DNA from: an uncultured archaeon | GTDB taxonomy: Archaea; Asgardarchaeota; Lokiarchaeia; Sigyniarchaeales; SOKP01 | DNA: 64,000 nt | Direction of reading: 5' to 3' | NCBI GenBank assembly: GCA_964447495.1 | Contig: CAYUTF010000002.1 | Coordinates: forward strand, 51,639 to 115,638 | Shown here: one piece after another, positions 1 through 64,000 of the stretch | Layout of the letters: each line of letters starts with the position of its first letter | How positions within the stretch are numbered: the stretch's first letter is position 1 | Notes under the pieces: model-generated | What the model saw: only the letters and a program-made list of their open reading frames with translations | Told to the model about the DNA's origin: nothing | Database searches by the model: none | Translations under genes and position numbers: made by a program

Positions 1-77
1 TTCAAAAAGTAATATCAAGTTTAAGACAAGTAAAATAAACAAAGCTTTTTTTATATAAAAAGTACTTTTCCTGTAAA

Positions 78-392
78 TTAAGAAAAATCCAGATGAGAAA
101 CCATAGAGATATGTAATTTATATTTGGGAATATTAGTTCTTAAGCGTTTTAATTGATTTCTTTTTGCTACATTACTTAAAATTCGTCCAATTCGATCAAC
201 CCTTATATTAATACCGAAGTTTTCTTTTAATACAGAATTAATCTTATAAGAAGAAAGAATTACCACATTAGATATATTTTTTTCACAAAGCATTTCAATA
301 GCTTGTTTAACAAAATGAACAATATTCTCTCTATCTTGATTTGTTTCCATACTCATATTAATAATATTTTTTAAAGTTTTTAAAACTTTCAA
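78..392 (-). CDS. Hypothetical small basic protein, possibly winged-helix-like
   Basis: 104-aa ORF; no family motif recognised; start uncertain. Confidence 0.5.
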   Translation of the reverse strand: MKVLKTLKNIINMSMETNQDRENIVHFVKQAIEMLCEKNISNVVILSSYKINSVLKENFGINIRVDRIGRILSNVAKRNQLKRLRTNIPKYKLHISMVSHLDFS

Positions 393-523
393 ATGAGTAG
401 TTAAATACGAATAATAGTGAGTAAAATTATTTTATATCACTTATTTACTAATTTATTTAAGAAAAAATTCATTTATAATAAGTCAAAGAATTGAATAAAA
501 TTAGTGTTGCTTGGATCTAACAA

Positions 524-2845
524 ATGAAAAAAATCAATTTATTATCAAAAATAAAAGGTTATTTAAAGCCAATCATCAAGAAAATTATTTTTAAGGAGAT
601 TTATATTGAGGGCAAAGAACCCCCTAAGTCATTTGCATTTGAGAAACGTTTTATAGGTATTTATTCGATATTTTTATTCTATTCATTCATCTTATTATTT
701 GCAATTAATTTTCCAGATAATGTCATAATTTATATCGTGACTTTTGGGAACCCCTTTGTGTTTGGAAATGCTATTGTGGCATTATTTTTATGCCTCTCAG
801 TACTCTTCAGTAATGATAAAATAAGACACTTTATTTTCGAAGAACATACTATGATCAAGCAGATAATTTTATATATTGGATTAACAACTGCGTTTTATTT
901 CATATTTTTATCTCTAATAAATATAAATTTGATGAGTTATCTTCTTGGGTTATCTACGTTCTGGCTTATATTATTAAGTATTCGATTTTTTATGTATTCT
1001 CGCAAATTTGCTACTAAAATAGAAGCGCGTTTTATAGAAAAATATTCACTAATGAGAAGGATAGGCGCATTTTTAACACCATATTTTATCTTAGCTCTTT
1101 TAGTTTTAATAGCTTTGATGTATCGAGGATTATTAGTCTTTATATCATTGGATATGTTTGGATCTTATGACCCTACTAGTGCTGTAAACGTATATAACAT
1201 AGAAATGCGATTAATAATGCCTTTAATTTATTTTAGTTTAATACTTACTTTACTCTTTATTATTTTTGAATTTGTTTTTACTCGAAAAAAGGCTGAAACT
1301 AAAAGGGCAGGCTTATATGATAACTACACATTTTCTCTAATTGTATTATTTATCTTTTTCTTTCAGGTTCTACAAGTCACAATTTTTCTTTTATTGAGTC
1401 CAGAAACGATATCTACTATAAAGGCCACTGTTAGTTCAACTGGTTCACCTGTTACTTATATCTTTATATTTGAATTCTTTATTTCAATGTTCTTTCTATA
1501 TCGTATTGTTAAAAAATTAGGAAAATCAATTGGATGGCAATTATTAATCTTTAAGAGAGATGGGTTAATTATATTAATTTTAGGGTGTGTTTTTGCTCAA
1601 ACTTTGAGCCGTTTTTCCTTACAAACCCAAATTCCAAATCAATCCATTACGTTATTAGGAAATTTCTTTATGGCTGATAAGTATGTTGTGTCGATAATAA
1701 TGATTATCTTTCTTGGGTTAACATTGCTGATATATTATCTAAAACCACATGAAACTTCAATGTTTATTAGGCTGCAAAAAGAAACTATAAATAGAGAAGA
1801 GGAAAGCTTGGATATTATCTATAAATTAATAAAAAGTGAATATATAAGAAGAGCAGATGCGTATCCTATCGAAATTCTTGAACGAGAATTGATTAAAGCA
1901 ACAAAATTACCAAAGAATGAAGTATACTCTTTAATTCAAAAACTTACAGATGCAAATATGGACGTTTACTTAACTGAAAAAACAGATGATTACGGAATAA
2001 AACAAAAAATTATTGATTTTGTGTCTGTCACAGAAAAATTTGACAGTAAAGGAGTTGCGCAAAAAAAGGCTAAGAAGTTTCTTTCGCAGAGATTATACAA
2101 AACTATGGCAAAAAAAAGTCAAACTCATCTTGCATTAAATAATAATTTAAAATCAGAGAAAGCATCTGATAAATTTCTAAATTCATTAGCAACAGATTTT
2201 ACTAAAAAACAAAAAGATGATCAAAAAATAAAGCTGAAACAAAATGAAACTGAGATCTCATTTATTAGAAAAGATATTCCTGAATCATTGAAGGAGTCAA
2301 TATTAAGTATTCTTAAAAAAGAATATACTTATCGTATTGAAAATGAAGAGAAATACCCTAATTTCCTTTTTACAATCTCAGAAATTGCACCTGAAATTCA
2401 ATTGGAAACGAGGATTAACCCGGGAGAGCTTTATCCTATTTTAGAAAATTTAAATCAAACAGATATTGAATTGAAACTTTTAGATAATCCAGAAGAACCA
2501 GAAGATAAGATAATTAGCTTTTTTCCTATAGCAGATGATGATTTAACTTATGTCATCTCAAGTTTTAGACCTGAAGAATATAATAAAATTAAAATAGAAG
2601 TTATAAAGAACTTTATTAAGTATTTAGGACGAAAACGAGTAAAAGCTACCCTATCAAAGATAAAAAAGGAGATATCGAATGATACAGAACAGCAAAAACA
2701 ATGGAATTTTATATATAGAATTTTATTAGATTATTTCTCTAATTTTGCTGAGCAAATGGAAAAAGAGAAAAAAGGAGGAGATATTTTAAAGGTTTTTAAG
2801 GTATTCCCCTTAAAAGATATTGATATTTTTAGTATTGAACTCTAA
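524..2845 (+). CDS. Polytopic membrane protein with large soluble C-terminal region
   Basis: About 10 hydrophobic segments in the N-terminal ~400 aa, then a charged C-terminal half. Confidence 0.7.
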   Translation: MKKINLLSKIKGYLKPIIKKIIFKEIYIEGKEPPKSFAFEKRFIGIYSIFLFYSFILLFAINFPDNVIIYIVTFGNPFVFGNAIVALFLCLSVLFSNDKIRHFIFEEHTMIKQIILYIGLTTAFYFIFLSLININLMSYLLGLSTFWLILLSIRFFMYSRKFATKIEARFIEKYSLMRRIGAFLTPYFILALLVLIALMYRGLLVFISLDMFGSYDPTSAVNVYNIEMRLIMPLIYFSLILTLLFIIFEFVFTRKKAETKRAGLYDNYTFSLIVLFIFFFQVLQVTIFLLLSPETISTIKATVSSTGSPVTYIFIFEFFISMFFLYRIVKKLGKSIGWQLLIFKRDGLIILILGCVFAQTLSRFSLQTQIPNQSITLLGNFFMADKYVVSIIMIIFLGLTLLIYYLKPHETSMFIRLQKETINREEESLDIIYKLIKSEYIRRADAYPIEILERELIKATKLPKNEVYSLIQKLTDANMDVYLTEKTDDYGIKQKIIDFVSVTEKFDSKGVAQKKAKKFLSQRLYKTMAKKSQTHLALNNNLKSEKASDKFLNSLATDFTKKQKDDQKIKLKQNETEISFIRKDIPESLKESILSILKKEYTYRIENEEKYPNFLFTISEIAPEIQLETRINPGELYPILENLNQTDIELKLLDNPEEPEDKIISFFPIADDDLTYVISSFRPEEYNKIKIEVIKNFIKYLGRKRVKATLSKIKKEISNDTEQQKQWNFIYRILLDYFSNFAEQMEKEKKGGDILKVFKVFPLKDIDIFSIEL

Positions 2846-2954
2846 TATTTCCATTAATATCTTAATAAAGTAATTAAAAGCAAAATTCAAGAAAGAAAAA
2901 TAATTTATCTCTATCAATTTTTTCAGTATGATATGAAATTATCTCGTGGGATAA

Positions 2955-4226
2955 GTGATTAAAAAGCAATCTTTAAGAGTCTTTACAGGTATTTCTTCAT
3001 TTCAATTCTTAGCAATGTTTAGAAGAGGCTTATTCTATACGTATCTGTCTATTTATTTAAGAGATTTCCTACACTTATCCGTTTGGCAGACGACCTTGTA
3101 TGCCACTCTTCCCATGATTATGAGTGTCATATTTCAAAATTTTGCATGGGGTCCCTTAAGTGATAAGCTGCAAAAGCGTAGATCTTTTATTTTATTAGGA
3201 GAAGTTTTAGCAGGAATAGGTACAACTTTAGTGTGGTTTATACATTCAATATTTATTGATTTTTTTGTTGCTGGTTTTGTAATTATTATAGGCTTATCAT
3301 GTATTGAGATTTTCTGGAGCATGTCAAATATAGGATGGAGCGCCTTAATAAGCGATCTTTACCCATTAAAAAAGAGAAGTAAAATCATGGGAGAGTTAAC
3401 TAGTATTGGTGGTATAGGTCGTATTATTGGTATTTCCATTGGCGGATATCTCTATGATAGCGGTTTTGGATTTCGAAATGGGCCCTTGTTCTTTATTGCA
3501 TCCCTTATAATGTTCTTATCTACTATCCCAATGTTTTTCACACCAGAAGGAGGGATTAAGATTAGTAGAGATCCAATTTTAGAAGAGAATAATGTGAGTA
3601 ACAATCATACTAATTACAAGACTATCTTTATCATTTTTATTGTCGCCTTAATTTTTGTAAATTTTGGCCGAAATTCTATTGCTACAATTTATAGCCAATA
3701 TTTAATCTTAGATGGCGGGTTTAATGTCGATAGTATATTATTGAGTTATATCGCTAATACTCGATCAGTTGCGGTATTAATAATAGGAGTTAGTGCTGGA
3801 GGATTAAGCAAGAGATTTGGAGATTCGAAAACATTCATTTTGGGGATTTTATTTGCTATTCTCGCACTTCTCATTACTGGATTAACTCCTGAATTACTTT
3901 TTATTTTTATTGGGAGTTTTCTAATAGGTACTGCAGAAGTTATCATATCTGCATCATCATATACTATTGCATCCAACCTTATTCCACCAAAAATTCGCGG
4001 TAAATTATTTGGTGTATATAATGCTACTTTCTTCCTTTCTTGGGGCTTAGCTTGCACCTTAATATCGGGGCCTCTTATAGATTTTTTAATCAATCAAGGG
4101 ATTAATGAAGTACTTGCCTATCAATCTGCCTTTATTGTAGGGGCATTAATAACCTCAATTGGACTTATAATATATATAATTTTAGAAATTTGGCTAAATA
4201 TTAGAAAGAAAAAGAAAGACCTATAA
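2955..4226 (+). CDS. MFS transporter
   Basis: 12-TM pattern; motif A-like WGPLSDKLQKRR and GGLSKRFG. Confidence 0.85.
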   Translation: MIKKQSLRVFTGISSFQFLAMFRRGLFYTYLSIYLRDFLHLSVWQTTLYATLPMIMSVIFQNFAWGPLSDKLQKRRSFILLGEVLAGIGTTLVWFIHSIFIDFFVAGFVIIIGLSCIEIFWSMSNIGWSALISDLYPLKKRSKIMGELTSIGGIGRIIGISIGGYLYDSGFGFRNGPLFFIASLIMFLSTIPMFFTPEGGIKISRDPILEENNVSNNHTNYKTIFIIFIVALIFVNFGRNSIATIYSQYLILDGGFNVDSILLSYIANTRSVAVLIIGVSAGGLSKRFGDSKTFILGILFAILALLITGLTPELLFIFIGSFLIGTAEVIISASSYTIASNLIPPKIRGKLFGVYNATFFLSWGLACTLISGPLIDFLINQGINEVLAYQSAFIVGALITSIGLIIYIILEIWLNIRKKKKDL

Positions 4227-4278
4227 CTTAACGAGTAAAATTAGATTAAATTAAAAATAGAAATTAAAAAAAATATTA

Positions 4279-4449
4279 TTATTTACAACAATTTTCACAC
4301 ACATACTCATCTAATCGGATATATCCGCAAGTGGGACCCATATAACATTCAAATGCATTTGATTCCTCATTATAAGTCATAGTGTATCCACAGTGCATGG
4401 GTATTGTTTCGCTTACTTTTCCACATTTCGTACATTTTAACTCTGTCAT
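4279..4449 (-). CDS. Cys-rich 56-aa microprotein, paralogous to the C-terminal domain of the upstream CopA
   Basis: Hand translation MTELKCTKCGKVSETIPMHCGYTMTYNEESNAFECYMGPTCGYIRLDEYVCENCCK; GAGGTGA SD upstream; below the ORF-track length cutoff. Confidence 0.75.
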   Translation of the reverse strand: MTELKCTKCGKVSETIPMHCGYTMTYNEESNAFECYMGPTCGYIRLDEYVCENCCK

Positions 4450-4470
4450 TATTTATCACCTCTCACAATT

Positions 4471-7470
4471 CTATTTAATGAGTTTCATGGGCTTTCCATG
4501 ATGTTTTGGCACAGGTACATTACCACATGAAGCACCCATCCAGCAAACTAACTGATCTCCTTCCTTATGCATGGGTTTTCCGCAATGCATAGGCACATCT
4601 TGCTCAAGTCCACATTCTTCACATTTTAATTTTGACATACTTTTATCATTCTCTTTTTTTTTATTTAGTTCAATATATTTTTCAGGATTGTTTTTAAATT
4701 CTGCTCTACATGATTCACTGCAAAAATAGTATTTCTTCCCATTTAATTCATACTCAATCCAATCTTCTGGCTTCCCTTTCATGCCACATACAGGATCAGT
4801 AACTAATTCAGATTCCTCACTCATCATCTGCATTAATTTAGGATTCATGTTATCATAGTTTTTAAATTTCTCAGGCTCTCTTTTGAAATGTGCTTCACAA
4901 TTAGGACTACAAAAATGATATAATTTATCCTCATATACGTATTCAATCGCACGGCGGGGCTCAATTTTCATACCACATACAGGATCAACAACCTTTTCTT
5001 GGGATAATAATATTCGTTCCTCTTCAACTTGTAATGGAGTCTTTGGTTCGTATCTTTTCAGAAGCAGCGCATTTGCTACTACTGAAACTGAACTGGAAGC
5101 CATAAAAACCGCTGCTAAATAGGGAGGCAAAAAGAATCCAGTGACATAATATAAAACTCCTGCTGCAATTGGTATACCTATTAGATTATATATAAATGCC
5201 CAGAATAAATTGGTTAACATTTTCTTGTAGGTTTTTTTAGATAAATTAATCGCAGCTACAACATTTCTTAAGTCTCCGCGCATTAAAACGATATCTGCTG
5301 TTTCTATAGCTATATCTGTACCTGAACCAATCGCAATCCCGACATCAGCTTGAGCCAATGCAGGAGCATCATTGATTCCATCCCCGACCATTGCAACTAC
5401 TGCTTTTTTATATTCCTGCAATTTTTTAATAGTCTCGGCTTTTTCGTTAGGAAGAACTTCTGCTAAGATATTATTTTCTTCTATTCCTAGTTGCTTTCCA
5501 ATGCTTAAACCAGTTTTTTTATTATCCCCAGTTATCATATAAATCTTAAGTCCCTTTTCCTTTAATTTTTCGAGTGTATAGAATGCCTGGTCTTTGATTT
5601 TATCTGAAATACCAATAACTCCCCGTAATTTATTGTCAACACTGATTAAAATTGAAGTCACTCCGTCTTCTTGGAATTCATTTAATTTTGAATGGTATTT
5701 ATCTATGGAAACGTTATTCTCAAGCATTAATTTTTCATTACCGACAATGACCTCTTCATCATTTATTTTTGCGATGATTCCTTTTCCCGGTTTCGCATCA
5801 AATTCATTAGGAGTTTCTAAGACTAATCCTCTTTGATTAGCTTCCTCTATTATTGCACGAGCTAATGGATGTTCAGAACCCATTTCAGCACTACCCGCAG
5901 CGAATAAGACCTTTCGTTCGTCAAATCCGTCTCCATTTAATTCTTTCTCAGTGAAAATTTTTGAAACTCTTGGTTTCCCGACAGTTAAAGTTCCAGTTTT
6001 ATCGAAAACAATGGTGTTAACCGAATTAATTGCTTCCAATGAGTCTCCTCCTTTGAGTAAGATCCCATTTTCCGCTCCTTTCCCTGTTCCCACCATTATA
6101 GCAGTTGGAATTGCTAAGCCTAGGGCACATGGACATGAAATTACAACAACAGAAGTAAATACAAGTAAGGATAATTCTAAACGTTGGGAAAATTCCATAT
6201 CGTTAAATGCTATAAAAAACCAATATAAAAACGCCCCAATAGCAATTAAAACTACAGTTGGTACAAAATAATTGCTAACTTTATCGGCGAGTCTTTGTTT
6301 TGCCGCCTTTTTACTTTGTGCTTCCTTTACAAAGTCAATAATTTGGAACAGAAGAGTGTCTTTCCCTATTCGTTCAGATACTACATTTATTAGCCCAGTT
6401 TGATTCACTGTTGCCCCAATTACTTCACTATCAACTTCCTTTTTTACATATTGACTTTCACCGGTAATCATCGACTCATCAATTTTAGATTTTCCTTTTA
6501 CTACTCTCCCATCGACAGGGATTTTCTCACCGGGTCTCACAATTAAAATATCTCCAACTTCAATCTCTTCTATAGGAATCTCTAATTCTTTTCCATCTTT
6601 TAACAACGTTGCTGTCTTAGGTTGTAAGCCAATAAGTTTTTTTATTGCCTCAGATGTTTGCCCTTTTGTCTTTTGTTCAAAATATTTCCCAATTAATAGG
6701 AATGATAAAATCATTGACATTGCTTCATAAAATGTTTTTCCATCAATGAAGAAAGTTGTTAATATTGAATAGACTAAGGCAGTAGTAGTTCCTAACGCAA
6801 CTAAAACATCCATATTTGTTGATTTATTTTTTAATGATTTGTATGCTCCTATAAGAAAAAAAGAACCTGCAATACTATAATTGCCTAAAGCTAAGAAAAA
6901 AAGTACAATATTCCTAATAAAAGATTCTGCTACCCACCAGCTTATTGGAGTAATAACCAGAGTAAAACTTAAAGATATCAATAAGATTCGAAGCCTATAT
7001 CTCATTTCTTTTTTATGTTTTTCAATTTCCTTATCAATAGCCCCTGCTGCTTTTTCGATATTATAACCCAATTTCTTAATATTCGTATATATTTTATTTT
7101 CATCAATTTTTAATTCATTGAATTCAATGAATAATTTAGATGCCACAAAATTTCCTCGAACATTATATATCCCCTCAATTAATTTAACATTACTAATTAG
7201 TGAATTAAAAGCATTCTCATCAAGGGGATCATTAATTTTAATATCCACTTTTGCTAAAGTTGATTTATAACCTAAATCACGAATAGCTTTATCAAATTCT
7301 CCATAATTTGTTAATTTATCATTATATTCTACTGTCGCTTCCTCATTCGCGAAATTTACCACGGAACTAGAAACTCCTGGCATATCTTTAAGTTTTGTTT
7401 CAATTTTTAAAGCACATGATGCACAAGTCATTCCGCCAAGCTTGATTTTAATTTTTTCTGGAGATTCCAG
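4471..7470 (-). CDS. copA: Copper-translocating P1B-type ATPase with N-terminal HMA, two YHS domains and a C-terminal Cys/His domain
   Basis: GMTCASC, TGES, CPCALG, DKTGT, HP, GDGIND and YN motifs; DPVCGM YHS repeats; probable CTG start at 7470 after an AGGTGA SD (track start is 7431). Confidence 0.93.
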
Positions 7471-7630
7471 ATTTAATCACCTTATAAAATAATCCTACTC
7501 TAAAAATAGATAATACAATAAAAATAGCTATTGCTTATAATTTGAAATACATCCGAATTATTTACAAATAATAAGTACTACTAAGGGAGAGATTTCATTT
7601 AAAGTATTACTATATTTAAAATAGAGACTC

Positions 7631-8017
7631 TTAGCTCTTATTTTGTTTAGAAAAATATTTCTGAATTGCATCATGTAAAGCATCAGCTGCTAAATTGCTG
7701 CAGTGGAGCTTTATAGGAGGTAATCCGCCCAATGAGTCAGCAACATCATCTCTTGTTATTTTATTAGCTTCTTCTAAAGTTTTTCCTTTAGCTAATTCAG
7801 TAATCATTGACGATGTAGCTATGGCTGCGGCACAGCCAAATGTTTGAAAGGAAATATCATTAATAATTTTCTTTCCTTCCTTCTCTTTGACCTTAATATA
7901 TATATACATAAGATCTCCGCAAACAGGGTTCCCAAACTCGCCCACAACATCTGCATCCTTCATTTCTCCAATATTCCGAGGATTTTTGAAATGATCCAAT
8001 ACTTTATCTGAGTACAA
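7631..8017 (-). CDS. iscU: Fe-S scaffold protein, IscU/NifU (MisU) type
   Basis: YSDKVLDHFKNPRN, GNPVCGD, FGCAAAIA, LPPIKLHCS. Confidence 0.95.
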   Translation of the reverse strand: MYSDKVLDHFKNPRNIGEMKDADVVGEFGNPVCGDLMYIYIKVKEKEGKKIINDISFQTFGCAAAIATSSMITELAKGKTLEEANKITRDDVADSLGGLPPIKLHCSNLAADALHDAIQKYFSKQNKS

Positions 8018-8091
8018 TGTTGCTAACCTTCTTTAATTTAATGAATGTCAAATGTGTAATGTAAAATTCTAATATTATATTGATATTGTAT

Positions 8092-10374
8092 TTAATTTAA
8101 AATTAATAATTTTCTTTTCTGAGGTAATGATACCTTCTCTACACCTAATTCTTTCACATAGTCTACAACGTCTATTAGATTTTTAGCAGACTGATGAAAA
8201 AAGCATACTTCTTTCGGTTCAAGGTTTTCAATCATTTTTGTGAGTTGTTTTTTATCAGAGTGTAGGATAATTTTTAACTGAGGAACAAAAGTATTTATTA
8301 ATAGTGCTCTGAAGGGGACTTTCCATGTTTCTGAAAATGTAATTTCATCGCTTCCAGAAATTAAAGCTTGTCCAGGTTCTTCATGAATAGAGCCTGCGAG
8401 ATAGACTAAATTATGTGGATTCCTTCCAATGATATTAATAATGTTTCGAATAATCCCATAGGAGAGATCAGGAGGATGACTTATAATAATATTATTCTTT
8501 TTTCTTAAAAATTCTAAATCCGTTACGTCAAACCACCGAAATTTTATACTATTAAAAGGATTCGCTTTATCTCGTATGAGGTTAGAAATTGGTCCGTAAA
8601 TATATTCATAGCGATGATTTATAACTTGAATATTTTTCTTTACCATCATATCGACATAAATATTGGGTCTATTTTTAAAATTCTTTCTTATTTGTAGTTT
8701 TCTAAAATATCTCCAAAAGATTAACATGAAAGTAATTGCTAAACTTGAAGGGTCAGCTCCGATTAACACACTATCCTCATATTCTGCTTTTTGTTCCAAG
8801 AATAATATTAAACTGTGAAATGTTTCAGATATATCTCCGTAATCTTCCATTGCACAGGTTCCATCTATTAGAAGATAATCAATAGGTTTCGAAATTTGTC
8901 CTAAAAATCTTCTTGTTCCAGCAAACGGGGTTATATCATAATAAGTGTAATCCCCTGTATATAGAAAACGGAAATCCTTGACTTTTGCTAATATCATTAG
9001 TGCGCCAGGCATGTGACCCGCATGGTAGAAAGAAAGATAACATCCCTTCTCCTTGAATTTTACCTTCGAACCGTTTTCTACATAAATAACATTTCTAACT
9101 ATATTTTGATATTCCTCTTCCTCTATATTTGTATGTGATTCTTGCTTCAAAAAGTTAGAATCGCGAAGTAAATATAAATCCAAAGTTATTCTTGAGCATA
9201 AAATTGGAATATCAGGAAAAGTTTTTATGAGTTGTTTTAATCCAGAGATATGATCGTAATGGCTATGTGATAAAAATATTGCATCTATCTCAGAATTTAC
9301 TTGTTCAAAGTTAATATCTTTTTCTAGTTCCAATTGACTCCTTTTTTTCTCAGCATCAGCCAGAAGTTTTGAAAAATTAACTAAATATTCTTGTATATAG
9401 TTGAAATCACCTTCTTTATCCTCTTCTTCTTTTGGTTCAGAGAGACCGCAATCTAATAAAATATTGAGCTTTCCTAATCCTAAGATATGACAGTTATGAT
9501 TTGGTTTCAATACAATAGGATATATTGTAACTCTTATCTTTTCAGAATCACTTTCCCCATTATTTAAAGAAATATTTTCAAAGTATGATTCATTATATCT
9601 CTTCTCGATTTTATCAATAGCAAGTGAGATTTCACTACCTCCAACAGGGACGCCTGTTATGTAAAAATACCAGCCATATTTATTTACTATCTCCTTTAAA
9701 TTTTCATACATCACGTCTGCAATTAAAGATTTTACCACAATAACTCTTTTTTCTTGATAATATATTATTTTTTTTATTGATTTCTTCTCCTTTTCAGGAA
9801 TAGTTTGGTTCTTATAAAAGAGATCATCGAGGACTTCTTTAATGGGCATTTGAGGGATTTTTTCTGATTCTAAAACTCGTTTGTAAGCAAAATATTCTTT
9901 AGTATTGTATAAAGCCCGCATATTTCGTTTTTCTTTTAAACTAATTGTATTATCGTTGAACTGGTATTTTTCGGTGAGTATAGTTTCTTCTTCTTTATGG
10001 ATTTGAGCTTTTTTTTGCTTCTTCTTTTCAGCTTTTAAAACATAAAAATACCATCCATACATTTGAATTAATTTATCCCGATTATAGATGAAATCTTTTC
10101 CAGATTTAGTAATGGGTATAATAGTTCTATGTTTTTCTGAAAATATTATTCTAGAAATTGATTTTTTTGTTTTTTCAGAAATAAGATTATTTTTTACAAA
10201 GAGATGTTCTATTACTTCCTTTATAGGTTTTTGAAGGATATTTTTTTGTTCCATTAATTTTAGTTTATTGGAATATGATTTAGTTTTAAAAGAGACATCA
10301 GATATGTCTTTTTCTTCTAAATTAATTGTATAATCCGAAAATTTTAATTCCTCACTAACCATTAAATAGATCAA
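8092..10374 (-). CDS. Metallo-beta-lactamase/beta-CASP family nuclease with long N-terminal extension
   Basis: LLDCG, SHSHYDH, AGHMPGA, YTGD, HSD motifs. Confidence 0.8.
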   Translation of the reverse strand: MIYLMVSEELKFSDYTINLEEKDISDVSFKTKSYSNKLKLMEQKNILQKPIKEVIEHLFVKNNLISEKTKKSISRIIFSEKHRTIIPITKSGKDFIYNRDKLIQMYGWYFYVLKAEKKKQKKAQIHKEEETILTEKYQFNDNTISLKEKRNMRALYNTKEYFAYKRVLESEKIPQMPIKEVLDDLFYKNQTIPEKEKKSIKKIIYYQEKRVIVVKSLIADVMYENLKEIVNKYGWYFYITGVPVGGSEISLAIDKIEKRYNESYFENISLNNGESDSEKIRVTIYPIVLKPNHNCHILGLGKLNILLDCGLSEPKEEEDKEGDFNYIQEYLVNFSKLLADAEKKRSQLELEKDINFEQVNSEIDAIFLSHSHYDHISGLKQLIKTFPDIPILCSRITLDLYLLRDSNFLKQESHTNIEEEEYQNIVRNVIYVENGSKVKFKEKGCYLSFYHAGHMPGALMILAKVKDFRFLYTGDYTYYDITPFAGTRRFLGQISKPIDYLLIDGTCAMEDYGDISETFHSLILFLEQKAEYEDSVLIGADPSSLAITFMLIFWRYFRKLQIRKNFKNRPNIYVDMMVKKNIQVINHRYEYIYGPISNLIRDKANPFNSIKFRWFDVTDLEFLRKKNNIIISHPPDLSYGIIRNIINIIGRNPHNLVYLAGSIHEEPGQALISGSDEITFSETWKVPFRALLINTFVPQLKIILHSDKKQLTKMIENLEPKEVCFFHQSAKNLIDVVDYVKELGVEKVSLPQKRKLLILN

Positions 10375-10425
10375 ATTATCTTAACAAAAAATTGTTACGA
10401 ATTTTTCATATTTTTTATTTATCAC

Positions 10426-11004
10426 TTAAACCTTTCGTCTTTTAAATAAAAGCCAACGAGTTCTTTCTCTTGGAGGAAAATTACCTCCATCAACAGAACT
10501 TACTTGTTCAATAGAAATAAAAGCTTTGGGATTATTCTTTCTAATGATACTTAAAACTTTGGGAAGATTTTTACGTTTAATAATTAACATAACTAATTTA
10601 ACCATTCCCTTTGTCCCTTCAGCAGTCATAGTAGTTAATCCATATCCTTTTTCTCTTAAAATATTGATTAATTTTTCTGGATTTTCTTTAACTATTAAAT
10701 GAAGATTTAATAATCCTAATGAAATTTTATTTTCGATCATTAAACCCACATAATTTCCCGTTGCAAAACCTCCCGCATATGCAAAATAATAGATTATATT
10801 TGTTAAATCGCTGAATATTTGTCCAATTGCTAGTAACCATATTAAAATCTCAAAAAATCCCACAATGGGAGCTAATTTTTTCCTACCTTGTGAAATAAAC
10901 ACTATTCTTAAAGTTCCTAATGTTACATCAGCAACCCGAGCGAAAAAAATAAGTATTGGTAAAATAATCAAAGAAAATATTGGATTTTCAAATAAAAATA
11001 ACAT
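10426..11004 (-). CDS. DUF2179/DUF5698 (UPF0316-like) membrane protein
   Basis: ARVADVTLGTLRI, GFFEILIW, AYAGGFATGNYVG. Confidence 0.85.
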   Translation of the reverse strand: MLFLFENPIFSLIILPILIFFARVADVTLGTLRIVFISQGRKKLAPIVGFFEILIWLLAIGQIFSDLTNIIYYFAYAGGFATGNYVGLMIENKISLGLLNLHLIVKENPEKLINILREKGYGLTTMTAEGTKGMVKLVMLIIKRKNLPKVLSIIRKNNPKAFISIEQVSSVDGGNFPPRERTRWLLFKRRKV

Positions 11005-11083
11005 AAGTAATCAAATAATAACATCCTAATAGATATTAAATAAAAATTATCAGGAAAAAAATACTTTATGAACAAAAAAAAGA

Positions 11084-11509
11084 TTATTTTTGCTTTGAAA
11101 AAACAGTATTTTTTAAGATTGTTTTTAATTCATTAAGAGGATAACCTTTACTTTCTAAATCAGTTACAACATTAGCAGTACTAAGAGCGTTTAGCATCTC
11201 TTTTTGGTTTTCTTTTGAAAGTTCTACACCTATTTCAGTTGGTAATGATTTCTCAGTATATGCTATTTCATTTAGTTCCATAAATCTAGGCATTATGAAT
11301 TTCTCTAATTTTTCACTAAACTTTGATGATATAGTTGATGATACTGACATTAAATCAATTGCTTCTACAAACACGTTAATTAGATTTTTGTTTACTTTAA
11401 TAATTCCATATTCTTGCCCTTTTTTCTTAAATTCACTTTTTATATAAATGATATCATTTACTATCGAATTATATTTATAAGTATATTGATTCATTTTTTC
11501 ATCACCCAA
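11084..11509 (-). CDS. Hypothetical protein
   Basis: 141-aa ORF in a minus-strand gene run. Confidence 0.55.
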   Translation of the reverse strand: MGDEKMNQYTYKYNSIVNDIIYIKSEFKKKGQEYGIIKVNKNLINVFVEAIDLMSVSSTISSKFSEKLEKFIMPRFMELNEIAYTEKSLPTEIGVELSKENQKEMLNALSTANVVTDLESKGYPLNELKTILKNTVFSKQK

Positions 11510-11577
11510 GAAAATAGTTCTCTGGTTTTTAATAATAACATCTTTTTTTTAAAATTTTTTATTATAAAATTATTCTT

Positions 11578-12204
11578 CTATTTTTTTTGTGTTTTTTCTA
11601 TCTCTTTTTTTAAATTATTCATTTCTAAATTAATTTTATTTATATCCTCGTTCAATTTAAGCCAATCTTGTTCTATTAAACTATACTCTTTTTTAAGCTT
11701 TTTTGCATCAGAATCAGAACTTTCTTGTTCCATTTTATTTCGTAACTCATCTAATTCTTCTTTTTTTTTCGTTAAGTACGTTTCTAACGTTTTTGCTTCT
11801 TCTTCTTTTGTTAATATTTGCTTCAAAATTAATTCTCTTTTATCCATATCAATTAGTTCTTCGATTCTAGTAAGATATCGTTTAATAAGAGTAAGGTTAA
11901 TCTCTTTTGATTCTTCATTTTTAAAAAACAATGCGATATTACTCTCTTCACCTAGTTTCAATAATATAATGGATACTTCTTCTGTTTCAAATATAAGTTT
12001 GATATAATCATTAGTTTTAAACTTACATAAACCATTAATTTTTCTTGCCTGATTTAATATTTTCGCTAAAACTTCACCTAATTTAGGGATATTAATATCT
12101 TGCTCAAATGTGGTTTGAAAAATAGTGCCATTATTATAAAACATTACTATATGAATTACTTCGGGTAATGCTGCTTTTATACGATTGATATTTTTAAAAA
12201 CCAT
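11578..12204 (-). CDS. Possible Roadblock/longin-like domain plus C-terminal coiled coil
   Basis: N-terminal alpha/beta pattern (MFYNNGTIFQTTF ... IIFETEEVSIILLKLG); K/E-rich heptad tail. Confidence 0.55.
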   Translation of the reverse strand: MVFKNINRIKAALPEVIHIVMFYNNGTIFQTTFEQDINIPKLGEVLAKILNQARKINGLCKFKTNDYIKLIFETEEVSIILLKLGEESNIALFFKNEESKEINLTLIKRYLTRIEELIDMDKRELILKQILTKEEEAKTLETYLTKKKEELDELRNKMEQESSDSDAKKLKKEYSLIEQDWLKLNEDINKINLEMNNLKKEIEKTQKK

Positions 12205-12210
12205 TTTATC

Positions 12211-13660
12211 TCACTCTATGAAAATATTTCTAAATCTATTTATAACTTTTTCAATTATGTTTTTTAACTTTTTAGGACCAATCTTAATTATAATAAAAAG
12301 TGTAATGATTAGGATAACAATAGATAAAGTAATCATTATTCCAATAAGAAACTTGAAGATTAGAGTATAATATATCGATGCTAGTGTTATCTGATAGAGT
12401 GTTGTTATAAAACCTATTTTGAAAAACTGTTTAAAACTGATAGGACGCTTATTTTGTTCAGCTATTTGGACTACTAATATGTTATCCCCAAGCGGTGTAA
12501 GATTATCTCCCCAATTAGCTCCAATAGCTAGACAAAAGAAAAATTGATGTCGCATAGCTGATGGGTAGTTATTTGAAATGGTATTTATGACAGGGATTAA
12601 CAATTTAGTTATAGGAATATTATCAATAGCACTGCTTAAAAATGAAGATATCCAGAGAATAATAATGAGTTGAGAAAATATATCTCCTCCAGAGAGATTT
12701 GACATTATTTCTCCCAGGAATTGAACAACTCCCAGGATATCAAGAGCTCCAGCAATAATAAATATCCCCAAAAGATAGAGGATTAACTCAAAATCTATTT
12801 TAGAAATAATTTGTTTTGCTTCAAGTCTACTAATGATTATTAAAAATAATGCCATAATTAACGCAATTATATCAGTAGGTAATATTGATGTAGGAATAAT
12901 AATAAACAAGATAAATACAAGGATTAACGTAAATAGTGATTTTAATAACAACATTTTATTAGGTACAAAATTCCATACATTAAATTCTCTTAAAATTTTA
13001 ATACCTTCTTGGGGGATGTCTAGGGATTTCCTAAATATAAAAATAAAGAAGACAAGTGTTAAACAAAAATTATTAAAGAAATCGTTCCAACATTCAAAAA
13101 GAAATCAATAAATTGAATATCAGCATAAGTACTAATTAATATATTAGGTATAGATGAAATCGTGAAAAAAGTTCCACCAATATTGACTAAAATTGCTTGA
13201 GTTAGTATATAAGCAGAAGGATTTACATTTAAAATACGAGAAACTGTTATTGTCAGAGGGATAAGTATAATAACAGTCAGAATGTTGTTTAATATCGCAG
13301 AAATAAATATCGTAATTAAACAAAAAATTGACATTAGATAAAGTGGCTTTCCTTTTGATAGTTTAATTAAGTTTAAAGCGATATATTGAAAAAGCCCTGC
13401 TTCATTAGAAATTGCCACAATAAGCATCATGCTTATAATTAAAATAAGGGAGTGAAGATTTACAAAACCTTCACTTTCAGTTCCAAATAATAGTTCAATG
13501 ATTACATTAAAGTTCATTCCTTCTAAGAACGTTCATACAAAATAAACAATAACTGCTCCTGATAAAGCTGCTATTGCTCTATTTAATTTTTCTGTGATTA
13601 TAAGAATTATTACTCCAATGAAACATCCTAAAGCTATAATTATACTAAGAATTTTATAAT
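12211..13660 (-). pseudogene. Disrupted ArsB/NhaD/SLC13-family transporter
   Basis: Track ORFs 13059-13517 and 12211-12954 join through a 1-nt frameshift near 13060; in-frame TGA at 13533-13535; damaged start near 13660; motifs SAILNN and GANWGDNLTPLG. Sequencing error cannot be excluded. Confidence 0.7.
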
Positions 13661-13758
13661 CACTATATCATCATCAATTTATATTAGAAATATATAGCGA
13701 TTTGTTAAATAAAAAAAAATTTTTTATTTTAATTTTAAATAAGAGAAATTTTTTGATT

Positions 13759-14424
13759 TTAATATAACTTGGACAATTTTACTAAATCTATTGGCCCCTT
13801 AATATTGATCAAACTAGTTAAATTTTGATCTAGAGGTTGTATCTTTTCCTCTACAGGCACATAATTAATTTTCCAGTTTTTATCAATTAAGTTTAGTAGT
13901 CCGTAATTCTCATTCATTAAGATTTCTTTTGCTTTTTGGAATCCTTTCTCCACGGGATAAATTGCAAAATATGGTTCTAAAAAACCATTTTTCCATTGGG
14001 GGATAACACAATCATAACCGATAGCTTGTTTTATCATAAGTTCAACAACTTCTGGCTTAATTAACGGCATATCACAAGACAATACAAATGCTTTCTGAAA
14101 ATTTTGTCTTAAGAGTTCTTTAAATCCAGAATATATGCCCAACATTGGTTGAAAAATTTTAGGATGATTAAAAATAGCTCGATCATCAACAATAAAAGTA
14201 ATTTCTCTTGGAAATTCGATTTCTTTCCTATAACTAAATATTTGTTCATCTGAATGGGCGACTAAAAAGATATCTTCATCAAATTTAGTTAGTGTCTCTA
14301 TTTGGTGCAAAATTAGTGGTTTTCCTAATAATTGTATTACTGCTTTTTCAGTTCCAAAGCGAGTACTTTTTCCTCCTATTAGTATTAAAATAGCTAATTT
14401 TTTAGAATTCTCTTCGCTAGCCAT
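13759..14424 (-). CDS. mobA: Molybdenum cofactor guanylyltransferase
   Basis: LIGGKSTRFGTEKA, LSCDMP, EPYFAIY, NIKGPIDL. Confidence 0.85.
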   Translation of the reverse strand: MASEENSKKLAILILIGGKSTRFGTEKAVIQLLGKPLILHQIETLTKFDEDIFLVAHSDEQIFSYRKEIEFPREITFIVDDRAIFNHPKIFQPMLGIYSGFKELLRQNFQKAFVLSCDMPLIKPEVVELMIKQAIGYDCVIPQWKNGFLEPYFAIYPVEKGFQKAKEILMNENYGLLNLIDKNWKINYVPVEEKIQPLDQNLTSLINIKGPIDLVKLSKLY

Positions 14425-14561
14425 ATAATCAATTATGATGAATTAAAATATATTTTTTATTAATAATGAGAAGTCGCTTTAAAAAAAATTTTCACTTATT
14501 TTGAATATCAATTATAGAATCGAAGAACGAGCATAGTAGAATTTGCAGATTAGAGTAATAC

Positions 14562-14741
14562 TTAATCCTCATCTATGTCATCATCTATATCATCAAAATC
14601 GTCATCGTCCATATCCCAGTCCTCATCGTTTTCATCGGAATCTTCGTCATCGAAGTCTCCATCGTTATCATCATCATCATCATCATCCCAATCTTCATCG
14701 TCCTCGTCTTTCTCCAACCCAATATTATATTCTAGGTCCAT
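14562..14741 (-). CDS. Extremely acidic 59-aa microprotein
   Basis: MDLEYNIGLEKDEDDEDWDDDDDDNDGDFDDEDSDENDEDWDMDDDDFDDIDDDIDED; AGGAG SD upstream; explains the Ser-rich and His-rich shadow ORFs on the plus strand. Confidence 0.7.
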   Translation of the reverse strand: MDLEYNIGLEKDEDDEDWDDDDDDDNDGDFDDEDSDENDEDWDMDDDDFDDIDDDIDED

Positions 14742-14861
14742 ATCTTTCTCTCCTTTTTTTTTATTTATTTCATATTATTAAACTATATATAAACAATTAC
14801 ATTAAAAATCAATATGGATATTTAAATATTACTCTTTAAACCCGCTATTTTTAAACTTTAC

Positions 14862-14880
14862 TCCAATTAATTTAATTGGA
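14862..14880. promoter_or_regulatory. Palindromic operator-like site, copy 1
   Basis: TCCAATTAA-T-TTAATTGGA perfect inverted repeat in a divergent intergenic region. Confidence 0.55.
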
Positions 14881-15005
14881 AAAAATTTATAAACTATTAT
14901 AGGCATATTATTGTTTAAAAATCTAATAAAATTTCATAGATTTTATATTAAAATTTATTGCTAAAAAGGTCTATCTAGAAAGAATATTCGATGATAAAAC
15001 TACTA

Positions 15006-15022
15006 CCAATTAATTTAATTGG
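15006..15022. promoter_or_regulatory. Palindromic operator-like site, copy 2
   Basis: CCAATTAA-T-TTAATTGG, identical core to copy 1. Confidence 0.55.
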
Positions 15023-15107
15023 ATTTAGATTTTCCCTACTCTATAGACTTTTTTGTAAAATGTTTATTTTTAATTCACATAATACATAATAAAATGTAAA
15101 AAGGAAA

Positions 15108-17045
15108 ATGCCAGAAAAATCGAACAATATTACTAATTCTAAAAAACAAAATATTCGTAATAATGTGAATAAACCCATTTGTTTAGGTCCTATAGCTGAT
15201 TTAGAAGAATATGTAAAAAAAGATTGGTGGAAAAAAATCTTTAATGCCTATTATTTAAAAACAGATGGGGATGTTGTGGATGATGATTTAATTACATCCC
15301 ATGAAATAAATCTTTTTTCAGAAATTGTACAGCTTAGACCTGAGAGCCATATTTTAGATCTTTGTTGCGGCCAGGGGAGGCATAGTATTGAATTATCAAA
15401 AAGAGGATTCGAAAGAGTCGAGGGACTGGATCGATCTCACTACTTAATTCAAAAAGCTCGAGCAACAATTAAGAAAAATGGTCTTCTATGTAAATTTCGG
15501 GAGGGTGATGCCAGGAAACTTCCTTATCCTTCAGATAACTTTGATAATGTTTTAATATTAGGAAATAGTTTTGGTTATTTTGAAACAATTAATGATGATT
15601 TACGCGTTCTTAAAGAGACATTTCGCACGCTAAAGCCTTGGGGGAAAATATTGATAGATATAACCGATGGGGGTTTTTTACGAAATAATTTTTTACCACG
15701 ATCATGGGAATGGATTGATAAAGACTTCTTTGTTTGTAGAGAGCGATCCTTATCATTAGATAAACAACGATTAATCTCTCGAGAAGTAATTACCCATGTT
15801 AATAAGGGGGTTCTTGTAGATCAATTTTACGCCGAAAGATTATATTCAGTTGAAGAGATCACTGAAATTCTTGAGAAAGCAGGATTTAGTGATATTGTAT
15901 TTCATGGGAATTTATCGCCCAATTCTCAAAAAGATCAAGATCTAGGGATGATGGAAAGAAGAATTATTGTTACTGCAGTTGTTAAGAAAGAATGGACCCA
16001 AAAAACAAAACGATTAAAAGCAATAAATAAAAATATTATAGTATTACTTGGTGATCCGCATAAACCTGACTTATTAAAACCTTCAACCATTTTTGATGAT
16101 GATGATTTTTATACAATCGCACAATTAAAGGCAGCACTCCAAGAATTGGAGGGATATAATTTCATATATATAGATAATCATGATACCTTGATTCAAGAAC
16201 TAACAAAACTGAAAGGAAAAATTGATTATATTTTTAACTTATGTGATGAAGGATATTATAATGATCCTCGTAAAGAATTACATATTCCCGCAATTTTAGA
16301 TATTCTCAAGTATCAATATACTGGTTCTGGACCTCAATGTTTAGCATTTTGTTATGATAAGTCGTTAGTTCGAGGCGTTGCTAAGGAGTTAGAAGTTCCC
16401 GTACCTGAAGCAATCTTTGTTAAACCTGAGGATAAAATAATTGATCTTCCTTTATATTTTCCTGCAATAGTGAAACCAAATTTTGGTGATTCAAGTTTTG
16501 CAATTACTCAGAATAATGTTGTATTTAATGGAGAGCAATTATTAAATGCGGTACGCGATATTCGTGAAAGATTCGGTTATAATAATTCAATACTAATAGA
16601 ACAATACTTATCGGGAAAAGATTTAACATTAGGAATCATTGGGAATCCCCCATATAATTATATTGTTTTGCCAATATTAGAAGAAGATTATTCCGTATTA
16701 CCCCCAGAATTGCCTAAAATCTGTGGTTATGAAGCAAAATGGCTTCCCGAATCACCCTATTGGAATTTAAAATCTATTCAGGCAGAACTAGACCCTGAAA
16801 CAGTTCAAATTATCGAATCATGCTCATTAAAACTATTTGAAAGACTTGAATGCAAAGATTACGCACGTTTTGATTGGAGACTTGATTCTGAGGGAAATCC
16901 TAAGCTGCTTGAGGTCAATCCTAACCCTGGTTGGTGTTGGGACGGACATCTCGCTAAAATGGCTAAGCATGCAGGGCTTTCTTATAAAGAAATGCTCCAA
17001 AATATTCTTGAATCTGCGGAAAAAAGATATGGAATAGAGAAATAG
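15108..17045 (+). CDS. Class I SAM methyltransferase fused to a D-Ala-D-Ala-ligase-like ATP-grasp domain
   Basis: LDLCCGQGRH; YTGSG, DK, VKPNFGDSS, ARFDWR, LEVNPNPG. Confidence 0.85.
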   Translation: MPEKSNNITNSKKQNIRNNVNKPICLGPIADLEEYVKKDWWKKIFNAYYLKTDGDVVDDDLITSHEINLFSEIVQLRPESHILDLCCGQGRHSIELSKRGFERVEGLDRSHYLIQKARATIKKNGLLCKFREGDARKLPYPSDNFDNVLILGNSFGYFETINDDLRVLKETFRTLKPWGKILIDITDGGFLRNNFLPRSWEWIDKDFFVCRERSLSLDKQRLISREVITHVNKGVLVDQFYAERLYSVEEITEILEKAGFSDIVFHGNLSPNSQKDQDLGMMERRIIVTAVVKKEWTQKTKRLKAINKNIIVLLGDPHKPDLLKPSTIFDDDDFYTIAQLKAALQELEGYNFIYIDNHDTLIQELTKLKGKIDYIFNLCDEGYYNDPRKELHIPAILDILKYQYTGSGPQCLAFCYDKSLVRGVAKELEVPVPEAIFVKPEDKIIDLPLYFPAIVKPNFGDSSFAITQNNVVFNGEQLLNAVRDIRERFGYNNSILIEQYLSGKDLTLGIIGNPPYNYIVLPILEEDYSVLPPELPKICGYEAKWLPESPYWNLKSIQAELDPETVQIIESCSLKLFERLECKDYARFDWRLDSEGNPKLLEVNPNPGWCWDGHLAKMAKHAGLSYKEMLQNILESAEKRYGIEK

Positions 17046-17076
17046 TTTAATTTAATCATGTTTTTTTTAAGGTTAT

Positions 17077-18375
17077 ATGAATCTAATTCTAATAATTTTT
17101 GTCTTTATTATATTTGGAATAATTTTGGTGAGTTACTCATCCAAAAATTTAGATTTTGTCGCTATTTCATTATTTGGTTGTTTTACGGCAGCATTTGTTA
17201 CCGGTGTTGTTAATAATTTAACTTTTTGGGATTTTATTGATTATATTGAATTTGATGCCATTATCATTATTTTAAGTATGAGTATTATCACTAAAATCGC
17301 GCAAGATTCAAACATATTAGAATATTTAGCAGTTAAGCTTTTCAAAATCTCAAAAGGAAACCGAAGAACCTTTCTTTATTTAATATGCATTATAACAACT
17401 ATTTTAGCAGCTATTATTAATGATGTTATTGTTGTTTTGATTTTAGCTCCTGTTGTAATACGATTATGTCGATTTTTAAAAATTAGATCGGGTACCTATT
17501 TATTGGGAATGACTATTTGCATAAATATTGGTTCGATCATCACCCCTTTTTCTAGTGGTGAAAATATTATTATATCGACAGCATTTTCCTTAGATACTGC
17601 ATATTTTATTACAAATTATTGGATTTTTTCCTTTTTCCTCTTATTTATAACTATTTACCTTATAGACAGGTTTATCTTAAAAAAGGAACCAGAAATAGAA
17701 GAACAACAGAAGAATTTTGTCCTAGAACTAGTTGATACAGATGTTATGATTTCAAATCGTAAAATGTTTTATGTTAACAGTATTGGAATCATAATTACAA
17801 TTGCTCTTTTTGCAGTTTTACCTTTATTATATTTAACAGCTGCATTTTCTGCTTTTACCTTAGTATTGATTAATACGAAATTTACTAAAAAAAAGACTAT
17901 CGATATATTAAAAGATGTAGAGTGGGAAATTATATTTTTCTTTATCGCTTTATACGTGGTTATTGGGTGTTTATTGGAAGCGGGGTTCAAAGATCTTTTT
18001 ATAAATATTCCCTTCGAAGTTTTAAGCCCTTTTATGGTTAGTTTTATTATCTTATTACTTGTAAGCTTAATCTCTGGTTTTGTAGCAAACACTCCAACAG
18101 CATTAATTTTTATTCCAATCATATCATTGTTGATTGATACATTTCATTTTCCCTCTATTCCCTTATTTTTCGCTTTTATAATTAGTATTAATATTGGAGG
18201 TAATTTGATACCTCAAGGAGCCGCATGTGATATGATGACGCTGAAAATTGCTCAGAACAATGGTGTAGAAAATTTAAATTTTAAAAGATTATTAAAAGTA
18301 GGAGCAACATTCGCGGTCATTCATATTGGTTTATCTATTGGATATTTATTTTTATTATCGTTATTCACACTCTAA
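17077..18375 (+). CDS. ArsB/NhaD/SLC13-family transporter
   Basis: About 12 TMs; NIGSIITPFSSGENII, SGFVANTP, NIGGNLIP. Confidence 0.85.
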   Translation: MNLILIIFVFIIFGIILVSYSSKNLDFVAISLFGCFTAAFVTGVVNNLTFWDFIDYIEFDAIIIILSMSIITKIAQDSNILEYLAVKLFKISKGNRRTFLYLICIITTILAAIINDVIVVLILAPVVIRLCRFLKIRSGTYLLGMTICINIGSIITPFSSGENIIISTAFSLDTAYFITNYWIFSFFLLFITIYLIDRFILKKEPEIEEQQKNFVLELVDTDVMISNRKMFYVNSIGIIITIALFAVLPLLYLTAAFSAFTLVLINTKFTKKKTIDILKDVEWEIIFFFIALYVVIGCLLEAGFKDLFINIPFEVLSPFMVSFIILLLVSLISGFVANTPTALIFIPIISLLIDTFHFPSIPLFFAFIISINIGGNLIPQGAACDMMTLKIAQNNGVENLNFKRLLKVGATFAVIHIGLSIGYLFLLSLFTL

Positions 18376-18389
18376 AAAACAAGTATTAC

Positions 18390-19583
18390 CTATTCTTTTT
18401 TTGTAAGAGGGGATAGCTTTCTTAATCGTTCCACGATAGGAGGAAGCTTTTTAAGAAAATAATCTACCTCCTTATCAGTAGTAAATCTTCCTAAAGTTAT
18501 TCTTAAAGATCCATGTGCATCTTGAGGTTCTATACCAATAGCTAATAATACATGAGAGGGCTCTAGTGATTTAGATGAGCATGCTGAACCAGTAGATACA
18601 CCAATGCCCTCAAAATCTAAATCTAAAACCATTGATTCACCTTCAATATATTTAAAACTTAAATTTACATTGTTAGGAAGGCGTTGAGTAGGGTGCCCAT
18701 TTAAGAAGCAGTCTTCTATATTTTCAGATACATTATTTATAATTTTATCTCTAAGATGAGTTAGTCTTTTAATTTCATATGGCATCTCTTCACCAACTAA
18801 TTCTACGGCTTTTGCAAATGCAGAAATTCCCGGAACATTTACGGTACTCGGTCTCATATCTCTTTCATGACCTCCTCCATACATTAATGGTTTAATAAAT
18901 TTCCCCCATCCCTCCCGAAATCCCTTATTTCGGATATAAAGCATTCCAACTCCTTTAGGACCATACAGTTTATGGGCAGAAGCAGATAATAAATCGATAT
19001 TTAACTCATTTACATCAATTGGAACTTTACCAAATGCTTGAACCGCATCTGTATGGAAAACAATATCATGCTCCTTTGCAATTGCTCCGATCTCTTTAAT
19101 AGGTTCAATTGTCCCAATTTCATTATTTGCAAACATAATACTGATGAGAATAGTACTTTCAGTAATATTACTTTCTAATGTGTTAGGATCAATTAGACCA
19201 TATTTATCAACGGGTAAGAAAGTAATGTCAAATCCATTCTTTTCTAAATACTTACAAGGGTTTTCTATTGCATGATGCTCAATTGCACTTGTGATAATAT
19301 GATTTCCACGCATTTTATTTTTTAATGCTACTCCCATAACTGCTAAATTATCTGATTCTGTTCCTGAGGAAGTAAAAAATATATCATCGCGATCAGCATT
19401 TATTAATGAGGCGACGGTATTACGTGAATTAACTAAAGATCTTGCCGCTTTTTGTCCAATTGTATGGAGACTTGAGGAATTACCGTAATTTTCATTCATA
19501 CTTCTATTATAAACTTCGATAGCACGAGGATCCATTGGTGTTGTCGCAGCGTAATCTAGGTAAATATATTTTGATTCCTTCAC
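18390..19583 (-). CDS. iscS: Cysteine desulfurase, IscS/NifS (MisS) type
   Basis: YLDYAATTP, HTDAVQ, SAHKLYGPKG, STGSACSS. Confidence 0.95.
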   Translation of the reverse strand: MKESKYIYLDYAATTPMDPRAIEVYNRSMNENYGNSSSLHTIGQKAARSLVNSRNTVASLINADRDDIFFTSSGTESDNLAVMGVALKNKMRGNHIITSAIEHHAIENPCKYLEKNGFDITFLPVDKYGLIDPNTLESNITESTILISIMFANNEIGTIEPIKEIGAIAKEHDIVFHTDAVQAFGKVPIDVNELNIDLLSASAHKLYGPKGVGMLYIRNKGFREGWGKFIKPLMYGGGHERDMRPSTVNVPGISAFAKAVELVGEEMPYEIKRLTHLRDKIINNVSENIEDCFLNGHPTQRLPNNVNLSFKYIEGESMVLDLDFEGIGVSTGSACSSKSLEPSHVLLAIGIEPQDAHGSLRITLGRFTTDKEVDYFLKKLPPIVERLRKLSPLTKKE

Positions 19584-19723
19584 AATTAATCATAAATAGT
19601 ATTACTCAATTTAAAACAATTTCACTTATGTTCTTAAAATTAATAAGTCTTATAATTAGATTTTATATATAAAGAATAATTCTTAAAAAGTTAATTTTAT
19701 ATCTAATTAGAGAGGAAAAGTAA

Positions 19724-20278
19724 ATGTTTAAGCTTTTATGGGGTATAACTGGGACAGGTTTCGTGTTGGATGAGTCAATTGCTTTGATGGAGGACCTTCA
19801 GCTTAATTATGAAGTAGATCTTACAGTTATTCTGACGAAAGAAGGAGCTGCGGTCGTTAAATGGTACAAGAAATGGTTAAAATTAAAAGAAGTTGTTAAA
19901 AAGGTAAGTATTGAAAAGACCCCTAATATTCCTTTTTATGCTGGACCATTACAAATAGGAAAATTTGATGTATTTATTGTATGTCCTGTATCAGCAAATA
20001 GTGTGGCAAAAATTGTATATGGCATCGCAGATACCCTTATCACAAATTGTGTTGCACAAGCTATTAAGGGAGGGCAAAAAGTATATATTTTTCCTTCTGA
20101 CCAAGACACAGAACCAATTGTTACCACTAGACCTGATGGAAATCCATTAGTTTTGAAAATTAGAGATATAGAATTAGAAAATATAAAGAAATTACATCAA
20201 TTAGAAGGTATATATGTGATCTCCAAGTTCTCTGAAATTAAAGATCTTATTTTAAGTAAAATGAAAGAAAAAGAATAA
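19724..20278 (+). CDS. Archaeal flavoprotein (AfpA/dihydromethanopterin reductase family)
   Basis: WGITGTG, CPVSANSVAKIVYGIADTLITN. Confidence 0.8.
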   Translation: MFKLLWGITGTGFVLDESIALMEDLQLNYEVDLTVILTKEGAAVVKWYKKWLKLKEVVKKVSIEKTPNIPFYAGPLQIGKFDVFIVCPVSANSVAKIVYGIADTLITNCVAQAIKGGQKVYIFPSDQDTEPIVTTRPDGNPLVLKIRDIELENIKKLHQLEGIYVISKFSEIKDLILSKMKEKE

Positions 20279-20287
20279 TAATCCTTA

Positions 20288-20689
20288 TCATAACTCATAT
20301 TTAACAGGTTTTATTGCACCTGTAGGACATGATAACTCACATTTCAAACATCCTTGACACTTTGCGATCTCTTTATACTTAAATCTTATTCCAATTTCTT
20401 CTTCATCTCCTTTATGAACTTTAGCTTTATAGAAAAGGTTTTTAGGACAAAATTTCCCATTATCCTCCAAGCACATTTCACACATATTACATAATTCATG
20501 ATCTATCTTAATACTTACAACTTGATCTGGTTGTGTTATTGAAGATACTTCGATCGCATTTCGAGGGCAGACAAGGACACAGTTAAGGCAAGCCTTACAT
20601 TTAGCATAATCAACTCTTCTAATACCATGATCGAAGTAGATAGCATTTGCTTTACAGGCTTTAAGACAACGCTCACATCTTAAACACAT
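20288..20689 (-). CDS. Polyferredoxin (multiple 4Fe-4S)
   Basis: Repeated CxxCxxCxxxC(P) motifs; frame is open to ~20734 behind a GGAGG SD, so an ATT start is possible. Confidence 0.85.
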   Translation of the reverse strand: MCLRCERCLKACKANAIYFDHGIRRVDYAKCKACLNCVLVCPRNAIEVSSITQPDQVVSIKIDHELCNMCEMCLEDNGKFCPKNLFYKAKVHKGDEEEIGIRFKYKEIAKCQGCLKCELSCPTGAIKPVKYEL

Positions 20690-20870
20690 TTCTTGGTTTA
20701 TCTGAACGGGGATAAATTTTTCTCTAATAATAATAACCTCCTTATACAGCTAATCCATTTTAGGAAATGAACTAAGAAAAATAAAGGTAGGTTTAATAAA
20801 ATATTAATTCAAAAACTTAGATAAAAATAAAAAGTAGATAAAAATAGAAAATTTTGGTAAATTCATTAAA

Positions 20871-21671
20871 TTATTGAAAATATTGAGTATAGCGTTCTTT
20901 AGGTTCTTGAGGTAATTGTTGTCTTTGATATTGTTGAGCTTTTTCTGCTAACTCTAACATTTTTGCTTTTATTTCTTTTCCTTCTTCTATAAGCTTAGAT
21001 GTTTCAATCTTTAGATTATAGATTTGGTTTAGGACTTCTATAATAGAAGCGGCTCCTTCAGGAGTAGGGATTTCCAATACTGGGGTAAACAAAGCATAGG
21101 CTTTCAATTTACTAGTTAAAGCTTCATTAAGAATTGTACTCTCAGGACCAACTATGATTCCTTTATCAAGTTTTTCCAGACCATATGTCTCTAATTTTTC
21201 AATCATCTCTTCCTCTGCAGCGTAATACACCGGATAATCATCGATTATACCTCTTTGAGGAATTCCTTGAAAGATTAAAACCTCTTTAGCCTTAACATCG
21301 TCCGATAATAACCAGTTTGTGATTGTTTTGCTAAGATCATTATAAGCTGCCGAAACTTGAAAAGGAACTTCAACTATTCCAATTATCAGATTATGCTGAG
21401 GAGAGTAATATATTCTGAAAGGATGCTTTAATACTCCTTGATAGAATACAGATATCGGAGGAAGATACTCAGATGTAACAAAACCAATTTCTTTTATATC
21501 AGGTATCTGCTCAATTAGAGCATTGGCTACAATAGGACCGATTAAACCGATTCCTGCGAATCCTAAAATCATTGTAGCTCCCTCTTTTATTTCAGTATGC
21601 AGATCCTCGATTACAAGAGTACTTCTTTTCCCTTTGGAACATATATATTCTTTTTTAACCATGAATATCAC
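20871..21671 (-). CDS. PAC2-family proteasome assembly chaperone
   Basis: ILGFAGIGLIGPI, PFRIY, PEGAA, LIEEG. Confidence 0.85.
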   Translation of the reverse strand: MIFMVKKEYICSKGKRSTLVIEDLHTEIKEGATMILGFAGIGLIGPIVANALIEQIPDIKEIGFVTSEYLPPISVFYQGVLKHPFRIYYSPQHNLIIGIVEVPFQVSAAYNDLSKTITNWLLSDDVKAKEVLIFQGIPQRGIIDDYPVYYAAEEEMIEKLETYGLEKLDKGIIVGPESTILNEALTSKLKAYALFTPVLEIPTPEGAASIIEVLNQIYNLKIETSKLIEEGKEIKAKMLELAEKAQQYQRQQLPQEPKERYTQYFQ

Positions 21672-21887
21672 CTTTTTATTTAGAATTATAATTTATTGAA
21701 TTTTAAGATACAACATTATTATACTTTTTTTTTAATTATTATATTTAGTGAACACTACACTATAAAAGTTGATCTGTTATAAATTTTCAATTATAAAATA
21801 AATTAGAATAAGAATGATAAAATAAACTATTAAAAAATCTAAGAATTATAAATAATAGTAGAATATAACTAATTAAAAAGAAGAAAA

Positions 21888-22685
21888 ATGCTACTAGAAC
21901 TAAAGAACGTAACTATTCCTACTTTTGACCAAAAATGTGTAATTGTAAACAATATTTCATTTGGAGTCAAAGAAAATTCCATACATGCCGTTATTGGACC
22001 TAATGGTTCAGGAAAATCCACATTGGCATATACCATAATGGGATTAGAGTTATATAAAATAAAAGAGGGTAATATCATATTCGATGGAAAGGATATTACT
22101 AATCTTTCAATAACAGAACGGGCAAAGTTAGGAATAACTTTAACATGGCAAGAACCAGCGAGAATAGAAGGATTATCTGTTTTCAAATATATAACACTTG
22201 GAATTAAAGATAAGACTATTTTAAAAGAGAGAGTTGATGAATCATTAAAAATAGTTAATTTAGAGCCTGAAAAATATATGAATCGAAAGATAGATGAGAC
22301 ACTTAGTGGTGGAGAACGCAAAAGAATTGAATTAGCTGCGGCAATCGCGATGAGACCAAGATTAATCATTTTAGATGAACCTGATAGTGGATTAGATATG
22401 ATTGTTGTGGAGGATTTCTTAAATATTTTTAATAGAATAAAAGCTTTGGATATGACAATTTTACTCATCACTCATCGTGAGGATATAGGGATGGTAGCAG
22501 ATTATGGAACACTTTTATGGCGAGGAGATGCATTATTAACAGATGAATTCCCTAAAGTGATGCTTAAATATTGTGCTAAGGCAGGACTGAAAGAATTCTG
22601 TAAAAGAACCCTCTATAAGAATGGAGGAGTATGTTTTGATAACGATTATATCGATAAAATTTTCAGAGAGGAAAATATGTCATGA
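21888..22685 (+). CDS. sufC: SufC/SmsC Fe-S assembly ATPase
   Basis: GPNGSGKST, WQEP, LSGGERKRIE, LDEPDSGLD; Cys-containing C-terminus. Confidence 0.9.
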   Translation: MLLELKNVTIPTFDQKCVIVNNISFGVKENSIHAVIGPNGSGKSTLAYTIMGLELYKIKEGNIIFDGKDITNLSITERAKLGITLTWQEPARIEGLSVFKYITLGIKDKTILKERVDESLKIVNLEPEKYMNRKIDETLSGGERKRIELAAAIAMRPRLIILDEPDSGLDMIVVEDFLNIFNRIKALDMTILLITHREDIGMVADYGTLLWRGDALLTDEFPKVMLKYCAKAGLKEFCKRTLYKNGGVCFDNDYIDKIFREENMS

Positions 22686-23644
22686 GTAAAACTGGCTATC
22701 CTGAAGAAATATTGCAAAGTCTTGAAGATTATAACATCGATATTCGAGATTTTATGCCTGGTCATGGTAAGGGTGCAAAATTATTATTGAATTTTAATAA
22801 AATTTCAGGAATAGAACAAGTAGAGGGTGTTATTTTACAAGGAAAAGAAATTCCAAATGGTATTATTGCTGATGTGATTATTAAAGAGGGAACGGTTCAT
22901 GAAGAACCGATACATCTATGTTTTGGAGTAAACAAAGAAACGGGAATTCAAGAAATCTTTCCTAGGATTATTGCAGAGGATAATACTGATGTAAAAATAC
23001 AAGCACATTGTAGTTTTCCTAATGCAGATGGTTTAATCCATAAAATGTTCGGTCATTTTTATATAGGAAATAATTGTAATTTCGAATATAGCGAAACTCA
23101 TTACCATGGAGAGAAGAGTGGTGCTTTAGTGGCTCCTGTAGCCTATATGTATATAGGAGAGAATAGCGTTTTCGAAAATAATTTCAATTTAACTAAGGGA
23201 ACTCCTGGTAAGGTTAAAATTTTAATTGATATTTATGCGATGAAAAATAGTGTAATTAAGTCAAATATAAGAGCATTTGGCAAAAGTAGGCGTGATTCGA
23301 TCAGAATTAAAGATTCTGTGTTTCTTGAGGGGGAAAAAGCAAGAAGTATAATAAAAATGAAAGCTGCAGCTCGAGATGGTGGAGAGGTTTTAATGTTCGG
23401 CGTTACTGAAGGGAATGCTCCATATTGTAATGGTCATGTAGAATGCAGCGAAATAGTACTTGGAAAAGGCTCAATCTGCAGAGCACGTCCATTTATTAGG
23501 GCAACAGACCCTACATGTAGTGTTTCACATGAAGCTTCTTTAGGAAGATTTCCGCAAAAATGGTTAGATGAAATTCAAGCAAAAGGTTTGACAGAAGCAG
23601 AAGCAACAGATATCCTAATAGAAGCAATGCTTAATGAAGATTAA
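22682..23644 (+). CDS. sufB: SufB/SufD (SmsB) Fe-S scaffold
   Basis: PIHLCFG, AHCSFP, GHVECSEI, HEASLG; overlaps sufC by 4 nt. Confidence 0.85.
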   Translation: MSKTGYPEEILQSLEDYNIDIRDFMPGHGKGAKLLLNFNKISGIEQVEGVILQGKEIPNGIIADVIIKEGTVHEEPIHLCFGVNKETGIQEIFPRIIAEDNTDVKIQAHCSFPNADGLIHKMFGHFYIGNNCNFEYSETHYHGEKSGALVAPVAYMYIGENSVFENNFNLTKGTPGKVKILIDIYAMKNSVIKSNIRAFGKSRRDSIRIKDSVFLEGEKARSIIKMKAAARDGGEVLMFGVTEGNAPYCNGHVECSEIVLGKGSICRARPFIRATDPTCSVSHEASLGRFPQKWLDEIQAKGLTEAEATDILIEAMLNED

Positions 23645-23699
23645 TAATATTAAAAATGAGAATTAGAGAGGAAAATTAAAATAGAAAAAGTGAAAAAAA

Positions 23700-24218
23700 A
23701 TGGGAAAAAATAAACTAAAAGTGGGAGAGAAAGCTCCTTTATTTCAAATAAATTCCTTTAATATGGGCAATATTGTACTAAAAGATTTAATAGGCAAACA
23801 AAAAATAGTAATAATCTTTAGTAGATACTTCGGATGCCCGATATGTCAGTTAGATTTGAACATTTTACTTGAGAGTGTTCCAAAAATACGAGAAAAAGGA
23901 GCAATATTGTTATATATAACACAATCAGGGGAAGAAGTGGCTAATCAATTTATTAAGAAATATTCAATTGATTTCCCTGTAATATCGTCTACAAAGGAAG
24001 AATTATATGCCGAATATGGGTTAGGAATGATGACTGCGGGTGCATTAACGAAAATTCCGGGAAAATTAAAAGAAGCAAAATCTAAGGGAATAGAGCATGG
24101 TGACTATGAAGGTTGGGAAAAACAAGGCCCAGGACAGTTTGTAATAGATGAGAATGGAATAATTATCCATGCAGAAACAGGTTGGTTATATCTTCCTGGA
24201 ATATTTGAAGTTTTATGA
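23700..24218 (+). CDS. AhpC/TSA peroxiredoxin-like protein
   Basis: LKVGEKAP, FSRYFGCPIC, GQFVID. Confidence 0.85.
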   Translation: MGKNKLKVGEKAPLFQINSFNMGNIVLKDLIGKQKIVIIFSRYFGCPICQLDLNILLESVPKIREKGAILLYITQSGEEVANQFIKKYSIDFPVISSTKEELYAEYGLGMMTAGALTKIPGKLKEAKSKGIEHGDYEGWEKQGPGQFVIDENGIIIHAETGWLYLPGIFEVL

Positions 24219-24273
24219 TTCAGTCAAATAGATAAAATGTAGAAGTGAACAATATATAAGTTTGGAATGATAA

Positions 24274-24918
24274 ATGAAAGAAAATACGAAATACCATGAT
24301 TATCTTTTCAATGGTAAGATTGTAGTTGATGAAATCCAACCTTGGTTTGAGTTTGGAACCGGAAAACCGTGGGATGATTCTGAAATACCATGGGTTTTGG
24401 ATAATAAAGTTCGGAGAGAAATTTTAATAATTCTTTCAGATGGATCTAAAACGCTAAAGGAAATACGGGATAAGATACATTTTTCGCCAAAACCATTGTT
24501 GATTAATCAAGAAAAATATAATCCTAAGATAAAATATCAGTGGGATGAGGCTACTATTCAGAATCATTTAATGAATCTGGAATGGTATAATCTCATTAAA
24601 GTTAAAGATAACAAATATGAATTAACCTTTCCGATCTTTAAAAAGAAAGATATGTCCAATTTAGAGCAATATATATTACAGTTTGCTAATAATTGGATAA
24701 AAGTTATTTTAAATACAAAAGAGCATCTGCAGAAAGCTTATGCAAATTCTGATAATTACCCAGAAATATTAGAAATTTTGATAGATAAAGCAGTTGGAAA
24801 ACTCTATGAACTTCTAAAAGAACAAAATCTGCTTCCAAATGAACCCAATTTAAAAGCATTATGGGCGGAGCAAATAAGAGCTATTAAATTTGAAGAGTGG
24901 CTTAAAAAAGCTTTTTAA
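24274..24918 (+). CDS. Winged-helix protein (putative regulator)
   Basis: NKVRREILIIL ... TIQNHLMNLEWYNLI, ArsR-like pattern. Confidence 0.55.
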   Translation: MKENTKYHDYLFNGKIVVDEIQPWFEFGTGKPWDDSEIPWVLDNKVRREILIILSDGSKTLKEIRDKIHFSPKPLLINQEKYNPKIKYQWDEATIQNHLMNLEWYNLIKVKDNKYELTFPIFKKKDMSNLEQYILQFANNWIKVILNTKEHLQKAYANSDNYPEILEILIDKAVGKLYELLKEQNLLPNEPNLKALWAEQIRAIKFEEWLKKAF

Positions 24919-25094
24919 ATTTCACCAATGGGTTCTTTTTCAAATTTTTTTCTTTTTTATATTACCTGCATATCACTTAATTTCAAAAGAAAATCTCATA
25001 TTTTTTTAATATATATATGTGGATATTTCTCTGCTATTATAAGCTTATCCATAGATAATTTTCATAATATGAAAACCTGTGTAGGAATCAAATC

Positions 25095-25358
25095 ATGATG
25101 ATTAGTTCGGATCTAAGTGAATCGGAGCCCATTTTAAATTTAAAAGATTTATTTTATGATATTGCCGTTTTTGAAGATATTAAACAAAAGATTGAAAATA
25201 TTCCTAGAAATTCAATAAATGAAAACTTCAAATTGCTTCAACAGATTCAAAACATTCTTCAAAAGTGCTCTCACCTAACCGATAAACAAAAATTTTTATA
25301 TTGCGAAAGTCAAAGATATTTTATGAAATTATATTTACGGGATGTTAACAGCCAATAA
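25095..25358 (+). CDS. Hypothetical protein
   Basis: 87-aa ORF. Confidence 0.5.
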   Translation: MMISSDLSESEPILNLKDLFYDIAVFEDIKQKIENIPRNSINENFKLLQQIQNILQKCSHLTDKQKFLYCESQRYFMKLYLRDVNSQ

Positions 25359-25402
25359 ATATGATTATCCTCATTTTATTCCCTAAATTTATTCCTAATG
25401 AT

Positions 25403-27103
25403 TTAAAAATAATACTTTCTTACTTCTCTGATTACTAAATTAATCAAATCACTATCTTTCTTGATAGGATATAAGTTCACTTTTTTAGAGAGGTCCTTAA
25501 ACTTATTTTTAGGAATTTTAGAGGATCCAATGAAAAACCCAACAACATGATGCCCTTGGTCTGTTAAAGTTAGGAACAACTTTTTGGAAGCATTCCAATT
25601 ATAAATTCCAAAATCAGTAATAATAAAGACCAAAACATTATTAGTGGCAATTTTACATTGATTAGAAATTGCTTTCAGTGGGAGTTGAGTGCCTCCACCT
25701 TGATATCTCAGTAAAGTTTCTTCTGCTAAATGATAATTTGATGTCCAATTGCATGTATCTGCTATGTTAGAAAAATTAATTACGCTAAATTTTATTGCTT
25801 TTTGCGCAGCAAAGTGAAGTGCCGCAAAAGCTGCAATTAATGCAGTATGATAAGTTCCTGTGGGATGCTTTTTATTATAATTCCAATTCATTGAACCTGA
25901 AGAATCAATAACAAGTAAAAGATCTGGTATTTGTACTTCACGAATTATTCCATCATGTTCTCTCTTTACCCATTTTCGTGTTGTAATATTTGGTATAATA
26001 ATTGGACTGTTTAGTAGAGTTTGAGTTATATCTAATTCCTCTATAGGATCCCCTAATCGCCATGTTTCTGGAAAAATGGGCAATTCTTCTCCCTTTTTCT
26101 CTTCATATATTTTAATTTGGATTAAATCTTTAGCTTTTCCTCTATACCATGTAGCTAAAGGATTCAAATCTAAGAGAATTCCTGCTTGACTCGCAGGAGC
26201 TCCAAATTCTGAATAAGGTGTTTCTTTTGCAAAATCCTCTGCTTTTTGAGTTAAAGTATCCTTATTATCGGGTTTTAATTTATCAATATTTCTACTTTCG
26301 ATGGGATTATCCATTATTTCTATAATATCTTCTGGAATTTCAATATACATATTTTCTTCTGCAGGAGATTTCTTATTAACGAAATTTTTTCTTTTTTTGT
26401 GTTTGATGTCGACTAGATTAAATGTTACATTTATTAATGGCTGTAAAATTAAAGCGAGTTTTGATACTTTTTTCTCCCATAAAGATTCATCTTCAAATTT
26501 ATTAGAGATAATCTCTTCTGCCCTCTCTGCTAGAAGATTTAATTCATCAGGTATTTTACTCTTTAGAAGTGTGATTTTTAACAATTTTTCATAAACACAA
26601 AAAAGAAATATGGAGAAATCACTCATTCTTTTATGATGAGCTTCTAATATATGATTGTAAGTGGTTTTAAGTTCCCAAGATATAAGTTTAGGGTGTTTTG
26701 CGTATAACTTTGTATCAATAATTAAATCGGAAAACAAATTTACTACGATTGGAGCAAAAGTTTCATTAATATGTTTCATTGCTGCTTTTAATAACTTAGC
26801 ATTAGTGAATCCATCATAAGGAATGATCTGATAATGAGATACTTCGTGTAATGTAATAGCATAAAAAAAATTAATATAATCGTCATCGTTTAAAAAAACC
26901 GGACAATTTGCTAAATTCATTGTAATTTGCCATCTATGAATAGGATCTATATAAAATCCTTCTCTATTTGAATAATCAAATACGAAATTTGGTTCACTTA
27001 AAGGAGGAAAGTAAAATTCAGCAAGAGTTTTATTAAATGCTACTTTGGCAAATGTTATGACTTTTTTCTCTTTATCGTTTAAGTCTCTATTTTTAGCGCT
27101 CAT
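25403..27103 (-). CDS. vWA domain protein with N-terminal HExxH domain (probable MoxR partner)
   Basis: HEVSH; MIDAS DSSGSM, GGGT, ITD. Confidence 0.85.
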   Translation of the reverse strand: MSAKNRDLNDKEKKVITFAKVAFNKTLAEFYFPPLSEPNFVFDYSNREGFYIDPIHRWQITMNLANCPVFLNDDDYINFFYAITLHEVSHYQIIPYDGFTNAKLLKAAMKHINETFAPIVVNLFSDLIIDTKLYAKHPKLISWELKTTYNHILEAHHKRMSDFSIFLFCVYEKLLKITLLKSKIPDELNLLAERAEEIISNKFEDESLWEKKVSKLALILQPLINVTFNLVDIKHKKRKNFVNKKSPAEENMYIEIPEDIIEIMDNPIESRNIDKLKPDNKDTLTQKAEDFAKETPYSEFGAPASQAGILLDLNPLATWYRGKAKDLIQIKIYEEKKGEELPIFPETWRLGDPIEELDITQTLLNSPIIIPNITTRKWVKREHDGIIREVQIPDLLLVIDSSGSMNWNYNKKHPTGTYHTALIAAFAALHFAAQKAIKFSVINFSNIADTCNWTSNYHLAEETLLRYQGGGTQLPLKAISNQCKIATNNVLVFIITDFGIYNWNASKKLFLTLTDQGHHVVGFFIGSSKIPKNKFKDLSKKVNLYPIKKDSDLINLVIREVRKYYF

Positions 27104-27464
27104 CCCTATTAACTGAGTTATATTTATGATATTTTGTAGTTAAATCATTTATTCTTATTATAAGAGGATATTTATTTTTTTTATTCCTTAGACTTATATA
27201 AGCAATAATATAATAATAATTTATAATTACAATAACTCTTAGAACTTTTAAATTTAAAAGGTTTGCAATAAGATTATCCAATCCAAATTTAATAATAAAA
27301 GATTATAGAAAATTTCTCTTTAAGATCACCTATTAAAATTGACATAATAAAAGTAGTAAATAAGCAATCACTTGAATTTGCCCATTTTGCGAGTATTTGG
27401 AAGAAAAAGCCATCCATGGAAATAAAGAATAATAAAATATTGATGTGTTTTGGTAATTTTAGAT

Positions 27465-28136
27465 ATGTCGTATGTTTATATGAAAGCATTGGAAAAAAAG
27501 GCGAAAAAATATGATAAAGGAATAAGATTTTTAACGTTAGGACGACTTCCGAAAATCAAAAGTTATATTTCAGATACTATAGTTCAGAAGAATGATACTA
27601 TTTTAGATATCGGCATGGGCACGGGAACATTCGCAATTTTATGTGCAAAAAAAGGAGCAAATGTTATTGGTATTGACAATTCAGAAAAAATGCTGGAAGT
27701 GGCAAAAAAAAATATTGAAGTAAAAAGATTAATGCATAGGATCCAAATCATTAAAATGCCAGTCATTGAATTAGATCACCAATTTTCTGATAATTCATTT
27801 GATAAAATTACTGCTATATTAGCATTTAGTGAACTTTATCAGGACGAGCAAAATTTTTGCTTGAAACAGATAAATAGAATATTACGCGATGATGGTGAAT
27901 TTATTTTAGTTGATGAAGTTAAACCTAAAAAAATTTTGAAAAAAATTGCATATCTTATTATTAGACTACCTTTAGTGTTTATCACATATCTAAAATCTCA
28001 ATTAACCACTAAATCTTTAAAAAACATTGAAGAGAGACTAAAAAATTATAATTTTTCTTTAATTGAAGAAAAATATTTTTTATTAGATACTTTAAAATTA
28101 TTTAGGTTGAAAAAGAGGATTAACACTGAGATGTGA
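27465..28136 (+). CDS. Class I SAM methyltransferase, CpaM-like (corrinoid protein-associated)
   Basis: MSYVYMKALE...YDKGIRFLTLG N-terminus; LDIGMGTG; overlaps the start of the HgcAB-like gene; ATG at 27465 preferred to the track start 27450. Confidence 0.75.
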   Translation: MSYVYMKALEKKAKKYDKGIRFLTLGRLPKIKSYISDTIVQKNDTILDIGMGTGTFAILCAKKGANVIGIDNSEKMLEVAKKNIEVKRLMHRIQIIKMPVIELDHQFSDNSFDKITAILAFSELYQDEQNFCLKQINRILRDDGEFILVDEVKPKKILKKIAYLIIRLPLVFITYLKSQLTTKSLKNIEERLKNYNFSLIEEKYFLLDTLKLFRLKKRINTEM

Positions 28137-29233
28137 GAAAAATGAGGATAAAAGATAGAGTAAAATTATTTTTTAGCTTTTTTTTTAGATGGACTGGTTT
28201 CCCTATAGAACCAACCCTTATAAAAGTTGGAAACCCTACAAATGAAAGTCCAGTTCTGCTTACATGTAATTTCATTTTAACAGTTAGGCGAGTTTTAAAG
28301 GCAATTAAAAAGCTTGACTGCTTTTTATTAATCGCTCCTTCCAAAGGAATTAATGTATGGTGTGGAGCGTGTGGAGATGATTTTCATACAGATTCAGTCT
28401 TATCAATTATAAAAACCAGCGGGATTAACGATGTTGTGTCTAATAGGACTTTAATTTTACCTCAATTAAGCGCTCCTGGAATAGATCCAACAATTATTAA
28501 AAAAAAATCGGGATGGACAGCAATATTTGGACCAGTTTATGCAAAAGATATTCCATCATTTATTAATAGTAAACTTAAAAAATCAGAGTCACAAAAAATA
28601 GTTAGATTTCCGATTTCTCATAGAGCTGAAATGGCTACATTATATTTCTCTATTTTAATTCTTTTATTTTCAATTATCTTTTGGATTGTTGCCATTTTTT
28701 TATCAATCTTGAATCTAATACTTTATTTAGAGACCGTCTCAATTTTAGCGATTATTATTTATGGCTCTATGCTGATTTTACCCAGTATTCCCTTTAAATC
28801 TGGAAAAATAATGGTATGGATTTATGAGGGTTTTGTTCTTCTCTTAATAGTACTATTCAATCTATTCATAATGGTTAGTATTTTTCATCTAATATGGAAC
28901 ATAATCTTTTCTTTTTTAATTTCAATGATTATGGCAGAAGATTTCCATGGGTTAACCCCAATTTATAAAAGTGAATTAGGTGAAAAAACTTGGAAGAAAG
29001 GTAATGAAAAAATGAGATTTTTATTTGGTGAATACAAATTACAGCCATATGGTCAGATTGCTATTATGAGAGATAAATGCATTGGATGTAAAGTATGTTT
29101 AGAAGTCTGTCCGAGAAGTTTATATGTATATAATGAAATTGATAAAAAGGTTGATTTAAGAACTCCTGAAAAATGCATAAATTGTAATGCTTGCGTTAAA
29201 AGATGTTTAGCCCAATGTCTTGAAATAAAGTAA
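28133..29233 (+). CDS. Fused HgcAB-like protein (corrinoid domain + TM helices + 2x4Fe-4S ferredoxin)
   Basis: GNP..SPVLLTCNF, GINVWCGACG, LILPQLSAPG, FGPVYAKDIP; 4 TMs; CIGCKVCLEVCP and CINCNACVKRC. Confidence 0.85.
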   Translation: MRKMRIKDRVKLFFSFFFRWTGFPIEPTLIKVGNPTNESPVLLTCNFILTVRRVLKAIKKLDCFLLIAPSKGINVWCGACGDDFHTDSVLSIIKTSGINDVVSNRTLILPQLSAPGIDPTIIKKKSGWTAIFGPVYAKDIPSFINSKLKKSESQKIVRFPISHRAEMATLYFSILILLFSIIFWIVAIFLSILNLILYLETVSILAIIIYGSMLILPSIPFKSGKIMVWIYEGFVLLLIVLFNLFIMVSIFHLIWNIIFSFLISMIMAEDFHGLTPIYKSELGEKTWKKGNEKMRFLFGEYKLQPYGQIAIMRDKCIGCKVCLEVCPRSLYVYNEIDKKVDLRTPEKCINCNACVKRCLAQCLEIK

Positions 29234-29310
29234 GTATTAATGAAATACATTGTCATATGCTCACGTTCATAATATATGTTGTATTAATCTAAAATAAAAA
29301 TGTTCATTCG

Positions 29311-29883
29311 ATGGTTATAATGCCTAATTCAAACAATACAAAAATGAATGATGGGGAATTACCACGCTCTGGATCGGTTATGTTTAATTTTCATTTTCAA
29401 AATGAAGAGGATAAGAAAAAGGTTTTAAAGCGATGGCAAAAAATAAATAAATATTTAATGATTCCATTGTATAGAGTGAAATTGCTACCGTTATTAGGAT
29501 TTGGGAAAATTTTTTTGATTTTAAAGACAAAAGGAAGGAAAACGGGAAAAATAAGAAGAACTCCATTAGAATATAGACGATACAACGATACTATTACCAT
29601 TTTTGCTTCAAGAGGGGAAGATACAATGTGGGTAAAAAATCTGCGTTCACATCCAGAGGATGTGTCAGTAATGTATGGATTCCATCATTTTAAACCTCAA
29701 ATAGAATTTATTGAAGATAAAAATCAAAAACTTACAATTATGAAATGGTATGTAAAGAATTTTGGAAAAGCAGCAAAAATGCTTTTTGGATGGGATCCAA
29801 AAAATGATGATCCTGAAACAATTGATTTTACAAAATTAATAAATTTGATATCTATTATCTTACTTCATAAAATTAGTAAATGA
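29311..29883 (+). CDS. F420-dependent (deazaflavin) nitroreductase family protein
   Basis: LKTKGRKTGKIRRTPL, WVKNLRSHP. Confidence 0.85.
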   Translation: MVIMPNSNNTKMNDGELPRSGSVMFNFHFQNEEDKKKVLKRWQKINKYLMIPLYRVKLLPLLGFGKIFLILKTKGRKTGKIRRTPLEYRRYNDTITIFASRGEDTMWVKNLRSHPEDVSVMYGFHHFKPQIEFIEDKNQKLTIMKWYVKNFGKAAKMLFGWDPKNDDPETIDFTKLINLISIILLHKISK

Positions 29884-29904
29884 ATTATTAAAGTAGTTGA
29901 AAAA

Positions 29905-31692
29905 TTATCCTTCTTTTTCAATATATTCTAAATTTTCTAAAAGAGATCTTAACTTTAAGGCATTTGCACCTCCAGATACCTGTATATTAACTATTGAATC
30001 CTCATCCGTACCAGTAACATTGGTTTCGATTAATACCTTTTCTGCTCGTATCTGTTTTGTTTGCCGTTTACTTAATGCTTCTTTTAAGGGTTGATCCAAA
30101 TTTGGAAATTCAGCAGCAATTTCTACCCAGACTTCTTTTTGATGAGAATATTTAAACGTAAAATCTGAGACTGTTTGTTTATAAAGTTCTTGATCGCACC
30201 AATTAATTAGATAGGCTCTATTAGGAAATTCAAGATCATCAATTAAATTATTCCTAATTTCAGATAAACTTTTAATATCTCCATTCTTCACAGCGATATC
30301 TATTTTTCTAGCTAATTTTGAATACTTTTTTGCTTTTACTGATTTTATAAAAGAGATCAGATCAAATTTAACTATTAAATCGTTCATTGCATAATTATCG
30401 AGCATTTTTAAATCATTTACTTCTGGAGTTCCATCACGAAAACGAGTAGCTATTTCATAACAGGGCTTTCGATTAATATATCGTTTCTTAATTTCTTCTA
30501 AAACATGTTTAGTAAACTCATATTTATTACCCCAGAATGGTGCTTTCTCCAATTCTCGTGATGTATATTTCACGCGATGGGATATTATGTAAGGTGCAAT
30601 TGTATTTACAATATTAATATCAACTATATTCAAGTTTAATAACCATGCTAAAGCTTTAGAATATCTAAGAAGATCTTTTGCTACTCTTACACTTAGAATG
30701 GAATCAATTTTATTGCAAACGCTTTGTTCGGTGTTGAAATGACATCCAGAACACAATCCAGAACTGGGTTTGATATTTTCAGAATTCCCCTTATCTACGC
30801 GAGCACATAAAGTATATTCTCTTATTATTGCATGAATATAATTATTCACTTCTGTTTCGAATTTCATCTTGTTTACATGGTACCAAATTTCCATGAGACC
30901 ATCAATATGTAAGATTTTAGGTACTTCAATCAATTCATCATATCCAGAATATTTTTCGTCCTTTCCTGTAAGTATTAATGATAAATCATTACTTGTTGGC
31001 ATTGAGATAGGAACTGATATTCCAAAACGATCTAGAAACGGTTGAGACAGTTTTCGAATAATTTGGAAATCAAATTAAATTTCGAATGTCCCAACATCTT
31101 GTGGATTTATAGTAGCATAAAGCGTGTATTTTTCTATAGTATTAATGGCATCGTAATATTTTACTTTTCCTTCAGCTAATAAGGATAAAAGAATATCTTG
31201 GGCATATGGTGTCAATCTGTTGACCTCATCGATAATTTTCCAAAATCCAGTTACAAATTGCCTCCAAACGACTACTTCTTCCCCGTCTTTCATTAACTTT
31301 CCTAATTTTAAAGTCCCTGTAAGTTTTTCTTCTGTGAGTTGCGGTTAGCCGTTAAACGCTGAGAGCGATTAACTATGACCCCTTACAATGGAACTTTCAA
31401 TTTGATCCAATGTCATACCAGTGAACATCCTACCTAATAGTTTAACTAAAGTAGTTTTACCCCCACCATGTCCTCCAACTAATAACATAGCAGAGTTTGG
31501 TACTAGCGCATTTAAAACACACATAGATAAAATTTCAGGCAATGTATTTGTTATAAGCTTCTTCTTATCCTCATTAAAATATTTAACTTCCAAATTTTTA
31601 GAATGAACAAATAATTGATTTGCTTGGATGAGGTTAATAGTGTTCCATACTTTTTTTCTTAATGATTCTTCTTCTCCTAATATATTTGACAT
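29905..31692 (-). CDS. MoxR-like AAA+ ATPase, three exons (31692-31375, 31344-31081, 31050-29905), 575 aa after splicing
   Basis: Walker A GGHGGGKT, Walker B IIDEVNR, sensor NPQDVGTFE|LSQPFLDRF; the three track ORFs are in one frame and separated only by two 30-nt inserts. Confidence 0.9.
31051..31080 (-). other. Putative BHB mRNA intron 2 (30 nt)
   Basis: mRNA GGGACA UUCG AA|A UU UAAUUUG auuuc CAAAUUA UU CGAA AA|C UGUCUC: 6-bp outer helix, 4-bp central helix, two 3-nt bulges; in-frame UAA inside. Confidence 0.88.
31345..31374 (-). other. Putative BHB mRNA intron 1 (30 nt)
   Basis: mRNA GGUC AU|A GUUAA U CGC ucuca GCG U UUAAC GGCU AA|C: 4-bp central helix, 3-nt bulges, inner stem; two in-frame UAA. 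Confidence 0.85.
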
Positions 31693-31805
31693 AAAGATTA
31701 TCTTTCAAAGATTTTTATTATTATTTTAATTATGGTTCTATAGTATTTATAAAATAGTATTACAAAATTAATAGAGAAGGGAGAATCAATTTAGTTATAA
31801 AACAA

Positions 31806-33398
31806 TTAAAACGTGTATTTTTTCCGTTTCTCGGGTAAAATAATGTTCCCTGAAAGTCCAAATTCAGTAAAGGTTTCTGCATGCTCAGTATGCACTGGAA
31901 TGATATTATCGGCTTGAATTGTGGATAACGTAGAAATCAAGTCCTCTACATTAACATGTCCCGAGGAATGGATGGTTTCAGTCTTGATAACACCAAATTT
32001 ATTCAACCATGCATTTAATTTTTTATCTTGAATAACCATTTCTTCATTAAATGGATCTGTTGTAGAATTTATGAATAATATAGAATCTTGTTTCTGATCT
32101 AAATCAATTAATTCGTTCATCATAAAATAATCAAGATACATTAGGTACTTATCCGGCTCAGCTTTAACATCTTTATAATTGATATAATTTTCTTCTTTTA
32201 AAATGATTCGTTCAAATTTTTTATAATCTTCTGATTCGAATTTACCCCATCCTTTCCGTGGTAAATAAATCGATAAAAAGTCATCATTAAATTCAGGTAA
32301 ATTGTAATCTCTATAAAATTCTTTAATATTTTCCTCCTCCATCTCATCAAGTTTTTTCTTTAATGATTCAATATACATATGAATTTTTGGAGTTATAGCA
32401 ATAATACGGTTATTTTTCTTAGCCAAATTATAATATAGTAAGAGTCTATCAAGATTTCTGGATGGATAATTGAATAAAATTAAACCATGATAGTTATTAA
32501 TTAATTCTCCAGAAATCTCTTGGACATCTTTCTCCGATTGAGTATCATCTTTAAATTTTTCATTCTTAAAATCCTCAACAGAAGGCACACGTGTTCCTTC
32601 TGTGATTATTGTTATAGGATTAGACTTTTTAGCATTATTAATAAAAGTTCTTACCCAATCACTATGTAATCCATGTGTTCTAAAATCTCCGGTATAAATG
32701 ATACTTCTTCCGTCGTGTTCTATAATATAGGAACATGCTCCTGGAATGGAATGGTCTACAGGATACTGCGTAATTTTAATCTCTCCATTAGATGTATTAA
32801 AGAAATAAGGCTTACTAGAATCCATCAGTTTAATTTTCCTTAAACAATCGTGTTTCTTATAATCAGTTCTCTTTGCTCTTTTATATTGAATTTCATCATT
32901 AGTTTTTTGCTTCTTTTTTGGAACTTGCTTGAATGCCTCATAAAAATGCAAAATCTCAGGAACTAATGGATCAGAAGAAATTTCATCTAAATAATTAGCA
33001 ATTGCTTCTGTTATCCAATTCATATATATTGGGGTACTTTTCTTAAGGAAGCCTAAGAACTTACAATGATCTAAATGTGCGTGAGTTAGAAAACAAGCAT
33101 CGATTAGATTATCATCAGAGGGCGTTATATTGTATCTTCCTGAACGTAATTTTTCTTTAAATGGTAGAATAAAATCATTTCTGTATATTTTATTGATTGG
33201 AGGGATAAGTCCTAAATATAAATAGTCAATAACACCATTAAATTTTCGAGGATTGAGGAAATTTGAAAAATATTGATTCATATCTTTAAAGGATAATCCA
33301 AAATCAAAACAGAAGGTTTTATCTCCATTCTTTATAAAGATTTTATTTCCTCCAATCTCGTTTATACCACCATATATAGAAACTTGCATGAAAAACAA
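31806..33398 (-). CDS. MBL-fold hydrolase, RNase J/beta-CASP-like
   Basis: GGINEIGGN, THAHLDH, DHSIPG, YTGDFR, HSSGH, PVHTE. Confidence 0.85.
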   Translation of the reverse strand: MFFMQVSIYGGINEIGGNKIFIKNGDKTFCFDFGLSFKDMNQYFSNFLNPRKFNGVIDYLYLGLIPPINKIYRNDFILPFKEKLRSGRYNITPSDDNLIDACFLTHAHLDHCKFLGFLKKSTPIYMNWITEAIANYLDEISSDPLVPEILHFYEAFKQVPKKKQKTNDEIQYKRAKRTDYKKHDCLRKIKLMDSSKPYFFNTSNGEIKITQYPVDHSIPGACSYIIEHDGRSIIYTGDFRTHGLHSDWVRTFINNAKKSNPITIITEGTRVPSVEDFKNEKFKDDTQSEKDVQEISGELINNYHGLILFNYPSRNLDRLLLYYNLAKKNNRIIAITPKIHMYIESLKKKLDEMEEENIKEFYRDYNLPEFNDDFLSIYLPRKGWGKFESEDYKKFERIILKEENYINYKDVKAEPDKYLMYLDYFMMNELIDLDQKQDSILFINSTTDPFNEEMVIQDKKLNAWLNKFGVIKTETIHSSGHVNVEDLISTLSTIQADNIIPVHTEHAETFTEFGLSGNIILPEKRKKYTF

Positions 33399-33530
33399 CC
33401 AGATTATTAAGATGATGTAAATATCGCAATTGAATTTTTTCTTATAATAGTATAATACAAATATAGGTTTAAAAAATCGTTTATTATTGCGAGACTATGG
33501 AAAATTATTAGTATTTATACTAAAATAAAC

Positions 33531-33887
33531 TTAAAAATAACCTAAATGACCCAAATTTTTTCCATTCTCGTCTAAAATATATACTATACCAAGTGAAAGT
33601 GAATCCGCTTCATTAGTAGATTTAGTGGGTTTTGCAACCTTTTTTAGGGTTTCAAGCTTTAATATATAAACTCTATTACACTTCTTGCATTTAATATATA
33701 TTTTTTTTGTAATTTTTTCGTCGTCTTCAGATTCTTCGATTTTAAAAGGTTCTAATAATTTTATATCCTCATTATCACATCCTGGTAAGAAGCATGCATC
33801 TAATGATATCCGTTCCATTCCACGGCGAGCCAGAGATATGTATGCATAACTAGGAATTTCTTGTCTTAAATCTTCATAATCATCCAT
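33531..33887 (-). CDS. Hypothetical Cys-containing (zinc-binding?) protein
   Basis: CFLPGC and CKKC pairs. Confidence 0.65.
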   Translation of the reverse strand: MDDYEDLRQEIPSYAYISLARRGMERISLDACFLPGCDNEDIKLLEPFKIEESEDDEKITKKIYIKCKKCNRVYILKLETLKKVAKPTKSTNEADSLSLGIVYILDENGKNLGHLGYF

Positions 33888-34030
33888 ATGCTAGAAAAAG
33901 AATTGAGTTTTTTAATTATTATTATTATTTTCTAAAATAAGTTTTTAAGATATTAAGTAAGTGTATAAAAAACCTTATTTAAAATCGAGGATTAATTACT
34001 CTGATAAATATACCTAAATTCAAGAAAGAT

Positions 34031-34342
34031 ATGGCCCCTAAAAAGGAAATTTCAAAAGAAATTTTAGATTATATATCTAAATTAGCCCTATTAGAATTAA
34101 GTGAGGAAGAACAAGAAGATTTTATAAATCAGTTAGAGAATATTCTAAATTACTTTAAAAAACTAGAAGATTTAAACACAGAAAATATTGAACCTACACG
34201 TCATCCCATTGAGGGTTTAAAAAATGTTTTTCGAGACGATATTCCTTGGAAATCTCTTTCTAAGAGAGATGCTTTAAAGAATGCTAAATATACTAAAGAT
34301 GGTTATTTTAAAGCTCCAAAAGTAATAAAAGATAAAAATTAA
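34031..34342 (+). CDS. gatC: Asp/Glu-tRNA amidotransferase subunit C
   Basis: ISKLALLEL, LENILNYF, NVFRDD, DGYFKAPKV. Confidence 0.9.
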   Translation: MAPKKEISKEILDYISKLALLELSEEEQEDFINQLENILNYFKKLEDLNTENIEPTRHPIEGLKNVFRDDIPWKSLSKRDALKNAKYTKDGYFKAPKVIKDKN

Positions 34343-35337
34343 TCAGCATATTCCTTATTTAGGATTTCAATTGCTTTTTCCATATCTTTTAACGCTTTTT
34401 TTCTCTCTTTTGGAGTCATATTATAAAAATCATCTTCTGCGTTTATGCCAATTTTTTGAGATTCTGCTATAGGTTTAAATTTTTTATATACCAATGCTGT
34501 TATATAGCGCTCATAATGAGATAAAGCCTTATTAAGCTCAGGATTATCCTTAATTTTATCCCATAATTCTAAAGTCTCTAAAGATCTTATCCCTATATCA
34601 ATACGAAACCAAGATATTGGAAAGAGTAGCTTCTTTTTAATACCATATTCGATAATTTTAATATTTTCACTATCAATATAAATCTCAGGTATTTCATCCT
34701 TACTAAAAACTATATTGTCGCTCATTATATAGAGGTTAGCCGCATTTCTGGAAGTACAGACTATACCAACCGCAAAGCCTTTTGCTAATCTTAATTTATT
34801 AATTAAATCTTCAAGATGGGTCCCTTTAATATGTAAATTATTTTTTTTAGTTCCCTGAAATTCGATTTTTATTTTTTTCGCTCCCTTATCCTCTAAAATC
34901 TTTGGGAATAACTCCTTTTCTCTAGAGTGTTTATGAGCTTCCATTAATTTATTGATAATGGAATAATCAAGTTTTAGTTCTGGAATAACCGTATGTTTTT
35001 CATCTAAAAAAGCATCGACTTCAAAATCCGCAATACCATAGAATATTTTTCGATTATTTATTATTTGATAAATGGTTTTGACAATAATGTCCACTAATGC
35101 TTCAGGATCTTCACGAATAGAGTCATATTCAGTAGTCATAAATGTGTCAATTTGATCTTCAAGCCCTTCCTCTTCATAAAAGGCAGCCCAAGACATTTCG
35201 GTATAAATATTGCCTTCATTAAAGAAATTATGGAAGCTATCTATACTAATTATTGACTTTGAACCTCCAATTTCTACTCCTTTTTTTGTCCCGAATGCTA
35301 GAATTGCAGAAGGAGGATTGAAGAATTCTATCGACAT
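34339..35337 (-). CDS. Hypothetical protein
   Basis: 332-aa ORF with typical codon usage. Confidence 0.65.
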   Translation of the reverse strand: MSIEFFNPPSAILAFGTKKGVEIGGSKSIISIDSFHNFFNEGNIYTEMSWAAFYEEEGLEDQIDTFMTTEYDSIREDPEALVDIIVKTIYQIINNRKIFYGIADFEVDAFLDEKHTVIPELKLDYSIINKLMEAHKHSREKELFPKILEDKGAKKIKIEFQGTKKNNLHIKGTHLEDLINKLRLAKGFAVGIVCTSRNAANLYIMSDNIVFSKDEIPEIYIDSENIKIIEYGIKKKLLFPISWFRIDIGIRSLETLELWDKIKDNPELNKALSHYERYITALVYKKFKPIAESQKIGINAEDDFYNMTPKERKKALKDMEKAIEILNKEYAD

Positions 35338-35473
35338 AATTCTATCACAATTTAAATAATTAATATTAGATACACATTTTAAATTTAGAGTTTTTGGAAA
35401 ATCTAAATTTGAGAATAATGAATATTAAAAATTGTCGATATATTGTATCCCTTTATAATTTAGGCAATGTCAC

Positions 35474-38101
35474 TTAATCATTAAAAGGTAATCTCACAAT
35501 GAATGTTGAACCCTTGTTTTTACCTTCAGATTCTGCCCAAATTTTTCCACCATGTAGTTGAACGATTTCTTTCGCAATATGAAGCCCTAATCCAGTTGTA
35601 CCTAACTGAATGTCTAAATCTTTATCTAATGGGGTTTGGATTTTGCCAAATTTTTTGAAAAGTTTTCCAATTTCATTTTTAGTTAACCCAATACCAGTAT
35701 CCTTGATTCGTATATCTGCATAATCATCGTATTCTTTTATAGTTATACATATCGTTCCTTTTTTGGGTGTATATTTTATTGCATTAGTTAATAGATTTGT
35801 AATGACCAATTCTATTCTAGATTCATCTAAATTTAAAAAGAGATTCTCAGGTATATTTAATTCGAGATTATGATCTCCTCTTTTAAAGAAATAGGTTAAT
35901 TCATTCACACATTTCAATATTAGCTTAGATAAATCAACATTATGTTTTTCTAGGGTAAACATTCTTGATTCCATTCTGGAGACATCTAAGAGATCATCGA
36001 CTAATTTTTTTAATCTTTTTGTGCCATTTACCGCCATATCTAGTAATTCTTGAGCATCTTTACTAACTTCATTTCGATATTGGCTATTTAATAATTGATA
36101 CGCGCCATAAACGGTTGTTATTGGTGTTTTTAATTCATGAGAGGCACGATTTATAAATTCTTTTCTCATCTCATCCAATTCTTTCAATCCTTTTTCTGCT
36201 TTTTTCTTTTCAGAAATATCATGCCCCATTATAATAATGAATGGCTTATTGTCTATTTTTACAAATGAAGATTCAATATTAGTCCATATTTTTGTTCCAT
36301 CTTTCCTAATCAATTCAACATCCATAGGGGGGATAGAAATACCCTTAGTGATTTTCTCAAGTCTTTCTAATAGCTTTGATAAATACTCTTCAGGAACTAT
36401 TAATAATTTTCTATATTTTTTTCCAATCAATTCATCTCTAGAATAACCTATGAGTTTTTCCAAAGATGGATTGCAATCTACAATCTTTCCAGACTTTTCT
36501 ATGAGTAAAATAGAGAATGGGGCGTTCTGAAATAAGAAACGGTATTTCTCCTCAGACTCTTTCAACTTTTCTTGTGTTGTCTTTCGATCACTTATATCAA
36601 TAAAAGAAACAAGAAATGCCGGGTTTTCTTCAAATTCAATTTTTTTATAATAGACATCTAACCAAATTATCTCTCCCTGTTTGGTTAATCCTCTCGCTTC
36701 GTAATAAATTGCTTTATTATTTTCATACTTATCAATGGATGTAGCTAAACTTATAATTCTTTTTTTATCCTCAGAGTGTATCGTCTTAAAAAATTCTCCC
36801 TTTTTCCAATTGAGCATTTCTTTTGCAGTGTAACCCAGTAAATCGGCAAGATTTTGATTTACATACTTCACCTGCTCATCTTGAATAATACTAATACCCA
36901 TTAACGATTGTTCTGCGATTGTACGGAACTTCTCTTCGGATTCTTTTATTCGATTTTCAGCGATTTTCATATCAGTGATATCATGAATAACACTTCTAAT
37001 TCCCACAATTTCTCCTTCATTGTAAATAGGAGTCGCATAAATTCTTGAGTAGAAGACGCTCCCATCTTTTCTTTTCAGCCTTAAAAGTTGGGGTTCAATT
37101 ATTTCTCCCTTAAAAAGTCTTTTTAAAACGTCGTTTACGAAATTTCTCTCATCAGGAAGAATAAAATCATTGACATGCAATCCCTTTTTAAAATCTTCAT
37201 GAGAGTATCCGAAGATCTTAGAAGCTATAGAATTTGTGTATACCAAATTGTAATCGGTGTCAATTTCAAAAATAACCTCGAGTAATGATTCTGCCAAATT
37301 TCTATATCTTTTTTTCGATTCGCTTAATATTTCTGCTGTTTTTTTTCGCTCTGTAATGTCTCTAGTTACTAATTGGATTTTTAAATTTCCATCACTATCT
37401 CTGAACATATTTCCATTAGTTTCAGTCCATACATAATGTCCATCTTTATGTCTAATCCTCGCCTCGATGATTCTCTCTTCTCCTTCAATGGATTTTTTAA
37501 ATTCTTGTAATACCTTCTCTCTATCATCGGGATGAATAAACTCTAAAGAACTGCGACCAATTAAATCGTCCTTATCATAGTTCATCACTTTTTTATGTTT
37601 TTCCTCGTTAATATATTCTATTTGCATTTCAGTGTTGATGATGGTTATCATATCGTTTATATTTTGAGTTAATAATCTATACTTCTCTTCAGATTCTTTG
37701 AGTTTGATTTCTAATGATTTTCTCGGAGTTATGTCCTGCGCTAAAACCTGAATTAGTAAATTATCGCCTACTTTGACTAATGAACCTATTACATTAATCC
37801 ATAAAGCATCTTTGTGATTATTAGTAATTAGAATTTCTCCTGGACTGAAATTTTCACCCTTTAATAGATTTGTAAAGACATTTTTCATTTTTGGTAGAGT
37901 TGAATCTGGAATAATCCCCAGTTTAGTAAAATGATATCCAATAAGCTGAGTCCTATCATAACCAGATAATTTTTCAGTTGCGGAGTTGACTTCTACAATT
38001 TGTCCATTTAAATCTAAAAGGGTAATTGAAATTGGAGATTTCTCAAAAATCAACCTAAATGCTTCATTATGACCCTTTTGATATAATTGATTATTATTCA
38101 A
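35474..38101 (-). CDS. Multi-PAS sensor histidine kinase
   Basis: Five PAS/PAC repeats (DITERK-like); SHELKTP, NLLTNAIKY, DTGIG, GLGL, GSTF. Confidence 0.93.
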   Translation of the reverse strand: MNNNQLYQKGHNEAFRLIFEKSPISITLLDLNGQIVEVNSATEKLSGYDRTQLIGYHFTKLGIIPDSTLPKMKNVFTNLLKGENFSPGEILITNNHKDALWINVIGSLVKVGDNLLIQVLAQDITPRKSLEIKLKESEEKYRLLTQNINDMITIINTEMQIEYINEEKHKKVMNYDKDDLIGRSSLEFIHPDDREKVLQEFKKSIEGEERIIEARIRHKDGHYVWTETNGNMFRDSDGNLKIQLVTRDITERKKTAEILSESKKRYRNLAESLLEVIFEIDTDYNLVYTNSIASKIFGYSHEDFKKGLHVNDFILPDERNFVNDVLKRLFKGEIIEPQLLRLKRKDGSVFYSRIYATPIYNEGEIVGIRSVIHDITDMKIAENRIKESEEKFRTIAEQSLMGISIIQDEQVKYVNQNLADLLGYTAKEMLNWKKGEFFKTIHSEDKKRIISLATSIDKYENNKAIYYEARGLTKQGEIIWLDVYYKKIEFEENPAFLVSFIDISDRKTTQEKLKESEEKYRFLFQNAPFSILLIEKSGKIVDCNPSLEKLIGYSRDELIGKKYRKLLIVPEEYLSKLLERLEKITKGISIPPMDVELIRKDGTKIWTNIESSFVKIDNKPFIIIMGHDISEKKKAEKGLKELDEMRKEFINRASHELKTPITTVYGAYQLLNSQYRNEVSKDAQELLDMAVNGTKRLKKLVDDLLDVSRMESRMFTLEKHNVDLSKLILKCVNELTYFFKRGDHNLELNIPENLFLNLDESRIELVITNLLTNAIKYTPKKGTICITIKEYDDYADIRIKDTGIGLTKNEIGKLFKKFGKIQTPLDKDLDIQLGTTGLGLHIAKEIVQLHGGKIWAESEGKNKGSTFIVRLPFND

Positions 38102-38274
38102 GATTGCAGCATCAATATACTTTTTTTGAATCTCTAGATTTTATATTACAAAAATGGGTTTTTTATTCATCTAATAGAATAAGAAAGAACTTTTTTTTTA
38201 ATTTAAGTAATTTTTAAAAAGTTCGTACTACCATCTTTTAATCCAAATTTATAAGGATAAGTATGAAATTAGAT

Positions 38275-39801
38275 TTAAGGAGAAGCAAAAAGAGTAAGTC
38301 TATTTCTACGATATTCTGAATATTGGCATAGAATCTTAAGACATTTTGTTGGTAAATCCCATAGTTCGAATATAGGAATATCATATGAAAGAAATTTTTG
38401 AAACCATGGATATTTATATGGAAATGGCCCAGCATAAAATACAGGGATAGAATATTTCTTCATTAAGCGTTTTATTGGTTTTAATACTGCATTATCTATC
38501 ATCATCTTTATATCCTTCATTTTATCATCTAATATCATCCCCGAGTTTTCCATGGTATCTAAAACTTCATCGAAATCAAAAACACCATATACTATAATTG
38601 CATTAACCTCCCCTGATTTCATAACGATTTTTGGTATTTTGTAGAGAAGATTAACGAAGTTTACATCAAAAGTAACATCAATCGGATTGATTGCACTTGC
38701 GGTGGGAGGAATTATCTCAAATATACTTTTTTTTAATTCACTCGAAAATTCTGGGACAATAAGGCCATTTAACTCTGCAGTTTTAGCCATCATACTTCCA
38801 CTACCTCCTGAGTCAGTTATTATCCCAATCCTTTTGCCATTTGGAAAAATATTATATTTTTGGGCAGCAGAAAAAGTACGAAGATAATGTAAAAATTCAA
38901 TAATAGAATCGGTGTGGAAAATTCCTGTAGTATTGAAAACTGCTTTCATCATTTTATTACTCCCTCCTATAGAGCCTGTATGGCTCATTATAGAGCGTGA
39001 GGCTGCTTTTGTTCCACCCGCATACATTGCAACAATTGGTTTCTTAGGGGTAATATCTTTTGCAATTTTTATAAATTCTTTACCCCGCTTAACTTCTTCA
39101 ATATATAGCCCTATTACTTCAGTTTGATCGTCATTTTTAAAATATTCTAAAAAATCTACTAAATCGATGTTTCTCTCATTTCCAACAGATATCGATTTAC
39201 TTATTTTAACACCTAATTCTTTAGCATGCCAGAATGTTTGAGCCGCAATTGTACCGGACTGACTTATTAGAGAGATATTGCCTCTTTCCGGGATCATATA
39301 TGGCCAAAAAGTATTAATATAGGCATCTTTTTTCTCAGGATAGCCATACCACGCATTATAAAACCCTAAACAATTAGGTCCTATAAATCGGATATTGTAT
39401 TTTTTGGCTAACTTGTCAAGTTTATTTGATAAATTAATACCTTCGGAACCAATTTCTCTAAATCCACCAGATGTGATTAATAGATGTTTAATTCCTTTTT
39501 GTCCGCATTCTTCCATCACATCTATGACTGCTTTTGGAGGTAATATTAAAAATGCAAAATCAGGAGTAACTGGTATATCAAAAACAGATTCATAGGCTTT
39601 AAACCCTTGCACTTTCTCTAATCTTGGATGTACAGGAAAAATTTCTTCAATTCCTTTTCCAGTAATAATATTTCGTAATTGCATGGATCCCATTGTACTT
39701 AAAAGATTATTATTAGCTCCAAATATTGCCATACTTCTTGGATTTAAAAAGGAATATAAAAAATGATCTTTATTAGGTGATTTTTGTTCAAACTTTGACA
39801 T
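38275..39801 (-). CDS. ADP-forming acyl-CoA synthetase alpha subunit (CoA-binding)
   Basis: LNPRSMAIFGA, GPNCLG, SQSG, SHTGS, NPIDV. Confidence 0.88.
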   Translation of the reverse strand: MSKFEQKSPNKDHFLYSFLNPRSMAIFGANNNLLSTMGSMQLRNIITGKGIEEIFPVHPRLEKVQGFKAYESVFDIPVTPDFAFLILPPKAVIDVMEECGQKGIKHLLITSGGFREIGSEGINLSNKLDKLAKKYNIRFIGPNCLGFYNAWYGYPEKKDAYINTFWPYMIPERGNISLISQSGTIAAQTFWHAKELGVKISKSISVGNERNIDLVDFLEYFKNDDQTEVIGLYIEEVKRGKEFIKIAKDITPKKPIVAMYAGGTKAASRSIMSHTGSIGGSNKMMKAVFNTTGIFHTDSIIEFLHYLRTFSAAQKYNIFPNGKRIGIITDSGGSGSMMAKTAELNGLIVPEFSSELKKSIFEIIPPTASAINPIDVTFDVNFVNLLYKIPKIVMKSGEVNAIIVYGVFDFDEVLDTMENSGMILDDKMKDIKMMIDNAVLKPIKRLMKKYSIPVFYAGPFPYKYPWFQKFLSYDIPIFELWDLPTKCLKILCQYSEYRRNRLTLFASP

Positions 39802-39945
39802 AATTCTAAATTTAATGTCTATAATTGTTAAAATCTATTAGAATTTATAAGACGGTAAATAGTAAAATTAACTAAATAATTTGAATGTTTTTTTATTTCT
39901 AAATAAGTTATAGAGAAAAATTAGAGATTTTTTGATATTTCCCAA

Positions 39946-40476
39946 TTAAGATTTTCCAGTTGAACCAAAACCTCCTAATCCTCTGTCTGACTTCGGTAAA
40001 TTTTCGGTCTCAATGAACTCATATTCATATAACTTTCCTAAGATTAATTGGCAGATTCGATCTTCTTTCTTGAGTATGACGTCTCTATTTGATAAATTAA
40101 CGACAATCGCCATCCACTCATTTCTATACCCAGAATCAATTGTACCTGGACTATTCACAATCGATATACCTTCCCAAAGGGCTAATCCACTTCTTGGAAC
40201 CACCTTAAAATAATATCCTTCCGGAATAGCTGTTGAAAAGCCAAGTGAGCACCCTATTCTATCTAAGGGTTTTAAAACATAAGTATCTGATGCAACATCG
40301 ATTAACTCTTTCCTTCCACCTTCAGAAACGATTCTTTTGAACCCCATAATCCTGGCATCAGCCCCTGCATCCCCCGGTTTTGAAGGCTCTGGAATCTGTA
40401 CGCTTTTATCCAATTTCTTTAAGGGGATTGATAATTTTTCTTGTACCATTTGCTTAGAGTCTTTTTTACTATTCAT
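39946..40476 (-). CDS. dut: dUTP diphosphatase (trimeric)
   Basis: AGAD, PRSG, GTIDSGYR, RICQL, RGLGGFGSTG. Confidence 0.93.
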   Translation of the reverse strand: MNSKKDSKQMVQEKLSIPLKKLDKSVQIPEPSKPGDAGADARIMGFKRIVSEGGRKELIDVASDTYVLKPLDRIGCSLGFSTAIPEGYYFKVVPRSGLALWEGISIVNSPGTIDSGYRNEWMAIVVNLSNRDVILKKEDRICQLILGKLYEYEFIETENLPKSDRGLGGFGSTGKS

Positions 40477-40629
40477 TTTATATCTATATCTATTATTATA
40501 AAAGATAATTAATAGTTTTTATTAAATCATAATTAATGGAATAAAGAAAAAACATTATAAAATCACTAATCATTAAGAAAATTATCAATTAATTCACTCT
40601 CTAAATTATTAGTTTTTAAATGAAAAATC

Positions 40630-41085
40630 ATGATTGTTATCGATAGATACGATCCTCGTTTAGATCGGGATGCCTTAAAAGAAATTTTTGAAGATTTCAT
40701 TGAGAATAAATCATTTTTCTTTTCTCACTGGCAGAAGTTTGAACAAGAATTAAATAAGCGTGTTTTAGATTTACAATATAGGAACTCCATGATTGTAGCG
40801 AGGGAGGATGGAAAATTGGTTGGTTGGGGTACGTACACTTCTTTCAGAGATTATCTGGGAAATGATAGAGCCATTATTCATCAAATTCTTACTAAAAAAG
40901 AGGATTCCTATAAAAAAGGTATCGACGAAATAATGATTCGCGAACTACAGTTATATATTAAGAAGACCCTTAAACTTGATAAAGTTTATTACTTTTGCCC
41001 CGATTCTGACGGAGCATTGCGAAGCGTGTTTATGAAGCTTGGAATTAAGAAAGCCAAACATTTCCTCTATGAAAATGATATCTAA
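40630..41085 (+). CDS. GNAT-fold-like protein
   Basis: VAREDGKLVGW, YKKGI, FMKLG pattern. Confidence 0.55.
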   Translation: MIVIDRYDPRLDRDALKEIFEDFIENKSFFFSHWQKFEQELNKRVLDLQYRNSMIVAREDGKLVGWGTYTSFRDYLGNDRAIIHQILTKKEDSYKKGIDEIMIRELQLYIKKTLKLDKVYYFCPDSDGALRSVFMKLGIKKAKHFLYENDI

Positions 41086-41162
41086 GTATGAAATTTATTT
41101 GTATTTGTATATAAACATAAATAATCTTAAAGAGAATTAAGAAATATCCAAATTGATGTTAT

Positions 41163-41270
41163 TCACTTTTTTAATAACCGATTATGAATAATACAGCATA
41201 TAATAAATATCAATAAGATCACTATTCCAGCAAGAATATAACCACCAAAAGCCTCAATTATGTCTAACAT
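41163..41270 (-). CDS. Possible 35-aa single-TM microprotein
   Basis: MLDIIEAFGGYILAGIVILLIFIICCIIHNRLLKK; hydrophobic core with basic tail. Confidence 0.4.
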   Translation of the reverse strand: MLDIIEAFGGYILAGIVILLIFIICCIIHNRLLKK

Positions 41271-41506
41271 GATTTGTTCTATCCATTATCGGATTTAGTA
41301 ATAGCAATATGATCTAAACTATATTTCTATTTAAAATTTATCTGTAGATAAGACTTGAATGCATAAACTATAAAGAAAAAGAAAAAAATAAAAATTAAAT
41401 AGATTAACTTGAGCAACCTTTTCATATGCGCTAAAGGATCTCTAAGGCATTTATCTTCTCATATGCTTGATTAGGCTATGTTATTGCGCTGAAATAATAA
41501 GATGAA

Positions 41507-41722
41507 TTAGCTTTTTTCAATTTGGAAATTTACTTGGACTCGGACTCGATAGATTAATTTGTCTTGATCTTCCTTAACTTTAACATCGCTTTCAACGATC
41601 TGAATGTTCCTAATACCCCGTAATGTTTTCTTAGCTTCATCGTACGCGTTTCTGACCGCATCTGCCCAGTTCTTATCGCTCGTTGCTACTAGCTGAATAC
41701 TTTTATACACTGGCATTTTCAA
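41507..41722 (-). CDS. Dodecin family flavin-binding protein
   Basis: VYKSIQLVATS..WADAV..A...A.KTLRGI, YRVRVQVNF. Confidence 0.9.
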   Translation of the reverse strand: MKMPVYKSIQLVATSDKNWADAVRNAYDEAKKTLRGIRNIQIVESDVKVKEDQDKLIYRVRVQVNFQIEKS

Positions 41723-41967
41723 TACACCTTTTAATTCAATAAATTTTCATTGATTTCTTAAGTAAGTCATATTTTAATTATTTTATATTTAAATATTACG
41801 CTAATTTTAATGAAAGCTTTGATGATTAATAGATATAAATATAACTCTAATTGATTTATGAGGCGTTTTTTGAGCGCTTTAATTCTTTTTATATAATTTA
41901 AGTTTTAAAAAGGAGTATATTAATTAAATGGAATAATTTAATTATCATATTTAATCAAATTGATTTC

Positions 41968-42597
41968 ATGAAAATCTTGAATGGAAACAAAGATAAAATA
42001 AGTAAAGCACTTAAACTTAAGAAAGAGGAAAAATTTGAGGAAGCTTTAGAAATTTTGAATGATCTACATAAAAGCAAGCCTAATTCTAAAGATATAAAAA
42101 ACGCTTTAATTGAGGTTTTGTTTGAGTACGGCGCGTACTTAAATGATGATTGGGTTTCAGGCTATGAAAAAGCTGTTGAATGTTTTAACAGAATTATTGA
42201 AATTGATGGAAATCATTACAAAGCATGGTATAATTTGGGCATAGCCTTCTTCAAATTAAAAGAAACTGAAAAAGCATTAGAGGCATATAACCAAGCACTA
42301 AAGATAAAACCCGATTATGAATATATCTATTACAATATCGGATTGCTATATGAAGTTGATAAAGAGGATTTAGAGACTGCTTTAAAGTATTATGAAGAGG
42401 CTTTAAGATTAAATGAAAATTTTACATATGCCCTCCAAGCAATGAGAGATGTCCGTCAGAAATTGGAGTATATTAAATTAAACAAGCAAAAAAAAGATGT
42501 TTCTGATTTTGAAACCCAAATTATTTGTAAAAAATGTGGGAATATAAATAGAGCTAGTGCTAAATTTTGTGATGAATGTGGAGAATCGATACACTAA
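41968..42597 (+). CDS. TPR protein with C-terminal zinc ribbon
   Basis: AWYNLG TPR repeats; CKKCG...FCDECG. Confidence 0.85.
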   Translation: MKILNGNKDKISKALKLKKEEKFEEALEILNDLHKSKPNSKDIKNALIEVLFEYGAYLNDDWVSGYEKAVECFNRIIEIDGNHYKAWYNLGIAFFKLKETEKALEAYNQALKIKPDYEYIYYNIGLLYEVDKEDLETALKYYEEALRLNENFTYALQAMRDVRQKLEYIKLNKQKKDVSDFETQIICKKCGNINRASAKFCDECGESIH

Positions 42598-42662
42598 AAG
42601 CATTGAATTAACTATCAATGAAAAATAAATAAAAAAAAGAATTACTTAAGAAATTAACAAGA

Positions 42663-43973
42663 TTACGCATCAAGGTTTTCAAGTAGTATAGCAACGCCCT
42701 GTCCACCACCACAACAGGCGTTTGCAACTCCATATTTCGCTTTTTTCTCCTTAAGAATGCGAGCTAATGTACCTGGTAATCGTACCATTGTAGAGCCTAA
42801 TGGATGACCTATCGCTGTTGCACCTCCCTTGATGTTAACTTTCTCTTCAGGAATGTTGAAGTAATGCATGCATCCAAGTGTGACAATACAAAAAGCTTCG
42901 TTTATTTCCCAGAAATCAATTTGATCTGCTTTTAATCCAGCATGTTTTAAAGCCATTTCTGTTGCGGGTATTGGTCCCCATCCCATAATAGTAGGATCAA
43001 CACCTGCCCATCCTATACTGACGACTTTAGCCATTGGTTCAAGTCCCCGCTTTTTAGCTTCCCCCGCTTCCATTAATACTGCTGCTGTAGCCCCAGCATT
43101 TAAAGGACTAGAATTACCTGCTGTTATGACTCCTTCTTTCGTTCCTTCTCTCTCAAGATATCCTTCCTTACCCCCAATATCCACACCTTTCCAATTCTTT
43201 TTGAGATAGAAAGGTTTTGAAAGTCTTCTCAATGCTGCAACTTTTTCTAGAACAGATTTTCTAGCAGCCATATCTTTAGTTATCATCATTTTCTCATCAG
43301 GATTGCCTTCAGCATGTCCTTCAATGGGGATGATTTCACCATCAAACCATCCTTTTTCTTGATTTTCAACCGTTAGGTTATGACTTCTTACTCCAAACTT
43401 ATCTAAATCTTCTTTAATAAACGCAGGAGTAATATATTCATATAATTTTTGAGCTGTCTGCAACATGTTTGTAGTGGTAAGTAAATCATATTCTGGTCGA
43501 TACCATATACTATTTTTATTTATCATCAATAAGTTAGGTTTAATATGCGGATTATTTTTTAAATCCATACCTACACGAGTCATATGTTCAAAACCGGTGG
43601 CTAATGTGCATTTACTATATCCACACATGATTTCCATAGCACCTACATGAAATCCGCTACCTGCAGAACCACATTGTCTATCAACACATAATCCAGGAAC
43701 AGTCACAGGAAAGCTTGCCATAAAAAGGGGTAAGCGACCCCCATAGGTCCAATTCTCTCCTACAGCCATCGCTGATCCAATAGTGTATTCATCAATATCT
43801 TTTTTTTCAATGCCTTTATCTGCTAATTTTTCATCAAAAAATTTCATTAATAAATGAGCCATTAGTTCATCTGCACGTTGATCACCAAAAACATCTCGTT
43901 CAGGAGTATCTGGTCTTGAACGAGAAAAAGCAGTGCGTGCATAATCAATAAGCCATACTTCTTTTGTTTCCAT
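42663..43973 (-). CDS. Acetyl-CoA C-acyltransferase (thiolase)
   Basis: DRQCGS, EINEAF, GHPLG, CCGGGQG. Confidence 0.93.
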   Translation of the reverse strand: METKEVWLIDYARTAFSRSRPDTPERDVFGDQRADELMAHLLMKFFDEKLADKGIEKKDIDEYTIGSAMAVGENWTYGGRLPLFMASFPVTVPGLCVDRQCGSAGSGFHVGAMEIMCGYSKCTLATGFEHMTRVGMDLKNNPHIKPNLLMINKNSIWYRPEYDLLTTTNMLQTAQKLYEYITPAFIKEDLDKFGVRSHNLTVENQEKGWFDGEIIPIEGHAEGNPDEKMMITKDMAARKSVLEKVAALRRLSKPFYLKKNWKGVDIGGKEGYLEREGTKEGVITAGNSSPLNAGATAAVLMEAGEAKKRGLEPMAKVVSIGWAGVDPTIMGWGPIPATEMALKHAGLKADQIDFWEINEAFCIVTLGCMHYFNIPEEKVNIKGGATAIGHPLGSTMVRLPGTLARILKEKKAKYGVANACCGGGQGVAILLENLDA

Positions 43974-44182
43974 ATTAGATTTTACCTCAATATTTTGAAT
44001 GAATTTTTAATTTATTTCGAATAAGATTTTATTCTAGCTTAAGAAATCGTAAAAATATATTAAAGTTTTTGATAAAATAGAGTCTAGAGATACACAAACA
44101 AGTTAGCATTTTTGAAAATAAATAACGCGATTATGTTGTTTTTTTAGAATTATTTTTATTTTTAGAAAATTTAAGATAAAAT

Positions 44183-44605
44183 ATGACCATTTCGCATGGA
44201 GAAAAAAATCATAACGCATTAATTTCTATAATTGCTGGTAGTACTTCAGATAAAGAAGTATATGGAAAAGCTGAAGAAGTTTTAAAAGAGAATAAAATTG
44301 CTTATGATTTACAAATTATTTCCGCTCATCGTGATCCAGATAAACTTGATAAATATTTAAAATCCTGTAAAAGTCTTATTTATATTGCTGTTGCTGGATT
44401 ATCTGCGGCATTACCTGGGGTTATTGCTTCAAAAACAAACAAACCTGTGATTGGTGTCCCTGTAAGCGCTAAATTGGGAGGTTTAGATGCATTATTATCA
44501 ATTGTTCAAATGCCTCCAAGAGTACCAGTGGCCTGTGTTGGAATCGATCGGGGAGATAATGCTGCTTATTTAGCAATTAGAATTCTTAATCTTATAAACA
44601 AATGA
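44183..44605 (+). CDS. purE: N5-CAIR mutase/AIR carboxylase
   Basis: [30 protein letters not shown]. Confidence 0.93.
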
Positions 44606-44618
44606 AAGGAGAGCAATT

Positions 44619-45329
44619 GTGAGTAATACTAAAGTAGAAATTGGGAAAAAAAATGCTGCTATAAAAGCGATTGATGATAATATTAAAGAGAATTTAGTTA
44701 TAGGAATAGGCAGTGGCTCTACAATTGTATACGCAGTGAATCGAATTGGTGAATTAAATAAAAAAAGAGAATTAAATCTTAAATGCATACCCTCTTCATT
44801 TCAAGCTCGCCAATTAATCATAGATAATAATTTGAATTTAGTTTCAATGGAACAATATCCTGAAATCGATATAGATTTTGATGGTGCTGATGAGATTGAT
44901 CAAAATCTTAACCTTATCAAGGGAGGTGGAGGATGCTTAGTTCAGGAGAAAATTTTAGCATCTAATTCGAAAGAGACGATAATTATAGTAGATTATAGAA
45001 AAAATTCAACCCATTTAGGAGAAAATTGGAAAAAAGGTGTACCGATAGAAGTTATTCCAATGGCATTTAATCCTTTATTAAAAAAATTTTCAAAGATGGG
45101 AGGTAAACCTATACTAAGAATGGCTCAAGCAAAAGCAGGACCGCTCGTAACTGATAATAATAACTTCATTATTGATGTTAATTTTGGAGTGATAAAGAAT
45201 CCATTAGAATTAAATAAGCAATTATTAAATATTCCAGGAGTAGTAGATACGGGATTGTTTATAGATTTGGCTACAAAAGTCTATATTGGACAAGAAAATG
45301 GAGAAATTCTCATCTTAAAAGGTAAATAA
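44619..45329 (+). CDS. rpiA: Ribose-5-phosphate isomerase A
   Basis: GIGSGST, DGADE, KGGGG, EK, IPGVVDTGLF. Confidence 0.95.
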   Translation: MSNTKVEIGKKNAAIKAIDDNIKENLVIGIGSGSTIVYAVNRIGELNKKRELNLKCIPSSFQARQLIIDNNLNLVSMEQYPEIDIDFDGADEIDQNLNLIKGGGGCLVQEKILASNSKETIIIVDYRKNSTHLGENWKKGVPIEVIPMAFNPLLKKFSKMGGKPILRMAQAKAGPLVTDNNNFIIDVNFGVIKNPLELNKQLLNIPGVVDTGLFIDLATKVYIGQENGEILILKGK

Positions 45330-45354
45330 AAAAAGAAAAAGAAAATACTTATTA

Positions 45355-48300
45355 TTATTCAAAATAAAGTGTTTTTCCGCAATTTGGGCAGAAATTTTTA
45401 GGACTTCCTATATTATATCCACAATATGGGCAATAAAAGCCAATTCTGTATCCTTGAGATCCAGAAGGCTGTGTTTCATATGTTGTGTCTTGTTCCGGAG
45501 TCGTGTAATAATCTTGCGGATAGTATTCTGATGATTCTGCTGATCTCTTAGATCTTCTCGACTTTACTACTAATGTGATGATTACAATTGCTCCTATACC
45601 AATAATTAAACCCACAATTATTAATATTAGTACTAAATCTAATTGAAGTGAAGCTCGTATTGATAAAAGTATTAGGAAGTCTTCAGATCCACCTTCACTA
45701 TCAATAAGAGTTATTAATAGTATCGCCAAGTACCCCTCATCTGTGGAAGTATCATAATTCGTTGCAGTAGAAATATATTTTATTCCCGAAATTGAATTAT
45801 AAGCAATGGTATATGGTATAACAAATGTTCCTTGATGTGAGTTTGTTCCAGATTGATAACTGAGCTCTTTAAGAGGTAAAGACCTTGGATATATTATGTT
45901 TATATACCCATCAACAGTAGTGGAGACTATAAATAAATTTACTGAAATTCTCATATTTGCACTATTGATATCTTCATAAGAAACTGAATCAGCTGCAGCA
46001 ACACTGAAATCTAAAGAAGAGCCTTGAGAAACAGGAATTAAATAAGAACTTTCTCCTTCATAGGTTTCATCGAAAGCAAACGTTGTTTGACCATCTATGG
46101 TAATAAAAGAACTCGATTCTATAAATGTAGGAGGATTATTCCTCACTTCAAATGGAAAACGAGGAGAGTAAGGATTGGTATAATTTGTAGCTGTGTTTTT
46201 AGAAATAATATAAAATATCGCAACTCCAGAAGGATCCGACAAAGAAGGATCAAAATCATATCTATATGCACTAAAAGGCATATTATAGGTCATAGAAAAG
46301 GTTTTATTCACCGTTTTTTTGGTATTGTAAAATGAATATGAATAAATTGAGAGATAAGCATTCACATCATATAAAGTATTATCTAAATCAGCGAGAAGCC
46401 ACGTAGAGTCTCCTAGTTCTCGATATACTGGACTGGATGAAACATCTAACGAATTAATCGATGGCATAGAAGCAGGATTGTAGTATAAAATTTTGGAATT
46501 CTTTTGATATATAGTTGAACCTAGAGTGAAGTTTAGAGAAATTGTATAAGGAGAATAATTTGTACTTGGTAGAGAAAAAGTGGTATTGTAGGCGATTCCA
46601 TCTTCGATTGATGTTGTTGTAATTGTTTCAAAGTATCCAGTATTACTGATAATAATACTTAAATTAGTATTTAATATACTCGAATCAATAGGCTTTCCTA
46701 GTTCTTTATCTTTGATATATATGCTCAAATTGATTTGGGCATTAGCAGTTCTTTCTGAATCGAGACCTATTTGAATAGAGATGTCGTCAGCGGAGAAAAA
46801 ATAGTCCATTAAATTTTGAGCTAATTTTGCATGATCTAATTGATAATTAGTTGACGTATAAAATTCACTTGCCCAATATAAATCTCCGAAAGCAACTAAT
46901 TTTCCTCCAAGATTAGTTTCGTTATACGTAGCAACTACTGTATTACCATCGAGTGAAGCGATAGATTCAGATTTTACTCCTACATCAAACGTGTTTCCAT
47001 AATTCCATTGAAATTTATCAACACCATTAAAAATTGGAGAAACACTAAGATCAGTGACACTCTGAGAATTTATGCTAGCACCTATACCCAACCAATTCTC
47101 ATTATATACATTTTCTTCATTTATTGTGATATCAGAGCCCAAAATCGAAAAGAGTGTATTTATATTATCGATACACAAATCTTGATATCTTGTACCTAAA
47201 AATAAGATATTTCCGCCATTTTCAAAATAGCTATTGAGATTTTTCATCTCCTCCAATGTATATGGCAAGATCGGATTCTGTAATACAATAAGATCATACT
47301 GGGCTAAACGTTCTTCGGTTAAGAGCGAATTATCGTAATCAACATTGTAATATGGAGTCCAATATTGTGCGCTATAATCTACAGAGATATTTAACTCAGT
47401 CAAATCCTTCATGAAAGCATAAAAATCCATTTGATAAAATGAAATTTCGGGAAACCAATCATTTAACCCATGATAGGATTCCATTAGAACCTTATATTCA
47501 GGAAATTTGATATCGATGGTTATTATTATTGAATCGTATACGTTCGCTCCAATTGTGAGATTCATTTCAAAACTTCTTATACCGGGGTTCGCTCCCTGCT
47601 CAATTTCTATATCTAAGATTAAAAATTTAACATTTTCTTCACTAAAGGTAAGGGTAGTATGATCTAAATCTAATTTTAAACCGTTAATTTTGTTTGGAAT
47701 GTTCACATCGTAAGAATTTGCTTTTCCAGAAATCACAGTAATATTAAACGATTGGGCATCACCTGGAAAATTCAATAAATCAAATGGTTTAAGTGGAATT
47801 ATATCTGGAAAGAATTTAGCAGTATCATTTACATCCAATGAAATACTATCTAGATATTCTAAAGATGCTGACACATTTATTAAACCCGCCCCAAATTTAA
47901 GAGTATCATCACTATCATAGTTTGATAATGGTTTCGCTCCTTCTAATAACGCAATCCTAGCCGTTTCAGGTGTAATTGAAGGGTATGCTTCTTTTAAAAT
48001 GGCTAAGGCTCCAGCAACGATAGGACAGGCCATACTAGTTCCACTTAAAGGAATATAATCACCATCGTCAGGAAAATCAAAATAATCTCCAATATATCGT
48101 TTTTCATCTGAAATTACTGAACCTGGTGCCTCAGTAGAGATTACATTAACACCAGGTGCAACTACATCAGGATAACCTAAATAAGTTAAAGTCGGACCCC
48201 AACTCGTAAAAGAAGCTAGGTAATTATTTTTATCTGTCGCTCCAACAGCAATTACATCATTACCCGAGGCAGGTGATCCCCCTGTAAGATAATCTGGTCC

Positions 48301-49344
48301 GGAGTTCCCTGCAGAAGATACTAATATGACGCCATAATCATTAGCTACTTTTGAGATAGTAAGGGTCATTGCATCATTGAAATCTGGCAACCCTCCACCA
48401 AAACTCATAGAAATGATATCTGCTCCTGGTCCTCCGCTTAACTCCGGCTTTACAGCCCATTGAATAGCAGCAATAATATCTCCATCACTTAAACCTGTAA
48501 AATTTCCTGCTCTAGCATTAATTAACGAAACACCTGGCGCGACACCTCTATATTTCCCACTTGAAGAAATACCCGTGCTACCAATCAGACCAGCAGCATG
48601 GGTTCCATGACCATAATCATCATTTGAATTAAATAGGTCTCCTGTCACAAAACTTTCATTGGCAACGATATTTAAATCAGGATGTTCATATATACCCGTA
48701 TCTACTACAGCTACTCTTACACCCGTGCCATCGTAAGTTAAATCATCAGCACCTATTGCAGGGATCCACCAATTTGGATAATCATTAGCATTTAAGCTAC
48801 TAGAATTCGGAATTCCATCAGAATAATCTGGATTTTTATAAAATTGGGATTTACATATTTTAGAAATTTCTGTTACTCCATTAAGAATCTCTTGTTTTGA
48901 AATTAATTCTGCAGATTTACATATTAAATATACTCCAGAGATGATATTATAATTGCTAATAATCTCATAAAACTCGAATATATTATCAATAATATTGATT
49001 CGATCTTCCTTAGCTATTCCCTCTTTAAAAAGTATGATTACTTTTACCCTATCTGATGCTGATTCGTATCCTAAAGAATAATTTAAGAGAAATTCTGTGA
49101 GGGATTCATCAAAGATGGTCACTTCTTTGTTATTATTATAATTAGAATCAATATTAATTTCATCTTGGTCTGTTGAGATTAACTTGGTTAAATAATCATA
49201 ATCTAGGTTAACATTCGTAGCAACATTCTTGTCAACGTTTAAATTGTAGCTATAGGCTATCAATGGGATGCTTAGTAAATTGATTAGGATGAATGTTAAG
49301 ATTAAGGCTTTTTTGTATATTTCGAAATATTTCATAGCTATCAA
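45355..49344 (-). CDS. Membrane-anchored S8 subtilisin-like protease with cytoplasmic zinc-ribbon tail
   Basis: Signal peptide; VDTG, HGTH, SAGNSG, SGTSMACP; C-terminal TM; CPYCG..FCPNCG. Confidence 0.92.
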   Translation of the reverse strand: MIAMKYFEIYKKALILTFILINLLSIPLIAYSYNLNVDKNVATNVNLDYDYLTKLISTDQDEINIDSNYNNNKEVTIFDESLTEFLLNYSLGYESASDRVKVIILFKEGIAKEDRINIIDNIFEFYEIISNYNIISGVYLICKSAELISKQEILNGVTEISKICKSQFYKNPDYSDGIPNSSSLNANDYPNWWIPAIGADDLTYDGTGVRVAVVDTGIYEHPDLNIVANESFVTGDLFNSNDDYGHGTHAAGLIGSTGISSSGKYRGVAPGVSLINARAGNFTGLSDGDIIAAIQWAVKPELSGGPGADIISMSFGGGLPDFNDAMTLTISKVANDYGVILVSSAGNSGPDYLTGGSPASGNDVIAVGATDKNNYLASFTSWGPTLTYLGYPDVVAPGVNVISTEAPGSVISDEKRYIGDYFDFPDDGDYIPLSGTSMACPIVAGALAILKEAYPSITPETARIALLEGAKPLSNYDSDDTLKFGAGLINVSASLEYLDSISLDVNDTAKFFPDIIPLKPFDLLNFPGDAQSFNITVISGKANSYDVNIPNKINGLKLDLDHTTLTFSEENVKFLILDIEIEQGANPGIRSFEMNLTIGANVYDSIIITIDIKFPEYKVLMESYHGLNDWFPEISFYQMDFYAFMKDLTELNISVDYSAQYWTPYYNVDYDNSLLTEERLAQYDLIVLQNPILPYTLEEMKNLNSYFENGGNILFLGTRYQDLCIDNINTLFSILGSDITINEENVYNENWLGIGASINSQSVTDLSVSPIFNGVDKFQWNYGNTFDVGVKSESIASLDGNTVVATYNETNLGGKLVAFGDLYWASEFYTSTNYQLDHAKLAQNLMDYFFSADDISIQIGLDSERTANAQINLSIYIKDKELGKPIDSSILNTNLSIIISNTGYFETITTTSIEDGIAYNTTFSLPSTNYSPYTISLNFTLGSTIYQKNSKILYYNPASMPSINSLDVSSSPVYRELGDSTWLLADLDNTLYDVNAYLSIYSYSFYNTKKTVNKTFSMTYNMPFSAYRYDFDPSLSDPSGVAIFYIISKNTATNYTNPYSPRFPFEVRNNPPTFIESSSFITIDGQTTFAFDETYEGESSYLIPVSQGSSLDFSVAAADSVSYEDINSANMRISVNLFIVSTTVDGYINIIYPRSLPLKELSYQSGTNSHQGTFVIPYTIAYNSISGIKYISTATNYDTSTDEGYLAILLITLIDSEGGSEDFLILLSIRASLQLDLVLILIIVGLIIGIGAIVIITLVVKSRRSKRSAESSEYYPQDYYTTPEQDTTYETQPSGSQGYRIGFYCPYCGYNIGSPKNFCPNCGKTLYFE

Positions 49345-49480
49345 ATACCAATAGAGCTATTTATTTTTAATTTTAATAATTCAAAAACCATAATTTTTTT
49401 TAAAAACTGATTATTATTAAATTTACAGCTAACTTTCTTTATGTGTTTTGAAATGTTGATATATAGCTGTTATTAACATT

Positions 49481-49580
49481 GGGGCTGTGGATTAGTGGAA
49501 GATCGTTCGCTTGGCATGCGAAAGTTAAGGCACTTTTACCTAACCGTAAGAGGCCGGGGGTTCAATTCCCCCCAGCTCCA
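49481..49580 (+). tRNA. tRNA-Ala(GGC) with a 28-nt intron at 49523-49550
   Basis: Acceptor GGGGCTG/CAGCTCC with G3:U70; D stem GATT/GATC; anticodon arm TTCGC-TTGGCAT-GCGAA; T arm GGGGG-TTCAATT-CCCCC. Confidence 0.95.
49523..49550 (+). other. BHB tRNA intron at position 43/44
   Basis: UGCG AA|A GUUA...UAAC CGUA AG|A; removal gives a canonical AGGCC variable loop. Confidence 0.88.
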
Positions 49581-49614
49581 CTCTATCTTATTGTTAAATG
49601 ATGAGTGAGAAGAA

Positions 49615-50145
49615 ATGGATAAAAAAAAATTGGATCATTTAGTGGAAGTTATTAAAAAGAAAGATGGTTATGAATGTCAAAAATGCGGTCTTTGCTGTGG
49701 CGCATACCGACATGATATACAGATAACGAAAGAAGATTATGAAGAATTGCTTGAATTTGGTTACGATGTGTCCCATATAAAAAGAAATATTACTAGTAGC
49801 GAAGATAGAATGTTCTATGAAATAAATGAAGGTGGTATTGATAGAATATATTGGGGTGCAGTTATTCGATTTAATGGCGGTACTTGTCCTTATCTTGATA
49901 AAGAAACGAAATTATGTTCTTTGCATCCACATGAACCATTAATATGTAAAATATATCCTTGTACTATTCAAAGAATATATCCTTTTTCTGAGGGTACGAA
50001 GACAACAGATGATAAAGATATTAAGATGAAAGCATATGAAATTTGTAGAAAACCATGTTTGAAGGAAAGGGTGGATAAAGGGATTAAAGAATGGGAACCT
50101 GAATTTAAAAGTTATTATGTAGAGGAGTGTGAAGATCATGAATAA
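49615..50145 (+). CDS. YkgJ/FliB-like cysteine cluster protein
   Basis: CQKCGLCC, CPYLD...CSLH...P.ICKIYP. Confidence 0.8.
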   Translation: MDKKKLDHLVEVIKKKDGYECQKCGLCCGAYRHDIQITKEDYEELLEFGYDVSHIKRNITSSEDRMFYEINEGGIDRIYWGAVIRFNGGTCPYLDKETKLCSLHPHEPLICKIYPCTIQRIYPFSEGTKTTDDKDIKMKAYEICRKPCLKERVDKGIKEWEPEFKSYYVEECEDHE

Positions 50146-50414
50146 AAAAAAACATGGTGAGAATTCACACCAATTATTTTAGTAAAGCTATAATAATCTT
50201 CGTGAAATCGGCATTTCACGATCAGAAAAAAATGATTTGAAATCAAAATCTCTTTCGACTTATGATTTCGACAGATATAGAATTCTTTCTAAACCATCAT
50301 ACTATAAAAAAGTCGAGCAAGATATACGAAAAAAGTTTCAAATTCCTGATTTTATTCCAACAAATTTTTAAATACTCATGTTATCTCTGGAACTGGTGAG
50401 GTGAAAAAAGAAAA

Positions 50415-50978
50415 ATGAAAAAATTAACCGACCAAGAATGGAAGGATTTTCAAGAGAGGGTGAAACAAGTTAGTACATGGGAAAGAACACACAGAATAAA
50501 TTACTTCAGTATTACTTTTAATGTTTGGAAACATACTGATTCTAGCATCTCACTACAAAAAGATTCTGGTGGTTATTATAAAGTTCCAATCGTTCATAAT
50601 ACTGATAATGTGGAGGGTGTTTGGTGGAAATGGGACAAAGAGGAAGATTTTAGAAAGCTAAAAAGACAATTATTTATTACTAATGAGGAATGGAAATCAT
50701 TTTGTTTTAAAATGTATTATCTTAAACCATTTACCGATAGAGAATGGGAAATATTTAATTATTTAATGCATACAACAAGAAGTGAGTTTTCATTAGGAGT
50801 GAAACACGTCCCTTTATATCATTTTCACCCAACGAGAGAACATTTCACTCCCATAATAAATTCATTAAAATGGAAAGAAGAGAAAAAGAAAATCCATGAC
50901 AGAAATAGAATAGTAGGTCTTCTATTTATATCTTCTATATTATTTTTAATCGTTTTTATAAGAATTTTTTTATTGTGA
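50415..50978 (+). CDS. Hypothetical protein with repeated TxxEW motifs and a C-terminal TM
   Basis: GAGGTGA SD at 50398; LTDQEW, ITNEEW, FTDREW. Confidence 0.65.
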   Translation: MKKLTDQEWKDFQERVKQVSTWERTHRINYFSITFNVWKHTDSSISLQKDSGGYYKVPIVHNTDNVEGVWWKWDKEEDFRKLKRQLFITNEEWKSFCFKMYYLKPFTDREWEIFNYLMHTTRSEFSLGVKHVPLYHFHPTREHFTPIINSLKWKEEKKKIHDRNRIVGLLFISSILFLIVFIRIFLL

Positions 50979-50999
50979 ATTTTCCAGAGGTGAAAGAAA

Positions 51000-51347
51000 A
51001 TGGATAGAGAAAGAAATATATTAGATGGAATTGATTTAAGGAAAAAGCCAGACGATATGACTCAAGAAGAATGGAAATCCCTTTTAGAAAAGTTATATTG
51101 TAATAAACCTTTAAACGAGAAAGAATGGGAAGTATTCAATAAACTAATACAGGAATTGGAAGGAGAGACTATGAATATTGGAGTTCATTTTTATGCTAAG
51201 AGTTTTGAGATTAAGAATTTTCGTGTAGAAAATAAATATGTTAAAATTACAGAAAATCATCCTCCATTCATATTTGGGAACTATAAGCCTTCAGAGGAGA
51301 AACACTCGAAAAAACTATTTAGATTTAAGAGACGAAAAAATAAATAA
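51000..51347 (+). CDS. Hypothetical protein, partial paralogue of the upstream ORF
   Basis: GAGGTGA SD at 50987; MTQEEWKS..KLY..KPLNEKEWEVFN. Confidence 0.65.
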   Translation: MDRERNILDGIDLRKKPDDMTQEEWKSLLEKLYCNKPLNEKEWEVFNKLIQELEGETMNIGVHFYAKSFEIKNFRVENKYVKITENHPPFIFGNYKPSEEKHSKKLFRFKRRKNK

Positions 51348-51384
51348 CTAAATTCTTATGGGTTTTTTATTCGAGGTGAAAAAA

Positions 51385-51645
51385 ATGACTAGTTTGGATG
51401 AAAACGATTTTTTATATAGATTATATGAAGTTGTTCATAAACTTTCTATAATAGCATAAACAACAATAGATGAATATTATAATATTAGAGAATTAAATAT
51501 TACCATTGAAAAAGAGGATGCTTCCTCATTGGGCAAAGAAGACTTAAACGAGAAATTAAAGAGATCCGCAAGTAAGGGATATATTAACGCTTGTTATGTT
51601 TTTAGAGGGCTTATTGAATATTATAAAAATATAAAGAAAAAATAG
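51385..51645 (+). pseudogene. Disrupted small ORF
   Basis: GAGGTGA SD at 51373, ATG at 51385, stop after 24 codons; coding-like sequence resumes in another frame to ~51645. Confidence 0.4.
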
Positions 51646-51826
51646 TTTTTAAGTTCCTTTTTCCTTTTTCTTTGTTTGTTTTAAAAAAAAAAGGTTTTTT
51701 CCTCTCGCTTTCAAGCTATACTTATTCTCATTTTATTCATTTTCATTTCTTGGAATTATTTTATAAAAGAATTTATTGCCTTTCTCTTTAAAAAGTTTAA
51801 AATTAATCGCTTTTCTTATATGAATT

Positions 51827-52342
51827 ATGGCAATAAAGGAAGTATTGCTTTTAGGAAATCCAAAATTAAGAGAAAATTGCGTTCATATTGAGGAATTTAA
51901 CTCCGATTTAATTAACATAGTTAATGATCTTAAAGATACATTGTTACAACTTCAAAAAGAAAAAAAGATAGGGCGTGCAATAGCTGCTCCTCAAATTAAT
52001 TATATTAAAAGAGTTATATTTTACAACTTACCAGATAGAACCTTTACTATGATTAATCCAGAGGTAATTTGGCATAGTGAAGAAACTATAGATATATGGG
52101 ATAGTTGCTATTGCTTTAACGTCGAATTTTTCGTTAATATAAGAAGGTATAAAACTATTAAAGTACGATTTCAGGATACAAAGGGGAATAAAGTAGTGGA
52201 AACGTTTGACAATTCAATGTCAGAGCTGGTACAACATGAGATTGATCATCTTAATGGTATTTTAGCGACAGATCACTTGAAAGATATGAAAAACATCATT
52301 ATGAGAGTTGAATGGGAAAGGAGGTATAGGAAAGATGGATAA
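51827..52342 (+). CDS. def: Peptide deformylase-like protein
   Basis: GNPKLR, GRAIAAPQI, DSCYC in place of EGCLS, QHEIDHLNGIL. Confidence 0.85.
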   Translation: MAIKEVLLLGNPKLRENCVHIEEFNSDLINIVNDLKDTLLQLQKEKKIGRAIAAPQINYIKRVIFYNLPDRTFTMINPEVIWHSEETIDIWDSCYCFNVEFFVNIRRYKTIKVRFQDTKGNKVVETFDNSMSELVQHEIDHLNGILATDHLKDMKNIIMRVEWERRYRKDG

Positions 52343-53018
52343 ATTAAGAATTGGTATTTTGGGGGGAATAAGTTATGAATCTACTATAAAGTATTATGAA
52401 TTATTGATGTCAAAATATTATGAAACCCATTTAAACTATCATTATCCGGAAGTTGTAATTTTTAGTCTTAATTTCCAAAAATTTACTGATTTGGAAGATG
52501 CTCATGATAAAACAGGATATATAAATTATATACTAGATGGAATTAAAAGTTTAGAAGCCTCGCGTGTAGATATTATTGTGATGGCCGCTAACTCGCCTCA
52601 CGCTGTTTTCAATGAATTACAAGAAAACACTCATGTTCCAATCATAAACATTGTTGAAATTGTAGCGGAAAAAGCTTATAATGAAGGATTAAATACTTTG
52701 CTTTTATTGGGAATTAAATTTACTATGCAATCTAGTTTTTATCAAAAAATCTTTAAAGAGAAGGGAATGGAACTTCTAACACCTTCATTAAAAGAACAGA
52801 ATAAAATTAATGAAATCATCTTCAAAGAATTAGTATTGGGCGTTATATATGATAAGAGTAAAAATTATCTTATTCAACTTATTGAAAAGTATAATGTAGA
52901 TGGAGTTATACTTGGATGCACAGAGCTTCCAATGCTGATTAACCAACAAGACATAAACATTCCCGTATTGAATTCACTCGAATTACATATCGATGCTTTA
53001 TTAAAAAAGACACAATAA
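52335..53018 (+). CDS. Aspartate/glutamate racemase family protein
   Basis: IGILGGISYEST, AANSPH, ILGCTELP; ATG at 52335 overlaps the end of def. Confidence 0.88.
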   Translation: MDKLRIGILGGISYESTIKYYELLMSKYYETHLNYHYPEVVIFSLNFQKFTDLEDAHDKTGYINYILDGIKSLEASRVDIIVMAANSPHAVFNELQENTHVPIINIVEIVAEKAYNEGLNTLLLLGIKFTMQSSFYQKIFKEKGMELLTPSLKEQNKINEIIFKELVLGVIYDKSKNYLIQLIEKYNVDGVILGCTELPMLINQQDINIPVLNSLELHIDALLKKTQ

Positions 53019-53124
53019 AAATAGAAAACAGACCTTCATTTTCTATAATTATTCATAAAAATTATGATTAATAGCTTTTTTTAATTCTCAAATGTTAATT
53101 AATATTAATTATAGTATATGGTAA

Positions 53125-55398
53125 TTGCTTATCGGACGCTTTAAATTTACGAAAATAAAAGTTAAGGACCTTACCCCAATAATTTTAGTAATGCTATTAC
53201 TTTTTGTATCAATAGCGTGTGCTAATATGCTTATTCCTAGTTATGCTTCAATACAATCCGAATTTCTCATCCCTGAAGCGTTATTAGCAATTCCAGACGC
53301 TTTTTTCGTCTTAGTGAGTGCTTTTTTTGCGTTGATTTGGGGATATTATACCGATCGTATCGATAGAACAAAAATAATAATGGCTGGGGCGTTCTCTTGG
53401 ACAATAGGAATGATGTTAACCGCTTTTTCAATCAATTATGAGATGTTAGTAATTTCAAGAATGCTGTCAGGAGCAGGGCTTGGTTGTGTTTTACCTGTAG
53501 GGTATTCGATTATTTCTGATTCCATACCTCCTGATGAACGATCCGGATGGTTTGGTACTCTTGCTATTTTAAGTTCTATATCAAATGGGATCGGTCAAGC
53601 ATTATCTTCATTTTTAGGACCTATTTTAACGTGGAGATTCCCCTTCTTTCTTCTTTCAGCGATAAGTATGGTAATTGTGTTTATACTATTTTTTGTAAAA
53701 ATCCCGCAACGAGGAGCAAAAGAAGATGAGTTGATCGAATTATCTGAAATGCATTTAGAATACCAATATACTATTTCAAAAGAGGACTTATCGAGGATAA
53801 TAAAGAAGAAAACGAATCGCTATTTAATTGTACAGAATTTCTTTTCAATAATTCCAGGGACGATTACGATATTTTTTCTCACTTCAATGTTAAATATTTA
53901 TTATTTTTATGAATTACCATTAGAAATACGGTTACAAACAGCCACTATTTTCGCAGGTCTCTTAGGGATAGGTTATATTTTAGGTAATTCCATTCTATCA
54001 TATCTAGGGGATATTTTATATAGAAAAAACAAAAAAAATCGGACGAGGTTAGCGACAGTTTGCTTAATATTCTCAATCCCATTTTTCGTAATTACTTTGC
54101 TTGTTATAACACCCATACAACTAGCTGACTTAGATATTACTTATCCAACACCAATCCCATTGGCAGATATAGCAAGATTTATGTTTTTAACTATTGGTGA
54201 GATTTTTTCTAAGTATCCAAATTATATTTTCTATTTAATTTTTGGATTAATTGGTACAATATTCAGTGCTGGACCAGTTGCAAATAGAAATGCGGTAATG
54301 ATTGATATAAATTTACCCGAACATAGGGGCACTTCTGTTTCATTTTTAAATCTTTCAGAACAAGTGGGCAAAGGATTGACTCTTCTTATATCCTATCTTT
54401 TAATTTCTCTCTTAGGTAGTATCTTTCATATGATGCTTTTTTCTACATTGTTTTGGATTCCCGCCATTTTTATGTGGATCCTTGCTACACGTTCTGTTGG
54501 AAATGATCTTACTTCAAAATCTATGATTTTATCAGAAAGAAAACAGATCAGTTTGTTAGATTATATTTTTGAATTGGAAATTCAAATGGACAGAGCTATT
54601 CAAAAGATTCAAGATGCGAGATATTATATTTTATCTAAGCCAGGAAAATTTAATGTACTATTAGACGATGCAATTAAAATATTTAATTATTGCGAGAAAG
54701 AGGGAAAAAATAGGAGTATAACTAATATTGGGGAGAAATGTCGAAAATTAAATATGAGAGCCAAATCAATTAAACAGATGGCTAATCAAATATTTAAATT
54801 ATTGAAAAGTGATGACCTATCAGCTAAAGAAAGAGATATATTAAGTGAGGACTTAAGACAAATTGATTTACTGATCGCTGAAGGCAAAAAGAGTACTTTT
54901 GGGGAACTTCAGATTTACTATGAGGATGCTTATTTAAAAATTATTGAAGCACGACTATTAAGAAAAAATGATTTGTTGAAAAGTATCGCTAAAATCATTC
55001 AAGCAATAAAAATATATGAGAGAGTTAAGAATCTTTTAAATGAGCGATTAGAAATCATAGATGATAATTCTGATTTAAGTAAAGAAGATTTAGTTGCATA
55101 TGATAAAGAAAAGGATTTATATAATAAAACATCAGAATCTTTAAAAGCAACTATCAAACTAAAAGAAGAATTCGAAGGGATTTTTAAACAACTTGAAGAA
55201 AAAGGGATTAATAGATTAGATTTAATGAAAATTTCTGAGTTAACAAATGAGTATGATGTTAATCTTTCCAATGTAATATTAGAAACGTTTGGACAAGAAA
55301 AGGAAACAAAAAATGCGATTTTAAAAATAATCAAGGAAATTGATGTAATTTTTAATGAATATGATAATTGGAAAGAAGTAGAATTAAACGTTTTTTGA
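53125..55398 (+). CDS. MFS transporter fused to a ~290-aa helical C-terminal domain
   Basis: WGYYTDRIDR motif A, 12 TMs, then a charged helical tail. Confidence 0.85.
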   Translation: MLIGRFKFTKIKVKDLTPIILVMLLLFVSIACANMLIPSYASIQSEFLIPEALLAIPDAFFVLVSAFFALIWGYYTDRIDRTKIIMAGAFSWTIGMMLTAFSINYEMLVISRMLSGAGLGCVLPVGYSIISDSIPPDERSGWFGTLAILSSISNGIGQALSSFLGPILTWRFPFFLLSAISMVIVFILFFVKIPQRGAKEDELIELSEMHLEYQYTISKEDLSRIIKKKTNRYLIVQNFFSIIPGTITIFFLTSMLNIYYFYELPLEIRLQTATIFAGLLGIGYILGNSILSYLGDILYRKNKKNRTRLATVCLIFSIPFFVITLLVITPIQLADLDITYPTPIPLADIARFMFLTIGEIFSKYPNYIFYLIFGLIGTIFSAGPVANRNAVMIDINLPEHRGTSVSFLNLSEQVGKGLTLLISYLLISLLGSIFHMMLFSTLFWIPAIFMWILATRSVGNDLTSKSMILSERKQISLLDYIFELEIQMDRAIQKIQDARYYILSKPGKFNVLLDDAIKIFNYCEKEGKNRSITNIGEKCRKLNMRAKSIKQMANQIFKLLKSDDLSAKERDILSEDLRQIDLLIAEGKKSTFGELQIYYEDAYLKIIEARLLRKNDLLKSIAKIIQAIKIYERVKNLLNERLEIIDDNSDLSKEDLVAYDKEKDLYNKTSESLKATIKLKEEFEGIFKQLEEKGINRLDLMKISELTNEYDVNLSNVILETFGQEKETKNAILKIIKEIDVIFNEYDNWKEVELNVF

Positions 55399-55405
55399 AA
55401 TTTTA

Positions 55406-55702
55406 TTAATTATTCATTAATTCTCTTAACATAATCTCTTTAAAATTGTGCTTTTCATCATGAGATAACTCTTGAATATCTTTTCCTTTATTATTATAAT
55501 GATCTGCACCACCATCATTGCCAAATAAATTAACTAATAATATTAAACAGTTTCTAAACTCTAAGCTATTAGCATTTCCATTGAGATTAGACATTATCTT
55601 TATTAATAGATTGCTTAACCACAATTTATTTAAATCGGACTGGAGTATTCCCTCTTTTTCTTTCTTATCGTAGAATTCTAAAATTCGGGCTACACAATCC
55701 AT
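55406..55702 (-). CDS. Hypothetical protein
   Basis: 98-aa ORF. Confidence 0.55.
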   Translation of the reverse strand: MDCVARILEFYDKKEKEGILQSDLNKLWLSNLLIKIMSNLNGNANSLEFRNCLILLVNLFGNDGGADHYNNKGKDIQELSHDEKHNFKEIMLRELMNN

Positions 55703-56044
55703 TATTTTATAACCTAAAGTTCTATTAAAAATCCAATAGTGAGAAAAACTACCAGATTTGATGATGATATATATATTCTTCTGTAATACATGTAAAAGTT
55801 CGAGTATAAAAATTTTTTTGATTGAATTTCCCGATAGTTCAATGAAATTGAAGTATATAATTATTATTCTTCCAAAAAATCTGATATAAGAGAAGATATC
55901 TGTTCTTCAATTTTTCTTGTTCCCCAATATAAAATATTCGTAAAAATTGAATTTCGGTTTTTCAGCATGCTGTAAAAGAATATGACTGATTATAAATTTA
56001 AATTTGAATAAATTTTAGAGAAAAAGAATGTTCTAAGAATTAAA

Positions 56045-56599
56045 TTATAGTTCAACTTCAATGCTTTGTACAAAACTATCAATAGATTGCTCTAAATCAA
56101 TTAAATCCGCAACATCTTTTATATCTGAACTAGCAAGCTTGCTTAAAAACTCTTTTAAAAGTTTCTCTTTATGTTTATCATGTGGGAAGATTAGCGAGCT
56201 CTTATAATGTTCCCAATCTAAAATATTGGTAAAGACTAAAAATAAAATTTCTATATGACTGTAATCAACTAAACTGTGCAATTTATCTTTTGTAATGAGA
56301 GTTTGGGTTTGATCCTTATAAAATCCAGATAAATCATTGTAATAATTAGTGATTCTTGCGATATTATCTAGTTGCGTCCGTAATGCAGCTTGATTAATAG
56401 GGCTTTCCTCATCTTTATACATTATTTCAAAATATTGATTAATGAAATCCTTGAGCTTTTGGAGCTTCTGTTGGAACACGCGCGTCTTCACAATTCGCTC
56501 GAACATTGGCGACTCCTTGTCCTTGTAAAATCTAAGTTCGAATTTAACGATTGCGAGAATGTCCAAGAAGAGCTCGCGTATATTTATTTCCTCGACCAT
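56045..56599 (-). CDS. Hypothetical helical protein (possible immunity protein)
   Basis: GGTGA SD; 5' part visibly GC-richer than its flanks. Confidence 0.6.
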   Translation of the reverse strand: MVEEINIRELFLDILAIVKFELRFYKDKESPMFERIVKTRVFQQKLQKLKDFINQYFEIMYKDEESPINQAALRTQLDNIARITNYYNDLSGFYKDQTQTLITKDKLHSLVDYSHIEILFLVFTNILDWEHYKSSLIFPHDKHKEKLLKEFLSKLASSDIKDVADLIDLEQSIDSFVQSIEVEL

Positions 56600-56754
56600 T
56601 ATCTCACCGTTTCGGTTAATCTCTTTAAAGTTTAGAATAATTCAACCCACAATTTAGGGGTTCACAAAAAAAAATGCAATTGTATTTACAATTTAAAAAG
56701 AATTTTCCAATATTTATATTTTTATGTTTCAAATCAAAATAATTAGTCTGTTAA

Positions 56755-57219
56755 TTACATATCGTCAATTTTTCCGGAATTTTCTTTTACTTCATAAGGA
56801 GCTAATAATACTGTAATTTTTTCATATCGTATTACTAAGGGAAGAATTTTATCGGGCAATCCTATTTCAGCGTTTTTAACCAGTTTTAATGCCACCTTAA
56901 GATATCTGAGAGAATATCCAAACCGAATCTCTTTTCCAACTAAGATGAAATCAGTATAAACCCATTTGTCATTTTTATCCCATTGATCCCTATGAATAGG
57001 AATAAAGGCACCTCTCGTTAGTTCAGCGTTTTTAATAAATTTATTTACGCTAGTGAATTCATAGATAGCAGAATCACCAGATTCAGATTTAAATTTTTTA
57101 TACATATTACTTTTGCCAGGAACAATTCTCATATTTCCTACTGAATCTAATAATGTTCCATCGTGATAATTAAACTCTGCCCAATGAGCTTTTCTTTTAA
57201 CCCAGTTTTTAGAAATCAT
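56755..57219 (-). CDS. Hypothetical protein
   Basis: 154-aa ORF. Confidence 0.55.
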   Translation of the reverse strand: MISKNWVKRKAHWAEFNYHDGTLLDSVGNMRIVPGKSNMYKKFKSESGDSAIYEFTSVNKFIKNAELTRGAFIPIHRDQWDKNDKWVYTDFILVGKEIRFGYSLRYLKVALKLVKNAEIGLPDKILPLVIRYEKITVLLAPYEVKENSGKIDDM

Positions 57220-57270
57220 GAAGCATCTATAATATTTACGTTATTTAATTATTATTTACCCAGGAGTAGA

Positions 57271-57657
57271 CTAAGGAAATTCCTCGGGAGTGCCTCGTTC
57301 AATGTTTCCTTTTCTCAGTTTTTCATAACATTCCGAACAGTACCATACTTTCCGCACGGGATTGTAGGTCATATCTTTATCGGACTTGAAGCATACGGGG
57401 CATTCCAGAATGGAATCTCGTAGCGGTTGTTCGATTGCCCAGTATTCATCATTAAGCTCTTTCATCTGTCGCTGAATGTTTTCATTGCCATAGAAATCTT
57501 TATTTTTTCTTAATGAGCTCTTATTTTCGTGGATCTTAGCCTGCTCTGCTCTGCAAGCAATTTTAATGAGCTGCCTAAGATTAGTCCTGATTTGTCTCAA
57601 CTGCGGATCTTTGATAATAATAGTCCGCTTCTTTTTAAGAGTCATCATTTTATTCAA
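57271..57657 (-). CDS. Zinc-finger protein, tandem copy B
   Basis: CPVCFKSDKDMTYNPVRKVWYCSEC. Confidence 0.7.
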   Translation of the reverse strand: MNKMMTLKKKRTIIIKDPQLRQIRTNLRQLIKIACRAEQAKIHENKSSLRKNKDFYGNENIQRQMKELNDEYWAIEQPLRDSILECPVCFKSDKDMTYNPVRKVWYCSECYEKLRKGNIERGTPEEFP

Positions 57658-57751
57658 TCTTGTATTATTTAATTTTTTAGTATAAAAGAAATATGGATAT
57701 TTAAAACCTTTTATTCAAGAGTTGCTTTTTAAGAAAGAGATAAGAAAAAGG

Positions 57752-58177
57752 CTAAGGAGATTCTTCGGGTGTGCCTCGTTCGATGTTTCCCTTTCTCAGC
57801 TTCTCATAACAGTCCGTGCAGTACCATACTTTCCGCACGGGATTGTAGGTCATATCTTTATCGGACTTGAAGCATACGGGGCATTCTAAAATGGAATCTC
57901 GTAGCGGTTGTTCGATTGTCCAAATTTGCTCGTTGAGTTCTTTTGCTTGCCTTCGGATATCAAGATCATCATAATAATTAACATTTTCTCTCAACTCCGA
58001 ATCTTTATCATGAATCCTATCCTGCTCTACTCTGCAAGCTATCTTTATGAGCCTTCTAAAGTTATTTCTAATTTTTCTCAACTGCGGATCTTTTATTAAT
58101 ATTGTTTTTTTATTTTTAAAAGCCATCATTTCCTTCAATTTTTTATTTTTTAGGGTTATGAAATGTATGGAAATCAC
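57752..58177 (-). CDS. Zinc-finger protein, tandem copy A
   Basis: CPVCFKSDKDMTYNPVRKVWYCTDC; 3' half nearly identical to copy B at DNA level. Confidence 0.7.
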   Translation of the reverse strand: MISIHFITLKNKKLKEMMAFKNKKTILIKDPQLRKIRNNFRRLIKIACRVEQDRIHDKDSELRENVNYYDDLDIRRQAKELNEQIWTIEQPLRDSILECPVCFKSDKDMTYNPVRKVWYCTDCYEKLRKGNIERGTPEESP

Positions 58178-58281
58178 ATTATTTAAATCTTTACGCCGTA
58201 GAAGTTTTCCGAATTTTGCCTATCTTCACTCATTTCGAATCTTGACCTTATTATGAATATAATGTAGAATTTATGAAAAAC

Positions 58282-58923
58282 CTAAATCTTTATACGTTGT
58301 TGAATACTTTTACTTAAAGCAAAAGTGTATCGCCCTTGATAAATGATGTTGAGGAAATCAGCATTACTTTGAGTGGCGAGAAGATTTTTAGTTAAAGTAA
58401 TCTTGCTAACTTCTTTAAAATATGCAGAATACGCAGTATCATAATTCTGGGATAAAAAGTATTCATATTTACCATTGAAAGCATCTTCCCTTCTATCATT
58501 AAACTCATCTAAAGTTGCAGTAAAATCTGATTGGTGATCGCCATTCATCCACCGATCTAATATTGCCTCCCCTTCCGTCTCGCCGAAGTTTCTACGCAAT
58601 ACATCTCGTATACGCGTCTCATCGATTTTCATGAAGTTTCCGTTCTGGCCTTTCATTTCGATCAATTCCACCAAGCTGCTCATGAGTTGTTTCACGTAAA
58701 CTTCCGCATCGAGTCCATTTGCCTTCAGGAACTTTTCATATTCACTGAGATGGATATCATCGCTGGTCAGCACGAAGTCGTCAACATGAGAAGTCATCTT
58801 GCGGAATATAAGCGCAAGGAAGTGGTGGCGCTTATACCCTCCCGCTTTTTCACCGCCTTTAAAGATTTCCTTACTTAACGGAGTGAACGTCCACGGGTCA
58901 AAGCCTAATATAAATCTTAAATA
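58282..58923 (-). pseudogene. 5'-truncated fragment with an HNH-like motif (possible orphan toxin C-terminus)
   Basis: Frame open from 58923 without an ATG until 58797: ...GYKRHHFLALIFRKMTSHVDDFVLTSDDIH...; GC-richer than its flanks. Confidence 0.45.
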
Positions 58924-59928
58924 TTAAAATTGTAATGGAAAGGAACGACTTGGATCAATTTTAGATTTTGGTTCCGATGGAATTCTAATACCGCCTTTAG
59001 TTATCATCTTTCTATACGTAATTGCTTTGATATGAATTTTTAAGATTCTAATTGGGCAACGTAAAATAAAACCTAAATTGTTAACAGGTTCCTTTCTTAA
59101 TTTTAAAAAGTTAGTATAAAAAGATCTTGCTTTTTCTTTACGTTTATCGCTTTCAAAAGATATAAATCGCTCTACTATATTATCTAATTGCTTAGCATCA
59201 CGGAAACAGTAGTAGTTAGAGGATCGTAATGACCATTTAATAGCTTCTAACTGAAATTTAATAGACTTTAATTGTCTAAAAGGGCAAAGTAATAAAGCAA
59301 AAAATGAAATAAATAGATTCATCACAGTACTCTTAAACATTTCAAAAACAGATACTTTGATATTTTTTTTTATTGTTGCTGTCAGATCGACACCATATAA
59401 TATAGTACTATTTGATATAACATTACTAAGAACTATATTGCGAGGTGCAAATATTGCTGAAAACACTTTATTTACTTGAAAAATTTTATGAAAGGTAGCA
59501 TTCCTCCAAAACTTTTCTTTCGTTAAAAAATGACTTATAAACATTCCTGTGGCATGCTGTATGACTGTTATTAAATTTCTCATGAAATTCTTGTTTGCAT
59601 CTTTAAATTTATGTTTTATTTCAAGAGCAATAAAATATTTTTCAATTTCGCGTATATGTCTTGAAGATACTCTGTTTTTAAAAATGAAAAGAAGATCGCA
59701 ATCTGAAATTATAGTATTTTCTTTTTTATTCTGAGATTGTTGACTTCCAAAAAGTACAATTGAAAGAATTTTATTTATTCCAATCTCTTTATTTACAAGA
59801 GTGACAACATCTTTGATGTAATTCCTTGATCTCTCATCAATACCGTTAATTTTATGAGAAATTTTCTCATTTACATCAAGTGAATTGGTTTTTTCATCAA
59901 GAGATTTGGTTTTCTGCAATATAATCAA
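58924..59928 (-). CDS. Pol-beta-family nucleotidyltransferase domain protein
   Basis: SIVLFGS...SDCDLL. Confidence 0.75.
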   Translation of the reverse strand: MIILQKTKSLDEKTNSLDVNEKISHKINGIDERSRNYIKDVVTLVNKEIGINKILSIVLFGSQQSQNKKENTIISDCDLLFIFKNRVSSRHIREIEKYFIALEIKHKFKDANKNFMRNLITVIQHATGMFISHFLTKEKFWRNATFHKIFQVNKVFSAIFAPRNIVLSNVISNSTILYGVDLTATIKKNIKVSVFEMFKSTVMNLFISFFALLLCPFRQLKSIKFQLEAIKWSLRSSNYYCFRDAKQLDNIVERFISFESDKRKEKARSFYTNFLKLRKEPVNNLGFILRCPIRILKIHIKAITYRKMITKGGIRIPSEPKSKIDPSRSFPLQF

Positions 59929-59991
59929 TAATAGTTTTTGCTATATTTTAAAAATTATTTAAAAAAAAACAATAATATTGAATTTTTAGAA

Positions 59992-62004
59992 TTATACGTT
60001 ATTCCCGATTTTATATCCTCTGCTCACAGCTTCCATTACTGTTTCTGGTTTTCTAGCATCCCCAATCTTTTCAATCTTTATATTACCTAATTGCTTTATT
60101 TGTGTGGATAACTCATCGTCAGGGATGACCCCTGTTGCGTAATATACATAATCTACATTATTGATTATCTGATCTCTATCATTTGCATCCTTATAATTAA
60201 CGTAATCGTTCCCGATTTCTGTAACATCAACACTTGTAATTAAATCTACGCCTAAAGCTACGCATTTATCTAATAGAACCCATTTAGTTGTTTTTCCTAG
60301 TGCAGACCCTAATTTAGGTAACTTTTCTAAAACAGTTACTTTATTTCTTCCAGCTTGTAGCATCTCCAAAGCCACTTCTGGTTCTAAAGCATGATAGAAG
60401 GTTAAAAAATCAAATGCTTCAAGAGTTATCGCCCCATATTTAGAAATATAAATTGCTAATTCGATGCCAGTAGCTCCACCACCAATAATCACATTATTTT
60501 TTCCAACTGGAGCATCGCCACTAAAAACATCATTTGCCCAGAAAACATTCTTATTTTTTATTCCTTTAAGCGGGGGAATTACTGGTTTAGAACCTGCTGC
60601 ATAAAATACGATATCCGGGTTAAAATCTTTAACTGAATCAATAGTAACATTAGTTTGTAGATGAGTATGAATTCCATATTTTTGAATCCAATAAGTGTAA
60701 TTTTCAATCACTCGTTTAAATTCGTTTCTTCCAGGGGGAATCCAAATGATATTTAGGAGACCTCCAATTTTATCATCCCGTTCGAAAATATGTACCTCGT
60801 GACCTCGAATGGCCGCAATTCTCGCCGCTTCTAATCCTCCAGGACCAGATCCTATGACCATAATTTTCTTTTTTTCCTTAAGAGGTTTTAATTCTGTTTT
60901 TGCTTCATTTCCGGCTCTAGCATTCCTTAAACAAGTAATTGGCATCATTCTAAATACATTGTCAAAACATCCTTGATTACATCCGATACAATTCATAATA
61001 TCTCTGATTTCTCCACTTCTCGCTTTCATAGGTAAATATGGATCCGCAATTAATGCACGTCCCATACAAATCGCATCTGCTTTTCCTGCCATTAATATTT
61101 GCTCAGCTAACTCAGGATTATTAATCCTATTAGAAGAGAAAATTGGAATATGAACATGATTTTTAATATTCTCAGCTAGATAAGTATAACATCCTTCTGG
61201 TACATCCATTGTTAATTGAGGTGTTTTAGTTTCATGCCAACCGCCGGTGATATTAAAATAGTCAAGATTTTTGCATAGTTGTTCTGCTATAATCGCTTTT
61301 TCCTTATAAGTGTTACTTCCAGGAACAAAATCATCACCAGAAATTCTATAACCGATTATAAAATCATCCACATTAGATCGCATCAATTCAATAGTTTCAA
61401 GTGGAAATCTTAATCGATTTTCAAGGACCCCACCATAATGATCCGTTCTTTTATTTGTTTTCGGAGAGAGAAATTGATCAAGTAAATATCCAGCATTCGC
61501 ACAAATCTCTACAGCATCAAATCCTGCTTTTTTAGCTCGAACTGTAGCATCAGAGAAAGCTTTTTGCTCTCGTTTAATGTCTTCCATAGTCATTTCACGA
61601 GGAGTAGTTTTACTAAATTTACTATAAACTGCAGATGGTGCGATTGGTTGCCTGCCAATTATGTCAGGAAATGCATATGCTCCACCATGATATAGTTGGC
61701 AGCATATTTTTACATCATCCCGAGCATTATGAACCTCTTTTGTAAATTCTGTAAGTTTAGGCAAGTACTTATCATCATCTACGGCGATCATGGAAGGCAA
61801 TCCTTTTCCATAAATATCCACATAACATCCACCAACAATTAATAATCCAGCTCCTCCCTTTGCTCTTTCAACATAAAAATCTATTAATTTATCTTCAATA
61901 AAGCCATTCTTAGCTAAATTTAAATGCATTGCAGGCATTACTATCCGATTGGAAAGTTCTAAATTCCTTATTTTTAACGGATTAAAGAGTTTAAAGAATT
62001 TCAT
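59992..62004 (-). CDS. NADH:flavin oxidoreductase, 2,4-dienoyl-CoA reductase (FadH-like)
   Basis: NRIVMPAM, FLSPKTNKRTDHYGG, CIGCNQGC, GSGPGGLEAA. Confidence 0.9.
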   Translation of the reverse strand: MKFFKLFNPLKIRNLELSNRIVMPAMHLNLAKNGFIEDKLIDFYVERAKGGAGLLIVGGCYVDIYGKGLPSMIAVDDDKYLPKLTEFTKEVHNARDDVKICCQLYHGGAYAFPDIIGRQPIAPSAVYSKFSKTTPREMTMEDIKREQKAFSDATVRAKKAGFDAVEICANAGYLLDQFLSPKTNKRTDHYGGVLENRLRFPLETIELMRSNVDDFIIGYRISGDDFVPGSNTYKEKAIIAEQLCKNLDYFNITGGWHETKTPQLTMDVPEGCYTYLAENIKNHVHIPIFSSNRINNPELAEQILMAGKADAICMGRALIADPYLPMKARSGEIRDIMNCIGCNQGCFDNVFRMMPITCLRNARAGNEAKTELKPLKEKKKIMVIGSGPGGLEAARIAAIRGHEVHIFERDDKIGGLLNIIWIPPGRNEFKRVIENYTYWIQKYGIHTHLQTNVTIDSVKDFNPDIVFYAAGSKPVIPPLKGIKNKNVFWANDVFSGDAPVGKNNVIIGGGATGIELAIYISKYGAITLEAFDFLTFYHALEPEVALEMLQAGRNKVTVLEKLPKLGSALGKTTKWVLLDKCVALGVDLITSVDVTEIGNDYVNYKDANDRDQIINNVDYVYYATGVIPDDELSTQIKQLGNIKIEKIGDARKPETVMEAVSRGYKIGNNV

Positions 62005-62119
62005 TATATAAATTTCCTAATTTGGTAATTATTCAAAATTTAATTAGGTAGTAAAATTGATTGCAATTTAAAACATTATCTTTTCAAAAATAAAACTAGT
62101 CAAATAATAGAGTTTTAAT

Positions 62120-62920
62120 TTATCGAAAATATGAATCAGGACCACGATCTTGCTGTAGATTTTTCATGAAATGATCTGTCTGCTTCTTATAAGAATTTAT
62201 AACGGTTTCCATTTCTTCGATTTGCTTGTCAAGCTCATCAAAATTCATTTCAATACTAAAGTAATCTTTTAATATGGTAACTAAAGCCTTCGAAGCTCTT
62301 GGATCCAATGTCATCATAGGTAAAGGTAATGTTTCGGCTAATAAACAAATTCCTGTAGCATATCCCTTCTGTCCTGCCCAAGCAGGTAATATTCCATTTG
62401 CTCCTGCAATAACTCCATTTTCCATTAATTTTGTATTTTCAAACTTTAGAAATGAATTTACAATATCCTCGTCTGTTCCACAGATATGGACATTTGGGGT
62501 AGATTCTATACTTTCTGAAATCATTGCACCAGTACTTACATACATCTTAATTTTTCCGTTAGTTATTCTATCCATCTCTTCACAAAACTTTTGGGAAAAC
62601 TCGAAAACTCCTTTAGAAGTTTGCGGTTGATAATTTGCTGTTAAAATGAAGAAATCATTAGGATTTCTTTCGCTCTTTTTTTTATAATACACATTTGCAG
62701 TGGGTATTTTTAATTCGCCCTTTTCGACGTTTGATTTTGGAGGAAAATCAAAATATTCAATAGTCATATACTCTTCTGCTTTTAAAGAATCTTTAATTGA
62801 AGTTGTTGCTATTTTTGCAACTAAAGCAATACCAGGCCATCCAATTAATACAATGGGATCGTTTAAGTCTCCTGATCTTAACTCAAAATTATAGTTTATC
62901 TTAAAATGCATAAAACTCAC
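62120..62920 (-). CDS. PAC2-family proteasome assembly chaperone
   Basis: IGWPGIALVAK, GANG, CLLAET, DPRAS. Confidence 0.85.
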   Translation of the reverse strand: MSFMHFKINYNFELRSGDLNDPIVLIGWPGIALVAKIATTSIKDSLKAEEYMTIEYFDFPPKSNVEKGELKIPTANVYYKKKSERNPNDFFILTANYQPQTSKGVFEFSQKFCEEMDRITNGKIKMYVSTGAMISESIESTPNVHICGTDEDIVNSFLKFENTKLMENGVIAGANGILPAWAGQKGYATGICLLAETLPLPMMTLDPRASKALVTILKDYFSIEMNFDELDKQIEEMETVINSYKKQTDHFMKNLQQDRGPDSYFR

Positions 62921-62931
62921 TTACAATTAAT

Positions 62932-63987
62932 TCATGATTCAAATTCTAATGACTCTCCGCAATTCGCGCAAAATCTTAATTTAGCAGGCATATGAAAACC
63001 GCAAAATGGGCAATAAAAGCCTTGATCTTCTCGTAAGAGGTCTCCTTGTGATATCTCAGAATCTATTGTTGGAATAGTTGACTTTTGAGTATATCCTTGG
63101 TGCATAGAATAATAGCCTTTTTGGTATGTATATCCTAATTGACGTTTTGCCTTTAGTGTGGTATAGAGAGGAGTCAATAGACAGATAAAGAGAGGAGAAA
63201 AAATTATACCTATTAATTGATAATAAATCAAATCATCTAATATTATCATAGAATAATTTCGAGTACTTGGATTATACCACGATATATATGTCGCCGAATC
63301 AAAGTTCCAGGCTAAGCCGATAAGACTTTGATATAATAAATTGATTATGCTAACCAAAAAGGCTGCTAATAGAAAAATCCCTATTATTTTCAAGAAAGCA
63401 CCTCGAGACAGATTTCGCGCTTCTTTTAATGGTTTTTCAATAGATTTATCGCGATAAGTAAAAAATATGAAAATATAATAACCCAAAATTATGACACTTG
63501 GGATAAAAAGAAGTAGCGTTCCTAAAGGTACAAATACACTGAATAACAAGAGAATAATCAATATATTCTTATTAAAGCTCCCCTTAAATCCTTCTGTCAA
63601 GTTGCTGGTGTAATTTGTATAATATCTATAAAGATAAGTACCCGCAATACTCATTGCCAAAGCAGTAAAAATCGTTCCAATAATACTTGTGATTATATTT
63701 ATTACATACGTTAGAACCAAATATTGGAGCAATAAAATTAAATGTTCTTCAGTAATAGCTGTAGGATCCATTGCATAGATTGCTTCTACTGCTGGAGTTA
63801 ATTGAATATATTGCCAATTCAATTCTACAACGATTATATTACTGATTACAATAGAAATAATCGAAAATAGAGCGAAGGGAAGAATTAACCTTAACCAATT
63901 TTTCGCAAAAAGTCTAAGTCCATCCAATAGAACTTCAGAGAACCTTTTATTTGCAAATCTTATTAAGTCTTGATTATCTTCCGACAT
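62932..63987 (-). CDS. Membrane protein with C-terminal zinc ribbon
   Basis: 5-6 TMs; CPFCG..FCANCG. Confidence 0.7.
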   Translation of the reverse strand: MSEDNQDLIRFANKRFSEVLLDGLRLFAKNWLRLILPFALFSIISIVISNIIVVELNWQYIQLTPAVEAIYAMDPTAITEEHLILLLQYLVLTYVINIITSIIGTIFTALAMSIAGTYLYRYYTNYTSNLTEGFKGSFNKNILIILLLFSVFVPLGTLLLFIPSVIILGYYIFIFFTYRDKSIEKPLKEARNLSRGAFLKIIGIFLLAAFLVSIINLLYQSLIGLAWNFDSATYISWYNPSTRNYSMIILDDLIYYQLIGIIFSPLFICLLTPLYTTLKAKRQLGYTYQKGYYSMHQGYTQKSTIPTIDSEISQGDLLREDQGFYCPFCGFHMPAKLRFCANCGESLEFES

Positions 63988-64000
63988 AAATTTTATTATT

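Follow-up and report, generated by a model that had tools for sequence, protein, structure and literature searches.

A probable relaxed-type BHB intron in the pre-mRNA of a MoxR-like AAA ATPase of a Lokiarchaeial genome

The ATPase gene and the structure of intron 1

The window analyzed was the whole 64,000-nt stretch of DNA, and unprefixed coordinates refer to it. Its minus strand carries a gene for a MoxR-like AAA ATPase that, if unmerged, appears as three ORFs of 107, 72 and 365 aa. Translation placed the three pieces in a single frame interrupted by three TAA codons only; the gene's own terminator is likewise TAA. Homologues were 565–584 aa in length, nearly all 574–575 aa (120 among the matches listed), and an alignment of 11 sequences contained exactly two 10-residue inserts, lying between the invariant blocks RGH|PQLTEEKL and GTFE|LS.PFLDR. 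The parts of the gene were assigned as follows.

29905..31692, minus strand: MoxR-like AAA ATPase gene, exons and two introns (window positions)
31375..31692, minus strand: exon 1, from the start Met to ...IVRGH, containing the Walker A motif GGHGGGKT (translation and alignment to orthologues of 574–575 aa)
31345..31374, minus strand: predicted intron 1, 30 nt, two in-frame TAA codons, layout 1 + 9 + 5 + 9 + 4 + 2 (10-codon insert missing from 10 of 10 aligned orthologues)
31081..31344, minus strand: exon 2, 88 codons, PQLTEEKL...GTFE (translation, alignment and Pfam AAA_5/AAA_3 matches)
31051..31080, minus strand: predicted intron 2, 30 nt, one in-frame TAA, central helix H UUCG/CGAA, bulges AAA and AAC (alignment and fold)
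29905..31050, minus strand: exon 3, running from LSQPFLDRF... to the gene's own TAA terminator (translation and alignment)

No further lesions were found across the 575 codons, the dN/dS of intron-bearing ATPase genes was 0.04–0.07 (about 0.05), and the exons are, to judge from sequence comparison, under purifying selection.

Intron 1 lies ~27 codons downstream of Walker A; over 31340..31384 the minus-strand sequence is AAGGGGUCAUAGUUAAUCGCUCUCAGCGUUUAACGGCUAACCGCA. A preliminary description of this DNA had placed a relaxed BHB intron in this interval, with a GGUC/GGCU central helix, AUA and AAC bulges and an inner stem. Every one of these elements was present in sequence and fold, and the intron is supported as one of the HBh' class. 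Its elements are listed below.

31377..31380, minus strand: 5' strand of central helix H, GGUC, in the exon (Gly codon and the C of His; sequence and fold)
31347..31350, minus strand: 3' strand of H, GGCU, in the intron (sequence, fold and homologue columns)
31374..31376, minus strand: 5' bulge B1, AUA, with the predicted cut at 31375|31374 (canonical rule, ...ggt cat|)
31344..31346, minus strand: 3' bulge B2, AAC, with the predicted cut at 31345|31344 and without an adjacent outer helix (junction |ccg caa restores RGH-PQL)
31351..31373, minus strand: inner helix h', nine positions with one U.U, and 5-nt loop (pairing across copies and RNAalifold)
31333..31388, minus strand: possible displaced exon–exon helix, 31387..31382 with 31338..31333, clamping the motif (81.8% of cells paired among 11 distinct copies)

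The central helix includes two G-U pairs, and the inner stem is GUUAA.CGC / GCG.UUAAC with the loop UCUCA (31373..31351). The outer helix had been put at about 1 bp; this held for the adjacent helix, a single G-C pair, and in addition a displaced exon–exon helix of 6 bp is possible. In the source genome five of its six pairs form and one pair covaries among the copies, although this evidence is weak because codons and the search pattern partly dictate the pairing. The adjacent outer helix was paired in just 27% of cells across the homologous copies, and intron 1 was therefore placed in subclass HBh'.

The boundary of intron 1 is fixed independently of the fold by protein colinearity. Canonical BHB cuts excise exactly the 10 codons absent from the 574–575-aa orthologues (RGH|PQL), the predicted junction cat|ccg gives an RGH-PQL identical in 10 of 10 aligned orthologues, and a cut shifted by +1 or -1 would alter the invariant H or P. 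For both introns the canonical cuts matched the protein-defined junctions with zero offset, and for each of them the combination of H at 4/4 with at least five inner pairs had a frequency of 2.6e-4 per arbitrary 30-nt window of the genome. The BHB conformer of intron 1 is not the MFE structure in the source genome (-12.0 versus -13.0 kcal/mol, ~10% of the ensemble), the z-score of its 76-nt context was only -0.2, and a competing GGU/ACC pairing that buries the 3' site was computed.

Same-site 30-nt homologues of intron 1 were recovered from a relative (G017) and in 11 of 11 metagenome matches, all within the ATPase gene. The 11 distinct copies keep the structure with compensatory changes, and the exons flanking the insert were intact in 12 of 12 loci over the ranges seen. 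The metagenome search pattern imposed three of the four H pairs and fixed the insert length at 30; the H columns were paired in all 11 distinct homologues, and the third pair, the sole one free of pattern bias, was UG in five, CG in four, UA in two and unpaired in none. The inner helix was paired in 91.9% of cells, with four of its nine pairs changed on both sides. RNAalifold applied to 13 homologous copies returned the same H, 3-nt bulge and hairpin. The covariation score of the homologous copies was 0.210 versus 0.149 in shuffles (0 of 500 shuffles reached 0.210). Between the source genome (G000) and G017 the introns were identical at 25 of 30 positions; the exons were 70.7% identical, with dS saturated.

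Intron 2 has an outer helix GGGACA/UGUCUC extendable to 9 bp and a fold z-score of -4.8. Its MFE structure contains a 6-bp central helix, and the in-frame junction comes from the 4-bp register. The cuts of intron 2 are predicted at 31081|31080 and 31051|31050, which would give the junction gaa|ctg. An insert at this site also occurs in G033 and G028 with compensatory changes; for the site-2 inserts of L044 and L047, no canonical BHB with a 30-nt excision could be drawn.

Related inserts in the genome and genus

The source genome was scanned for BHB motifs with H at 4/4, at least three flanking pairs and L of 12–160 that would merge open frames, each with a minimum length of 70 codons (scan 1). 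This returned 21358 sites in the true topology and 21593 in a mirror-topology control, or 221 and 216 sites with a 'no early start codon' filter, without enrichment in either case. Pfam analysis of both pieces of the top 40 candidates gave a single-gene look only in the ATPase and an ArsB/CitMHS transporter, most of the others having at least one piece without a Pfam match; the transporter was rejected as an intron case, being a 1-nt frameshift. Scan 2 (9-bp hairpin with at least seven pairs, H of at least 3/4, L of 28–32) yielded 613 sites versus 602 in the mirror control, no excess, and among its top sites, 27 of 28 of which were checked by Pfam, a thiolase alone was confirmed. Candidates in a rhomboid gene (C69) and an SDR gene (C19) were rejected, both being intact ORFs. 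The BHB motif alone has little predictive power, because the scans show no excess over the mirror control.

No second copy of either intron turned up in the genome with blastn-short or regular-expression searches, and a covariance model (R1) run at lax thresholds found nothing else there. Over 42 genomes of the genus R1 scored strongly only in G000 and G017. Three weak full-length matches comprised a real case in the thiolase gene of G015, one match in a non-coding context and one in ordinary coding sequence. An Rfam scan of the window returned one tRNA only.

Across relatives, 30-nt inserts occupy three sites of the ATPase gene, and the thiolase gene has inserts at three sites across relatives, the source genome included; all but one of the ATPase and thiolase inserts are 30 nt in length. 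The motif of the Walker-A insert of G207 was drawn by eye, the strict finder having listed none at L = 30. In the thiolase gene on contig C52 of the source genome, a Met conserved in intron-less orthologues gains its ATG through the BHB register, and on sequence grounds this would be an independent case of excision restoring a conserved residue. Intron 1 belongs to a uniform 30-nt class (1 + 9-bp stem + 5-nt loop + 4 + 2), which was found at other ATPase sites too and in the thiolase gene within the same genus.

Processing enzymes, RNA evidence and interpretation

The genome encodes two EndA paralogues and RtcB; these genes and the RNA segment discussed below are as follows.

L001:1168-1773, on C196 of the source genome: EndA alpha, keeping the catalytic His and an 'NKPR' loop (K44/R46 equivalent, Lys/Arg specificity loop)
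L002:1210-1827, on C3 of the source genome: EndA beta, with the His replaced by Asp
C15:12064-13371: RtcB
31081..31374, minus strand: 294-nt circular or back-spliced RNA segment, intron 1 and exon 2 (run X1 contig)

EndA alpha matched the A. pernix alpha subunit at an E value of 8e-36. In the available text of two sources, relaxed motifs are cut only by (alpha-beta)2 and epsilon2 enzymes (PMC5829648, PMC3241643), and Asgard archaea possess an (alpha-beta)2 EndA with an L1 loop (PMC5829648). The earlier statement that relaxed motifs need broad-specificity endonucleases agrees with this rule (PMC5829648), and typing of the EndA subunits, which the preliminary description had suggested, gave the broad-specificity type (alpha with His and NKPR loop, His-less beta).

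A metatranscriptome contig of run X1 (224 nt, 0 mismatches) joins 31262..31373 back to 31080..31191. The back-splice junction ends at 31374/31373 in B1 with a 1-nt ambiguity, and the ends of the 294-nt circle so described coincide exactly with the 5' cut predicted for each intron, the intron-1 3' site being uncut; half-processed BHB sites from two different introns are therefore indicated. The circle comes from one Logan contig of depth 2.5 in one run, and RNA libraries can contain DNA. This one contig is the support in RNA for 5' cleavage at the two introns. A run X2 contig within exon 2 only and run X3 contigs (95–99% alike) within exon 1 only are uninformative on splicing, and no spliced exon–exon junction or intron-1 3' cut was seen among the RNA contigs of runs X1, X2 and X3.

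The reading preferred here, at a probability of roughly 0.9, is that 31374..31345 of the minus strand is a genuine archaeal BHB intron of the relaxed HBh' type in the pre-mRNA of the MoxR-like AAA ATPase of this Lokiarchaeial genome. Sequence and comparison show that exon GGUC pairs with intron GGCU, the 9-bp intron hairpin stacking upon this helix, and that the two 3-nt bulges AUA and AAC expose the scissile bonds. The encoded two-subunit EndA would then be expected to cut this substrate 3' of the second nucleotide in either bulge, and the encoded RtcB to ligate the exons, so that splicing would restore RGH-PQL and remove both intron-1 TAA codons. Intron 2 (31080..31051) would be excised likewise, and unspliced mRNA would yield a 107-aa fragment only. 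The weak step may be intron-1 cleavage at the 3' site, because the bulge there is without an adjacent outer helix and because the GGU/ACC alternative can sequester it. A molecule cut at both 5' sites and uncut at the intron-1 3' site could self-ligate into the observed 294-nt circle. Differential splicing efficiency of the two introns, or a regulatory role, as proposed in the preliminary description, is hinted at; the data bearing on it are the single circular RNA contig and the computed GGU/ACC pairing.

Self-splicing group I or group II introns were rejected, as the insert is 30 nt in length versus a catalytic core of hundreds of nucleotides. Were the gene instead a pseudogene or degenerating, its 30-nt segments would be insertion scars never removed. 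The three in-frame stops fit such a history, as does a plain frameshift in another gene of the window. In its favour, too, a search at E ≤ 1e-80 did not find the ATPase gene in 13 of the 42 genus genomes, so that the gene may be dispensable. Such degeneration is nevertheless very improbable, given 575 codons without other lesions at a dN/dS of ~0.05, flanking exons intact throughout the 12 loci, RNA cut exactly at the predicted sites, and an insert retained at one position by at least 11 distinct lineages, where its changes preserve the structure and include compensatory ones. Also very improbable is EndA cutting that serves mainly as an mRNA-destruction or attenuation switch, with dead-end fragments and circles dominating and productive splicing minor or conditional. 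The one RNA species observed, a circle left uncut at the 3' site, is non-productive, the outer helix is weak and faces a competing conformer, and the discoverers of the cbf5 intron proposed a negative-regulator role (PMC2738675). Circles, however, are exonuclease-resistant and over-represented, and strong purifying selection acts on the downstream exons of every intron-bearing lineage, so the full-length protein must be made.

Translational recoding, whether TAA is read through or reassigned or the ribosome bypasses the 30 nt (a T4 gene 60-like hop), would accommodate insert lengths that are multiples of 3, the hairpins inside them and three pieces in one frame. Stop-codon reassignment was rejected, as TAA terminates the same gene and the homologous inserts use TAA, TGA or TAG; their stops differ in number as well as kind (one to three TAA; TGA in G028). 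Substitutions in the intron-1 copies preserve base pairs rather than codons. For a bypass, the take-off and landing codons mismatch (CAU before the intron-1 gap, UAA at its end), and with intron 2 a landing at the second GAA would lose the frame. The conserved thiolase Met codon exists only after excision at the RNA level, and the back-splice indicates RNA cleavage. Recoding in any of these forms is scarcely credible beside excision of a BHB intron.

A wider extension of the BHB-intron reading is more speculative. The inserts could form one uniform and possibly mobile class of EndA-dependent mini-introns, each 30 nt long. Such elements would colonise the protein-coding genes of a Lokiarchaeial lineage, perhaps its tRNA genes as well, at any place where a complementary tetranucleotide in the exon permits excision, with quick gain and loss between species and incomplete processing that gives exon-bearing circular RNAs. 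This is a tentative proposal, possible and on balance unlikely. If true, the archaeal relatives of eukaryotes would have an economy of introns and back-splicing in their protein genes, which would leave room for regulation at the level of splicing.

Comparison with known systems

EndA-type introns in protein-coding genes have so far been described for one gene family, cbf5, in Crenarchaeota. Those in the pre-mRNA of cbf5 (pseudouridine synthase) occur in Desulfurococcales and Sulfolobales and measure 16–39 bp in the part of Table 1 covered (PMC2738675). As far as that source was available, they resemble the present case in being small, often with a relaxed motif, in hosts with hetero-oligomeric EndA, and in their lineage-specific loss, patchy distribution and proposed negative-regulator role (PMC2738675). 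A cbf5-type assignment by location was rejected, the host here being an AAA_5/AAA_3 MoxR-like ATPase in an Asgard genome. In contrast to cbf5, the hosts here are a MoxR-like ATPase and a thiolase of the Asgard/Lokiarchaeia lineage, with two introns in one gene, three sites across relatives and a uniform 30-nt layout; the ATPase introns are known from sequence and one RNA contig. A full-text literature search returned no report of EndA-type introns in Asgard protein genes, the Asgard discussion covering tRNA introns only. Gene callers split or drop such intron-bearing genes in Asgard MAGs. The introns offer a testable system for the use of tRNA-splicing enzymes on mRNAs, intron spread and partial splicing as expression control, in the closest prokaryotic relatives of eukaryotes.

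In the splicing of HAC1/XBP1 mRNA by IRE1/RtcB, a small structured intron also leaves an mRNA outside the spliceosome, altering translation; that system differs in its nuclease (IRE1), its twin stem-loop motif, its eukaryotic setting and its regulation by stress. The use of an endonuclease with RtcB-type ligation is common to both (RtcB-XBP1: PMC8718801). SOS splicing, which removes DNA transposons from animal mRNAs, is alike in concept, an insert recognised by its own base-pairing being removed from RNA and the host gene rescued (PMC12779559); it differs in machinery, in the size of the element and in domain of life, and no membership is claimed. The 2',3'-cyclic phosphate and 5'-OH ends made by EndA become circularised, and such ends are the likeness to the archaeal BHB circular RNAs described in the available text (excised tRNA and rRNA introns, rRNA intermediates; PMC3326292, PMC12558985); unlike these, the 294-nt circle holds a coding exon and an unexcised intron.

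Non-canonical (HBh'/hBH) tRNA introns of Asgard and TACK archaea share the motif class, the (alpha-beta)2 enzyme with L1/CSL loop and the size class, as far as the sources were available (PMC5829648; bioRxiv 10.64898/2026.10.13.758758). The ATPase introns, by contrast, sit in an mRNA, where there is no tRNA body to aid recognition, and excision must be nucleotide-exact to keep the reading frame. The tRNA-Ala(GGC) gene in the window has a 28-nt HBh' intron starting AGUUAA, and 12 of the 53 tRNA matches in the genome span 93–105 nt.

The ATPase reading frame and its intron motifs

Three called ORFs on the minus strand share one reading frame (by translation) and belong to a MoxR-like AAA ATPase gene, with AAA_5/AAA_3 (Pfam) on the middle piece. 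Straight translation gives 595 codons interrupted solely by TAA at 108, 116 and 206, and TAA is also the gene's own terminator. Intron elements below were read from the sequence.

29905..31692, minus: MoxR-like AAA ATPase gene (alignment and single-frame translation)
31369..31692, minus: called ORF, 107 aa
31075..31293, minus: called ORF, 72 aa
29905..31002, minus: called ORF, 365 aa
31374..31345, minus: intron 1, AGUUAAUCGCUCUCAGCGUUUAACGGCUAA
31380..31377 with 31350..31347, minus: intron 1 central helix H, GGUC with GGCU, two G-U pairs
Intron 1 bulges, minus: B1 AUA, B2 AAC
Intron 1 inner stem, minus: GUUAA-U-CGC with GCG-U-UUAAC, loop UCUCA
Intron 1 adjacent outer helix, minus: one G-C pair
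31080..31051, minus: intron 2, H UUCG/CGAA, bulges AAA and AAC, outer helix GGGACA/UGUCUC

A beta-CASP/RNase J-like metallo-beta-lactamase ribonuclease with an RMMBL domain (31806..33398, minus) lies directly upstream. A collection of 5.8 billion proteins yielded 810 homologues of the ATPase; the 120 listed are named MoxR-like or AAA ATPase, come from Lokiarchaeota/Promethearchaeota, Thor-, Hod- and Hermodarchaeota, and measure 565-584 aa, nearly all 574-575. These names place the organism among the Asgard archaea. Alignment of the read-through product with 10 homologues gave exactly two 10-residue inserts, each between blocks invariant in all rows (insert 1, ...SI[VI]RGH / PQLTEEKL...; insert 2, ...NP.D[VI]GTFE / LS.PFLDR...). 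Both boundaries were thus set in advance, by protein colinearity.

Intron 1 is a real feature and its preliminary description is accurate: the central helix with two G-U pairs, the AUA and AAC bulges, the inner stem and the outer helix of about 1 bp can all be formed as described. The topology, 5'-H-B1-h'...h'-H-B2-3', is that of tRNA bulge-helix-bulge (BHB) motifs, in which each bulge is canonically cut after its second nucleotide. The motif as described in bioRxiv 10.64898/2026.10.13.758758 agrees with this rule. Canonical cuts at intron 1 remove exactly its 30 nt, leaving ...ggt cat/ccg caa... (RGH-PQL), and a shift of one base in either direction changes the invariant His or Pro; at intron 2 they leave ttc gaa/ctg tct (GTFE-LSQ). 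In arbitrary 30-nt windows of this genome (31% G+C), a complete H of four pairs can form at 2.4% of positions; the frequency is 2.6e-4 when 5 or more inner pairs are required in addition, and likewise 2.6e-4 when 5 or more outer pairs are.

Thermodynamics alone gives weak support for intron 1 (z = -0.2 in a 76-nt context, -2.5 for a 45-nt stretch). At minimum free energy (-13.0 kcal/mol) it adopts a rival structure whose GGU/ACC pairing buries the 3' cut site, and the fold forced to the BHB has -12.0 kcal/mol and occupies ~10% of the ensemble. Intron 2 has a stable fold (z = -3.6 to -4.8); its central helix measures 6 bp at minimum free energy, and it is the 4-bp register that keeps the frame.

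Distribution and structural conservation

The ATPase, elsewhere highly conserved, was found at E<=1e-80 in 29 of 42 genus genomes; several of the 13 others are rated 99-100% complete. Both introns are present in the genome under study (3.81 Mb, 223 contigs, 98.4% complete), intron 1 recurs at the identical site in relative G017 and intron 2 in G033 and G028, and all remaining full-length copies in the genus are colinear, without inserts. Compensatory changes in intron 2 convert an H pair from C-G to U-A in G033 and the inner stem from UU../..UU to CAUG/CAUG in G028.

Metagenomes were scanned at the site of intron 1 for 30-nt inserts of any kind with a 3' end able to pair with the Gly-His codons, a pattern that imposed the 30-nt length and three of the four H pairs. 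The scan returned 11 contigs, all 11 in the ATPase gene and clearly intron-1 homologues; the same scan of species genomes returned the G017 record alone. Structure was counted over 13 rows, 11 of them distinct. The H pair left free by the pattern is UG in 5, CG in 4, UA in 2 and unpaired in none, and the 9-position inner stem is 91.9% paired, with both-side changes at 4 pairs. The covariation score is 0.210 vs 0.149 in shuffles (reached by 0 of 500), and sliding the 3' partners by 1-3 columns leaves at most 47% of cells paired. The adjacent outer helix is 27% paired. Since RNAalifold gives H, a 3-nt bulge and a hairpin without an outer helix, the motif is assigned to HBh', listed among relaxed BHB classes in PMC5829648. 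In a possible displaced helix between the two exons (31387..31382 with 31338..31333), 81.8% of cells are paired; several of its columns are fixed by codons and the search pattern.

In two metagenome alleles (L044:213-274, minus; L047:783-844, plus) intron 1 is accompanied by a 30-nt insert at site 2 that is unrelated in sequence to intron 2 of the window and for which no canonical BHB with a 30-nt excision could be drawn. Intron-bearing ATPase genes have dN/dS of 0.04-0.07 against relatives. Between this genome and G017, exon identity is 70.7% and dS is saturated, and the introns are identical at 25 of 30 positions. Intron 1 falls in two separate well-supported clades of the ATPase tree and intron 2 in three, a scatter for which either repeated loss or lateral spread may be the cause.

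RNA evidence, splicing enzymes and interpretation

Three metatranscriptome runs sharing words with the window (X1, X2, X3) were aligned to it. A 224-nt X1 contig matches without mismatch, its first 112 nt to 31262..31373 and its last 112 nt to 31080..31191, with a backward jump of 294 and a junction ambiguity of 1 nt. In gene sense, the contig links 31081, where exon 2 ends, to 31374, where intron 1 begins; the molecule is a circle or back-splice of 294 nt that contains intron 1 and exon 2. Both of its ends coincide exactly with predicted 5' cuts, one of intron 2 and the other of intron 1, for which we estimate a chance of ~(2/1021)^2 at a random junction, and a repeat-driven artefact is unlikely because junction homology is only 1 nt. 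The junction is carried by one contig of depth 2.5 in one run, and the intron-1 3' site is uncut in this molecule. X2 and X3 contigs each lie within single exons, and no exon-exon junction occurs among contigs of the three runs.

Two EndA-domain (splicing endonuclease) genes and an RtcB ligase are encoded in the genome. EndA alpha (201 aa), whose top match is the catalytic alpha subunit of the heterotetrameric A. pernix enzyme (3p1z_B, E 8e-36), retains the catalytic His (GLEHSPF) and has NKPR at the K44/R46 position of the Crenarchaea-specific loop, whose K44-equivalent Lys confers broad specificity according to PMC3241643. In EndA beta (205 aa) Asp replaces the catalytic His; under the NCBIfam two-repeat EndA model, alpha corresponds to the C-terminal and beta to the N-terminal half. 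PMC5829648 and bioRxiv 10.64898/2026.10.13.758758 assign Asgard archaea an (alpha-beta)2 EndA with an L1 loop and describe relaxed motifs as cut only by (alpha-beta)2 and epsilon2 enzymes. The preliminary description had proposed typing the subunits; a His- and NKPR-bearing alpha with a His-less beta agrees with the published broad-specificity Asgard (alpha-beta)2 type.

With a probability of about 0.9, intron 1 is an HBh' mini-intron spliced by EndA and RtcB: EndA would cut each bulge behind its second nucleotide and RtcB would ligate the exons to RGH-PQL. Motif, conservation, enzymes and the colinearity of the product are established, and the back-splice contig supports the 5' cuts of both introns; the 3' cut of intron 1 and exon ligation are predicted. 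That cleavage serves mainly as an attenuator, an idea overlapping with the regulatory role suggested earlier for unequal splicing of the two introns, is improbable, and any regulation would be conjectural. A pseudogene is very unlikely, as the exons are intact in all lineages and the RNA is cleaved at the predicted sites. Translational recoding or bypass of the inserts is likewise very unlikely: TAA is also the gene's own stop, stop codons differ among insert copies, substitutions preserve pairs and not codons, and the take-off and landing codons do not match.

Among known cases, the crenarchaeal cbf5 pre-mRNA intron comes closest to this probable EndA/RtcB-spliced intron; it works likewise, and PMC2738675 describes it as single-site, 16-39 bp long among tabulated examples, often with a relaxed motif, lost in a lineage-specific manner and hosted by species with hetero-oligomeric EndA. 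The present introns differ in host genes, phylum, several sites per gene, uniform 30-nt layout and an exon-bearing circle. Full-text searches, with subscription journals and bioRxiv supplements outside their reach, and passages from papers on Asgard tRNA introns turned up no description of BHB introns in protein genes of Asgard archaea.

Inserts elsewhere in the genome and phylum

In a phylum-wide sample of 400 genomes, 206 had the ATPase; the matches listed, all but 60, included a third 30-nt site, inside Walker A, in G207 (another genus of the same family), with H GGAA/UUCC and bulges AAA and AAA as drawn by eye. A covariance model built from the intron-1 core and run on the 42 genus genomes scored strongly (55 bits) only in the present genome (G000) and G017; a 20.6-bit match in G015 is a 30-nt, TAA-bearing thiolase insert (FTIT/VDYIA-stop-LTVN/ELIN).

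L056 (G207:C72:146700-148900), minus: Walker A insert, GGHGGGK/KGG-stop-LSDLFQ/TTLVKLL
G000:C52:16570-17787, plus: thiolase outside the window (L115/L116), 30-nt insert C52:17195-17224 with in-frame TAG
L108 (G015:C28:21501-24537), ~901-931, 1207-1236 and 1507-1536: G015 thiolase interruptions (31-nt gap, CCA/MSDG, FTIT/ELIN), two being 30-nt and stop-bearing

The G015 FTIT/ELIN insert has H GAUC/GGUU, B1 ACA, a 9-bp stem and B2 AAU, and its termini resemble intron 1 (A-GUU.AU...UUAAC-GGyU-AA). The G000 thiolase insert lies at a different site; in BHB register its 9-bp stem is perfect and H has 3 of 4 pairs, and the cuts fall one base off the naive in-frame deletion and give gca a/tg tca (CCA-M-SDG). 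The cut rule thus predicts a residue that plain deletion would miss, because intron-less orthologues read ...FDCCAMSDGAAAL..., with the Met. Thiolase was found at E<=1e-100 in 27 of 42 genus genomes, with site A (CCA/MSDG) in G000 and G015 and site B (FTIT/ELIN) in G015 and G022, a tally that leaves out an interrupted G024 copy and several matches starting near residue 100. The 31-nt gap in G015, placed between GVEK and LMDEGG from tblastn frames only, appears to shift the frame. All structurally analysed 30-nt inserts share the layout 1 + 9 + 5 + 9 + 4 + 2.

In two genome-wide motif screens of the present genome the true topology was no more frequent than a mirror-topology control, and Pfam tests of the 67 top candidates confirmed the thiolase alone; protein-gene introns are either few or invisible to motif-based screens. 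An intron was rejected for an ArsB/CitMHS-type transporter (12211..13517, minus), where a 1-nt frameshift within a run of T near 13059..13068 separates two ORFs; orthologues read straight across (...ISLLIFVFTLIFFIF...), and the break reflects either a genuine frameshift or a mistake in the assembly.

The tRNA-Ala(GGC) gene in the window (49481..49580, plus), missed by ARAGORN and detected by Rfam, has a 28-nt non-canonical HBh'-like intron (~49523..49550) after the anticodon stem, starting AGUUAA as intron 1 does. As 12 of 53 tRNA matches in the genome also span 93-105 nt, the mRNA introns fall in the size class of its tRNA introns. Seventeen of the 53 lie on one 13-kb stretch (G000:C80:11-13035), all minus, as a dense tRNA array.

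Follow-up and report, generated by a model that had tools for sequence, protein, structure and literature searches.

The window analysed here is a stretch of 64,000 nt from an archaeal genome. On its minus strand lies a split gene for a MoxR-like AAA+ ATPase (29905..31692), which begins with an ATG at 31692, ends with a TAA at 29907-29905, and has 575 codons when two inserts are left out. The gene is made up of three open reading frames (ORFs) that share one frame on this strand (31704..31369, 31344..31075, and 31074..29905). Translation straight through, with stops written as X, yields a product of 596 positions in which codons 108, 116 and 206 are TAA; removal of the two inserts leaves 106+88+381 = 575 codons. 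Exon 1 (31375..31692, minus strand) comprises codons 1-106, contains the Walker A motif (GGHGGGKT), and ends with the residues VRGH. Exon 2 (31081..31344, minus strand) has 88 codons, contains the Walker B motif (DEVNR), and ends with GTFE, and exon 3 (29905..31050, minus strand) begins with LSQPFLDRF and consists of 381 codons followed by the TAA.

Both inserts are 30 nt in length and begin on a codon boundary. Intron 1 (31345..31374, minus strand) is in phase 0, contains two in-frame TAA codons, and can form a hairpin of 5+4 bp. Intron 2 (31051..31080, minus strand) has an in-frame TAA as its second codon and can form a hairpin of 7 bp. A first-pass annotation of this DNA had proposed two phase-0, stop-containing inserts of 30 nt in a gene for a 575-aa product, and the ORFs and the alignment described below confirm this, including all of the coordinates.

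The protein encoded by the gene is matched by the Pfam family AAA_5 at 32 bits (cut-off 22). AAA_3 remained below threshold on the read-through protein (18.2 versus a cut-off of 27), and both AAA_5 and AAA_3 appear in the precomputed Pfam column for most homologues. The best match of solved structure, 2r44_A, has an E-value of no better than 2e-4. Among 8000 scored candidates, 810 protein relatives were found at E <= 0.001; the best 120 of these 810 have a length of 565-584 aa, and the source names of the relatives listed are MoxR-like or AAA ATPases. Lokiarchaeota, Promethearchaeota, Thor-, Hermod- and Hodarchaeota occur among the names of the relatives listed. These names are consistent with a host that is probably an Asgard archaeon, as the first-pass annotation had supposed.

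Distribution and conservation of the inserts

Comparison with orthologues had been proposed as a check on the inserts, and its outcome agrees with the removal of both. All 11 homologues in the alignment (574-575 aa, 71-85% identical) lack the two 10-residue stretches, with gaps that cover exactly these stretches. The residues that flank the inserts, RGH and PQLTEEK at the first site and GTFE and LSQPFLDRF at the second, are invariant in all 12 rows.

Whole genomes were searched for the gene in a read-through manner, i.e. stops inside matches were tolerated. A match was found in 29 of the 42 genomes of the genus, and in 124 of the 161 genomes of the class. Among these 124, internal stops are confined to the genome studied here (G000), to G041, G042, G017 and G085, and to a second copy of the gene in G138; no stop was found inside the other full-length matches of the class. 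G017 has a single 30-nt insert at the site of intron 1, which shares 24 of 30 bases with intron 1 of G000. G041 and G042 have a single 30-nt insert each, at the site of intron 2, and the stop is TAA in the former and TGA in the latter. G085, which belongs to another genus, also has a single insert of 30 nt, which interrupts Walker A at a third site (between GGHGGGK and TTLVKLL). The metagenome search returned 25 loci, of which the 11 with at least 60% identity were examined and the 14 at 44-47% were left out. The site of intron 2 is filled, by 30 nt in each case, in four of these 11 loci (L045, L046, L047, and L066).

All 10 inserts, from three sites in nine genes, are thus exactly 30 nt long and compatible with phase 0. 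Partial orthologue matches were considered as possible cases of hidden introns whose length is not a multiple of three, and were rejected: four of them stop at contig ends and a fifth stops at a run of N. As a separate observation, splicing needs neither a uniform length of 30 nt nor phase 0, and this uniformity counts against interpretation of the inserts as bulge-helix-bulge (BHB) introns.

After scripted removal of the inserts, no stop was left in any of the nine intron-bearing genes. The ratio of nonsynonymous to synonymous substitution (dN/dS) is 0.093 for G041 and L045 (dS 0.20) and 0.045 for L046 and L047 (dS 1.36), all four of which carry intron 2, and 0.049 for G000 and the intronless gene of G046 (dS 1.92). 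An example of true decay is provided by the extra copy in G138, which is truncated, carries a point stop, and differs at residues that are otherwise invariant. Judged from these comparisons of sequence, the inserts are not a product of decay, since the same sites are kept in relatives that are under strong purifying selection. The hairpin loop of intron 2 shows 0.59 differences per site and the remainder of the intron only 0.18, compared with 0.63-0.75 at exon synonymous sites in the more diverged pairs, which argues that the intron RNA is itself constrained.

In a maximum-likelihood tree of 40 proteins, G000 is found in a fully supported clade (100/100) together with G046 and the five closest bearers of intron 2. 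Based on this clade membership, intron 2 was probably present in the ancestor of the clade, and G046 has probably undergone a precise loss of it. Two further bearers, G042 with intron 2 and G017 with intron 1, belong to other clades, where they are surrounded by intronless genes. The introns might either be old and have suffered many losses, or have spread laterally, and the tree is compatible with both histories.

RNA structure of the inserts and search for other split genes

Both inserts can be folded into a BHB motif. In the register that was scored, the first bulge opens with the last two bases of the exon and the second with the last two bases of the intron, and in both inserts each 3-nt bulge is predicted to be cut behind its second base. 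BHB 1 (31343..31381, minus strand) has a central helix of 4 pairs, 2 of which are G-U, formed by 31380-31377 with 31350-31347, and bulges at 31376-31374 and 31346-31344; its inner helix is strong (5+4 bp) and its outer helix amounts to only 1 bp. In BHB 2 (31041..31095, minus strand), the central helix is formed by 31086-31083 with 31056-31053, the bulges lie at 31082-31080 and 31052-31050, and the exons pair with each other in an outer helix of 9 bp (31095-31087 with 31049-31041). Here, two U-U mismatches precede the inner helix of intron 2. The register and the cuts after the second bulge base are therefore as the first-pass annotation had given them, but the form is not canonical: in this genome both motifs are relaxed.

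When the register is fixed by the protein alignment, all 4 pairs of the central helix are formed in 10 of 10 inserts, and introns 1 and 3 fit the BHB register. In the same register, intron 2 is fully canonical in G042, L046, L047, and L066, where the inner helix abuts the bulge. When 30-nt stretches were placed at random in this genome (7,596,682 placements), a fraction of 5.2e-4 had a 4-bp central helix together with a flanking helix of at least 5 bp. Chance is a poor explanation, because a geometry of this frequency is met twice, at sites that were fixed independently by protein alignment.

Fold z-scores in this genome are -3.8 and -4.2 for intron 2, and -1.2 and -2.5 for intron 1. For intron 1 of G017, in which one inner pair is broken, they are -0.6 and -0.9. 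Minimum-energy folds often choose neighbouring registers for an AU-rich central helix, and in that of intron 2 the palindromic central helix is stretched to 6 bp.

The test for covariation was restricted to intron 2, of which 7 sequences can be aligned without gaps, since intron 1 is represented by two sequences and intron 3 by one. In the BHB register, 92.9% of cells are paired, versus 29-57% when the partners are slid along each other. Three pairs have changes on both sides, and in the central helix a synonymous change from C to U in the exon is matched by a change from G to A in the intron. The covariation score was equalled by 1 of 500 shuffles.

A genome-wide scan for BHB motifs in split genes, which the first-pass annotation had recommended, did not yield further examples. 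The scan looked for stretches with BHB geometry that, once removed, bring together open frames of at least 50 codons. In this genome, in-phase candidates are no commoner than out-of-phase candidates at any stringency; for example, 47 in-phase and 44 out-of-phase candidates were found with a helix sum of at least 8 and a length (L) of 26-35. Addition of the size class (L 25-32), A-first bulges, and absence of a start codon gave 21 versus 26.5, again with no in-phase excess. There are 528 same-frame pairs of ORFs, 46 of which have a candidate no longer than 45 nt, and inspection of these 46 by eye found the absence of a start codon or ribosome-binding site only at the two sites in the MoxR-like gene. 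Four candidates were tried as split genes in a Pfam test and rejected, as no domain is split in them. Two of their downstream ORFs look like gene boundaries, because the Pfam domain starts at profile position 1, and in the remaining ORFs Pfam finds either nothing or an internal match. The scan, which is blind to short exons and to broken helices, revealed no further split gene in the genome. The cbf5 gene (TruB_N) was matched in 159 of the 161 genomes of the class, and there is no internal stop among the matches listed.

Splicing enzymes, predicted tRNA introns, and evidence from contigs

The genome is 3.81 Mb in size (223 contigs, 98.4% complete, 3.75% contamination) and has two matches to PF01974 and one to PF01139, all of them above cut-off, which correspond to two endonuclease genes and one gene for RtcB. 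EndA alpha (201 aa) keeps the Tyr, His and Lys, and has a loop that is aligned to the loop of the Aeropyrum enzyme. It is closest to chain 3p1z_B of the Aeropyrum pernix endonuclease, which we take to be the catalytic subunit. EndA beta (205 aa) is without the His. In G000 the two endonuclease genes are located at C196:2869-3471 and C3:37513-38127, and the RtcB gene on C15. For Asgard archaea, an (alpha-beta)2 EndA with an L1 loop is described in the relevant passages of PMC5829648, where loop inserts of this type are linked to cleavage of relaxed BHBs.

The sole Rfam tRNA in the window is a tRNA-Ala(GGC) of 100 nt (49481-49580). A 28-nt intron is predicted after position 43, and its first six bases, its bulge, and the start of its inner helix are those of intron 1. 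There are 53 tRNA hits in the genome, 12 of which are 93-150 nt long. The predicted tRNA introns are 25-31 nt in length and found at non-canonical positions; their bulges are A-first, and the outer helix is weak or mostly absent. These calls are heuristic and derive from BHB-guided removal tested with aragorn, the intron mode of which was noisy when applied genome-wide. Given that the tRNA introns are alike in size and form, the mRNA introns would belong to a class of size and shape that EndA must already handle.

Contigs from two independent DNA runs (X3 and X4) and from two RNA runs (X21 and X23) were compared with the gene. Intron 1 is present, with 0 differences, in DNA contigs of X3 (31302-31563) and X4 (31314-31509). 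A joint in X3 that skips 1708 bases, with 103 letters in between, was set aside as unrelated; its shorter side has 20 letters and there are several mismatches in the pieces.

In the metatranscriptome X21, one contig of 224 nt is identical to the window and consists of 31262-31373 followed by 31080-31191 (on the plus strand), with no other letters. The last base of exon 2 is thereby joined back to the first base of intron 1 (31081 to 31374); one base fits either side of the join, whose two ends coincide with the two predicted 5' splice sites. This back-join, which was recovered as a single contig at a depth of 2.5 from one RNA library, of a type that can contain DNA, indicates a circular RNA of 294 nt (31081..31374, minus strand) comprising intron 1 and exon 2. 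A join of this kind in an RNA library points to cuts at both 5' sites followed by ligation, and the one X21 contig fits both sites to within one base. The position of the join further indicates that intron 2 was cut in the canonical register and not in that of the minimum-energy fold. The circle might also have come from a long-range BHB that brings the two 5' sites together, but this was rejected, as the central helix of such a motif cannot pair.

RNA cover of the gene is confined to 31080-31373 (31080-31191 and 31262-31373 in X21, and 31127-31262 in X23). Split reads had been suggested as evidence for splicing, and RNA contigs do provide a junction, namely the back-join at the two 5' sites, but no exon-exon junction is present in the contigs of X21 and X23, which lie only inside this interval; the gaps in cover outside it carry no weight as evidence. 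Since the only junction seen is one that retains intron 1, we infer productive splicing from selection (i.e. from dN/dS).

Proposed mechanism, alternatives, and related systems

We suggest that this is a functional gene for a MoxR-like AAA+ ATPase with two 30-nt archaeal BHB introns, and put the probability of this reading at close to 0.9. The earlier proposal that EndA and RtcB remove BHB introns from this mRNA is supported by the precise absence of the inserts from orthologues, their retention in relatives under strong purifying selection, covariation of intron 2, the RNA back-join, and the presence of the enzymes. In the transcript, the end of the upstream exon would pair with the 3' part of the intron, generating a 4-bp helix flanked by two 3-nt bulges. 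A heteromeric endonuclease, with EndA alpha as the catalytic and beta as the structural subunit, would then cut each bulge behind its second base, leaving RtcB to ligate the exons. The freed pieces might also be closed into circles, and the 294-nt circle would result if both introns were cut at their 5' sites but intron 1 escaped cleavage at its weaker 3' site. EndA leaves 5'-OH and 2',3'-cyclic phosphate ends, and RtcB joins ends of this kind. Based on this chemistry, the X21 join is the expected product of the two enzymes, provided that the 3' site of intron 1 was uncut. EndA and RtcB are therefore the presumed acting enzymes, both 3' sites are likely to be cut as well, and the exons are presumably ligated into a translatable mRNA.

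Alternatively, the inserts might be cut mainly in order to destroy or divert the transcript, either as a negative control or for the production of circular RNA, with little or no mature mRNA. The sole RNA junction seen fits this proposal, as a circle of intron 1 and exon 2 is a dead end for mRNA, and so does the weak 3' side of intron 1. Nevertheless, we regard it as improbable, because the protein is under strong purifying selection in the lineages that bear introns and must therefore be produced. Furthermore, circles can be expected to outlast linear mRNA, in which case a circle says little about the yield of splicing.

The patchy distribution of the inserts among species, their in-frame stops and hairpins, and the failure to find another split gene in the genome would all be compatible with a recent pseudogene, in which the frame was disrupted by two small hairpin-forming DNA insertions (e.g. 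miniature mobile elements) with an incidental likeness to BHB motifs. However, the inserts have been kept across saturated synonymous divergence with dN/dS at 0.045-0.09, the exon-intron helices covary, and no other stop or frameshift exists in nine of the nine genes. G046 has lost intron 2 precisely, the copy in G138, a case of true decay, bears little resemblance to these genes, and the RNA back-join falls exactly at the insert boundaries. A pseudogene is strongly disfavoured on these grounds.

A 30-nt, phase-0 hairpin with an early stop also recalls a signal for ribosomal bypass, as in phage T4 gene 60. The inserts would in this case stay in the mRNA, where they would be bypassed or their stop codons read through. 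All of the inserts have this length and phase and each has a hairpin, and in 7 of 7 sequences of intron 2 a stop is found near the start. There is very little probability of this, since neither insert has an in-frame match between take-off and landing codons (intron 2 has a GAA close to its end, but not in frame) and two kinds of stop, TAA and TGA, are used. With read-through, 10 residues would be added inside the Walker A motif of G085 and at junctions of invariant motifs that are uninterrupted in orthologues. Moreover, the back-join points to RNA that has been cut and joined at the insert boundaries. An assembly artefact or strain chimera, which might be suspected in a 223-contig assembly with 3.75% contamination, can be dismissed for insert 1 by its presence without differences in contigs of two further DNA runs, and for insert 2, which lies outside the contigs of X3 and X4, by its occurrence in six other related assemblies as variants that keep the structure.

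Removal of BHB introns by the tRNA splicing machinery is an already known mechanism; what is new here is the lineage, the gene, the presence of more than one intron per gene, and the exon-bearing circle. In the full-text literature, though supplements may hold cases, we found no BHB introns in Asgard mRNA and no archaeal mRNA with more than one. The reference cited for the crenarchaeal cbf5 BHB intron is reportedly Watanabe 2002. As of 2020, the cbf5 mRNA intron of Crenarchaeota was the only one reported besides a 5' UTR intron of Haloferax, according to the passages of PMC7714728 that deal with the subject. Like the ATPase introns, the intron in the pre-mRNA of cbf5 (a pseudouridine synthase) is of the tRNA type, is located in coding sequence, is found together with a two-subunit endonuclease, the enzyme that excises it from cbf5, and has been gained and lost among related species, as described in parts of PMC2738675. 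By contrast, the host here belongs to a different phylum, being a probable Asgard archaeon, the gene encodes an AAA+ ATPase, and there are two introns per gene, three sites in the family, a uniform length of 30 nt, and a circle that contains an exon.

The gene family would thus be the second with BHB introns in coding sequence, and it is found in the lineage nearest to eukaryotes. The mRNA introns of concern are protein-independent. With three intron sites that vary in presence and absence, and evidence from RNA for cutting and joining, the gain, loss, and processing of such introns become testable. Annotation pipelines would label genes of this kind as pseudogenes or as three separate ORFs.

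In eukaryotes, the mRNA of HAC1/XBP1 is spliced unconventionally in the cytoplasm by IRE1 and a tRNA ligase. The ATPase introns would resemble this system in that a tRNA ligase joins the exons once a short mRNA intron has been excised, with no spliceosome involved. Unlike in HAC1/XBP1, the endonuclease and the RNA motif are other ones, and regulation of the splicing of the ATPase is without support here. A connection between RtcB and HAC1 is the subject of a title among the references of PMC5829648. What the first-pass annotation had said on intron origins and on regulation of the HAC1 kind is speculation.

A broader proposal, which we offer tentatively and consider rather doubtful, is that in this group of Asgard archaea the 30-nt mini-introns represent one mobile pool shared by tRNA genes and at least one mRNA. 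Such elements might enter in phase at conserved motifs, spread and be lost precisely, and be removed by the tRNA machinery, with exon-containing circles as by-products. If this were true, expression of the ATPase would depend on the activity of EndA and RtcB, in the manner of HAC1/XBP1 splicing.

The relaxed-BHB introns of tRNA genes (types HBh' and hBH, associated with an (alpha-beta)2 EndA with L1 loop) share their geometry, their relaxed helices, and the type of enzyme with the introns described here, as far as they are covered in the relevant sections of PMC5829648. In contrast to those non-canonical tRNA introns, the substrate here is an mRNA, and the exon halves of the helices are codons for conserved residues. 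As proposed for the ATPase introns, the HVO_1309 intron of Haloferax volcanii is processed in an mRNA by the tRNA splicing endonuclease, and its BHB processing affects expression; unlike the ATPase introns, it is located in the 5' UTR and leaves the reading frame intact (parts of PMC7714728). Circles that arise from archaeal BHB processing are described, in the relevant portions of PMC12918454 and PMC7758197, for rRNA intermediates and excised introns. The form of the back-join would be that expected of endonuclease cuts followed by joining by RtcB, as in these circles, but here the circle consists of a coding exon together with an uncut intron.

Bulge-helix-bulge pairing and conserved codons

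In the motif around the second predicted intron of the MoxR-like AAA+ ATPase gene (intron 2, window 31051-31080), the 9-bp outer helix (31041-31049 with 31087-31095) consists wholly of codons for conserved residues, namely those of VGT and LSQ, which flank the intron on either side. The complementarity of this helix is for the most part also found in orthologues that have no intron.

Likenesses of intron 1 to other introns

A search of the window against Rfam returned a single match, a 100-nt tRNA on the plus strand (49481-49580), which ARAGORN, run without its intron mode, did not detect. It reads as a tRNA-Ala(GGC) with a predicted non-canonical intron of 28 nt after position 43 (49523-49550, plus strand). 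The first six bases of this predicted intron are identical to those of mRNA intron 1 (31345-31374), and the first bulge is the same in both. Intron 1 also has one 7-base and one 6-base word in common with the intron inside Walker A of the ATPase gene in a genome of another genus (G085, locus L043), where the two words stand in a different order; this sharing could be due to chance or to common descent.

Distribution and decay of the ATPase gene

A genome-wide search found no ATPase match in 13 of the 42 genomes of the genus, several of these 13 being 99-100% complete. Part of the genus seems able to do without the gene; the ATPase is otherwise highly conserved. A useful contrast is provided by the truncated second copy in genome G138 (L044; contig C132, 24569-25153, minus strand), 2.7 kb from the intact copy: its altered invariant residues and one point stop mark it as a genuine pseudogene.

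A dense tRNA cluster

About 19 tRNA matches lie within 13 kb of a single contig of the same genome as the window (C80, 11-13035). Such dense packing is unusual for an archaeal chromosome, and the contig may derive from a virus or some mobile element, or it may be contamination.

Follow-up and report, generated by a model that had tools for sequence, protein, structure and literature searches.

Gene organization at the locus

The minus strand of the window, that is, of the whole 64,000-nt stretch of DNA that was analysed, carries at 31692..29905 a predicted BchI/MoxR-like AAA+ gene of 575 codons, which is interrupted by two in-frame inserts of 30 nt, both containing stop codons. Three open reading frames (31704..31369, 31344..31075 and 31074..29905, all on the minus strand) share a single reading frame and make up one gene, the parts of which are as follows.

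31375..31692, minus strand: exon 1, 106 codons, with the start codon ATG at 31692..31690 and the Walker A motif GGHGGGKT; it ends in VRGH like the uninterrupted orthologues
31345..31374, minus strand: intron 1, 30 nt, phase 0, with two in-frame TAA codons and a relaxed BHB motif
31081..31344, minus strand: exon 2, 88 codons, with Walker B (IDEVNR), sensor 1 (ATINP) and the end GTFE, assigned through Pfam AAA_5/AAA_3
31051..31080, minus strand: intron 2, 30 nt, phase 0, with an in-frame TAA at 31077..31075, lying between GTFE and LSQPFLDRF
29905..31050, minus strand: exon 3, 381 codons plus the stop codon, beginning with LSQPFLDRF, which holds a putative arginine finger

Without both introns, the gene of the window encodes 575 amino acids and thus equals in length 18 of the 24 intron-less orthologues. 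An intron-less orthologue of 575 amino acids gives a match to Pfam AAA_5 (5.2e-14) that spans positions 2-139 of the 139 in the profile, with further weak matches to the cobalt and magnesium chelatase ATPase models, and the Walker A, Walker B, sensor 1 and putative arginine finger motifs (the first three being GGHGGGKT, IDEVN and ATINP) follow one another in the order of the AAA_5 profile. The long C-terminal region of exon 3 has no Pfam match above the cut-off. The initial annotation had placed intron 2 of an AAA+ gene just ahead of the LDRF motif. In the alignment of an intron-less orthologue with the BchI chain 1g8p (5e-4), LDRF falls on LDRF and its arginine lies opposite R208, the residue that we take to be the arginine finger of BchI. 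Judged from its sequence, the host gene is an AAA+ ATPase of the AAA_5 or BchI-MoxR-like kind. It was also correctly foreseen that an unspliced message would end before LDRF; the first stop comes still earlier, inside intron 1. Gene callers would give such an ATPase as three fragments or as a pseudogene.

Rfam searches returned no match in 29800..31800, and ARAGORN found no tRNA in the window. Across the whole genome, ARAGORN reported 56 tRNAs, 15 of which were flagged as having introns, several of them implausible.

Structure of intron 2

The RNA of intron 2 and its flanking exon bases contains a BHB motif on the minus strand, the elements of which are listed here from the outside inwards.

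31036..31099, minus strand: full BHB motif of intron 2, from folding and the ten-allele alignment
31099..31095 with 31040..31036, minus strand: extension of the outer helix, 5 bp after a one-base bulge
31094..31087 with 31049..31042, minus strand: outer helix, 8 bp, with the core GGGACA (31092..31087) paired with UGUCUC (31049..31044)
31086..31083 with 31056..31053, minus strand: central helix, UUCG paired with CGAA
31082..31080 and 31052..31050, minus strand: 5' bulge AAA and 3' bulge AAC
31079..31071 with 31065..31057, minus strand: inner helix, a UU/UU mismatch followed by UAAUUUG paired with CAAAUUA
31070..31066, minus strand: loop AUUUC

All elements named in the initial annotation (outer GGGACA/UGUCUC, central helix, bulges, UU/UU mismatch and inner stem) are found here. 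It had the site right, with a start at 31045 that is one base short, as UGUCUC ends at 31044; the six outer pairs that it described are present within a longer helix of 8 bp, extended by 5 bp after the one-base bulge. The core of a BHB, two bulges around a central helix of 4 bp, takes the form of AAA and AAC around UUCG/CGAA. In the window allele alone, a 7-nt direct repeat, TTCGAAA, occurs at both ends of the intron.

The 68-nt stretch around the motif folds at −20.2 kcal/mol, compared with a mean of −9.5 (sd 2.6) in shuffled sequences (z = −4.1), and none of 200 shuffles matched it. In the minimum-energy fold of the window allele, the central helix is lengthened to 6 bp (UUCGAA/UUCGAA) and the 5' bulge becomes AUU, the canonical 3-4-3 form lying 3.1 kcal/mol higher; the two extra A-U pairs responsible for this lengthening are unconserved elsewhere, alignment column 54 being U, C or G. 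Among the minimum-energy folds of ten alleles, the four central pairs appear in five and both bulges are free in the canonical manner in one, with the canonical structures lying 2.5-6.6 kcal/mol above the minimum. Minimum-energy folding thus fails to single out the canonical motif.

At each bulge, EndA canonically cuts after the second base. Cuts at these positions would remove 31080..31051 and join GTFE to LSQPFLDRF. Cleavage by EndA inside each bulge is also described in the available part of a recent preprint (bioRxiv 10.64898/2026.10.13.758758).

Distribution and covariation of intron 2

Among 27 orthologous loci of relatives that cover the site, three carry an insert at the identical codon boundary and 24 lack it. 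A pattern scan found intron 2 in three of the 42 genomes of the genus, and the same three were the sole matches among the 154 genomes of the order. Seven metagenome contigs also carry the intron, which brings the number of natural alleles to ten. Each of the ten inserts measures 30 nt and contains an in-frame stop, either TAA or TGA, and in silico removal leaves the reading frame open in every allele, two of which are also interrupted at the site of intron 1, while one runs off its contig.

In the alignment of these alleles, which are related, so that the counts do not stand for independent events, 89.6% of the 260 cells of the named structure are paired. Pairing in the 4-bp central helix holds in 10 of 10 alleles, and one of its pairs is split evenly between C-G (five) and U-A (five). 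The outer and inner helices are paired in 88.8% and 88.9% of cells, respectively, with compensatory changes in both: at the inner pair 35-51, six alleles have A-U and four have G-C; the inner pair 32-54 is C-G in four, G-C in three and unpaired in three; and at the outer pair 18-68, one allele has replaced U-A by C-G, by way of a Val codon and a Gln codon turned into Arg. In total, four helix pairs show compensatory changes. Cells changed on both sides number 13, against 5.4 in shuffles (none of 500 reaches 13), and sliding the 3' partner by 1-3 columns leaves 0-2 such cells. The number of further pair types, 8 observed against 10.9 in shuffles, points in the direction contrary to covariation, and the alleles L039 and L042 have a C.A mismatch in the outer helix. 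Covariation among orthologues had been put forward from the outset as a check on the motif, and over the ten intron-bearing alleles pairing is indeed kept with compensatory changes.

Constraint on exon codons and selection on the gene

The outer helix is built from exon codons, and a second check, likewise proposed at the outset, concerned whether their synonymous choice is constrained only where the intron is present. This proved to be the case: the Gly codon is GGG in 10 of 10 intron-bearing alleles versus 2 of 24 intron-less ones, and the Leu codon is YUG in 8 of 10 versus 1 of 19 Leu codons of intron-less alleles, 14 of which are UUA. On average, 7.1 of the 8 outer-helix pairs can form in intron-bearing alleles versus 4.5 of 8 in intron-less alleles. 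Four of the intron-bearing alleles adjoin intron-less sisters that differ at the same Gly and Leu codons.

Purifying selection on the protein is strong. The dN/dS among intron-bearing alleles is 0.05-0.09, with a dS of 1.2-2.0 for distant pairs (1.7 between the window and the genome G033), and two intron-less alleles give a dN/dS of 0.078. A low dN/dS at high dS indicates that the gene has been kept working despite its stop-containing inserts. Between the genome of the window (G000) and G033, 6 of the 30 intron positions differ, and the intron is identical at 30 of 30 in G028, L040 and L041, the exon dS between L041 and either of the other two being 1.1-1.2. Intron 2 thus evolves more slowly than synonymous sites.

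Intron 1 and allele mosaics

Intron 1 lies between RGH and PQLTEEKL, with a central helix of GGUC/GGCU, the bulges AUA and AAC, an inner stem of 10 bp and an outer helix of only 1 bp. It is carried by G000, by G017 (L018/L044) and by the metagenome contig L037; among these, the inner stem shows changes from C-G to U-A and from G-C to U.G, and in the central helix U.G becomes C-G in G017. On its own, the fold of intron 1 is no better than chance (z = −0.6, with 45 of 200 shuffles equal to it). The two introns are separated by 264 nt, and both are exactly 30 nt long, in phase 0, and start with A(U/G)UUAAU.

In a quick protein tree of the alleles, six of those with intron 2 form a clade with 98% support and the remaining four branch among intron-less alleles (supports 97-100); forcing all ten together costs 332 log-likelihood units (p-AU = 4e-49). 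A local tree from 240 nt on each side of the site still does not unite the intron-bearing alleles. Mosaic alleles are evident, as L040 shares 96-99% identity with the intron-bearing G028 over approximately nt 315-675 around the site and is L008-like elsewhere, and L041 switches partner at about nt 600. The same 30-nt intron, together with five neighbouring synonymous codon states, is found in alleles that elsewhere group with intron-less ones. Read from these trees, such a distribution would require repeated loss or transfer by recombination.

These features would fit a more far-reaching proposal, which we advance tentatively and hold to be rather unlikely, namely that both introns belong to one small family of mini-introns that moves as a cassette of about 60 nt, comprising the intron and the exon bases that pair around it, between alleles, and perhaps sites, of Asgard protein genes, through gene conversion or reverse splicing. 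Their excision by EndA and RtcB might then gate production of the ATPase in the manner of HAC1/XBP1. The common length, phase and start of the two introns fit this proposal, as does the presence of the same intron and codon states in alleles that otherwise group with intron-less ones.

BLAST of both introns against the genome returned only the introns themselves and AT-rich matches of at most 17 nt, and a search for stop-containing in-frame gaps relative to the ORFs of relatives, with about 11 kb-bins of the window covered, gave the two known sites plus weak spurious matches. A census of G000 examined 12,570 pairs of abutting ORFs (at least 50 aa) for BHBs that would restore the frame, with joins in the wrong phase as a control; it revealed no in-phase excess at any stringency (267 in phase versus 252 and 261 out of phase; with an outer helix of 6 and an inner helix of at least 5, 129 versus 112 and 102), being noise-limited and of a kind that would miss relaxed motifs such as that of intron 1. 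It indicates only that introns of this kind are few, and the gene stands outside any detectable wave of them. Intron 2 ranked among the best short matches of the census. The other two 30-nt matches, on contigs C11 and C26, have the look of ordinary adjacent genes in which a start codon opens the second frame.

RNA evidence

Small shares of the gene are covered by the contigs of two metatranscriptome runs, one from each of two studies, aligned at a likeness of at least 90%. One of the runs, X1, contains a 224-nt Logan contig that matches with 0 mismatches and has 112 nt on either side of a joint, connecting plus-strand positions 31262..31373 to 31080..31191 and thereby stepping back by 294. The joint is ambiguous by one letter (A) and can equally be read as 31374|31081. 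In the RNA sense, ligation has linked the last base of exon 2 (31081) with the first base of intron 1 (31374), and both ends of the joint are the predicted 5' cuts of the BHBs of intron 1 and intron 2. The product is defined as follows.

31081..31374, minus strand: back-spliced RNA of 294 nt, consisting of intron 1 and exon 2, from the X1 contig

This RNA is probably circular, and circles formed from exon ends have been described for the cbf5 intron of Sulfolobus, according to the available part of the report (PMC3326292). The joint fits the canonical 3-4-3 register, with a cut after 31081, and misfits the minimum-energy register, with a cut after 31079. With an outer helix of 1 bp, the 3' bulge of intron 1 is poorly closed, which would explain a molecule with a cut at the 5' but not the 3' site of this intron. 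That the circle might come from one BHB spanning both joined sites at long range was also weighed, and rejected, since no pairing is possible between GGUC and UUCG.

It should be noted that the X1 joint is a single contig of depth 2.5 from one run, assembled without strand information. It may have come from DNA carry-over in the library or from template switching by reverse transcriptase, the latter being made possible by the similar starts of the two introns (AUUUAAU and AGUUAAU). Among the contigs of both runs, whose cover lies entirely inside 31080..31404, there is no exon 1-exon 2 or exon 2-exon 3 junction; the lack of cover in the rest of the gene carries no evidential weight. The search for spliced reads called for by the initial annotation has therefore been answered in part: one RNA contig records cleavage and ligation at the predicted 5' site, and the exon 2-exon 3 junction has no contig. 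With exon-exon junctions unseen, productive splicing is something that we infer.

Splicing machinery and proposed mechanism

The genome (3.8 Mb, approximately 30% GC, 98% complete) encodes both enzymes that such splicing would demand. Two tRNA_int_endo paralogues (1.3e-29 and 1.9e-18) each have the N-terminal and the catalytic domain; by eye, one shows the Tyr/His/Lys pattern and the other is without the His. Such a pair would fit an (alpha-beta)2 EndA, with the alpha subunit encoded on contig C196 and the beta subunit on contig C3. In Asgard archaea, an (alpha-beta)2 EndA with a loop that has been linked to a broad substrate range is described in the available part of an earlier study (PMC5829648). 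RtcB is matched at E = 1.6e-168.

In the mechanism that we propose, the exon codons on either side of intron 2 in the pre-mRNA, GUUGGGACA and UGUCUCAA, would pair to give the outer helix, the UUCG of the exon and the CGAA of the intron would form the central helix of 4 bp, and the inner helix would be a hairpin of the intron itself. After cleavage, RtcB would ligate exon 2, through its 2',3'-cyclic phosphate, to the 5'-OH end of exon 3, so that the 30 nt with their TAA would be lost, and GTFE-LSQPFLDRF, and with it the arginine-finger half of the ATPase, would be restored. Intron 1, with its weaker motif 264 nt upstream, would be removed likewise.

We hold with high confidence that intron 2 is a genuine pre-mRNA intron of the EndA/RtcB type. 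Observed here are the BHB motif with its covariation, the constraint on exon codons, purifying selection on intron-bearing alleles, the presence of the enzymes in the genome and one in vivo ligation joint at the predicted 5' cuts. Cleavage at the 3' site, exon-exon ligation and the identity of the acting enzymes are steps that we infer.

Alternative explanations

The back-spliced joint, the sole RNA joint seen, and the near absence of an outer helix that would hold the exons together at intron 1 could also be read as the marks of a processing site without a productive intron, at which cutting by EndA leads to the destruction of the mRNA or to the 294-nt circle, acting as a negative regulator or as a source of circRNA. 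We consider this improbable, given that a dN/dS of 0.05-0.09 over 575 codons, including those of exon 3, requires the full protein, and that the strong exon-exon helix of 8+5 bp at intron 2 is what would be expected if the exons were held for ligation. This reading, in which cutting is real and productive ligation rare, is the main alternative. Still less probable is a split gene, the pieces of which would be translated by termination and reinitiation and assembled into the ATPase, with the hairpin serving translational coupling. Seven of 10 alleles open exon 3 with TTG, which could serve as a start codon, and G028, L040 and L041 have an in-frame ATG inside the intron; the window allele, however, has CTG there and no ATG, GTG or TTG before LDRF, the first in-frame ATG after intron 1 lies 17 codons on, and the break would fall within the AAA+ core. 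Moreover, a split gene would leave unexplained why the geometry is 3-4-3, why the central helix covaries and why the RNA joint falls at the bulges.

The 7-nt direct repeat around the insert of the window allele would resemble a target-site duplication, and, together with the in-frame stops, it could suggest a pseudogene that has received small palindromic insertions or slippage duplications. This account deserves almost no credence: the TTCGAAA repeat is missing from the other nine alleles, neither intron has a second copy in the genome, and ten alleles from independent assemblies keep the frame otherwise intact under strong purifying selection at saturated dS. A gene under purifying selection with its inserts in place excludes a pseudogene. 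Translational recoding, either as a ribosomal bypass of 30 nt like that of phage T4 gene 60 or as readthrough with an insert of 10 residues, would draw on the stop that lies two codons after GAA and is followed by a hairpin, with a second GAA downstream in the window allele. A hop from GAA to GAA, however, spans 29 nt, lands out of frame and meets a stop 6 codons later, and the matched codon is absent from other alleles. The stops vary between TAA and TGA, intron 1 contains two of them, and nucleotide changes keep the pairing of the RNA, not the peptide, all of which makes recoding scarcely credible. On this evidence, the split gene, the pseudogene, the bypass and the readthrough all fail.

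Relation to known systems and implications

The closest known case is the BHB intron of the crenarchaeal cbf5 pre-mRNA (Watanabe 2002), whose gain and loss have been described (Yokobori 2009, PMC2738675, in the parts available to us). According to the available part of a more recent report, cbf5 was the only archaeal mRNA with a reported BHB intron until 2020, besides the 5'-UTR case that it added (PMC7714728). Both the cbf5 and the ATPase introns are short, lie inside a protein-coding frame, have a BHB at their boundaries and occur in hosts with a hetero-oligomeric EndA. They are also alike in their patchy presence and absence among relatives and in circles closed by joining exon ends at the site of splicing, probable for the ATPase and described for cbf5 (PMC3326292, in the part available). 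In contrast to cbf5, a pseudouridine synthase gene of Crenarchaeota, the host here is an AAA+ ATPase gene of Asgard archaea with two introns in one gene, both of 30 nt and in phase 0 (a comparison that extends to neither the lengths nor the motif types of cbf5 introns), and intron 2 is polymorphic within one genus, with mosaic alleles.

The BHB intron in the 5' UTR of HVO_1309 of Haloferax volcanii is likewise an mRNA substrate of the tRNA splicing endonuclease; as far as the available part of that report goes (PMC7714728), it lies in the leader and breaks no codons, whereas the ATPase intron brings in-frame stops and has an outer helix made of codons. Asgard non-canonical tRNA introns come from the same lineage, with the same enzyme pair, a motif formed in part by exons and recurrent gain and loss; in its available part, the preprint describing them does not treat protein-coding genes (bioRxiv 10.64898/2026.10.13.758758). 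Unlike these tRNA introns, the ATPase intron lies in an mRNA without a tRNA body, in place of which there is an unusually long exon-exon helix.

In HAC1/XBP1 splicing, which is regulated by stress, Ire1 cuts at two stem-loop sites and a tRNA ligase joins the ends, the XBP1 intron being 26 nt long. RtcB acts in XBP-1 splicing, according to the available part of a published account (PMC8718801). The ATPase intron resembles these cases in being short, in its proposed dependence on a non-spliceosomal endonuclease and a tRNA ligase, and in that its removal would alter the protein; it differs in the proposed use of EndA instead of the kinase-RNase Ire1 and in its motif.

It is very likely that intron 2 joins the known class of EndA/RtcB-spliced pre-mRNA introns, which is rare in archaeal protein genes. 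The literature searched, which comprised sources other than subscription journals and supplements, yielded no report of BHB introns in Asgard protein-coding genes. The ATPase gene would thus be a second, independent host for a BHB intron in a coding region, situated in the lineage closest to eukaryotes and with two introns in one gene, where presence and absence are polymorphic among near relatives and RNA structure visibly constrains exon codons. The locus makes it possible to test how the exons of an mRNA, lacking a tRNA body, are kept together for splicing by EndA and RtcB, and how introns are gained, lost and exchanged in archaeal protein genes. Should the two introns indeed move as a cassette, protein genes would be gaining introns in the prokaryotes most closely related to eukaryotes.

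Intron 1 and its likeness to intron 2

Besides intron 2, the ATPase gene carries another insert:

31345-31374, minus strand: intron 1, 30 nt, phase 0, containing a stop codon

The bulge-helix-bulge of intron 1 is relaxed, with just 1 bp of outer helix, and its inner stem contains compensatory changes among the copies compared; the intron is common to the window, the same-genus genome G017 and the metagenome contig L037. Intron 1 and intron 2 (31051-31080) are each exactly 30 nt long, begin with A(U/G)UUAAU, end with AA and are followed by C, and 14 of their 30 positions are identical. Shared ancestry of the two introns is possible, as is a likeness that arose by chance in AT-rich sequence.

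Apparent back-spliced RNA

In one RNA contig, 31081 is joined to 31374 on the minus strand. This joint, seen in that single contig, points to a back-spliced RNA comprising intron 1 and exon 2, 294 nt (98 codons) in length, which may be a mere by-product or may serve a function itself.

Genomic surroundings

The genes flanking the ATPase gene are as follows:

31806-33494, minus strand: metallo-beta-lactamase-fold protein with an RMMBL RNA-specificity domain, a beta-CASP-like ribonuclease, immediately upstream
28130-29883, plus strand: two neighbours convergent with the ATPase gene, one encoding a membrane protein that is CdhD-like and carries a 4Fe-4S dicluster domain, the other encoding an F420H2-dependent quinone reductase-like protein

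Across the whole source genome, ARAGORN called 56 tRNA genes and placed introns in 15; several of its calls are implausible (introns of 670-807 nt).

Allelic variation around intron 2

Compared with alleles L006, L008 and L020, the metagenome alleles L040 and L041 are recombinant mosaics. Across ~360 nt around the intron site, L040 shares 96-99% identity with the intron-bearing allele of the same-genus genome G028, and outside this stretch it is similar to an intron-less allele; L041 switches partner close to the intron site. The intron 2 variant carried by L035/L006, L040 and L041 has an in-frame ATG five codons past the TGA stop, and the window's own intron 2 allele is without such a start. 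In alleles with this variant, the ATG would in principle permit reinitiation.
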